A stretch of 26,052 nt of DNA from an uncultured Methanosarcinales archaeon (GTDB taxonomy: Archaea; Nanobdellota; Nanobdellia; Woesearchaeales; ARS49): NCBI GenBank assembly GCA_964571335.1, contig CAZNAM010000001.1:1-26052 (forward strand). Reading direction: 5' to 3'. The number at the start of each line of letters is the position of its first letter. Within the stretch, counting starts at the first letter, position 1. This document shows positions 1 through 26,052 of this stretch, piece by piece. A program made the position numbers and the translations under genes. The notes under the pieces were generated by a model. It did not search any database and had not been told where the DNA came from. It was given only the letters and a program-made list of their open reading frames with translations.

Positions 1-244
1 GTGGATGATATTTTCCTAAAACTTCTCCTACAATTCTTGCACTTTTTTTGAATGGTTTGTTATGATGCATGCCCATATCATTCATGGCATATAATATTCT
101 TCTATGGACTGGTTTTAAACCATCTGTTGCCCAAGGTAGTGCTCTGCCAACTATGACAGACATAGAATAAGCCAGATAACTCTGCTTCATTTCTTGGTCT
201 ATTATTTTTCTTATTACTCTGTCTGTTACTTTTTGCCCTTCCAT
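1..244 (-). CDS. gyrA: DNA gyrase subunit A, N-terminal 81 codons (continues beyond window start)
   Basis: Manual translation from ATG at 244: [81 protein letters not shown]. This matches the GyrA/ParC N-terminal signature ([15 protein letters not shown]...[14 protein letters not shown]...[16 protein letters not shown]). Not in the ORF track. ParC cannot be formally excluded from this fragment. Confidence 0.93.
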
Positions 245-263
245 AGTGTTGCTAATCAAGGTT

Positions 264-407
264 TTATTTTAAAATGTTTCCTAAAACTGTAAAAGAACGT
301 CCACAATAAACACATTTTTTGCTTTTTCCCTTTAAAAAGGGTGTTTGTGATTGATATTTCATGTTTTGCTTGCATTTTGGGCATTTTAGAAGTAATTGTT
401 TATTCAT
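264..407 (-). CDS. Small zinc-ribbon protein, 47 aa (CPKC-x19-CVYC)
   Basis: Manual translation: [47 protein letters not shown]. The ATG (407-405) overlaps the scpB TGA stop (ATGA coupling). It is below the ORF track length cut-off. Confidence 0.85.
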
Positions 408-1186
408 TTTTTCTTTGCCTTTTTTAAACCTAACAATTCTTTGACTTTTTCATCAACTTTCCTTTCTTGTTCTGGAGTTATTTCCATTCGGGGTTCTTCT
501 TTTTTTTCATTTTCTTTTTTTAGTTTATGTTTTTCTTTTTCCAATTTTTCCTTTTCATCAGAATATACTTTTAATCCTTCAACCTCTTCATTATATGGTT
601 TTAGTTCTTCTGAAAGTTGAGGTTTTGTTTCTTTTTGGACTTCGTAAACTTTTATTTCTTCTTTGCTTATTGCTTTTTCTTCATCAACTATTGTTTTAAA
701 TGCTTCTTTTACTTGTCTTGGATCTAAATTAAAATAATCGTAAAATTTTGGTGTTAATCTGATTAATTTTGTTCTTCCTTTTTTTTCTCTTGATAAAAAT
801 CCTTGTTTTTCCAATATGCTTATATGATCATATCCTTTGTTTGTCCTTATCCTTATTATTTCACTTTGCAATACAGGAGCTTTATATGCAATAACTGCTA
901 GTGTTTCTATTATTGTTTTTGGCATTTCTGTTTTTGATACTAATTTCTTTATTACAGGTATATACTGATCTTTTACTGTTAATTGCCAGCCCAGATTATC
1001 TTCTATTAGAATTATACTGCTTCCTTTTTCTTCAAGTTCTTTTTTTTGTTCTCTCAAACATTTTAATATATCTTCTTCAGTTCCTCTTGTTAATTTAATT
1101 AGTTCTTGTATGCTAATTTTTCTTGCTGCTGAGAATAATATAGATTCTATTTTATGTTTGAGATGTAATAGAGTATTTTCCTGCAT
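404..1186 (-). CDS. scpB: SMC-Scp complex subunit ScpB (segregation and condensation protein B) with charged C-terminal tail
   Basis: KIESILFSA...GWQLTVK...IETLAVIAYKAPVLQSEIIRIRTNKGYDHI..L...GFL.REKKGRTKLIRLTPKFYDYFNL are typical ScpB tandem winged-helix motifs. Confidence 0.93.
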   Translation of the reverse strand: MQENTLLHLKHKIESILFSAARKISIQELIKLTRGTEEDILKCLREQKKELEEKGSSIILIEDNLGWQLTVKDQYIPVIKKLVSKTEMPKTIIETLAVIAYKAPVLQSEIIRIRTNKGYDHISILEKQGFLSREKKGRTKLIRLTPKFYDYFNLDPRQVKEAFKTIVDEEKAISKEEIKVYEVQKETKPQLSEELKPYNEEVEGLKVYSDEKEKLEKEKHKLKKENEKKEEPRMEITPEQERKVDEKVKELLGLKKAKKK

Positions 1187-1715
1187 CTTCCTTTATCAGC
1201 TCTTTTTTAATCATAACATCAAGGAATGCTTTTATTTCTTTTGGTTCTATACCTACAAATCTGCTTATTTCTTCAGGTGTTTTTTCTCCTTCTTTTAAAA
1301 TATAATAAACAAAATTGTGTAGAATATTGATTGCATTCATATCTAATAACTGTTTTTGAACACTGGCATCTTTTATTAGTGCATCTGCTTGATGTATTTT
1401 TGCTAGTAAATCATTTAAGAATCCTGTTAAAATGTTTGCATCAAAATTTAATTTTTCAGGACTTAATATCTCTATTGAACTTGGCATGCTGTCAAAACAA
1501 AAAGCAAGTAATTCATCCATATCATTAAAATCTATTTCTATTTCAGCAAATGTTGAAAAGAATTTTCCTTGTTCTATAGGTTCTGCATATTCTATATGTT
1601 TTATTTTCTTATTTTCTTGTTGTAATTTTGCTATATATTCCTTTAAGGTATTTATTATGTGCTCTTTTGGAGCTCCTAACATTTCAATTATCGCTCTGGT
1701 TTCAATTTTATCCAT
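1152..1715 (-). CDS. Hypothetical protein, 187 aa, with probable C-terminal winged helix
   Basis: Long ORF with a TATA element (TATATAAA, 1745-1738) 22 nt upstream. The C-terminus ILKEGEKTPEEISRFVGIEPKEIKAFLDVMIKKELIKEDAGKY has a wHTH pattern. It overlaps the annotated scpB start by 35 nt. Confidence 0.8.
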   Translation of the reverse strand: MDKIETRAIIEMLGAPKEHIINTLKEYIAKLQQENKKIKHIEYAEPIEQGKFFSTFAEIEIDFNDMDELLAFCFDSMPSSIEILSPEKLNFDANILTGFLNDLLAKIHQADALIKDASVQKQLLDMNAINILHNFVYYILKEGEKTPEEISRFVGIEPKEIKAFLDVMIKKELIKEDAGKYSITSQT

Positions 1716-1849
1716 TTTTTAAGTTATTACTGCTTGTTTTATATATTTTTTTATTTCTTCTTTAAATACCTTATATACTGCAAAACAACATTAACCATTA
1801 TTGAATAGTCATAAAAGTTTTTAATGTGGTTTTTATTTAAAAAAGTATT

Positions 1850-2374
1850 ATGGGGTTGGATTTTTTAAAGAAGAAAAAGAATAGTGAAGAGCATTTACCT
1901 ATGCCTCCTCCACCTATTCCTAAACCTAAGAACTTTGTAGGAGATATTGAAGAAATTAGACCTAAAAAATCTGGAAAAGAGATTTTAGAGCAAGATTTAT
2001 CAATTCCCGAAATTAGTATGGATTCTTCTATTCCTGAAGAGCCAGAAACTTTTGAACAGCCTAATTCTGCAAAAATGACTTTTAGAGAGCATAAACCTGT
2101 TTATTTTGATGAACCAAATGATTTTCAAGAAGAAGCTCAAAGAAAAGATATTAAAAAAGGTCCTTTATTTATTTCAGTTAATGATTATGAAAAAATTGAG
2201 TTAGATATTAATAGCATGAAAAATCTTCTTGATGATGCTGAAAATAACATTCAAGAAATGAATGATGTTGTTTCTTCTGAAAATGATTTTTTAGATAAAT
2301 GGAGAGCATATTTAGAAGGTATTGAAAAAAAATTAAGTTTTGTTGATAAAATTATAGAAAACTCAGGGGAATAA
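1850..2374 (+). CDS. Hypothetical protein: basic/hydrophobic N-terminus, Pro-rich and acidic linker, C-terminal strand+coiled-coil domain
   Basis: 174-aa ORF with TATA-like TTTTTAAT at 1818-1825. The C-terminal ~65 aa align without gaps to the next gene's product. Confidence 0.85.
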   Translation: MGLDFLKKKKNSEEHLPMPPPPIPKPKNFVGDIEEIRPKKSGKEILEQDLSIPEISMDSSIPEEPETFEQPNSAKMTFREHKPVYFDEPNDFQEEAQRKDIKKGPLFISVNDYEKIELDINSMKNLLDDAENNIQEMNDVVSSENDFLDKWRAYLEGIEKKLSFVDKIIENSGE

Positions 2375-2376
2375 AA

Positions 2377-2598
2377 ATGGAAGATAAATCTAAGATTTTT
2401 GTTAAAATACAGGATCACAAGGATATCACTGACATTTTAAGTCTTTTAAAAGACAAAATAAGTCAGGCAAAAGATGTTTTAAATAAAATCAAAAATATTA
2501 AAGAAAAAGAAGAGTCTTGTGTTGCAAGGTGGGAACATAATATTTCTGAAGTTGAAGAAAAAATCAGCAACATAAATAGTTCCTTAAATAATTTATAA
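2377..2598 (+). CDS. Small coiled-coil protein (73 aa), paralog of the upstream gene's C-terminal domain
   Basis: IFVKIQDHKDI...W...EVEEKIS aligns with LFISVNDYEKI...W...GIEKKLS. It starts 2 nt after the upstream stop. Confidence 0.85.
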   Translation: MEDKSKIFVKIQDHKDITDILSLLKDKISQAKDVLNKIKNIKEKEESCVARWEHNISEVEEKISNINSSLNNL

Positions 2599-2599
2599 A

Positions 2600-2938
2600 A
2601 TGGATGATTTTTATGTTTGTATTGATGAACCTTCTGAAAAAAGAAGAGTTCTTTTGCAGTCTTCTAGAGATTTAATTACTTCTTTAAGGATGGTTGATGA
2701 TTTTATTGATTTTAAAATGCAAAAAAGAGATTTATTTAATGAGTTAAAATATATAATGGATGAAATTATTGTTTTAAACAATAAAATTTTCGGAAAACTT
2801 CCTGATTCTTCTGTTCAAGTCTCTTCTCAAATAACTAGAAACCCTTCTCAATTAAGATTTTATTCTAAAAGATCTAAATTAGATATTCTTGAAAGTGAAC
2901 TTGCAGATATTGAAAATAAGCTGAATTCTTTGGAATAA
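2600..2938 (+). CDS. Hypothetical coiled-coil protein (112 aa)
   Basis: Starts 1 nt after the previous stop. It has an FYVCIDEP strand followed by long amphipathic helices, ending in SKLDILESELADIENKLNSLE. Confidence 0.82.
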   Translation: MDDFYVCIDEPSEKRRVLLQSSRDLITSLRMVDDFIDFKMQKRDLFNELKYIMDEIIVLNNKIFGKLPDSSVQVSSQITRNPSQLRFYSKRSKLDILESELADIENKLNSLE

Positions 2939-2956
2939 TTTCATTTAAGAAAAATA

Positions 2957-3064
2957 TGCGGGAGGCAGGATTCGGACCTGCGAAGGCACTAAGCCACATG
3001 GTTTCTTACAGCTTAAGACAAGATGTCTTGAGCCATGCCCATTTGACCACTCTGGTACTCCCGC
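2957..3064 (-). tRNA. tRNA-Leu(CAA) with a 24-nt intron at canonical position 37/38; CCA not encoded
   Basis: Minus strand: acceptor GCGGGAG/CTCCCGC+A, D-arm CCA-GAGTGGTCAAA-TGG, anticodon stem CATGG/CCATG with loop CT-CAA-G|A, long variable arm GGC-TTAGT-GCC, T-arm GCAGG-TCCGAAT-CCTGC. The spliced length is 84 nt. Confidence 0.95.
3003..3026 (-). other. tRNA intron with bulge-helix-bulge (BHB) splice motif
   Basis: Intron ACATCTTGTCTTAAGCTGTAAGAA. The central helix pairs CUCA with UAAG (one C-A mismatch). The 3-nt bulges are AG|A and AA|A, and the intron hairpin is CA-t-CTT/AAG-c-TG. Confidence 0.88.
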
Positions 3065-3088
3065 GAGTAAAATACAAAAAAAAGAGAT

Positions 3089-3105
3089 CATATATAAATG
3101 CTTTT
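3089..3105 (-). promoter_or_regulatory. TATA box/BRE of the tRNA-Leu gene
   Basis: Minus-strand AAAGCA-TTTATATATG, with the TATA run ending 24-26 nt upstream of tRNA G1. Confidence 0.75.
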
Positions 3106-3125
3106 CTTAAAAAATCACAAAACAT

Positions 3126-3133
3126 TTTTATAA
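3126..3133 (+). promoter_or_regulatory. TATA box of rnj (leaderless transcript predicted)
   Basis: TTTTATAA preceded by an A-rich BRE-like run. Exactly 23 nt separate it from the ATG at 3157. Confidence 0.7.
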
Positions 3134-3156
3134 CCCCCTCTTGATTTCTTATCCTT

Positions 3157-4497
3157 ATGACAATTACTTTTCGTGCAGTTGGTGGTTTTGGAGAGATTGG
3201 TAGAAATATGTGTGCTGTTAAGATAAATGATAATGTTTTTATTTTTGATATGGGACTGCACCTTCAGAATTATATTGAGATTACAGAACAGGAAAGAGAA
3301 CAGTTTGTTCCTCTTTCAGAATCTTTGCTTAAAAAAAATGATGCTATTCCTCAGGATGATATTATTTCTGATTGGTTGCCTAATGTCAGAGCAATATTGA
3401 CAACTCATGCACACTTAGATCATATGGGTGCCATCCCTTGGTTAGCTCATAAATATAATGCTCCTGTTATTTGTTCTCCTTTTTCTGCTCACATTCTTAA
3501 GAGCATCATTAGAGAGGATGAGCTTGAATTTGAAAATAGAATTATTGAATTAAAACCTTCTAAAAAAATGAAGATAGCTAAAGATGTTTCAATTGAATTT
3601 GTCAGGACAACTCATAGCACACCTCAAGCAGTTATTATTGTACTTCATACTTCTGAAGGAATAATAATGTATGGCAATGATTTTCGTCTTGATAAAAATC
3701 CCACTTTAGGAAAAGCTCCTGATTTTTCAAGATTAAAAGCATTAGGTAAAAAAGGTGTTAAACTTTTGATTGAAGATTGTTTATATTCTTGTAAGCAGGG
3801 ACATACCGGCACTGAAAAAGATGTGAAAGAAAAACTTAAGAATATTTTATTTACAGAAGGTAAAAAAAATAAAGGTTTGATTGTTACAACTTTTGGAAGT
3901 CATATTGAAAGATTGCATAATATTTCTATTATTGGTAAAAAATTAGGTAGAAAAGTTTTTTTTCTTGGTAGAAGTCTTGCAAGATATTGTTTTGCTGCTC
4001 AGGATTGTAAAATCACTAAATTTGATGGAGTTTCTATTTCAAAATTTGCTAAGCAGAGCAGACGATATCTTAGACAGATAAATAAAAGAGGTAAAGAAAA
4101 CTGTTTGCTTGTTGTTACAGGACATCAAGGTGAACCTAAAGCAAGTCTTTCAAAAATGGTTGATGGTTTGCTTCCTTATAAATTCAGCAACAAAGATGTT
4201 GTTGTTTTCAGTTCTAGTATAATTCCTGTTAAAGATAATGAAGAAAACAGAGCAATTTTAGAAAAAAAATTATTAGAGAAAGGAGTTTGTATTTATGATA
4301 ATGTTCACATTTCAGGTCATTGTTTTAAAGAAGATGTTATTGAATTCTTGAATTTGGTTAAACCACAAAATTTCATTCCTGCACATGGAACTAAAGAAAA
4401 AACAGATTGCATGATTTCTTTGATTAAAGAAAATAATATTCTTGATAAAAAGAAAGTTTATGTTGTTGTAAATGGTGATTCTGTAACTATAGATTAG
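3157..4497 (+). CDS. rnj: Ribonuclease J (metallo-beta-lactamase / beta-CASP)
   Basis: AVGGFGEIGRNM, THAHLDHMGAIP (HxHxDH), THSTP, NDFRLD, VTTFGSHIER, TGHQGEP, VFSSSIIP, HISGH and PAHG motifs. Confidence 0.93.
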   Translation: MTITFRAVGGFGEIGRNMCAVKINDNVFIFDMGLHLQNYIEITEQEREQFVPLSESLLKKNDAIPQDDIISDWLPNVRAILTTHAHLDHMGAIPWLAHKYNAPVICSPFSAHILKSIIREDELEFENRIIELKPSKKMKIAKDVSIEFVRTTHSTPQAVIIVLHTSEGIIMYGNDFRLDKNPTLGKAPDFSRLKALGKKGVKLLIEDCLYSCKQGHTGTEKDVKEKLKNILFTEGKKNKGLIVTTFGSHIERLHNISIIGKKLGRKVFFLGRSLARYCFAAQDCKITKFDGVSISKFAKQSRRYLRQINKRGKENCLLVVTGHQGEPKASLSKMVDGLLPYKFSNKDVVVFSSSIIPVKDNEENRAILEKKLLEKGVCIYDNVHISGHCFKEDVIEFLNLVKPQNFIPAHGTKEKTDCMISLIKENNILDKKKVYVVVNGDSVTID

Positions 4498-4553
4498 AAA
4501 TACAAAAACTTTTTAAATAAGATACACCTTCACGACTTTAAGGGGGAAACAAA

Positions 4554-5300
4554 ATGAGGTTAGTTTTAGCAGAACCAGGATATTTAAAGGACAGTATTTC
4601 AATACTCTCAGATTTAGTTAATGAAGCTAGATTTAAAATCACAAAAGAAGGTCTAGAATGTATTGCAATGGACCCAGCAAATGTTGCAATGGTCATTTTC
4701 AAGCTTTTAGCAAGTAATTTTGTTGAATATCAAGTTGATTCCAATCAAGAAATTGGCATAAATCTCGCAAATTTCAAGCAAGTTCTTAGAAGAGCGAATT
4801 CTTCAGACATTCTTACTTTAGAAGTTACTGAAGAAAATAAGCTTAAGATTCAGCTTAAATCTGCAACTACAAGAACTTTTAGTCTTCCTTTAATAGAATT
4901 AGAAGATAATGAGCAAAAAATTCCTAATCTTGAATTTCCAGTAATTATTAAATTAAAAAATGCTGTTTTAAGTGATGCTATCACTGATGCAGATATTGTT
5001 GCAGAGAGTGTTACTTTTAATTGTGAACCTGAAAAATTCAGCATCATGGCAGAAGGTGATTTAAGTAAAGCGCATATTGAAATTAAAAAGGATGAAAATA
5101 CTCATATTTCTTCTCAAACATCTGCAAGTATCAAATCTAAGTATTCTATTGAATATTTGAAAAAAATGATGCAGGGTGGAAAAGTTTCTGAAGATGTTGA
5201 AGTTAAATTTAATCAGGATTATCCTCTAAGATTGGATTACAAGGTTACAGATAAAGTTTTATTGAGTTTTATTCTTGCGCCTAGAGTTGAGAATGATTAA
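4554..5300 (+). CDS. pcn: Proliferating cell nuclear antigen (DNA polymerase sliding clamp)
   Basis: AMDPANVAM, SKYSIEYLKKM, DYPLRLDY and FILAPRVE motifs, 248 aa. SD-like AGGGGG at 4541-4546 and TTTAAATA at 4512-4519. Confidence 0.98.
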   Translation: MRLVLAEPGYLKDSISILSDLVNEARFKITKEGLECIAMDPANVAMVIFKLLASNFVEYQVDSNQEIGINLANFKQVLRRANSSDILTLEVTEENKLKIQLKSATTRTFSLPLIELEDNEQKIPNLEFPVIIKLKNAVLSDAITDADIVAESVTFNCEPEKFSIMAEGDLSKAHIEIKKDENTHISSQTSASIKSKYSIEYLKKMMQGGKVSEDVEVKFNQDYPLRLDYKVTDKVLLSFILAPRVEND

Positions 5301-5301
5301 G

Positions 5302-5799
5302 ATGATAAAAGAACTTCCTCTTTTAGATTATTATAAAAATATGGAGTTAGATTGGTCTATAAATGACACTAGTTTAGTTGAAATTTTAGACCGGATAAAA
5401 AAAGATGAAATTGTGAAAGTTAGATTAAATAAAAGTTTGACAGAAGTTTGGAGTTTTACTGATAGAATTTGGAGAGAAAATTATAAATATTCTGATTTAA
5501 AAGAGCAAGGCAGATACAATGACCTTGAATTTGATGAAGTTTTTGTAATGCCTGTTTTTCATGAATTGAAAAAAGTTTCTTTTAAACTCCCAATATCCAT
5601 TAAAGAAAGTGCAGAGGGCAGGGTTTATGGAGTTGCATTTCGAAATCAAGATGCAGAACAAGATGTTTTACGTAGTGAAATTTTGTTAGGATTTCCTTTT
5701 GAAAATTATAAAAAACTCTTAGTGCCTGTGGTTTTTGCAGACATGCCTGGAAATGAAAATGAAGTGACTGTAGAAGACCTTTGCATCTATGTTGATTAA
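5302..5799 (+). CDS. Hypothetical protein (~165 aa)
   Basis: Open frame directly after pcn. The ATG at 5302 (1 nt after the pcn stop) is preferred over the track start at 5275. I recognise no family. Confidence 0.7.
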   Translation: MIKELPLLDYYKNMELDWSINDTSLVEILDRIKKDEIVKVRLNKSLTEVWSFTDRIWRENYKYSDLKEQGRYNDLEFDEVFVMPVFHELKKVSFKLPISIKESAEGRVYGVAFRNQDAEQDVLRSEILLGFPFENYKKLLVPVVFADMPGNENEVTVEDLCIYVD

Positions 5800-5839
5800 A
5801 ACCAAACTATTTTTTTAAAGATGAAAAAAATATAAATCA

Positions 5840-6358
5840 TTATTTGTTTCCGTAATAAAACATCTTCTGTATATCAACATCAGCTGAAGAATACTTTCCG
5901 CTTCTTGGCATGTCTTTTTTCTCTTCTTTTGTCTGCAAGTTTGCCTGCACTTCTTTTTCTTGTGTTTTAGTATCAAAACTTATTGGAGAACTAAATGCTT
6001 TTTTTTTCAGTTGTTCTATTTCTTGTTTTAAATTTTCTATTTTATTGTTCAAAAGATTTATTGTGCTTCTTTGTATGTCCATTTCTCGTATTAATTTTTT
6101 TTCTGCAATATCAAGCATTAATTCAAATTTTCTGTCATTCATCTCTCTTATTTCTCTATTTTCTTCTTGTGATATTTCTGGAATGATTTTTTCTTCAAAA
6201 ACCTCTGAAATTTTTTCTTCTTGAACAGGCTTTTTTTTTATTTTTTCTTCATAGAATTGTTCAGCTAATCTTGCAGCATCGTCACTTGTTTTAGCAAAGT
6301 TATGTTTTTTTAATTCACTTGCCAATGCATTTATTTTTTGTAGTTTTCCAAGCTCCAT
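5840..6358 (-). CDS. Hypothetical protein with central coiled coil and aromatic C-terminal motif
   Basis: 172-aa ORF starting 3 nt after the upstream gene's stop. It ends in PRSGKYSSADVDIQKMFYYGNK. Confidence 0.82.
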   Translation of the reverse strand: MELGKLQKINALASELKKHNFAKTSDDAARLAEQFYEEKIKKKPVQEEKISEVFEEKIIPEISQEENREIREMNDRKFELMLDIAEKKLIREMDIQRSTINLLNNKIENLKQEIEQLKKKAFSSPISFDTKTQEKEVQANLQTKEEKKDMPRSGKYSSADVDIQKMFYYGNK

Positions 6359-6361
6359 TTT

Positions 6362-7027
6362 TTACCTCATGAAATTCTCTCTTACAAATTCAATCATCAT
6401 ATTGTTTCCTGCAAGTTGATATGCTTTTAATGCAGTAGCTATTAAATTTTCTTTTAAGCAGACATCTCCTAATTTAGATAATTTTTCTTTGTTTCCAGAC
6501 ATCTCATATGCTTTTGCAGCATAACCTATTTGTCTTGCTGTTAATGCTTTATCTCCCACTTCAACCAATTTATTTAGATTATTTATCGCAGAAAATACTT
6601 CCATTGCATGATCCCATTTTTCTCGTCTCATACACTCTTCTCCTACTTGCATTAATTTTTCATTATCATTTAAGATTCTAAATGCTTTAATTGCTTCAGA
6701 TAATTTTCCTTCATCTAAGCATTTTTTTCCTATTCTTTTTATTTCTTCATCATTTAATGCTAATCTAAAACAGTCTATTGCTTTTTCAAATAAACCGACT
6801 TTTTCATAATCTTTTCCAATCATAACTAGTTTTTCTCTGTTTCCTGCAAGTATGAATGCTTTTACTGCTTCTGTTAATTTTCCTTTTCGAGCATATTCAT
6901 TTCCTATGGTGTTTAGAAGTCTTGTTTTTGTTTCGCTGTCAAACATGCTTAAATTAATATTATCTATTCCTTTTTCTAAAAGATTTGGTAAGATTTTTGT
7001 AAAATCATTCATTGCCTCTTTTTCCAT
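6362..7027 (-). CDS. Alpha-solenoid repeat protein (six ~29-aa helical repeats; TPR/coatomer/clathrin-like)
   Basis: Repeats of the form KL..(I/V/L)G..C...G.+..A.KA(F/Y)...GN. The start is moved from the TTG at 7039 to the ATG at 7027 because TTTAAATA (7058-7051) ends 23 nt upstream of it. Confidence 0.85.
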   Translation of the reverse strand: MEKEAMNDFTKILPNLLEKGIDNINLSMFDSETKTRLLNTIGNEYARKGKLTEAVKAFILAGNREKLVMIGKDYEKVGLFEKAIDCFRLALNDEEIKRIGKKCLDEGKLSEAIKAFRILNDNEKLMQVGEECMRREKWDHAMEVFSAINNLNKLVEVGDKALTARQIGYAAKAYEMSGNKEKLSKLGDVCLKENLIATALKAYQLAGNNMMIEFVRENFMR

Positions 7028-7138
7028 ATTTTTATTCAATAAATCTCAGATATTTAAACATTATGTTTTGGTTCAATTAGGATATATCACTGTTTGATGT
7101 CTAAAAATGTTTTAAAAAGGATAAATTAATATGAATTT

Positions 7139-7537
7139 ATGGAAATACGGGATTGGCTTATCAATTTTGTAAAAAATAGAGCTTCTTTTTACGAAGAACA
7201 ATATTTCATTGAATCCACTGATTTTGGAGTTATTCTTAAAAAAGAATCTGGTGTGAAAAAATTCATAATTAAAAATTCTCTTGATGATGCTATTTTTGAT
7301 AAGATTAAAGGTGATGATTCTGAGCTTGCTTTTGTTTGTTTAAACAAGAAGGTTGATGTTGATTGGTTAATCAATAATTGGGATAAATTAATAACACATT
7401 CTAATGTTTCTTTTATTTTTGCTAATCCTGAAACAAACGAGAAATGGATTATTTTTCCTAAAGTTCACGATACAATTACAGAAAAAAGTGCATTAAAAAC
7501 AGGTTTATATTCTTTGTTCGAGAGTATTTGTCATTGA
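7139..7537 (+). CDS. Hypothetical protein (132 aa)
   Basis: Clean ORF with a TATA-like TTTTAAAA at 7110-7117 and a globular-looking sequence (WLINNWDKL...FIFANP...KWIIFP..HD.ITEKSALK.GL.SLF). No function recognised. Confidence 0.82.
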   Translation: MEIRDWLINFVKNRASFYEEQYFIESTDFGVILKKESGVKKFIIKNSLDDAIFDKIKGDDSELAFVCLNKKVDVDWLINNWDKLITHSNVSFIFANPETNEKWIIFPKVHDTITEKSALKTGLYSLFESICH

Positions 7538-7846
7538 GTTTAACTTATTTTGTCTTCTTTTTTTAACTCTCCTCATTTTTCTTCTGTTATCTAAATGTTT
7601 GGTTGTATCAGATTTTTTTGAATGATATATTGGCTCTGTTTTTTGATAGTTTTTCACAAGTCTTTCTGAATGATATTTTTGAGCTACATATAATTTTTCT
7701 TTAAGATTTTGAACAAGAAAGATGTTGCTCGAATGAAAAGGTAACTTAATATTATGTTTACTTTTATGATTATGAACCTGAACAGGGTTTGATAAATATC
7801 TTTTTCTAACCAAATATTTATAATCAATATAGAATCCTACCACCAT
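7505..7846 (-). CDS. Hypothetical basic protein (113 aa) with Arg/Lys-rich C-terminus
   Basis: It fills an otherwise empty ~310-nt gap. TTTTTAATA (7879-7871) ends 24 nt before the ATG. Its 3' end overlaps the convergent gene by 33 nt. Confidence 0.55.
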   Translation of the reverse strand: MVVGFYIDYKYLVRKRYLSNPVQVHNHKSKHNIKLPFHSSNIFLVQNLKEKLYVAQKYHSERLVKNYQKTEPIYHSKKSDTTKHLDNRRKMRRVKKRRQNKLNSMTNTLEQRI

Positions 7847-7908
7847 AACTTAAGTTTAAAAAAATAGAAATATTAAAAAGATTTATGGTTTCTAATAAGT
7901 ATATTAAA

Positions 7909-8187
7909 TCACATTTCTTCTTCTGTATCTTCATCAGGAGCGTTTGGTACTGCTTGTTTATTTATTATCATTATATCTCCTACTGCTTTTACAAGCTGAT
8001 GAGGCACAATTACACCTTTTGCTGTTCCTAATACTCTATTCAAAAATGAATTTTTTGTTGCTTTTATTCTCCAGCTTTGTACTTTTGTTTGTGTTAATAT
8101 TGCTTCATCTACATCTCCGAAATAATCTCCTTGATCTGTGAAAACTTTCATATTAAATGTATCATTAAGTTTTTTCATTCTTAGCAT
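7909..8187 (-). CDS. PRC-barrel domain protein (CdpB-like archaeal cell-division protein candidate)
   Basis: MKVFTDQGDYFGDVDEAIL...GVIVPHQLVKAVGDIMII is a typical single PRC barrel. SD GGAGG lies 8 nt upstream. Confidence 0.9.
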   Translation of the reverse strand: MLRMKKLNDTFNMKVFTDQGDYFGDVDEAILTQTKVQSWRIKATKNSFLNRVLGTAKGVIVPHQLVKAVGDIMIINKQAVPNAPDEDTEEEM

Positions 8188-8228
8188 TTTGAATTCCTCC
8201 TTTTATGTTATTTCCTTTTTTCTTAAAG

Positions 8229-8236
8229 TATTTAAA
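8229..8236. promoter_or_regulatory. Shared bidirectional TATA element for the PRC-barrel gene (-) and the TraB operon (+)
   Basis: It reads TATTTAAA on + (23 nt before ATG 8260) and TTTAAATA on - (predicted start ~8205, just upstream of the GGAGG SD). Confidence 0.55.
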
Positions 8237-8259
8237 GATTATGGTATTCTTATATAGTT

Positions 8260-8940
8260 ATGCAGAGCATTATTTTTATTGGAACATCTCATGTTGCTAA
8301 AGATAGTGTTAAAAAGGTTAAAAAGGTAATTTCTGAGAAAAAACCAGATATTGTTGCTATTGAATTAGATAGAAACAGGCTTTTGGGTTTATTAGATAAA
8401 AAGAGTAAAAGAAAACTTTCTTTTGGAGATATCAAAAGAATTGGTTTAAAAGGCTGGCTTTTTGCTTCTATTGGTCAATGGATTCAAAAAAAAATAGGTT
8501 CTAAGATTGGGGTTTTGCCTGGTGCAGATATGCTTGCAGCTTATAATGCCGCTAAATCTGAAGGTGCAAAGATTGCTCTGGTTGATCAGGATATTGAAAA
8601 AACTCTTAAAAATTTGTCTAAAAGACTTTCTTGGAAAGAAAGATGGAATTTTGTTGTTGATTTAATAAAAGGATTTGTTTTCAAAAAAGGCATTAAGATC
8701 GATCTTTCTAAAGTTCCTGAAGATGAATTGATTGAAAAATTAATCAAAAAATTAAAGATAAGATATCCTAATATTTATGATGTTTTGATTGCTGAAAGAA
8801 ATGATGTTATTGCTAAAAATATTGCAAAATTAACTAGAAATTTTCCTGATGCAAATATTGTTGTTGTTCTTGGCGCAGGTCATGTTAAAGAAGTAAAGGA
8901 TTTGTTGAAAAAGTATTTAAAAGAGTATGATATTATTTAG
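8260..8940 (+). CDS. TraB/PrgY/GumN-family protein (soluble, no C-terminal membrane domain)
   Basis: FIGTSHV, PDIVAIELD..R, PGADMLAA, LVDQDI, LIAERND and VVVLGAGHV motifs. Confidence 0.92.
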   Translation: MQSIIFIGTSHVAKDSVKKVKKVISEKKPDIVAIELDRNRLLGLLDKKSKRKLSFGDIKRIGLKGWLFASIGQWIQKKIGSKIGVLPGADMLAAYNAAKSEGAKIALVDQDIEKTLKNLSKRLSWKERWNFVVDLIKGFVFKKGIKIDLSKVPEDELIEKLIKKLKIRYPNIYDVLIAERNDVIAKNIAKLTRNFPDANIVVVLGAGHVKEVKDLLKKYLKEYDII

Positions 8941-8943
8941 TTT

Positions 8944-9678
8944 ATGTCAAATAATTATCTGGATAAAGTTAAAAAATATTTTTGGTTTTCTTCTAAAGAG
9001 TTTAATGGTTTTATTTTAACAACTGTTATTTTTGCTTTTATTTATTCTTTTGATTCTTGGGGAATTATTACTTTTAATTTAAGTGAAGGCTTATTTAATT
9101 TATTTATAGCTGTGCTTTTATGTGGTTTTTCATTATTTGTTCATCATGCTGGTCAGCGTTTGGTCGCTTTGCATTATGGTTTTAAAACAACTCATAAAGT
9201 TTGGTGGCCAGGAATAATAATCGCACTACTTTTAGCTTTTTTAACAAAAGGACATTTTGAAATGTACGCTGCTAGTGCTGTTTTCATTACATTAATGCCT
9301 CATCATAGAATTGGAAAAGTAAGACCTGGCGAGAATATTGGTGCACTTGGTAAAATTTCGGCCGCGGGTCCTGTTTCTAATGTAATTCTTGCTTCTCTCG
9401 CAGTTATTTTAACTTGGATTGGAATCCTTCCTGAATCCATTAGTCATCCTATTTTTATGTTTAATCTTTATTTTGCTGTTTGGAATTTATTGCCATTCCC
9501 TCCTTTAGATGGTAGCAGGGTTCTTTTTTATTCAAGATTGTTTTATATCTTTTTTATTACATCTATTTTGGGTTATATCTTGTTAATTTGGTTGCTTGGA
9601 GTTTATTCCTATATTTTTGCTTTAATTATAGGTATTGTTAGTTGGTTTTTATTTTATTGGTTTTTTGAAAGTAAATAA
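8944..9678 (+). CDS. M50 / site-2-protease-like membrane protein with degenerate HExxH (HHAGQ)
   Basis: Multiple TM segments, ISAAGPVSN and NLLPFPPLDGSR (NxxPxxxxDG). The expected HExxH reads VHHAGQR. Confidence 0.85.
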   Translation: MSNNYLDKVKKYFWFSSKEFNGFILTTVIFAFIYSFDSWGIITFNLSEGLFNLFIAVLLCGFSLFVHHAGQRLVALHYGFKTTHKVWWPGIIIALLLAFLTKGHFEMYAASAVFITLMPHHRIGKVRPGENIGALGKISAAGPVSNVILASLAVILTWIGILPESISHPIFMFNLYFAVWNLLPFPPLDGSRVLFYSRLFYIFFITSILGYILLIWLLGVYSYIFALIIGIVSWFLFYWFFESK

Positions 9679-9697
9679 AAAAATTAAAAAAAATAAA

Positions 9698-10018
9698 ATG
9701 GATATTTATTCAGATTGGGGAGAATATTTGATGACTATTTTTTTAGTTATTGGTTTAGTTCTTTCTGTTGCTATTCAGAATCAAACAACTTCTTTGATTA
9801 TTATTTTCTTGTTTGGTTTATTGTTTGGAAGATTTTGGTTTAAAAAAAAACAGAGTTTAAGATATATGTTATCTTTGGTTGTTTGTAGTTTCGCTTCTGG
9901 TTATATTCTTGGCAAATTATTCGGAAATACTGGTCCAATCCTTGTTATTTTTTTCTTAGGTATGATCATTAGTTATTATATTCATAAAAAAGGCTGGATT
10001 CAAAGTGTAGATTATTGA
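9698..10018 (+). CDS. Small integral membrane protein (~106 aa, about 4 TM helices)
   Basis: Four hydrophobic stretches. The ATG at 9698 is preferred to the track start at 9635, which overlaps the previous gene. Confidence 0.8.
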   Translation: MDIYSDWGEYLMTIFLVIGLVLSVAIQNQTTSLIIIFLFGLLFGRFWFKKKQSLRYMLSLVVCSFASGYILGKLFGNTGPILVIFFLGMIISYYIHKKGWIQSVDY

Positions 10019-10083
10019 AGGGAAGCCACTAGACATTCTTTAGCATAAAGCTTTTTAAGCCTTCTATATTAGCAAATTTTGTT

Positions 10084-12306
10084 ATGTTAAATGATTTCAT
10101 TCCAAGACGTTATCAAGAAACAATTTTAGGGACTTGTTCTTTGAAAAATTGTTTGGTTGTTCTTCCTACAGGTTTAGGCAAGACGGGTATAGCTTTGCTT
10201 CTTGCTATTCAAAGATTAAAGAATTTTCCTAAATCAAAAATTTTATTTCTTGCACCTACCAAACCTTTAGTTGAACAGCATAAAATCACTTTTTTGAAAC
10301 ATCTTAAGATTGAAGAAGATAAATTAAAAATTTTCACAGGTGAAATTCCTCCTTTAAAAAGGGCTGCACTTTGGAAAGATTGTCAAATTGTTTTCTCAAC
10401 ACCCCAGGGTTTAGAAAATGATATTATTAATAAGAATATTGACTTAAAAAATGTTAGTTTAATTATTTTTGATGAAGCTCATAGGGCTGTTGGAGATTAT
10501 AGTTATGTTTTTATTGCAAAACAATATGTTAATTCTGCGGATTTTCCAAGAATTCTTGGCTTGACTGCAAGTCCAGGTAGTGATATTCTAGGCATTGAAG
10601 CTGTTTGCCAGAATCTTTTTGTTGAGTCTGTTGAAATTAGGTCTGATGAAGATCAAGATGTAGCTCCTTATATTAAAAAAAGTGATTTAAATATTCTTAA
10701 AGTTGAATTGTCTCCTGAATTGAAAAAAATTAAAACTCTTCTGGAAAAATGCATTAAGTCTCGTTTTTCTCAATTAAGTGGTTTAGGCATTAAAAGGGCA
10801 GTCACTAAAAAAGATCTTCTTGGTCAGCAAGCTCGCCTCAGAGTTATGATGTCCAAAGGTGAAAAAAGTATGGAAATTTTCAAGAGTTTAAGTGTTCTCG
10901 CAGAGGTTATGAAACTTCAGCACGCTCTTGAATTGGTAGAAACTCAAAGCCTTTCTGCTTTATTAATTTATTTTGATAAACTGATGAGCGATTCTGTAAG
11001 TTCCAGTGTCAAAGCCGTCAAAAACATTGTTATAGATCCTTCATTTAAAGAAGCACATTATCTAACAAGAGAATTATTAAAAAAAGGTGTTGAACACCCT
11101 AAACTTTCTTTGTTGAAAGAGAAGATTATTTCAATAACTAAAAAAAACAAGCTTGGAAAAGTTATTGTCTTCACTCAATTCAGGGATAGTGCTTCTCAGA
11201 TCCTCAGTACTTTAAAAAATTCAAAAAATATCAGACCTGTTATTTTTGTCGGACAAGCAAAAAAAAACGGAACTGGATTATCTCAAAAAAAACAAAAAGA
11301 GGTGTTGGATCTTTTCAGAGATGGCGAATATAATGTTTTGATTGCAACAAGTGTTGCTGAAGAAGGTTTGGATATTCCTCAGGTTGATGATGTTATTTTT
11401 TATGAACCCATCCCTAGTGCAGTTAGAACTATTCAAAGAAGAGGAAGGACTGGAAGGCATGATAAAGGCAACATCACAATTTTAGTTACAAAAAACACTC
11501 GTGATGAAGCATATAGCAATGTTGCAAGATATAAAGAGAAAAGTATGAATAATATTTTATATGATCTTAAAAGACATTTTTCTGTTTCTGGATTAAATAA
11601 TAATATGAATAATAATAACAATAAAGAATTTCAACAAACTTTAAAGACAAAAGAAAATAAGGTTCTTATTTTAGTTGATTACAGGGAAAAAGGTTCTCCT
11701 GTTATTAAACAATTATTAGAACAAGGAATAAATGTTAAACTTGAAATGCTTAATTCTGCTGATTTTATTTTAAGTCATAATTGTGGTGTTGAATTTAAAA
11801 CAACGCAGGATTTTGTTAATAGCATTATTGATGGTAGAATTATTGAACAGATGAAAAAATTAAAACAAAAGTTTGAAAAGCCTGTTTTGATTATTGAGGG
11901 TGAAGAAGATATTTATTCTCTTAGAAATATTCATCCTAATTCTATAAGAGGTATGATTGCTGCCATAACAACAGGTTATGGAATTCCTATTATTCGAAGT
12001 AAAAATGCTGAAGATACTGCAGGCATTTTGTTTAGTATTGCTAATCGTGAACAAAATAAGGATTCTTCTTTTAATATTCATTTCACAAAACCAGGGAGTA
12101 TTGAAGAACAGCTGGAATTTATAGTTAGTTCTCTGCCAAATATTGGTCCGCAGCTTGCAAAAGAGCTTTTATCTGTTTTTGGTTCTGTGAAAAATATAAT
12201 TAATGCCAACATTGAGGATTTAAGCAAAGTTAAAGGTATTGGTGATAAAACTGCCAGACAACTTAAAGATTTGATTGAAAAAAAATATATGACTTCAAAA
12301 ATTTGA
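10084..12306 (+). CDS. hef: Hef: SF2 DEAH helicase (FANCM/Mph1-like) fused to ERCC4/XPF nuclease and HhH motifs
   Basis: LPTGLGKT, LAPTKPLVEQH, DEAHRA, LGLTASPG, TSVAEEGLDIP, IQRRGRTGR; nuclease VDYRE...ADFIL...VEFKTTQDFVNSIIDGR; HhH SSLPNIGPQLA and KVKGIGDKTA. TATA TTTTTAAG (10053-10060) ends 23 nt upstream. Confidence 0.96.
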   Translation: MLNDFIPRRYQETILGTCSLKNCLVVLPTGLGKTGIALLLAIQRLKNFPKSKILFLAPTKPLVEQHKITFLKHLKIEEDKLKIFTGEIPPLKRAALWKDCQIVFSTPQGLENDIINKNIDLKNVSLIIFDEAHRAVGDYSYVFIAKQYVNSADFPRILGLTASPGSDILGIEAVCQNLFVESVEIRSDEDQDVAPYIKKSDLNILKVELSPELKKIKTLLEKCIKSRFSQLSGLGIKRAVTKKDLLGQQARLRVMMSKGEKSMEIFKSLSVLAEVMKLQHALELVETQSLSALLIYFDKLMSDSVSSSVKAVKNIVIDPSFKEAHYLTRELLKKGVEHPKLSLLKEKIISITKKNKLGKVIVFTQFRDSASQILSTLKNSKNIRPVIFVGQAKKNGTGLSQKKQKEVLDLFRDGEYNVLIATSVAEEGLDIPQVDDVIFYEPIPSAVRTIQRRGRTGRHDKGNITILVTKNTRDEAYSNVARYKEKSMNNILYDLKRHFSVSGLNNNMNNNNNKEFQQTLKTKENKVLILVDYREKGSPVIKQLLEQGINVKLEMLNSADFILSHNCGVEFKTTQDFVNSIIDGRIIEQMKKLKQKFEKPVLIIEGEEDIYSLRNIHPNSIRGMIAAITTGYGIPIIRSKNAEDTAGILFSIANREQNKDSSFNIHFTKPGSIEEQLEFIVSSLPNIGPQLAKELLSVFGSVKNIINANIEDLSKVKGIGDKTARQLKDLIEKKYMTSKI
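11596..11622 (+). repeat. Imperfect AAT trinucleotide tract encoding NNNMNNNNN in the Hef linker
   Basis: aat aat aat atg aat aat aat aac aat. Confidence 0.8.
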
Positions 12307-12369
12307 TTTTCTTTCAATACAGTAAATCACAACAATTTATTTATATCACTGACATCTATATGAATAATT

Positions 12370-13743
12370 ATGATATCTCCAAGTATGCGTTTGAAATGGT
12401 ATAAACAAAAAGCTGTGCAAGAGCACATTGTTAAAAATTCTGAAAATAAAGAGATTGCTGTTAACTTTGGAGGTGTGGGTTTTGGTAAAAGACCTGATGT
12501 AATCAAACATCCTAAAGATGTTCTTGAGTTTGCCAAAAAAGGAGCTACTTCTTTTCATTGTTCTGAAGAAACTTGGGATAATCCTCTTAATATTCAAACA
12601 GGTATGAGAAAAAAAGAATTAGATGAATTAAGGATTGGTTGGGATTTGATTCTTGACTTAGATTGTCCTGCTCTTGAACTTTCTCAAATCACAGGCCATG
12701 TTTTAATGGATGCTATAAAATATTATGGCATCAATAATTTTTCTGTTAAGTTTTCTGGAAATCATGGTTTTCACATAGGCATTCCTTTTGAAACTTTTCC
12801 TAAAACCATTAAAAAAAATCCGACTAAAAATTTATTTCCAGATGGCCCTAGAAAAATTGCTTCTTTTTTAAGAGAAAGAACTAAGCAAATTCTTGGAGAT
12901 AAAATGCTTGAATTTTATTCTTTGTCAAAAATTGCAAAACTTTCTGGAAAAGATGTTTCAGAATTATCAGATAAAGGTATTTTTAATCCTTATAATGCTG
13001 TTGAAGTTGATACTGTTTTAATTTCTTCCAGACATTTGTTTCGTATGCCTTATTCTTTTAATGAAAAATCTGGTTTGGTTTCTATTCCTGTTCTTCCAAA
13101 AGAAGTACTGTATTTTAATAAAAAAAATGCTGAATTCAACAAAGTCAACTTAGATTTGAAATTTATGGATAGAAAAAAGGTTGTTAGTGGTGAAGCTAGA
13201 AAACTTTTCATCCAAGCTTTTGATTTTGAAGAGGAAAAAAAGCAGTTTATTGAGAAAAAAGAACTATCAAAAAAGATGTATGTTGTTAATGAGGAGTTTG
13301 AAAAAATTACTGATAAAATTCCTGAAGAATTATTTCCTCCTTGTATCAAAAAAGGTCTTAAAGGGCTTATTGACGGTAAAAAAAGATTTATGTTTATTTT
13401 GATTAATTTTCTTTCATCTGTTGGCTGGAATCTTGAAGAAATTAAAGATATTTTATCCAAATGGAACAAAAGAAATGAAGAGCCTTTGAGAGAAACACTC
13501 ATTCAAGGTCAATTAAAACATAAGTTAGGAATTGGAAAAGAAGCAGTTCTTCCTCCAAATTGTGATAATAAAGCTTATATGATTGATATGCAGGTTTGTG
13601 AACCCGATAATTTTTGTAAAAAAATCAAAAATCCTGTTAATTATTCTGTTTTTAAGTATAAAAATATTAAAGCTGAAGAAAAAAAGAAACCTAAATCCAA
13701 AAAAATAAAAGAAAAAACAGAAGAATTAGAAAAAAAAGATTAA
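12370..13743 (+). CDS. priS-priL: Fused DNA primase (PriS catalytic domain + PriL C-terminal Fe-S domain)
   Basis: WDLILDLDC (DxD), VKFSGNHGFHI and SSRHLFRMPYSFNEKSG (PriS), followed by FPPCI...PPNC...VC.PDNFC..IKNPVNY (four Cys, PriL-CTD). Confidence 0.93.
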   Translation: MISPSMRLKWYKQKAVQEHIVKNSENKEIAVNFGGVGFGKRPDVIKHPKDVLEFAKKGATSFHCSEETWDNPLNIQTGMRKKELDELRIGWDLILDLDCPALELSQITGHVLMDAIKYYGINNFSVKFSGNHGFHIGIPFETFPKTIKKNPTKNLFPDGPRKIASFLRERTKQILGDKMLEFYSLSKIAKLSGKDVSELSDKGIFNPYNAVEVDTVLISSRHLFRMPYSFNEKSGLVSIPVLPKEVLYFNKKNAEFNKVNLDLKFMDRKKVVSGEARKLFIQAFDFEEEKKQFIEKKELSKKMYVVNEEFEKITDKIPEELFPPCIKKGLKGLIDGKKRFMFILINFLSSVGWNLEEIKDILSKWNKRNEEPLRETLIQGQLKHKLGIGKEAVLPPNCDNKAYMIDMQVCEPDNFCKKIKNPVNYSVFKYKNIKAEEKKKPKSKKIKEKTEELEKKD

Positions 13744-13775
13744 TTCTTTGTTTTTCACTGCTTCGTTGCTTCACA

Positions 13776-13793
13776 AAACGTAATCTTTATAAA
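13776..13793 (+). promoter_or_regulatory. BRE + TATA box of the ribosomal protein superoperon
   Basis: AAAACGTAATC-TTTATAAA. The 23-nt spacing seen at other promoters here places the start at G13817. Confidence 0.75.
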
Positions 13794-13816
13794 GTAAATA
13801 CTAATTTTTCTGGTTT

Positions 13817-13997
13817 GCTGACTAGCCTGGGAGCAAAAGCGGCTCAGTACAGTCTTGTCAAAAAAGAAATTGATGATTTTATCATCTACCCGTTTATAGG
13901 TAATTAATTTCATTTTTGACACACAAAAATTTCATAAATTAGAATAATGGAATTTTTGGTGTTTTAAGACTTCTTAGGCTTAAGTTTGTATGAAAAA
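13817..13997 (+). ncRNA. Highly structured ~180-nt 5' leader RNA of the rpl3-rpl4-rpl23 operon (candidate ribosomal leader or ncRNA)
   Basis: Nested helices read by eye: 13824-32/13972-80, 13851-56/13966-71, 13857-64/13913-20, 13866-71/13906-11, 13872-77/13881-86, 13887-90/13899-902 and 13921-35/13947-62. No ORF of note lies in the interval. Confidence 0.7.
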
Positions 13998-14972
13998 ATG
14001 CCAAAAAAACATCATCCAAGACGAGGTTCATTGGCTGTTAGACCTAGAAAAAGGGCCAATAGTCAAAATGTTAGAGTTAGAAATTGGCCTTCTGTTTCTG
14101 ATAATAAACTTCTTGCTTTTGCAGGTTATAAAGCGGGTATGACTCACATTCTTATGAAGGATACAAGAGCAGGCATTCCTGAAAAAAATGCAACACTGAG
14201 TATACCTGTTACAATTATTGAATGCCCTCCTCTAAAAGTTATTGGTCTAAGAGGATATAAAAAAGACGTTTATGGTCTTTGTTGCTCAACCCAAAAATTT
14301 GTTGATAATATAGCAAAAATCGATAAACATCTTTCAAAAACTCTTATTCTTCCCAAAAAAGAACCAAAAACAATTGAACTTAATGATCTTGATGAAATCA
14401 GAATATTGGTTTGTACTCAACCATCTAAAACAAATATTGGTAAGAAAAAACCTGAAGTGTTTGAAATTGCTTTAGGTGGTAAGCAAGAAGATCAATTAAA
14501 ACTTGCAGAATCTTTACTAGGTAAAGAGATCAAAGCAAGTGATGTCTTTAAAGAAGGTGAAGAGTTAGATACTTCTTCAGTTACAAAAGGCAAGGGTTTT
14601 CAAGGCCCTGTTAAAAGACATGGAGTTAAAATTAGATTTCATAAAAGTGAAAAAACTAAGAGAGGCCCTGGTAGTCTTGGTCCTTGGCATGGCCCTAGAA
14701 TGTGGAAAGTTCCTCATGCAGGACAAATGGGTTATCATCAAAGATCAGAATATAATAAACAAGTATTTTTGATTAGTGATAAAGCAAATTTGATTAATCC
14801 TAAAGGAGGATTTATCAATTATGGTATTGTTAAAAATGATTTTATTATGATTAAAGGGAGTATTGGCGGTCCTAAAAAAAGACTTATCAAATTACTTTAT
14901 CCAATTAGACCTAATAAAAAACCTTTCAAATTATCCAAAATTGAATTTATTAGCCAGGAGTCTCAACAATGA
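13998..14972 (+). CDS. rpl3: 50S ribosomal protein uL3
   Basis: HPRRGSL..RPRKRA, GYKAGMTH, PVTIIECPP, VTKGKGFQGPVKRHG and AGQMGYHQRSEYNK. The ATG at 13998 is preferred over the TTG at 13986. Confidence 0.98.
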   Translation: MPKKHHPRRGSLAVRPRKRANSQNVRVRNWPSVSDNKLLAFAGYKAGMTHILMKDTRAGIPEKNATLSIPVTIIECPPLKVIGLRGYKKDVYGLCCSTQKFVDNIAKIDKHLSKTLILPKKEPKTIELNDLDEIRILVCTQPSKTNIGKKKPEVFEIALGGKQEDQLKLAESLLGKEIKASDVFKEGEELDTSSVTKGKGFQGPVKRHGVKIRFHKSEKTKRGPGSLGPWHGPRMWKVPHAGQMGYHQRSEYNKQVFLISDKANLINPKGGFINYGIVKNDFIMIKGSIGGPKKRLIKLLYPIRPNKKPFKLSKIEFISQESQQ

Positions 14973-15790
14973 AAGAAGTTAAGATTTTGAATTTAAATTG
15001 CGAAGAAACAGGAAAAATAAAACTTCCTGCCCAGTTTGAAGAACTTGTTAGACCTGATCTTATTAAAAGAGCTTTTTATGCTTTAATGAGTAATTCAAGA
15101 ACGCCTTATGGTGCTGCCCCAAGAGCAGGTAAATGTCATAGCGCAAGATTAAGTAAAAGAAGAAGAAAATATAGAGGTAGTTATGGTAAAGGTATTTCAA
15201 GAGTTCCAAGAAAAATCATGACTAGAAGAGGAATGCAGTTCAATTGGGTTGCTGCTTTTGCTCCTGGCACTGTTGGCGGTAGAAGAGCTTTTCCTCCAAC
15301 TGCTGAAAAAAATTGGAGTGTTAAGATTAATGATAAAGAAAGAAGAAAAGCAATCAGAAGTGCTTTATCCGCTACTTTTGATAAAAAATTCATTGAGTTA
15401 AGAAATCACAAAATTCCTTCTTCTTTTCCTTTTATTTTTTCTGATGATTTTGAAAACATAAAAAAAACTAATGAAGTTATTTCTCTTCTAAAAAAACTTG
15501 GTTTTGATGCAGAACTTAAAAGAAGTTCAAGAAAGAATATCAGAGCAGGTAAAGGCAAACTTAGAGGAAGAAAATACAAAAAAGCAAAAGGTGTTCTTAT
15601 TATATCTGGCAGTCAAAAAGCTGACATTATGAAAAGTGCCAATAATATTCCTGGTGTTGATATTGTTTTTGTCAAAAACATTAATGCTTTACTTTTAGCT
15701 CCTGGAGGAATTCCTGGAAGATTAACTATTTACACTAAAAAAGCTATTGACCTGATTGAAAAGGAGGCTCTTTTTGAAAATGGAAACTGA
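14969..15790 (+). CDS. rpl4: 50S ribosomal protein uL4
   Basis: VRPDLIKRAF, GISRVPR, APGTVGGRRAFPP, NIPGVD and LLAPGGIPGRLTIYT. Confidence 0.98.
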   Translation: MKEVKILNLNCEETGKIKLPAQFEELVRPDLIKRAFYALMSNSRTPYGAAPRAGKCHSARLSKRRRKYRGSYGKGISRVPRKIMTRRGMQFNWVAAFAPGTVGGRRAFPPTAEKNWSVKINDKERRKAIRSALSATFDKKFIELRNHKIPSSFPFIFSDDFENIKKTNEVISLLKKLGFDAELKRSSRKNIRAGKGKLRGRKYKKAKGVLIISGSQKADIMKSANNIPGVDIVFVKNINALLLAPGGIPGRLTIYTKKAIDLIEKEALFENGN

Positions 15791-16037
15791 CAAAGTTATC
15801 AAACATCCATTAGCTACTGAAAAAGCTATTAAGTTGATGGAATCTGAGAACAAGTTAGTTTTTGTTGTTGACTTTAAAGCAAGAAAAGCTGATGTCAAAA
15901 AAGCTGTTGAAGAAATGTTTAATGTTAAGATTGTTGATGTTAATACAGTTATTAGCAAGGGTAAAAAGAAAGCTTATGTTAAGTTTTCTGCAGAAACTCC
16001 TGCTATTGATATTGCAACAAAGATGGGTATAATGTAA
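15780..16037 (+). CDS. rpl23: 50S ribosomal protein uL23
   Basis: IKHPLATEKA...ENKLVFVVD.KA.KADVKKAVEEMFNVK...KKAYVKF...A.DIATKMGI. The ATG at 15780 is preferred. Confidence 0.97.
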   Translation: METDKVIKHPLATEKAIKLMESENKLVFVVDFKARKADVKKAVEEMFNVKIVDVNTVISKGKKKAYVKFSAETPAIDIATKMGIM

Positions 16038-16038
16038 G

Positions 16039-16749
16039 ATGGGAAAGAGAATCATACAACAAGCCAGAGGAAAAGGCGGTCCAAGATATAAATCTCCTAG
16101 TTTCAGATATCTTGATGATATAAAATTTAGGTCTTTGGGTGTAGAAAACGTTAATGGTTTTGTAAGAGATTTTACTAAATGCCCTGGACATTATTGTCCT
16201 CTTGCAGCTATTGAATTCGAGGATGGTTTTAGATCTTTTATGATTGCTCCTGAAGGATTAAGAGTTGGAGATAAAATTTCATATTGTGATAATGAAGTTG
16301 AAGCAGGTAATGTACTTATTTTGAAAAATATTCCTGAAGGAACTGAAATTTTTAATATTGAATCTATGCCTGGAGATGGTGGAAAGTTTTGTAGAACCTC
16401 GGGAACATCTGCTAAAGTTGTTTCAAAAACAGAAACTCAGGCAGTTGTTTTATTGCCTTCAAAAAGAAAAAAGAATTTTAATTTAAAATGCAGAGCTTGT
16501 ATTGGGATTGTTGCAGGGGGAGGAAGACCTGAAAAACCTTTCTTAAAAGCAGGCAATAAACATCATGCAATGAAAGCAAGGAATAAGTTATATCCTTTAA
16601 CAAATGCTTCTGCAATGAATAATGTTGATCATCCTTTTGGTAATAAAAGGACTTCAAGAAAAGCAAGACAAAAAGGTGCTTCCAAGTTCGCACCACCAGG
16701 AAGAAAAGTAGGTAAATTATGGCCTAAGAGAACTGGTAAGAGGAATTAA
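16039..16749 (+). CDS. rpl2: 50S ribosomal protein uL2
   Basis: MGKRIIQQARGKG, NIPEGT.IFNIE..PGDGGKF.R.SG, GGGRPEKPFLKAG, AMN.VDHPFG and APPGRKVG. Confidence 0.98.
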   Translation: MGKRIIQQARGKGGPRYKSPSFRYLDDIKFRSLGVENVNGFVRDFTKCPGHYCPLAAIEFEDGFRSFMIAPEGLRVGDKISYCDNEVEAGNVLILKNIPEGTEIFNIESMPGDGGKFCRTSGTSAKVVSKTETQAVVLLPSKRKKNFNLKCRACIGIVAGGGRPEKPFLKAGNKHHAMKARNKLYPLTNASAMNNVDHPFGNKRTSRKARQKGASKFAPPGRKVGKLWPKRTGKRN

Positions 16750-16751
16750 AT

Positions 16752-17135
16752 ATGGCAAAGAAAGTTTTAACATTCAAAGGTAAAACCTTAGAGGAATTAA
16801 AAGAAATGGGTTTAACTGAATTTATGGATCTTATCAAATCTCGTTCAAGAAGAACTTTGAAGAGGGGATTTACTGATGCTCAAAAAATTTTATTGAAAAG
16901 ATTAAAGACTGCTAAAAAACCTTTGAAGACCCATTGCAGAGATATTGTTATTGTTCCAGATATGTTAGAGAAAAGAATTTTGGTTCATTCTGGTAAAGAA
17001 TGGGTTGCTGTTGAAATTAATATTGAAATGCTAGGTAAAAAACTTGGAGAGTTTGTTTTAACTCGTAAAAAAGTTGCACATAGTGCACCAGGTGTGGGAG
17101 CAACAAGATCAAGTAAGCATTTGTCTGTAAGATAA
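16752..17135 (+). CDS. rps19: 30S ribosomal protein uS19
   Basis: FKGKTLEEL, KTHCRDIVIVP, EMLGKKLGEF.LTRK.V.HSAPGVGATRSSK. Confidence 0.98.
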   Translation: MAKKVLTFKGKTLEELKEMGLTEFMDLIKSRSRRTLKRGFTDAQKILLKRLKTAKKPLKTHCRDIVIVPDMLEKRILVHSGKEWVAVEINIEMLGKKLGEFVLTRKKVAHSAPGVGATRSSKHLSVR

Positions 17136-17152
17136 AAATAAAATAATACAAA

Positions 17153-17581
17153 ATGAGCGAATATAAATATAGCACGGAATTGAAAGAGAATATGTGTAAG
17201 GCAGTTGGACTTGGCTTGCCTATTAGTAGTAAGCAAAGTATTGAAATTTGTAATAAAATAAGAGGGATGAAATTAGATAAAGCTCTTGTTTATTTAGATA
17301 GTGTTATTGAATTAAAACAAGCAGTTCCTTTTAGAAGATTTACAAACATACCTCATCAAGTAGGTACTGGTCCAGGAAGATTTCCTATAAAATCAAGCAG
17401 TCACATTCACAAAATCTTGAAATCTGCTGAAGCTAATGCTCAATTTAAAGGTTTGAGTGTTAATAATTTATTTATCAAACACATATCAGCTCAAAAAGGT
17501 TCAAAGACAATCAGATATGGCAGACGAAGAACCCAAACAAAAAGAACAAATATTGAAGTTGTTCTAGAGGAGAAAAAATGA
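17153..17581 (+). CDS. rpl22: 50S ribosomal protein uL22
   Basis: ISSKQSIEICNKIRGM, AVPFRRF, GRFPIK and LKSAEANA..KGL. Confidence 0.97.
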   Translation: MSEYKYSTELKENMCKAVGLGLPISSKQSIEICNKIRGMKLDKALVYLDSVIELKQAVPFRRFTNIPHQVGTGPGRFPIKSSSHIHKILKSAEANAQFKGLSVNNLFIKHISAQKGSKTIRYGRRRTQTKRTNIEVVLEEKK

Positions 17582-18276
17582 TTGAAAGAAAATTTGTGAG
17601 AGAGAACTTGAAAGAATATCAAATTAAAGAATACATTACTGAAACTTTGAAAAATGTAGGTCATAGTGAAACTAAGCTTCAAAGAACTCCTCTTGGTGAA
17701 AAAATTATTGTTTCAGCTTCACGTCCAGGTCTTGTTGTTGGTAGAAAAGGAGAAAATATCAAAAAATTAACTAACACTTTAAAAAATAAGTTTGGTTTAG
17801 AAAATCCTCAAATAGAAATTGATGAAGTAAAAAATCCAAATCTTGATGCTCAGATCGTTGCAGAAAGAATTGCTTCAACTCTTGAAAGATTTGGTTTGCA
17901 AAAATTTAAAGGAATAGGACATAGAACTCTACATGATGTTATGACTGCGGGTGCTAGAGGTGTTGAAATAATTATGTCTGGTAGAATTCCTAGTCAAAGA
18001 GCTAGAAGTTGGAGATTCTATGAAGGTTATTTAAAAAAATCAGGAGATGCTAGTAATAATGTGTTGAAATCAATAAGTTCTGCTACCTTAAAAACAGGTG
18101 CAGTAGGTATTAAAGTATCAATCATGCCTCCTGAATTAAGACTTCCTGATGATGTTAAAGTTAAAGATGAAATTACAGAAGAAAAAATAGAAATTGTAAA
18201 AAAAGTAGAAAAAGAAAAACCAGATAAAAAAGAAACAACAAAGAAGAAAACCAATAAAGAGGTTAAGAAGAAATGA
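17578..18276 (+). CDS. rps3: 30S ribosomal protein uS3
   Basis: MIERKFV, TPLGEKII..ASRPGLVVGRKGENIKKLT, P.LDAQIVAERIA..LER and GARGVEIIMSGR. Confidence 0.98.
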   Translation: MIERKFVRENLKEYQIKEYITETLKNVGHSETKLQRTPLGEKIIVSASRPGLVVGRKGENIKKLTNTLKNKFGLENPQIEIDEVKNPNLDAQIVAERIASTLERFGLQKFKGIGHRTLHDVMTAGARGVEIIMSGRIPSQRARSWRFYEGYLKKSGDASNNVLKSISSATLKTGAVGIKVSIMPPELRLPDDVKVKDEITEEKIEIVKKVEKEKPDKKETTKKKTNKEVKKK

Positions 18277-18476
18277 AAATTAAAGAATTACGTTCACTTA
18301 ATCTGGAAGATTTAAAGAATAAAAAAATAGAAATTAGAAAAGAGTTAATGAAAGAACTAGCTATGAGCTCCACTGGCACTATTCCCAAAAATCCAGGAAA
18401 GATTGGTGCTATGAAAAAAACAATTGCAAGAATCAATATGACTCTTGCTGAGAAGGAGGCAAAGACTAAAGCATGA
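18273..18476 (+). CDS. rpl29: 50S ribosomal protein uL29
   Basis: KIKELRSL...NPGKIGAMKKTIARINM, and its position in the operon. Confidence 0.95.
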   Translation: MKIKELRSLNLEDLKNKKIEIRKELMKELAMSSTGTIPKNPGKIGAMKKTIARINMTLAEKEAKTKA

Positions 18477-18781
18477 CTGAAATTTGCCCAACTTGTGGAC
18501 TTCCAAAGGACTTGTGTGTTTGTGAAAGTATTGCAAAAGAAACTGTAAAAATCACAATCAAAATTGAAAAAAGAAAATTTGGAAAACAATACACCATTGT
18601 TGAAGGTATTGATGGCAAAGAAATCAACTTGAATGATTTGGTTAAAACACTAAAAGCAAAGCTTGCTTGTGGTGGAACAGCTAAAAGCGGCAAAATCGAA
18701 CTTCAAGGAGATCACAAACAAAAAATCAAGTCTTTGTTAATTGAAGCTGGTTTTGCACCAGAAACAATCAACATTAAATAA
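18473..18781 (+). CDS. sui1: Translation initiation factor SUI1 (aIF1)
   Basis: CPTCGLPKDLCVCESIAKE, RKFGKQYTIVEG and LKAKLACGGT.K.G.IELQGDH. Confidence 0.97.
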   Translation: MTEICPTCGLPKDLCVCESIAKETVKITIKIEKRKFGKQYTIVEGIDGKEINLNDLVKTLKAKLACGGTAKSGKIELQGDHKQKIKSLLIEAGFAPETINIK

Positions 18782-18797
18782 TCACTAGGTGAAGTTA

Positions 18798-19082
18798 ATG
18801 AAAGAAAAAATTGAAAAAATCGTAACCCATGGACGGGAATTCACAGGCGTTGTTGTTAGTGATAAAGCTAGTAAAAGTGTAACAGTTGAATGGGTGAAAA
18901 GAAAAAAAGTTCCAAAATATGAACGTTATGATGTGTTTAAAACAAAAGTAAAAGCACATAATCTTATTGGAGCAAAAATAGGAGATATTGTTGTAATAAA
19001 AGAGTGTAGACCATTAAGTAAAACAAAACATTTCCTTGTTACTAAAATAATAACTGATAAAACTGAAGAGGTTAGCAAATGA
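18798..19082 (+). CDS. rps17: 30S ribosomal protein uS17
   Basis: THGREFTGVVVS.KA.KSVTV, VPKYERY, AHN..GAKIGDIV.IKECRPLSKTKHF. The ATG at 18798 follows SD AGGTGA (18787-18792). Confidence 0.97.
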   Translation: MKEKIEKIVTHGREFTGVVVSDKASKSVTVEWVKRKKVPKYERYDVFKTKVKAHNLIGAKIGDIVVIKECRPLSKTKHFLVTKIITDKTEEVSK

Positions 19083-19480
19083 AAGCGTTAGGAAGTAGAG
19101 TGCCAAAATCTTTACCTCATTACGCAAAGATTACTGCATGCGACAATAGTGGTGCAAGGATTTTGAAAGTTGTTAGTGTTAAAGGTTCCAAAACTGTTAA
19201 AGGTAGAAAACCTGCCGCAGGCATTGGTGATTTAATAATGGCTTCAGTTGTTGAAGGCAAACCTGATATGAGAAAACAGGTTGTCATGGCAGTTATTGTT
19301 CGTCAAAAAAAATCAATTAGAAGACAAAATGGTTTAAGAGTTAAATTTGAAGATAATGCTGCAGTTGTCATTAAAGATAAATTTGGTAATCCTAAAGGTA
19401 CTATGATTAAAGGCCCAATTGCTAAGGAGGTTGCTACTAGATGGCCTTTGATTGGTAAAGTAGCTAAAATTATTGTTTAA
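19079..19480 (+). CDS. rpl14: 50S ribosomal protein uL14
   Basis: CDNSGARIL, AAGIGDLI, VIVRQKK.IRR.NG.RVKFEDNAAV and KGPIAKEVA.RWP. Confidence 0.98.
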   Translation: MKALGSRVPKSLPHYAKITACDNSGARILKVVSVKGSKTVKGRKPAAGIGDLIMASVVEGKPDMRKQVVMAVIVRQKKSIRRQNGLRVKFEDNAAVVIKDKFGNPKGTMIKGPIAKEVATRWPLIGKVAKIIV

Positions 19481-19481
19481 A

Positions 19482-19862
19482 ATGAAAAATCAAAATAAAT
19501 GGTGTAAGACTTGGAATAGAAGTGTCCAGCCAAGAAAGCAGAGAGCATATAATAAAAATTGCCCTGTTCATATTAGAGGTAATATGATGTGTTCTCACCT
19601 TTCAAAAGAACTCAAAGAAAAACATGGATTCAGGTCTATAAGAATTAAGAAAGGTGACAAGATTAAAGTTTTAAGAGGACAATTCAAGGGGGTTGTTGGA
19701 AAAGTTGAAACTGTTAATACTATTAGACAAAGAATTTTTGTTACAGGTGTTGAACAGGAAAAAATGGATGGAAGCAAAGCTCTGTATCCCATTCATCCTT
19801 CAAATGTTTCAATTATTGAACTTGATTTGAATGATAAAAGAAGGTTAGGTGAAAAGAAATGA
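19482..19862 (+). CDS. rpl24: 50S ribosomal protein uL24
   Basis: SVQPRKQR, LSKELKEKHG.RSIRIKKGDKIKVLRGQFKG and PIHPSNVSIIELDLND.RR. The ATG at 19482 is preferred. Confidence 0.97.
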   Translation: MKNQNKWCKTWNRSVQPRKQRAYNKNCPVHIRGNMMCSHLSKELKEKHGFRSIRIKKGDKIKVLRGQFKGVVGKVETVNTIRQRIFVTGVEQEKMDGSKALYPIHPSNVSIIELDLNDKRRLGEKK

Positions 19863-20542
19863 CTAAAAACCATTTGAAGAGGAATGTTGCAAATAAGAGT
19901 TGGATTCTCTTACGTAAAGAAAACAAATATGTAATAAAACCTTCAGCAGGAAAACACAAAATAAAAGATTGTGTTCCTTTAGGTTATTTACTAAAAAATC
20001 TTGGTTTTGTACAAACAACAAAAGAAGCTAAAAAACTTTTATTGTTAAATAATGTCCTTGTTGATAAGAAAAAAGTGATGGAAATTAAATATCCTATTGG
20101 TTTCATGGATGTTATTTCAGTTAATGATAAAAATTTAAGATGTGCTTTTGATAATAAAGGTAGAATTTGTTTTATTGACATAGATGAAGCAGATTCAAAT
20201 AAAAAAATATGCAAGATTCTTGAAAAAAGTAAAGTGAAACAAGGAAAAACTCAATTAAATTTATCTGACGGAAGAAATATTCTTGTTGATAAAGATGAAT
20301 TCAAGGTGGGTGATTCTATTGTTTTAGAATTGCCTTCTCAAAAAATAATTAAGAATTTATCTTTTAACACAGGAGCTCTTATTTTGCTCACCGGTGGAAA
20401 ACATATTGGCAGTACTGGTTTTATTGAAAAAATTTTACCTAAGCATATTTTATTTAAAGATGAAAAAGGAAATAAATTTCCAACACTAAAAAAATATGGT
20501 TTTGTTATTGGAACAAACAAACCAGAATTTAAGATAAAATGA
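19859..20542 (+). CDS. rps4e: 30S ribosomal protein eS4
   Basis: HLKR..A.KSW, KPSAGKH, YPIGFMDVIS, QLNLSDGRNIL and LTGGKHIG..G. Confidence 0.97.
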   Translation: MTKNHLKRNVANKSWILLRKENKYVIKPSAGKHKIKDCVPLGYLLKNLGFVQTTKEAKKLLLLNNVLVDKKKVMEIKYPIGFMDVISVNDKNLRCAFDNKGRICFIDIDEADSNKKICKILEKSKVKQGKTQLNLSDGRNILVDKDEFKVGDSIVLELPSQKIIKNLSFNTGALILLTGGKHIGSTGFIEKILPKHILFKDEKGNKFPTLKKYGFVIGTNKPEFKIK

Positions 20543-21069
20543 ATCCGATGAAAAATATTAGGATGGCGAAAGTTACTCTCAACATAGGTGCTGGTAAAGA
20601 TCAGACCAAGTTAGAAAAAGGAATCCAATTAATTAAATCAATTACAGGTATTGACCCTATTAAAACTGTTACTCAAAAAAGAATTCCTTCATGGGGTATT
20701 AGACCTGGTTTGCCTATTGGTTGTAAACTTACTTTAAGAAAAGATATAGCAAAAGATGTCTTGAAAAGAATTCTTGTTGCTAAAGAGAATACTCTTAACT
20801 TAACTAATTTTGATCAAAAAGGAAATGTTTCATTTGGCATTCATGAATATATTGACATTCCTGGTGTTGTTTATGATCCTAAAATAGGAATTATGGGTTT
20901 ACAAATTTGTATAACTCTTGAAAAACCAGGATTTAGAATTAAACATAGAAAAATTAATGCTAAAAAAATTCCAAAAAATCATAATGTATCTCAAGAAGAG
21001 GCAGTTAGCTTCCTTAAAGATGAATTTGGAGTTATTATTAATATAGGTGATTCAGGTGATAGAAAATGA
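20539..21069 (+). CDS. rpl5: 50S ribosomal protein uL5
   Basis: [61 protein letters not shown]. Confidence 0.98.
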
Positions 21070-21296
21070 CTGTGAGTGATTGGAGAAAAGCTTTCAAACA
21101 GCTTAAAGCTAAACCAGCGAAGTTAAGAAAGTATATCAAGCATAATGCTCCTAAGAAAAGGGGTGTTGGAAGAACAACTAAAAAATGTTCAAGGTGCGGC
21201 AGTCATGGAGGCCATATTAGCAAATATGGTGTTAACTTATGTAGGCATTGTTTTAGAGAACTTGCAACAAAAGTTGGTTTCAAAAAATATAGTTGA
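21066..21296 (+). CDS. rps14: 30S ribosomal protein uS14 (zinc-binding) with N-terminal extension
   Basis: KKCSRCG...[26 protein letters not shown]. Confidence 0.97.
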
Positions 21297-21310
21297 GGAA
21301 ATAAAAGAAA

Positions 21311-21700
21311 ATGTTGAATGACCCTTTAGCAAATGTTTTGTCGAAAATATTAAATTATGAAGATAAAGGTAAGAAAGAGTTAATCATACATCCTTGCTCT
21401 AAGATAATTAAAAATATTTTAAAAATATTTCAAGAAAAACTTTATATTGGCGAGCTTGAAGAAATTACAACCTCAAGAGGGGGAGTTTCAAAACTTAATT
21501 TAATTGGTTCAATTAATAAATGTGGAGTAATCAAACCAAGATTTAGTGTAACTCTTGATGAATATGATAAATTTGAAAAAAGATATTTGCCTTCAGTAGG
21601 TGTTGGTATTTTAATTGTTTCAACTTCAAAAGGTTTAATGACCCATGAAGAAGCTAAAAATAAAAAATTGGGAGGCAGGCTTATTGCTTACTGTTACTAA
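21311..21700 (+). CDS. rps8: 30S ribosomal protein uS8
   Basis: MLNDPLANVLS, LIGSINKCGVIKPRF, EKRYLP..GVGILIVSTSKGLMTHEEAK.KKLGGRLIAYCY. Confidence 0.98.
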   Translation: MLNDPLANVLSKILNYEDKGKKELIIHPCSKIIKNILKIFQEKLYIGELEEITTSRGGVSKLNLIGSINKCGVIKPRFSVTLDEYDKFEKRYLPSVGVGILIVSTSKGLMTHEEAKNKKLGGRLIAYCY

Positions 21701-22242
21701 TGAAAGAAGATCTTCAAGAAATTATTGAAATTGGGGAAGGAATTGAAGTTTCATTAGCTGGAACTATTTTAAATGTTAAAGGCCCTGCTGGAGAATTGTC
21801 TAAAGATTTTGAACATCCTAGAATTACAATTAAAGTAGAAGATAATAAAATAATTCTTGAAACAAAAAATGCAACTAAAAGAGAAAAAACTATGCTGAAA
21901 ACTTTTATTGCTCATATTAAAAATTTATTAAAAGGCGTAAAAAATAAATTTTTGTACACTCTTAAAATTTGTTCAAGTCACTTTCCTATGAATGTTTCTT
22001 TAAGTGGGAAAAAATTAATTATCAAAAATTTTTTGGGTGAAAAGTGTCCGAGAAATTTAAAGATTAAGGAAGGTGTTGAGGTTAAAATTAACGGAGACCT
22101 TATTGAAGTTTCATCTTGTAGCAAAGAGTTTGCAGGAAATGTTGCTTCAGATATTGAATTACTCACTAAAAAAGTCGGCAAAGATGTAAGAATTTTTCAA
22201 GATGGTATTTATATTACAGATAAAGGGGGTAAAGCAGTATAA
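21700..22242 (+). CDS. rpl6: 50S ribosomal protein uL6
   Basis: VKGPAGEL, AHIKNLLKGV, SHFPMNV, NFLGEK.PR and KDVRIFQDGIYIT.K. Confidence 0.97.
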   Translation: MKEDLQEIIEIGEGIEVSLAGTILNVKGPAGELSKDFEHPRITIKVEDNKIILETKNATKREKTMLKTFIAHIKNLLKGVKNKFLYTLKICSSHFPMNVSLSGKKLIIKNFLGEKCPRNLKIKEGVEVKINGDLIEVSSCSKEFAGNVASDIELLTKKVGKDVRIFQDGIYITDKGGKAV

Positions 22243-22817
22243 TGACAGAAAAAAAGAAATTGTTGGAATTAAAGAAAGAGATGAATAAAAAAAGACCTGC
22301 TTTTACCAGAGAAGGTTCCCAAAATAGAGTTAGAATTGGAACAAAATGGAGAAAACCTCGCGGTTTACAGAGTAAAATGAAACATCAAGCCGCAGGACAT
22401 AAAGCAAGAGTCAAAATAGGTTATAGAACTCCCGCAGAAGTTAGAAATTTAGATTCACAAGGTTATAATTTAATTAAAGTAAAAAATATTGATGATTTAG
22501 AAAAATTAGATATAAAAAAAGATAAAGCTATCTTAAGTGCAAGTCTAGGCATCAAAAGCAAGATTAAAATTCTTGAAAAATGTATTGAAAAAAATATTCG
22601 AGTTAAAAACTTCAAAAAAACATTAGATGAAAAAATTTTAGAATTTAAAGATTCTCTTAAAATGAAAAAACAGAAAAAAGAAAAGAAAGTTGTTGAAAAG
22701 AAAAAGAAGAAAACTGTTGAGAAGAAAGAGGAACTTGAAAAAAAAATCATAAGTGCTGAAGAAAAAAAGAAAGAAGAGAAAAAAGAAATGGATAAGGTTC
22801 TAACAAAACGAGGATAA
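22242..22817 (+). CDS. rpl32e: 50S ribosomal protein eL32 with Lys/Glu-rich C-terminal extension
   Basis: KKRPAFTRE, KWRKPRGLQSKMK, VKIGYRTPAEVR.L, and its position between L6 and L19e. Confidence 0.95.
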   Translation: MTEKKKLLELKKEMNKKRPAFTREGSQNRVRIGTKWRKPRGLQSKMKHQAAGHKARVKIGYRTPAEVRNLDSQGYNLIKVKNIDDLEKLDIKKDKAILSASLGIKSKIKILEKCIEKNIRVKNFKKTLDEKILEFKDSLKMKKQKKEKKVVEKKKKKTVEKKEELEKKIISAEEKKKEEKKEMDKVLTKRG

Positions 22818-22818
22818 A

Positions 22819-23262
22819 ATGAAATTACAAAAAAGATTAGCCGCAAGTGTTGCAAAAGCAAGCCCTCATCGTGTTAAATTGAACACTGAAGAACTTTCAG
22901 CAATTAAAGAAGCAATTACTAAAGCAGATATTAAATCACTTATTAAAAAAGGTTTAATCAAAATTGCTCAAATCAGAGGTAAAGGTAATTTTCATTCAAG
23001 AAAGAAGAAAGCTCAAAAAAGAAAGGGCAGACAGAGTGGTCATGGTTCAAGAAAAGGTAAAGCTACTGCTCGTGAAAAACCTAAAAGAAAATGGATTAAC
23101 AAAATAAGATCTCAAAGAGTTTTTCTTAAAACGCTTAAAGAAAAAAAATATGTTGATGATAAAACTTATCGAAACTTATACAGAAAAGCTAAAGGTGGTT
23201 TTTTCAGAAATAAAAGACATATAAAAAACTTCATTGAAGAACAAGGTTTAATTAAAAAATGA
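22819..23262 (+). CDS. rpl19e: 50S ribosomal protein eL19
   Basis: LQKRLAASV, I.EAITKADIKSLIKKG.I, GHGSRKGKATAR, W..KIRSQR and YR.LYRKAKGG.F. Confidence 0.98.
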   Translation: MKLQKRLAASVAKASPHRVKLNTEELSAIKEAITKADIKSLIKKGLIKIAQIRGKGNFHSRKKKAQKRKGRQSGHGSRKGKATAREKPKRKWINKIRSQRVFLKTLKEKKYVDDKTYRNLYRKAKGGFFRNKRHIKNFIEEQGLIKK

Positions 23263-23828
23263 AATCATCAAAAACTAGAACTATAAAATATAGAAGAAGC
23301 CGTGAAGGCAAGACTAGTTATAAAACTAGACTGAAATTATTATTAAGTAAAAAAAGCAGAATTACTGTAAGAAAAAGTTCTAAGTATATTCGTGCTCAAA
23401 TCATTGAATATGTTCCTAAAGGGGATAAAGTTTTAATAACTATTAGCAGTAAAATTTTGAAAGATTTTGGTTGGAAAGGTAATTTTTGCAATATTCCTGC
23501 TGCTTATCTTACTGGCTTGGTTTTAGCTAAGAAAACAGGCAATAAAAATTGTATTTTTGATATTGGATTGCAGACTTCAATTAAAGGAAATGTTATTTTT
23601 GCTTTTGCAAAAGGTTGTTTAGATGGAGGTCTTATTTTTCCTTGTTCAGAAAATGTTTTTCCTTCTGAAGAAAAAATTACCGGAAAACACATTGCAGATT
23701 TTGCAAAATTGTTAAAAAAAGACAAAGATAGATTTGAAAAACAATTTGGAAAACTTATAAAAAGTATGAATCCTGAAAAAATTGTAGACCATTTTAAGGA
23801 GGTTAAACAGAAAATCTTAGAAAAATGA
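23259..23828 (+). CDS. rpl18: 50S ribosomal protein uL18
   Basis: YRRSREGKTSYKTRLKLL.S, VRKSSKYIRAQII, GW, NIPAAYLTGLVL and FDIGL. Confidence 0.97.
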   Translation: MKSSKTRTIKYRRSREGKTSYKTRLKLLLSKKSRITVRKSSKYIRAQIIEYVPKGDKVLITISSKILKDFGWKGNFCNIPAAYLTGLVLAKKTGNKNCIFDIGLQTSIKGNVIFAFAKGCLDGGLIFPCSENVFPSEEKITGKHIADFAKLLKKDKDRFEKQFGKLIKSMNPEKIVDHFKEVKQKILEK

Positions 23829-24703
23829 CTAAAGAAAAAGAAGAATTGGGAAAAAGTATTGAAGAAGAAAAAAACTTGAAAGAGTTAGATATTGAAGAAA
23901 AGCTTGAATTAGAAAAAGATATTATTACAGATATTCCTTTAGAAAAAAAAGAAAATTTAGAAGTGAAAGAAAAAATTGAAAAAAAAGACGGAATTGGTAA
24001 AGAAATTGAAGGATGGACTCCTAAAACCGAAATTGGTAAAAAGGTTAAAGCAGGAATTATATCAAATATTGATGAAATTCTTGATTATGGCAAACCTATT
24101 TTAGAATCAGAAATTGTTGATTTTTTAATTCCTAACTTAAAAAATGAGCTTTTATTAGTTGGTCAATCAAAAGGTAAATTTGGTGGTGGTGCAAGAAGAA
24201 TTTTCAAGCAGACCCAGAAAAAAACTCCTGAAGGTAATAAACCATCTTTCTCTTGTGTTGCTGTTGTTGGGAATGAAAATGGTTATGTTGGTATTGGTTT
24301 TGGAAAAAGTAAAGATACTGTTCCTGCAAGAGAAAAAGCAATTAGAAATGCTAAATTAAATATTTTCAAGGTGCGGAGAGGTTGTGGTAGTTGGGAATGT
24401 AATTGTAAAACTCCTCACAGCATCCCTTTGGAAGTTGAAGGAAAATGCGGTTCTGTTAATATCAAACTTTTATCTGCCCCTAAAGGAAAAGGTTTATGTG
24501 TTGAAAGTGAGTGTGGCAAAATTTTGAAAATTGCGGGAATTAAAGATGTTTGGTCTAAAAGCTCTGGTCAAAGCAGAGTTAAAACAAATTTAGTTAAAGC
24601 TTTAATCAAAGCTCTTAAAAAATTAAGTAGTTATAAAATAAGTCAAGATTTTGGTGAAAAGGTTGGTCTTATTGATGGGAAAATTATGGAGAAAGAACAA
24701 TGA
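23825..24703 (+). CDS. rps5: 30S ribosomal protein uS5 with charged N-terminal extension
   Basis: WTPKTEIGKKV, TQKKTPEG, AVVGNENGYVGIG.GK, VRRGCGSWEC.C..PHSIP and APKGKGL. Confidence 0.97.
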   Translation: MTKEKEELGKSIEEEKNLKELDIEEKLELEKDIITDIPLEKKENLEVKEKIEKKDGIGKEIEGWTPKTEIGKKVKAGIISNIDEILDYGKPILESEIVDFLIPNLKNELLLVGQSKGKFGGGARRIFKQTQKKTPEGNKPSFSCVAVVGNENGYVGIGFGKSKDTVPAREKAIRNAKLNIFKVRRGCGSWECNCKTPHSIPLEVEGKCGSVNIKLLSAPKGKGLCVESECGKILKIAGIKDVWSKSSGQSRVKTNLVKALIKALKKLSSYKISQDFGEKVGLIDGKIMEKEQ

Positions 24704-25047
24704 GTAAATTAGCCATTATTCAGATTAGAGGAACAATAAGGGTTTCATTCACGGTTAAAGATACTCTTAAAAAACTTAAACTTAAAAAAAAGCATAATTG
24801 TAGAATTATTGAGGATTCTCCTTCAATCAAAGGCATGGTTGAAAAAATAAAGCATTTGGTTACTTGGGGAGATATTGATGATGAAACAATTACTTTACTT
24901 AAAGCAAGAGGTGAAGGTCCTGTTTTTGCTTTACACCCTCCCCGAAAAGGTTTTGGTAGAAAAGGAATTAAGATGCCTTTCCTTAAAGGTGGAAGTTATG
25001 GAAACAGAAAAGAAAAAATTAATGATTTAATAAAGAGGATGTTATAA
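24700..25047 (+). CDS. rpl30: 50S ribosomal protein uL30 (short form)
   Basis: AIIQIRG, TLKKLKL, VTWGDID, VFALHPPRKGF and GSYGNRKEKINDLIKRML. Confidence 0.96.
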   Translation: MSKLAIIQIRGTIRVSFTVKDTLKKLKLKKKHNCRIIEDSPSIKGMVEKIKHLVTWGDIDDETITLLKARGEGPVFALHPPRKGFGRKGIKMPFLKGGSYGNRKEKINDLIKRML

Positions 25048-25049
25048 AA

Positions 25050-25490
25050 ATGGTAACTAATAGAACATCTAAATCAAGAAAGCTCAGAGGAGTAAGACAA
25101 CATGGTTATGGCAAAACTCACAGGGGTGCTGGTAACAGAGGTGGAAGAGGCAATGCTGGAACTGGTAAAAAAGCTGATCAAAAAAAATCCACTAAGTGGG
25201 GTATCAAAAAATATTTTGGTAAAAGTGGTTTTGTCAGATTAAGAAATAAAAAAAATATTGTTTCAATTAATATTAATTTAATTAATGAAAAATTGGATTA
25301 TTTTATTAAGAAAGGTTTTGCAAAGGAAAATAAGGAAGTTTTAGAAATTGATTTGAAAAAAGCGGGATATAATAAATTATTAGGTACAGGAACCCCTGTT
25401 AAAAAATTCAATATAAAAGTTTCATCAGCTAGTAAAAAAGCTTTGGAAAAGATTAAAAATGCTGGTGGAGAAATTATAACTGAGGTTTGA
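25050..25490 (+). CDS. rpl15: 50S ribosomal protein uL15
   Basis: KSRKLRGVRQHGYG..HRGAGNRGGRGNAG, YFGK.GF, GYNKLLGTG and AS..ALEKIKNAGG. Confidence 0.98.
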   Translation: MVTNRTSKSRKLRGVRQHGYGKTHRGAGNRGGRGNAGTGKKADQKKSTKWGIKKYFGKSGFVRLRNKKNIVSININLINEKLDYFIKKGFAKENKEVLEIDLKKAGYNKLLGTGTPVKKFNIKVSSASKKALEKIKNAGGEIITEV

Positions 25491-25491
25491 A

Positions 25492-26052
25492 ATGTCTTTT
25501 TTGAAAAATTTACTTTTTAATTTACCCGAAGTGGCAGGTCCTGCTAAAAAAAAGCTTTCTTTCAAGGAGAAGCTTAAATGGACAGGTATTATCTTAATTA
25601 TTTTTTTTGTTCTTGGTTTGATTCCTTTATTTGGTTTAGGAACTAATGCATTGACACGTTTTGAAATGTTGTCTGTTATTTTAGGAGCTAGTTTTGGAAG
25701 TATAATTTCTTTAGGTATTGGTCCTATTGTTACTGCAAGTATTGTTTTACAATTGCTTAATGGTTCTGGGTTAGTTAAGTTTGATCTTACTTCTCCAGAT
25801 GGAAAAAGAAAATTTCAAGGAGTTCAAAAAATAATGTCATTATTTTTTATTTTATTTGAGGGTTTTATTTATGTTTTTATGGGTGGTTTAACTCCTCCTG
25901 AACAATTTATCGGAACTCCTATTTTCTTTCAGCTTCAATTAGTGCTTGTTGCTCAATTATTTTTAGGTGGTTTATTAATTTTATTTATGGATGAAGTGAT
26001 TAGTAAATGGGGTTTTGGCAGTGGTATTAGCTTATTTATCGCCGCAGGGGTT
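25492..26052 (+). CDS. secY: Preprotein translocase subunit SecY (5' partial, runs off window end)
   Basis: Manual translation: MSFLKNLLFNLPEVAGPAKKKLSFKEKLKWTG...LGASFGSIISLGIGPIVTASIVLQLLNGSG...FMDEVISKWGFGSGISLFIAAGV. Not in the ORF track. Confidence 0.98.
   Translation, partial: MSFLKNLLFNLPEVAGPAKKKLSFKEKLKWTGIILIIFFVLGLIPLFGLGTNALTRFEMLSVILGASFGSIISLGIGPIVTASIVLQLLNGSGLVKFDLTSPDGKRKFQGVQKIMSLFFILFEGFIYVFMGGLTPPEQFIGTPIFFQLQLVLVAQLFLGGLLILFMDEVISKWGFGSGISLFIAAGV

Follow-up and report, generated by a model that had tools for sequence, protein, structure and literature searches.

Near the start of the window, the 26,052-nucleotide stretch of DNA from a Woesearchaeota (DPANN) archaeon analysed here, lie three short and closely packed genes, ORF1, ORF2 and ORF3, which raise the question of whether their products work as one assembly and, if so, at which place in the cell. 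DPANN archaea of the class that holds Woesearchaeota, Pacearchaeota and Nanoarchaeota have tiny genomes, and their cell biology is mostly uncharted. A preliminary description of the locus had proposed three related strand and coiled-coil proteins, one with a putative membrane anchor, that might assemble into a membrane-tethered complex. The products were examined by family alignment, structure prediction, comparison of genomes and searches against described families.

Gene arrangement and features

ORF1, ORF2 and ORF3 are real genes (Table 1). Direct reading confirmed the tight spacing noticed at the outset, with 2 nt (AA) between ORF1 and ORF2 and 1 nt (A) between ORF2 and ORF3. Furthermore, the sequence ORF1-ORF2-ORF3 and its spacing are kept in 72 of 72 complete loci from the window's order, as expected of the tightly coupled cassette that had been described. 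An A/T-rich BRE/TATA-like element, ending 24 nt before the ORF1 ATG, is a candidate archaeal promoter from which a leaderless operon transcript would start; the available promoter and terminator scan is built for bacterial types (sigma-70) and does not apply to archaea. A search for RNA sequencing runs holding this sequence found none, the runs recovered being DNA runs from lake-water and other aquatic metagenomes.

Table 1. Features of the three-gene module, in positions of the window.
Feature	Positions	Strand	Basis
Candidate BRE/TATA-like A/T-rich element, AAAAGTTTTTAAT	1813..1825	+	position before the ORF1 ATG; putative, from sequence
ORF1, anchor-linker-coil subunit, 174 aa	1850..2374	+	AlphaFold2 and ORF1-type alignments
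MGLDFLKKKK, hydrophobic-polybasic peptide, putative membrane-targeting sequence, ORF1 aa 1-10	1850..1879	+	conserved pattern
Acidic proline-rich disordered linker of variable length, ORF1 aa 11-102	1880..2155	+	AlphaFold2 coil
PMPPPPIPKP, polyproline motif, ORF1 aa 17-26	1898..1927	+	conserved across ORF1-type proteins
PLFISV strand and 8-heptad coiled-coil helix, ORF1 aa 103-172	2156..2365	+	paralogous to ORF2 (hhalign)
ORF2, coil-only subunit, 73 aa; IFVKI strand and 8-heptad helix	2377..2598	+	alignments, heptad test
ORF3, third subunit, 112 aa	2600..2938	+	AlphaFold2, family alignment

Architecture of the three proteins

AlphaFold2 models residues 1-109 of ORF1 as coil (pLDDT 54-77) and residues 110-172 as a helix (pLDDT above 95). 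The hydrophobic-polybasic peptide, the polyproline stretch and the acidic linker that had been pointed out in the first part are all present, and both motifs are conserved in ORF1-type proteins. In fact, the N-terminal pattern M-[GA]-[LI]-F-x-F-[LK]-KKK is kept by most of these proteins and by 14 of 14 aligned first-gene proteins of a two-gene form of the module, while the ORF1 N-terminus resembles that of the same genome's SepF, MAFFSKIKEKI. By analogy, the peptide may target the membrane. It is short and, as a helix, not clearly amphipathic. Within the polyproline motif, P20, P21 and P22 show little or no variation in the ORF1-type alignments (A2, A5). The ORF1 linker carries the short conserved motifs GD-x-E-x-IRP, IPE and FD-x-T. 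In 62 ORF1-type proteins the linker spans 25-258 aa (median 100), is 21% proline and 21% D+E, and has a net charge with a median of -10.

Residues 107-163 of ORF1 align with residues 8-64 of ORF2 without gaps, as checked by eye, and the ten identities listed in the preliminary description (F1, D6, I10, K18, A24, E38, W45, E53, K55 and S57) are all there. BLASTP finds 12 of 69 identities, again ungapped, at E 2e-4, and hhalign of the family of ORF1 C-termini against the ORF2 family gives a probability of 98.3% and an E of 1.8e-14 over 68 columns. With ORF2 as the query, tblastn matches ORF1-type C-termini in other genomes at E down to 1.9e-7, and a word-index search with ORF2 alone returned no candidates. 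By these alignments the C-terminal 68 residues of ORF1 and ORF2 are paralogues, well beyond chance. Of the claim that the three proteins are related, the part concerning ORF1 and ORF2, a homologous strand and coiled-coil domain, stands, whereas the inclusion of ORF3 is marginal.

ORF3 consists of an FYVCI strand (aa 4-8), a helix (11-66), a basic linker (67-92) and a short leucine-zipper helix (93-111); its AlphaFold2 model, built from 129 sequences with a mean pLDDT of 87, contains both helices, with the linker at low confidence. At E<=1e-3 and 50% identity, its family comprises 208 representatives. BLASTP of ORF3 against the other two proteins gave no match, and hhalign gave 45% (E 2e-4) against the ORF2 family, in register at the N-terminal strand, and 2.6% against the ORF1 family, so that the phrase "same plan, more divergent" applied to it earlier is correct on layout and weak as a statement of homology. 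ORF3-type proteins retain the basic linker and the terminal short leucine zipper, which had been overlooked. Among 62 homologues, the linkers contain 24.5% K+R, carry a median net charge of +5 and are positive in 92%, as against 64% in the two-gene form; many relatives bear a K/R-rich N-terminal extension.

Heptad pattern and predicted assembly

An unbroken heptad pattern extends over 56-58 residues in each of the three proteins. Its power at period 3.5 is 95, 91 and 44 for ORF1, ORF2 and ORF3 against shuffle means of 7.5-9.5; of 2000 shuffles, none reached the value for ORF1 or for ORF2 and 6 reached that for ORF3. The heptads of ORF1 and ORF2 share one register, and ORF1 and ORF3 each form one long helix in AlphaFold2. 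A heptad repeat of matching length is thus found in all subunits, as a heteromeric parallel coiled coil requires.

Prediction of a 1:1:1 heterotrimer, the only composition tried, returned an ipSAE of 0.58 against 0.31 for the best control, a verdict of "weak support" that gave neither orientation nor stoichiometry. In the calibration, which is only rough here because own alignments were used for the prediction, 58 of 80 solved complexes and 2 of 110 mismatched pairs attained the mark; an ipSAE of 0.60 or under accounted for only 7 of those 80 solved complexes and for both passing mismatches. The control in which ORF1 was swapped for an unrelated protein reached 0.31. Coiled coils are readily laid side by side by complex prediction, and the score of 0.58 calls for caution. 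Predicted contacts are spaced by 3-4 residues along all three helices (113 to 165 in ORF1) and include the strands (105-110 of ORF1 and 4-11 of ORF3). The heteromeric interface that had been anticipated passes its controls, weakly. Whole-protein net charges have medians of -8, -5.5 and +6 for ORF1-, ORF2- and ORF3-type proteins.

Distribution and origin of the third gene

Of 301 genomes sampled from the class, about 275 carry the module, the ORF3 profile matching 275 and the ORF2-domain profile 278, a strong co-occurrence in relatives. At least 11 of the sampled genomes, with completeness of 92-100%, were matched by neither profile, so that the module may be dispensable in part of the class. 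Weak but adjacent matches, NEQ121 and NEQ123, suggest that it is apparently also present in Nanoarchaeum equitans, with its genome of 0.49 Mb; no mention of either gene was found in the papers searched.

Every complete locus read from the window's order (72) has the three-gene form, and another two stop short of ORF3; the 15 loci read from other orders, that of N. equitans among them, all have a two-gene form. Gaps of -4 to +14 nt are typical across the 72 three-gene loci and hold for all 15 two-gene loci. Within the window's family, 22 of 24 sampled genomes show two matches to the coil domain; in other orders, every matching genome but one shows a single match. In the tree, ORF1-type domains form one clade against ORF2-type and first-gene domains (support 99/83), and the ORF2 group is inseparable from the ancestral-type first-gene domains. 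The ancestral unit has two genes, one for an anchor-coil protein and one for an ORF3-type protein, and ORF2 is a lineage-specific duplicate of the coil domain that arose in the window's order. This two-gene ancestor, the ORF2 duplication and the near-universality of the module in the class, with N. equitans apparently included, had escaped the preliminary description.

The module is read here as a housekeeping component specific to this lineage. Because about nine in ten sampled genomes keep it, apparently including the reduced genome of N. equitans, the pair or trio likely serves a basic, lineage-defining cell function. It would also illustrate neatly how a domain duplication can add a subunit to a hetero-oligomer. 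Even if it is only a generic scaffold, it provides two new protein families and a marker that distinguishes the window's order from the rest of the class. Since N. equitans can be cultured together with Ignicoccus, NEQ121 and NEQ123 are directly accessible to localisation and interaction work.

Neighbouring genes

In the window's order, the module is divergent from an operon of an MJ0538-like wHTH gene, scpB and gyrA, with an RNase J-like gene (3157-4497) and PCNA nearby. The MJ0538-like, ScpB and GyrA neighbours are held only within this order; in other orders the neighbours are TFE-alpha (11 of 15 loci), alanyl-tRNA synthetase (9 of 15) and an M50 peptidase (7 of 15). Because the neighbours change between orders, and the TFE-alpha gene of the window's genome sits on another contig, these neighbourhoods are treated as lineage synteny and not as functional linkage, and the neighbourhood was rejected as a functional clue. 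No consistent functional partner was found in it, and ftsZ or sepF lay beside the module in 0 of 30 extended loci compared.

Searches against known families

Scanned against Pfam and NCBIfam, the three proteins gave sub-threshold coiled-coil noise only. The weak, composition-driven matches were to DASH_Duo1 (E 0.007), the TTC3 helical domain (E 8e-4) and SMC-like models (E 0.007-0.05). When 129 members of the ORF3 family were scanned, no Pfam family appeared in more than 8, and the recurring ones were generic coiled-coil models. Single-sequence and profile searches of PDB sequences gave nothing below E 0.01. The best Foldseek match of the ORF3 model in the AlphaFold DB clusters had an E of 2.4 and a TM of 0.24, a lone helix being no searchable fold. 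Residues 101-174 of ORF1 matched the structure of an 80-aa Woesearchaeota cluster in the ESM Atlas (TM 0.86 by the hit); the atlas otherwise offered unnamed archaeal clusters only, and its "named" clusters nothing usable. The initial statement that no known family could be assigned has therefore held up in Pfam, NCBIfam, PDB sequences, AlphaFold DB clusters and the ESM Atlas, including for prefoldin, and as judged from these comparisons the trio is an undescribed protein set outside described families.

Several named candidates were tried and rejected. Prefoldin (PF02996, PF01920) has no Pfam match in the trio or in the 129 ORF3-family members, and each protein has a single helix. ESCRT-III/Snf7 has no Pfam match, and the ORF3 helix is unbroken, with no hairpin; CdvA likewise has no Pfam match, and no beta barrel is predicted. 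For SepF (PF04472), no Pfam match was obtained for the three proteins at E<=1, and hhalign of families A1 and A2 against the genome's SepF gave 0.6% and 0.3%. The window's genome has its own FtsZ and SepF, the latter on contig C20 with a score above the Pfam cut-off (42.5 bits) and with its own membrane-targeting peptide. The likeness to SepF drawn earlier accordingly survives as an arrangement; as a profile relationship it fails, and a canonical SepF is already in the genome.

Proposed model and alternatives

A model is proposed in which the trio forms a heteromeric, probably three-stranded coiled-coil rod of about 8 heptads, held at the membrane via ORF1; the chance that this is right is put at about even. 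Its three helices would pack alongside one another in what is most likely a parallel, in-register arrangement, with the N-terminal strands pairing at one end. On the cytoplasmic side, the hydrophobic-polybasic peptide of ORF1 would attach the rod to the membrane through the flexible acidic proline-rich linker, a tether of about 90 residues here whose length differs among relatives. ORF2 would be a filler, a coil-only subunit, and ORF3 would extend its K/R-rich linker and short leucine zipper from the far end of the rod, where this tail would bind either a second such complex or an anionic partner, be it nucleic acid or lipid. The ancestral two-gene unit probably assembled with two copies of the first protein, before coil-domain duplication gave rise to ORF2 in the window's order. 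As to its role, the favoured candidate is an adaptor at the membrane that serves cell division, organises the envelope or attaches the nucleoid. The preliminary interpretation is borne out in part; the membrane binding, filaments and part in division, cell shape or host contact that it raised are conjecture.

More specific roles were weighed against this model. A cell-division adaptor like SepF, ZipA or EzrA, the rod recruiting or spacing the FtsZ ring or another divisome part through short motifs of the ORF1 linker or through the ORF3 tail, would suit the SepF-like layout, the SepF-like N-terminus of ORF1 and an organism that divides with FtsZ and SepF; in DPANN, moreover, the Dip positioning system is reported only for Nanohalarchaeota (PMC13228585), which leaves room for other factors. 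This role nevertheless seems unlikely, given that sequence relation to SepF is lacking, the canonical SepF of the genome has its own anchor, and neither division gene accompanies the module in the extended loci. Somewhat less likely again is a membrane-to-nucleoid (or -RNA) tether, anchored by ORF1, with the ORF3 linker and basic N-terminal extension binding nucleic acid. The strongly basic linkers and K/R-rich extensions agree with it, and so do the wHTH, scpB, gyrA, RNase J-like and PCNA neighbours in the window's order, but that neighbourhood is lost in other orders, the linkers of the two-gene form are less consistently positive, basic tails bind anionic lipids too, and the proteins contain no DNA-binding fold.

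Two further explanations concern the assembly itself. If the proteins were separate homo-oligomeric coiled coils with separate roles, their adjacency would be descent by duplication, and the weak complex score, the control that still reaches 0.31 with ORF1 replaced and the unclear homology of ORF3 to ORF1 and ORF2 would be accounted for; yet the close adjacency of first-gene and ORF3-type genes in every two-gene and most three-gene loci, the presence or absence of both profiles in largely the same genomes, the opposite charges of the subunits, and helices equal in length with heptads in the same register make this improbable. Still harder to credit, and very improbable, is the idea that the module diverged from a coiled-coil family already described, for which prefoldin, ESCRT-III/CdvA and the V-type ATPase stalk subunits are examples: the composition-driven matches and a terminal ORF3 helix that to the author's eye loosely recalls a MIT-interacting motif would speak for it, while the near-empty Pfam and PDB-sequence searches and a single long helix, in place of the helix-hairpin-helix of prefoldin or the hairpin of ESCRT-III, speak against it. 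Beyond the proposed rod lies a broader reading, rather doubtful and with a modest chance of being right, that the module is a hitherto unrecognised, class-specific cytoskeletal or tethering machine, whose membrane-anchored three-stranded rod would connect the membrane with the nucleoid, the divisome or a host-contact site, and which would replace factors that these reduced symbionts lack and would have grown from two subunits to three by coil-domain duplication.

Comparison with known systems

SepF and the module share an N-terminal membrane-targeting peptide (putative in ORF1), a flexible linker and an oligomerising domain whose first elements are a short strand and a helix, and both are small cytoplasmic proteins. 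The module domain is a single helix of about 60 residues in the AlphaFold2 models, whereas SepF has an alpha/beta fold; furthermore, the module protein would need one or two partner subunits. The Dip system, made of the DipA GTPase, the DUF2073 protein DipB and the zinc-ribbon protein DipC (PMC13228585), is similarly a three-gene archaeal operon with one membrane-binding component (putative here) and one long variable disordered region. Its GTPase domain with Walker motifs and its DUF2073 and zinc-ribbon domains are absent from all three proteins; identity with Dip was rejected, the operon being a different one. Prefoldin also combines small archaeal paralogous subunits, beta strands and long coiled-coil helices in a hetero-oligomer (predicted here), but it has two helices flanking one or two beta hairpins, in contrast to the one N-terminal strand and one helix of the module, of which one subunit has an anchor-like peptide.

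Two bacterial comparisons bear on the rod itself. Among trimeric coiled-coil tethers, Lpp (Braun's lipoprotein) is a periplasmic, lipidated homotrimer, while the module would be cytoplasmic and heteromeric, with long disordered tethers and without a lipobox; in Lpp, and putatively in the module, a parallel coiled coil of about 55-60 residues runs from the membrane to another structure. ZipA, EzrA, DivIVA and GpsB are membrane-associated division scaffolds, all bacterial, with other kinds of anchor and no sequence or domain match to the module, and what it may share with them is the combination of membrane attachment with a proline-rich or charged linker, as in ZipA, or with coiled coils, as in EzrA and DivIVA.

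The coiled-coil cassette

ORF1, ORF2 and ORF3 are three adjoining small coiled-coil genes in the window, whose G+C content is about 29%. The preliminary description had observed this cassette, and the gene coordinates, the intergenic gaps of 2 nt (ORF1/ORF2) and 1 nt (ORF2/ORF3) and the ungapped ORF1/ORF2 alignment are all borne out, with all ten of the identities it named found in the translated sequences. A candidate TATA-like element, ending 24 nt upstream of the ORF1 ATG, fits a leaderless operon transcript. Lake-water metagenomes contain the window's sequence, and relatives with these genes go under the labels Candidatus Woesearchaeota, Nanoarchaeota or Nanoarchaeia. Many MAGs titled 'uncultured Methanosarcinales archaeon' (binchicken co-assemblies) also carry the module (loci L033, L040, L043, L044 and others); these titles look like mislabels, since otherwise-named carriers are all Woesearchaeota, Pacearchaeota, Nanoarchaeota or Nanoarchaeia.

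Features of the cassette and its surroundings in the window
Feature	Position	Strand	Remarks
scpB	404-1186	-	35-nt overlap with wHTH gene
wHTH protein gene	1152-1715	-	187 aa; relatives' records give PF27325 (MJ0538 family)
Candidate TATA-like A/T-rich element	1813-1825
ORF1	1850-2374	+	174 aa
ORF2	2377-2598	+	73 aa
ORF3	2600-2938	+	112 aa
tRNA-like stretch, G+C-rich	~2945-3090	-	directly after ORF3
Charged coiled-coil-like protein gene	5840-6358	-	172 aa; conserved across relatives in the window's order (lowest tblastn E 5e-23)

Paralogy and predicted structure

ORF2 and the C-terminal domain of ORF1 are paralogues, as the shared identities, BLASTP (E 2e-4) and profile-profile comparison of the families (probability 98.3%, E 1.8e-14, 68 columns) attest. 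The same follows from tblastn with ORF2 as query, which matches ORF1-type C-termini of other genomes, and from an ESM Atlas structural search in which ORF1 101-174 matches a Woesearchaeota cluster of 80 aa at TM 0.86 by the hit. BLASTP found no similarity of ORF3 to ORF1 or ORF2, and hhalign gave 45% (E 2e-4) against the ORF2 family, with the N-termini aligned strand-on-strand, and 2.6% against the ORF1 family. ORF3 has the same plan, its homology being unproven, so that the earlier claim of three related proteins holds for ORF1 and ORF2 and overstates the case for ORF3.

Family-averaged hydrophobicity shows a sharp 3.5-residue period over 56-58 residues in all three proteins, its power matched by 0, 0 and 6 of 2000 shuffles for ORF1, ORF2 and ORF3, and the heptad register is identical in ORF1 and ORF2. 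AlphaFold2 predicts coil over residues 1-109 of ORF1 and a single helix at 110-172 (48 homologues); for ORF3 (129 homologues) it predicts two helices, at 11-66 (pLDDT 96-99) and at 93-111, joined by a linker of low confidence (67-92). Since single eight-heptad helices cannot stand alone, the helices must oligomerise. A complex prediction of ORF1 (98-174), ORF2 and ORF3, with ORF3 as the partner under test, scored 0.58 versus 0.31 for the best control, a verdict of 'weak support'. Of 80 solved complexes 58 attained the mark, as did 2 of 110 mismatched pairs; at 0.60 or below it was attained by just 7 of the 80 but by both passing mismatches, counts that are only rough because our own alignments were fed into the prediction. 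Confident predicted contacts follow a 3-4 spacing along all three helices and take in short strands (ORF1 105-110, ORF3 4-11). The output comes without residue pairs; paralogy and equal helix lengths suggest that the helices are parallel and in register.

Outside the coil, ORF1-type proteins keep the N-terminus M-[GA]-[LI]-F-x-F-[LK]-KKK followed by LP-x-PPPP-x-PP, while their linker varies in length (median 100 aa, range 25-258); Pro and D+E each make up 21% of it, and its net charge has a median of -10. Some lineages within the window's order have a protein of 270-340 aa, its proline-rich linker much expanded (L061, L069, L070, L072, L075, L085, L087). In ORF3-type proteins the helix is followed by a conserved 'LPK' motif, and the last 20 residues make a leucine zipper of about 2.5 heptads.

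Distribution and duplication history

Among 301 genomes sampled at phylum level, each at most 'same class' as the window, the ORF3 profile matched in 275 and the ORF2-domain profile in 278, closely similar counts. Neither matched in at least eleven genomes, 92-100% complete (G211, G058, G039, G212, G230, G256, G314, G123, G189, G204, G242), where loss, divergence past detection or an assembly gap could explain the absence. Joint absence favours co-occurrence and means that the module is not strictly universal.

Within the window's order, 72 of 74 loci have, in this order, an anchor-coil gene, a coil-only gene and an ORF3-type gene. The gaps there run mostly from -4 to +14 nt, and the remaining two loci are truncated past the second gene. 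Elsewhere in the class, fifteen loci belonging to other orders hold two genes only, the first encoding a 121-273-aa anchor-coil protein starting MGLFSKKK and the second an ORF3-type protein. One of them (L099, G092:C1, 7572-8452, on a single 490,885-bp contig) encodes Nanoarchaeum equitans NEQ121 and NEQ123, adjoining genes without annotation and with weak profile scores (E 2e-10 and 4e-7), which are likely the two-gene form of the module. Neither is mentioned in the literature collection that was searched.

Of the 24 genomes sampled from the window's family, 22 have two matches to the coil-domain profile, and every matching genome but one of other orders has a single match, consistent with the gene counts at the loci. 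A tree of 142 coil domains, built by maximum likelihood, separates an ORF1-type clade from ORF2-type plus first-gene domains (support 99/83), and ORF2 monophyly is not rejected (p-AU 0.435). The simplest history is that the coil domain duplicated at the base of the window's order, after which ORF2 stayed near the ancestral sequence and the ORF1 copy diverged. This history fits an ancestral assembly with two copies of the first protein, later replaced, we infer, by one ORF1 and one ORF2.

Genomic neighbourhood

Upstream of the cassette, on the opposite strand, lie the wHTH gene, scpB and the start of gyrA, an arrangement retained in 11 of 15 extended loci of the window's order. No scpA-like gene was seen at this locus, so the MJ0538-family wHTH protein might stand in for a kleisin. 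Downstream follow the tRNA-like stretch, called neither by ARAGORN nor by Rfam at E<=0.01, a 446-aa gene read as RNase J-like, and PCNA; both flanks, with the cassette on the other strand from GyrA, ScpB and the MJ0538-like gene, are widely retained within the order. In other orders (L090-L104) the neighbours are TFE-alpha (11/15 loci, often divergently transcribed), alanyl-tRNA synthetase (9/15) and M50 peptidase (7/15); TFE-alpha of the window's genome lies on a different contig. The module is thus set among housekeeping genes, and no partner gene accompanies it class-wide.

Interpretation and relation to known systems

The preliminary interpretation is, as a whole, partly supported. The best-supported reading, in which our confidence is evenly balanced, is that ORF1-ORF3 form a membrane-tethered heteromeric coiled-coil rod, in which ORF1 would provide anchor and spacer, ORF2 would act as coil-only filler and ORF3 as output subunit. 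Oligomerisation might instead yield independent homo-oligomers, which is improbable beside the opposite net charges of the whole proteins (ORF1 -8, ORF2 -5.5 versus ORF3 +6). The ORF3-type linker after 'LPK' (median 32 aa, 24.5% K+R) is net positive in 92% of cases. A membrane-to-nucleic-acid tether is an unlikely role.

A division or envelope adaptor is also unlikely, somewhat less so than such a tether. SepF homology was rejected, as hhalign of the new families against the genome's SepF was negative, and a genuine SepF (L016 1360-1752, G000 contig C20; 42.5 bits versus a cut-off of 27) has its own N-terminal peptide, MAFFSKIKEKI; the resemblance is therefore one of layout only. That SepF gene adjoins genes for small ribosomal-type proteins, and FtsZ is present at the end of contig C14, where it is cut off. 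That these proteins hide within a known family is very improbable: Pfam and NCBIfam scans gave just sub-threshold coiled-coil noise, PDB sequence and profile searches nothing below E 0.01, Foldseek against AlphaFold DB clusters no match and ESM Atlas unnamed archaeal clusters only, and named database relatives are all 'hypothetical protein'.

Near-universality, likely survival in N. equitans and a clean duplication history make the module worth experimental follow-up. In conclusion, the module is like SepF in layout and, in the tests made here, lacks defining features of each of its nearest comparators, SepF, the Dip operon (PMC13228585) and prefoldin; ORF1, ORF2 and ORF3 are undescribed protein families that make a class-wide two- or three-gene module.

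Follow-up and report, generated by a model that had tools for sequence, protein, structure and literature searches.

The window, by which we mean the whole 26,052-nt stretch of DNA analysed here, contains a large ribosomal-protein operon headed by rpl3. The rpl3 gene starts with an ATG at position 13998, and its product, with the N-terminus MPKKHHPRRGSL, matches the Pfam family Ribosomal_L3 with an E value of 2.9e-73. The operon comprises at least 18 genes, overlapping or abutting over >12 kb, in the order uL3, uL4, uL23, uL2, uS19, uL22, uS3, aIF1/SUI1, uS17, uL14, uL24, eS4, uL5, uS14, uS8, uL6, eL32, eL19 and more. Because the genes downstream of it overlap or abut in this way, the leader of rpl3 heads the main ribosomal-protein super-operon. 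The aIF1/SUI1 gene (18473-18781, + strand) lies inside the operon between uS3 and uS17, and the 197 nt before it (from 18276), at the position expected for uL29, contain no ORF of at least 75 aa. Upstream of the rpl3 promoter are a Hef-like helicase/nuclease gene and an ORF for a 457-aa protein (12370-13743, + strand) with Pfam hits to the primase small subunit (residues 117-241) and large subunit (residues 292-420). These hits suggest that a PriS-PriL fusion primase is encoded immediately upstream of the promoter.

A sequence-only reading of this DNA had proposed that rpl3 is preceded by a TATA box and by an unusually long, base-paired leader. The box, a canonical one (TTTATAAA), is indeed present where it was placed, and the distance from its first nucleotide to the ATG is 212 nt in rpl3, compared to 28-31 nt in four other genes of the window (TATA start and ATG at 3127 and 3157, 7111 and 7139, 12340 and 12370 and, on the minus strand, 7058 and 7027). 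The shorter distance is the leaderless spacing. Between the predicted transcription start and the rpl3 ATG there is thus a leader of 181 nt (13817-13997), which is single-copy in its own 559-kb genome and whose sequence is present in DNA metagenomes from lake water only, with no RNA run listed. An out-of-frame AUG (AUGAAAAAAUG) is found 8 nt upstream of the rpl3 start (13990-13998). The A-rich start context of rpl3, which has no Shine-Dalgarno (SD) sequence, recurs in G001 and in the g10-type leaders. A second TATA-like box (GTTTATAGG, 13893-13900), which is not conserved, lies 105 nt upstream of the ATG within a lineage-specific insertion described below, and may be an internal promoter.

The leader folds markedly better than expected from its composition. 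RNAfold gave -47.0 kcal/mol for 13817-13997, while 200 dinucleotide-preserving shuffles gave -31.1 +/- 3.9 kcal/mol with one shuffle as good (z = -4.04). All of the helices that had been proposed were found in the sequence (Table 1; P1 to P4 are the helices of the RNA family described in the next section). The minimum free energy (MFE) structure includes the outer helix, the three-way domain and the 15-bp hairpin; the AGUCUU/AAGACU pairing is possible but lies outside this structure. The outer helix and P1 end 12 nt upstream of the start codon, which is an AUG without SD. Two alternatives are visible within this one sequence. The GACU of strand S pairs with AGUU at 13983-86 or, alternatively, with AGUC at 13851-54, and the local hairpin S1 competes with the outer helix, the two possible folds of this leader competing over one CUGGGA segment.

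Table 1. Promoter, leader elements and first gene of the rpl3 operon in the window
Feature	Positions	Strand	Basis or remark
TATA box TTTATAAA of the rpl3 operon promoter	13786-13793	+	sequence, canonical
Predicted transcription start, about G13817	13816-13818	+	TATA spacing only (~30 nt past TATA start)
Strand S CUGACU, P1 5' strand	13818-13823	+	fold; family P1 covariation
GACU/AGUU	13820-23 / 13983-86	+	sequence
Outer helix AGCCUGGGA/UCUUAGGCU	13824-32 / 13972-80	+	sequence
P2 5' strand AGCCU, near-invariant core	13824-13828	+	pairs AGGCU 13976-13980
Local hairpin S1 (CUGGGAGC..GCUCAG)	13827-13847	+	counterpart of the order-wide CUGAAAAG/CUUUUCAG
CAGUACA, most conserved single-stranded motif of the family	13845-13851	+	alignments
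AGUCUU/AAGACU, P4-base helix	13851-56 / 13966-71	+	sequence; family P4
AT-rich lineage-specific insertion	13857-13965	+	three-way hairpin domain 13857-13920 and 15-bp hairpin 13921-13962
GUCAAAAA/UUUUUGAC	13857-64 / 13913-20	+	sequence
15-bp hairpin	13921-35 / 13947-62	+	sequence
AAGACUUCUU: P4-base 3' strand, then conserved UUCU	13966-13975	+	sequence, family alignment
P2 3' strand AGGCU and P1 3' strand AGUU	13976-80, 13983-86	+	sequence, fold
rpl3 (uL3), first gene of the operon	13998-14972	+	Pfam

A covarying RNA family upstream of rpl3

Comparison with relatives showed that only the ends of the leader are conserved, namely CUGACUAGCCUG..CAGUACAGUC on the 5' side and ACUUCU-AGGCU on the 3' side. 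Two same-genus genomes, with leaders of ~95 and 105 nt, share just the promoter and the 5'-terminal ~45 nt, at identities of 80% and 77%. The central hairpins at 13857-13965 are absent from both of these genomes, indicating a lineage-specific insertion, and the nested fold of the whole 180 nt, as first envisaged, is not a conserved unit. The GC-rich loop at 13833-50, singled out as an unpaired recognition element, turned out to be the most conserved part of the leader. However, it is not unpaired, but forms an arm of a local hairpin CUG...CAG that is followed by the invariant CAGUAC.

For ~70 genomes of the family, we compared the regions 5' of rpl3. In nearly all of them, a TATA box is followed ~30 nt on by CUGAC-N-AGCCUGARAAG...CAGUACA-GUCRG...ACUUCU...CGCAAAAGGCU...GUYGG. 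The spacing is tight. Of 69 family leaders, 65 have a TATA-like box; counted from the start of this box to the CCUG of AGCCUG, the distance is 37-44 nt in 52 of the 65 and exactly 40 nt in 36 of the 69. The core of ~90 nt begins almost at the predicted 5' end of the transcript, a few nucleotides away at most, and is composed, in this order, of P1 (CUGAC/GUYGG), P2 (AGCC/GGCU), an A-rich internal loop of ~5x5 nt, P3 and an apical region. Order-wide, the internal loop has GARAA on its 5' side and NNNAAA on its 3' side, and in the family GARAA is opposite GCAAA. P3 has ~10 bp whose sequence varies by genus with complementarity kept, the pairs including GGAAUCCCAG/CUGGGAUUCC, GAAGCUUUUC/GAAAAGCUUC, GGAGUUUUUC/GAAAACUCC and GAUGCCUUG/CAAGGCAUC. 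The apical region consists of CAGUACA, the hairpin P4 and (A)CUUCU. The order-wide consensus can be written as AAGCC-UGAAAAG-N3-8-CUUUUCAGUACA-(P4)-GUUUCUA-(P3 3' strand)-AAUAAA-AGGC. Single-sequence MFE folds of many genera independently yield the same architecture. Some leaders carry additional elements. Those of genus g17 (L061, L063, L064, L066, L068-L070) have a TATA distance of 58-73 nt, with one more hairpin, rich in GC, placed between box and motif (GCGCGUUUACCGACGGUAGACGCG is an example), and most of them have no J3 loop and an extended P2 instead (GCCUGAA/UUCAGGC in L066). The leader L019 (genome G017) measures ~264 nt from the CCUG core to the ATG; in this interval, two additional structured insertions flank the downstream hairpin, one on each side.

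Many relatives carry homologues upstream of rpl3, and these covary strongly. Covariance model R1, built from 15 sequences, was used to align 50 family leaders: 92.1% of the cells pair, compared to 77.0% in column shuffles, none of which (500 in all) came up to the observed figure, changes on both sides occur in 22 of 26 pairs, and double-change cells number 169 vs 45. When the partners were slid by 1-3 columns in this alignment, 30-49% of the cells were paired. A second model, R2, aligned 92 leaders of the family and the wider order (90 distinct sequences), with 89.0% of cells paired vs 66.9% in shuffles, 490 double-change cells vs 159, a covariation score of 0.558 vs 0.205 and at most 50% pairing in the slid controls; these figures, like those from R1, overstate independence and significance because the alignments are model-fitted and the sequences are related. 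The independent MFE folds and the diversity of P3 sequences agree with the covariation. Scores on the reverse strand are much weaker (20 vs 95 bits for L039), and this, together with the many G-U pairs, indicates an RNA on the rpl3 sense strand.

Within this family the copy in the window is divergent. It keeps the promoter, strand S, P2, the local hairpin, CAGUACA, the P4 base, UUCU (13971-74) and a short P1, and it is missing the distal P3 strand and the A-rich J3 loop of the consensus. With these two parts lost, UUCU abuts P2 and extends it to the outer helix of Table 1. In addition, 109 nt have been gained within P4. The copy scores just 11.4 bits with R2, filters off. The copy is degenerate, eroded in some parts and expanded in others, and comes from a fast-evolving genus with small genomes; it may have a different mode of action or be in decay. 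In the same-genus genome G002, P2 has been lost instead. All in all, we consider it very likely that these leaders form a conserved and structured cis-acting family, with a divergent member in the window.

Of 80 further rpl3 loci, >40 had an R2 match just 5' of rpl3, all of them labelled Woesearchaeota or Nanoarchaeota; the Methanobacteria, Undinarchaeales, Thermoprotei-type and nanohaloarchaeal loci among the 80 had none. At a whole-genome E value of 0.01 or less, 56 of 151 sampled genomes of the order were matched, each exactly once, and all 20 of the fetched matches lie directly before the uL3 N-terminus. The true prevalence is above 56/151, since at least three of five complete genomes of the order without an R2 match carry variants recognisable by eye. 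A class-wide sample gave matches only in this order, with none found in ~130 genomes of other orders. In L027, a second model match (2764-2830, 26 bits) has none of the conserved motifs and looks spurious. In the zone 26-36 nt upstream of the rpl3 start codon, a TATA-like box is found in 0 of 69 family leaders and in 3 of 57 others. The absence of such a box near the ATG and the strong, position-fixed TATA box before the element indicate that the element and rpl3 belong to one transcript. The element thus lies in the 5' UTR of a ribosomal-protein operon, on the sense strand, and would be co-transcribed with it from the predicted start.

The sequence-only reading recognised no named RNA family here, and our searches agree. 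With cmscan against Rfam 15, no match at gathering score was obtained for the window and 12 related loci. On the leader at E<=10 we found only chance-level matches, the best being mir-1252 with 19.6 bits against a threshold of 70, and the consensus-type member L027 had no Rfam 15 match, even at E<=10. Full-text literature searches found no ribosomal-protein leader from Woesearchaeota or DPANN archaea. We rate the motif as a previously undescribed structural family within a known kind, the ribosomal-protein leader, and infer its function. Several other identities were considered and rejected. ARAGORN finds no tRNA or split tRNA with an intron. A repeat or MITE does not fit, the stretch being single-copy in its genome and the motif occurring once per genome. 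SRP RNA and RNase P RNA were located elsewhere in the window's genome and in four relatives, and 5S rRNA was located elsewhere in the four relatives and not found in the incomplete G000; therefore the element is not a reduced or disguised universal RNA. A hammerhead (CUGACGAG) was rejected because many members have U in place of G8 (CUGACUAG), a GAAA/stem III arrangement is missing and Rfam gives no match. For a K-turn, the would-be G1b is an A in most of the order (GCCUGAAAAG), with AAAA-GGC on the opposite strand (alignments A5 and A6 were inspected), no register fits the covarying P3 pairs and the tandem G-A/A-G is not conserved. A sarcin-ricin or bulged-G module has its AGUA conserved, yet no opposed GAA in register.

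A competing local hairpin and the possible output

In most of the order, a hairpin CUGAAAAG/CUUUUCAG competes with the extended fold. It is bounded by the invariant CUG (of AGCCUG) and CAG (of CAGUAC), and pairs CUGARAAG, the loop strand and the end of P2, with CUUYUCAG, the top of the P3 5' strand. With the strand of the internal loop and part of P3 thus engaged, the hairpin excludes P3 and weakens P2. We scored it over positions 4-8 of 76 distinct segments with the register anchored on both invariant triplets. In register, 85.1% of the cells are paired vs 78.2 +/- 0.8 in shuffles, and there are 29 double-change cells vs 8.0 +/- 2.3, a number that 0 of 500 shuffles reach. Shifted registers gave 37-54% paired cells (65 distinct segments, positions 1-9). 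Examples of covarying hairpin pairs are GAGAA:UUCUC, GAAAA:UUUUC and GAU:AUC. Forcing the local hairpin costs 5-15 kcal/mol in stability relative to the extended fold (4.9 in the window), a deficit that is easier to reconcile with an intermediate formed during transcription than with a partner at equilibrium. In the family, the CUGAC of the 5' strand is complementary to the GUCRG after CAGUACA, fully in 31 of 55 cases, with 3 of 25 among the non-CUGAC variants. This pairing, which is suggestive only, would enclose the local hairpin in a domain at the 5' end. The competing, covarying hairpin suggests a two-state switch with the extended stem, which we hold to be about as likely as not.

Oligo-U is a termination signal in archaea. 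A run of at least five U (U5-8) directly follows the P2 3' strand in 23 of 50 leaders from other families of the order and in 2 of 41 from the family of the window. The extended stem and U run, opposed by an earlier-forming hairpin, have the form of an attenuator. Leaders of the U5-8 type include L114, L121, L163, L164, L168, L170 and L176, often with an A run 5' of AGCC. In the window there is no terminator-like site and no U run of at least five after the P2 3' strand. The absence of the U run from the window and from most of its family means that one output mechanism does not fit all members, and the expression platform may differ between lineages. We also computed the accessibility of the start region with either fold enforced. 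The trend is weak, with a mean difference of 0.05, the extended form being more open in 56 of 106 leaders and the local form in 19 of 106. Many members have no SD sequence, the 16S rRNA 3' end being ...CACCUCCU. In view of the weak accessibility trend and the many SD-less members, we rejected UUCU as an anti-Shine-Dalgarno sequence, and likewise a pairing of the distal P3 strand with the start region.

Ligand and alternative explanations

Mimicry of rRNA by the leader, raised as a possibility, was not detected. Three look-alikes, which are no more than leads, were found for 23S H94/H95 (GUCUGAGGGGAAGGAAGCUCUAGUAC ... CGAAAAGAGAYGUC), for the 23S domain I junction with 'GAGUAC' (UCCUGAGUAC, then a hairpin) and for 16S h12 (GCCCUGAGAAGGA). 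However, local alignment to the organism's own 23S rRNA gave scores no better than those of shuffled queries, and R2, run with filters off on four rRNA operon loci, found nothing, the best match (E 0.16) lying outside the 23S rRNA. That match (L078, 4756-4844, + strand, 13.6 bits) starts with AAGCCUGAGCAAAG, lies ~340 nt downstream of the 23S rRNA of G011 and is probably due to chance. The 23S match in L081 (G061) spans 3316 nt, compared to ~2915 nt in three relatives, suggesting an insertion or intron. In L189, from the complete genome G040, the uL3 match contains one in-frame TGA.

We hold a ribosomal protein, with moderate confidence, to be the ligand of the leader. uL4 is one first guess by analogy, since the E. 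coli S10 leader and a leader candidate of Archaeoglobi are both assigned to L4 (PMC7247131). uL3 is the other, since it is encoded by the first gene and its globular domain organises domain VI of the 23S rRNA (PMC9935924).

We favour, with moderate confidence, a composite explanation: a leader of the uL3 super-operon, belonging to a Woesearchaeales-wide family, would toggle between two folds and serve ribosomal-protein feedback. The two states would be the local hairpin, which forms early, and the extended stem, which is more stable. An operon-encoded ribosomal protein, uL4 or uL3 as a first guess, would bind one of the two forms when in excess over rRNA, and the protein-bound form would lower the expression of the operon. 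In many lineages this might occur by premature termination at the U5-8 run directly after the extended stem. In the window, the outer helix might instead be kept closed, ending as it does 12 nt before the SD-less AUG. A bolder version, in which an order-wide DPANN switch uses the local hairpin to anti-terminate against the U5-8-ended stem and is tipped by uL4/uL3 over a >18-gene super-operon, is unlikely. If true, it would be the first ribosomal-protein-mediated transcription attenuation in archaea and an independently arisen analogue of the E. coli L4/S10 attenuator.

Other explanations can be given for the same observations. The element could be an independent small non-coding RNA gene of ~90-100 nt ending at the U run, with rpl3 served by read-through or by a second promoter. 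Its place at the predicted 5' end of the transcript, behind a strong TATA box, would fit such a gene, as would the closing helix directly followed by at least five U in 23 of 50 leaders outside the family. However, a second promoter is hard to place when 123 of 126 leaders have no promoter-like box at leaderless distance from rpl3, and the U run that should end the gene is absent from the window and nearly all of its family (present in 2 of 41). The element is also single-copy in the matched genomes, with the sampled matches immediately 5' of rpl3 on the same strand, and the SRP RNA, RNase P RNA and 5S rRNA found elsewhere argue against a universal RNA in disguise. A separate gene is thus highly improbable. 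Much the same must be said of a generic 5'-terminal hairpin that stabilises the mRNA against 5'-3' exonucleases, or serves its processing, without any feedback, the hairpins of the window being neutral AT-rich insertions that fold by chance. The structure does start no more than a few nucleotides from the predicted 5' end, the central 109 nt of the window are not conserved and AT-rich sequence easily forms long A-U helices. On the other hand, a stabiliser needs the stem alone, whereas here the loop and junction sequences are conserved over >100 genera while the stems vary, and a second, competing fold is maintained as well. We give this explanation very little weight.

The two mutually exclusive and covarying folds, the highly conserved unpaired GARAA, CAGUACA, UUCU and AAAAGG and the terminator-like U run of many members are also what a riboswitch-like sensor would present. 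Such a sensor would couple ribosome synthesis to physiology through a ligand other than a ribosomal protein (a metabolite, an ion, an alarmone, a tRNA or another trans-acting protein), and it would also fit with rRNA mimicry having been detected neither by local alignment to the 23S rRNA nor by R2 on the rRNA operon loci. However, the conserved loops are A-rich and simple with no obvious pocket, and the gene context is one of ribosomal proteins only, with no hint of a metabolite. We know of no riboswitch on an archaeal ribosomal-protein operon. The prior for ribosomal-protein autoregulation at this place is much higher, given the E. coli S10 leader and the Archaeoglobi L4 leader (PMC7247131), and we regard a sensor as improbable.

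Significance and relation to known leaders

To our knowledge, very few archaeal ribosomal-protein leaders have been described, and none in DPANN archaea. The motif found here is an alignable RNA family of ~100 distinct sequences with strong covariation and two competing folds, and it heads the largest ribosomal-protein operon. It bears on how ribosomal proteins and rRNA are balanced in DPANN archaea, which have reduced genomes and mostly leaderless mRNAs. In metagenome bins of Woesearchaeota it can also serve to annotate where the rpl3 operon starts, and it is a candidate for an Rfam entry.

The leader of the E. coli S10 operon mediates transcription attenuation and translational repression by uL4. 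Its operon likewise carries uL3, uL4, uL23, uL2, uS19, uL22 and uS3, it has a hairpin followed by a U run, as do many members from Woesearchaeales, and its regulator is encoded downstream, as in the model proposed here. It differs in being bacterial, in having S10 as the first gene and in depending on NusA for termination, and there is no similarity in sequence or structure. The K-turn in the 5' UTR of L7Ae is of the same functional kind, a cis RNA bound by the product of its own mRNA. Ribosomal-protein leaders are an established kind, of which few archaeal ones are known (PMC7247131). The Methanococcus L1 mRNA site and the S15-Halobacteria/Methanomicrobia and eL15-Euryarchaeota leaders (PMC7247131) also belong to this kind, as cis RNAs bound by their own product. 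The archaeal leaders just named mimic identifiable rRNA sites, namely a three-way junction, a bulged-G module or a K-turn, whereas no rRNA mimicry was detected here. The closest archaeal counterpart is the L4-Archaeoglobi leader candidate, which is in Rfam (PMC7247131; Eckert & Weinberg 2020). Like the present motif, it is archaeal, lies upstream of rplC(uL3)-rplD(uL4)-rplW-rplB and has been proposed to be an autoregulatory ribosomal-protein leader (PMC7247131). Unlike the present motif, it is confined to Archaeoglobi and was rated borderline by its authors (PMC7247131). Neither the leader in the window nor the consensus-type member has a cmscan match to it, even at E<=10, and the motif described here is, as far as detected, found only in Woesearchaeales, where it shows much stronger covariation and an alternative fold.
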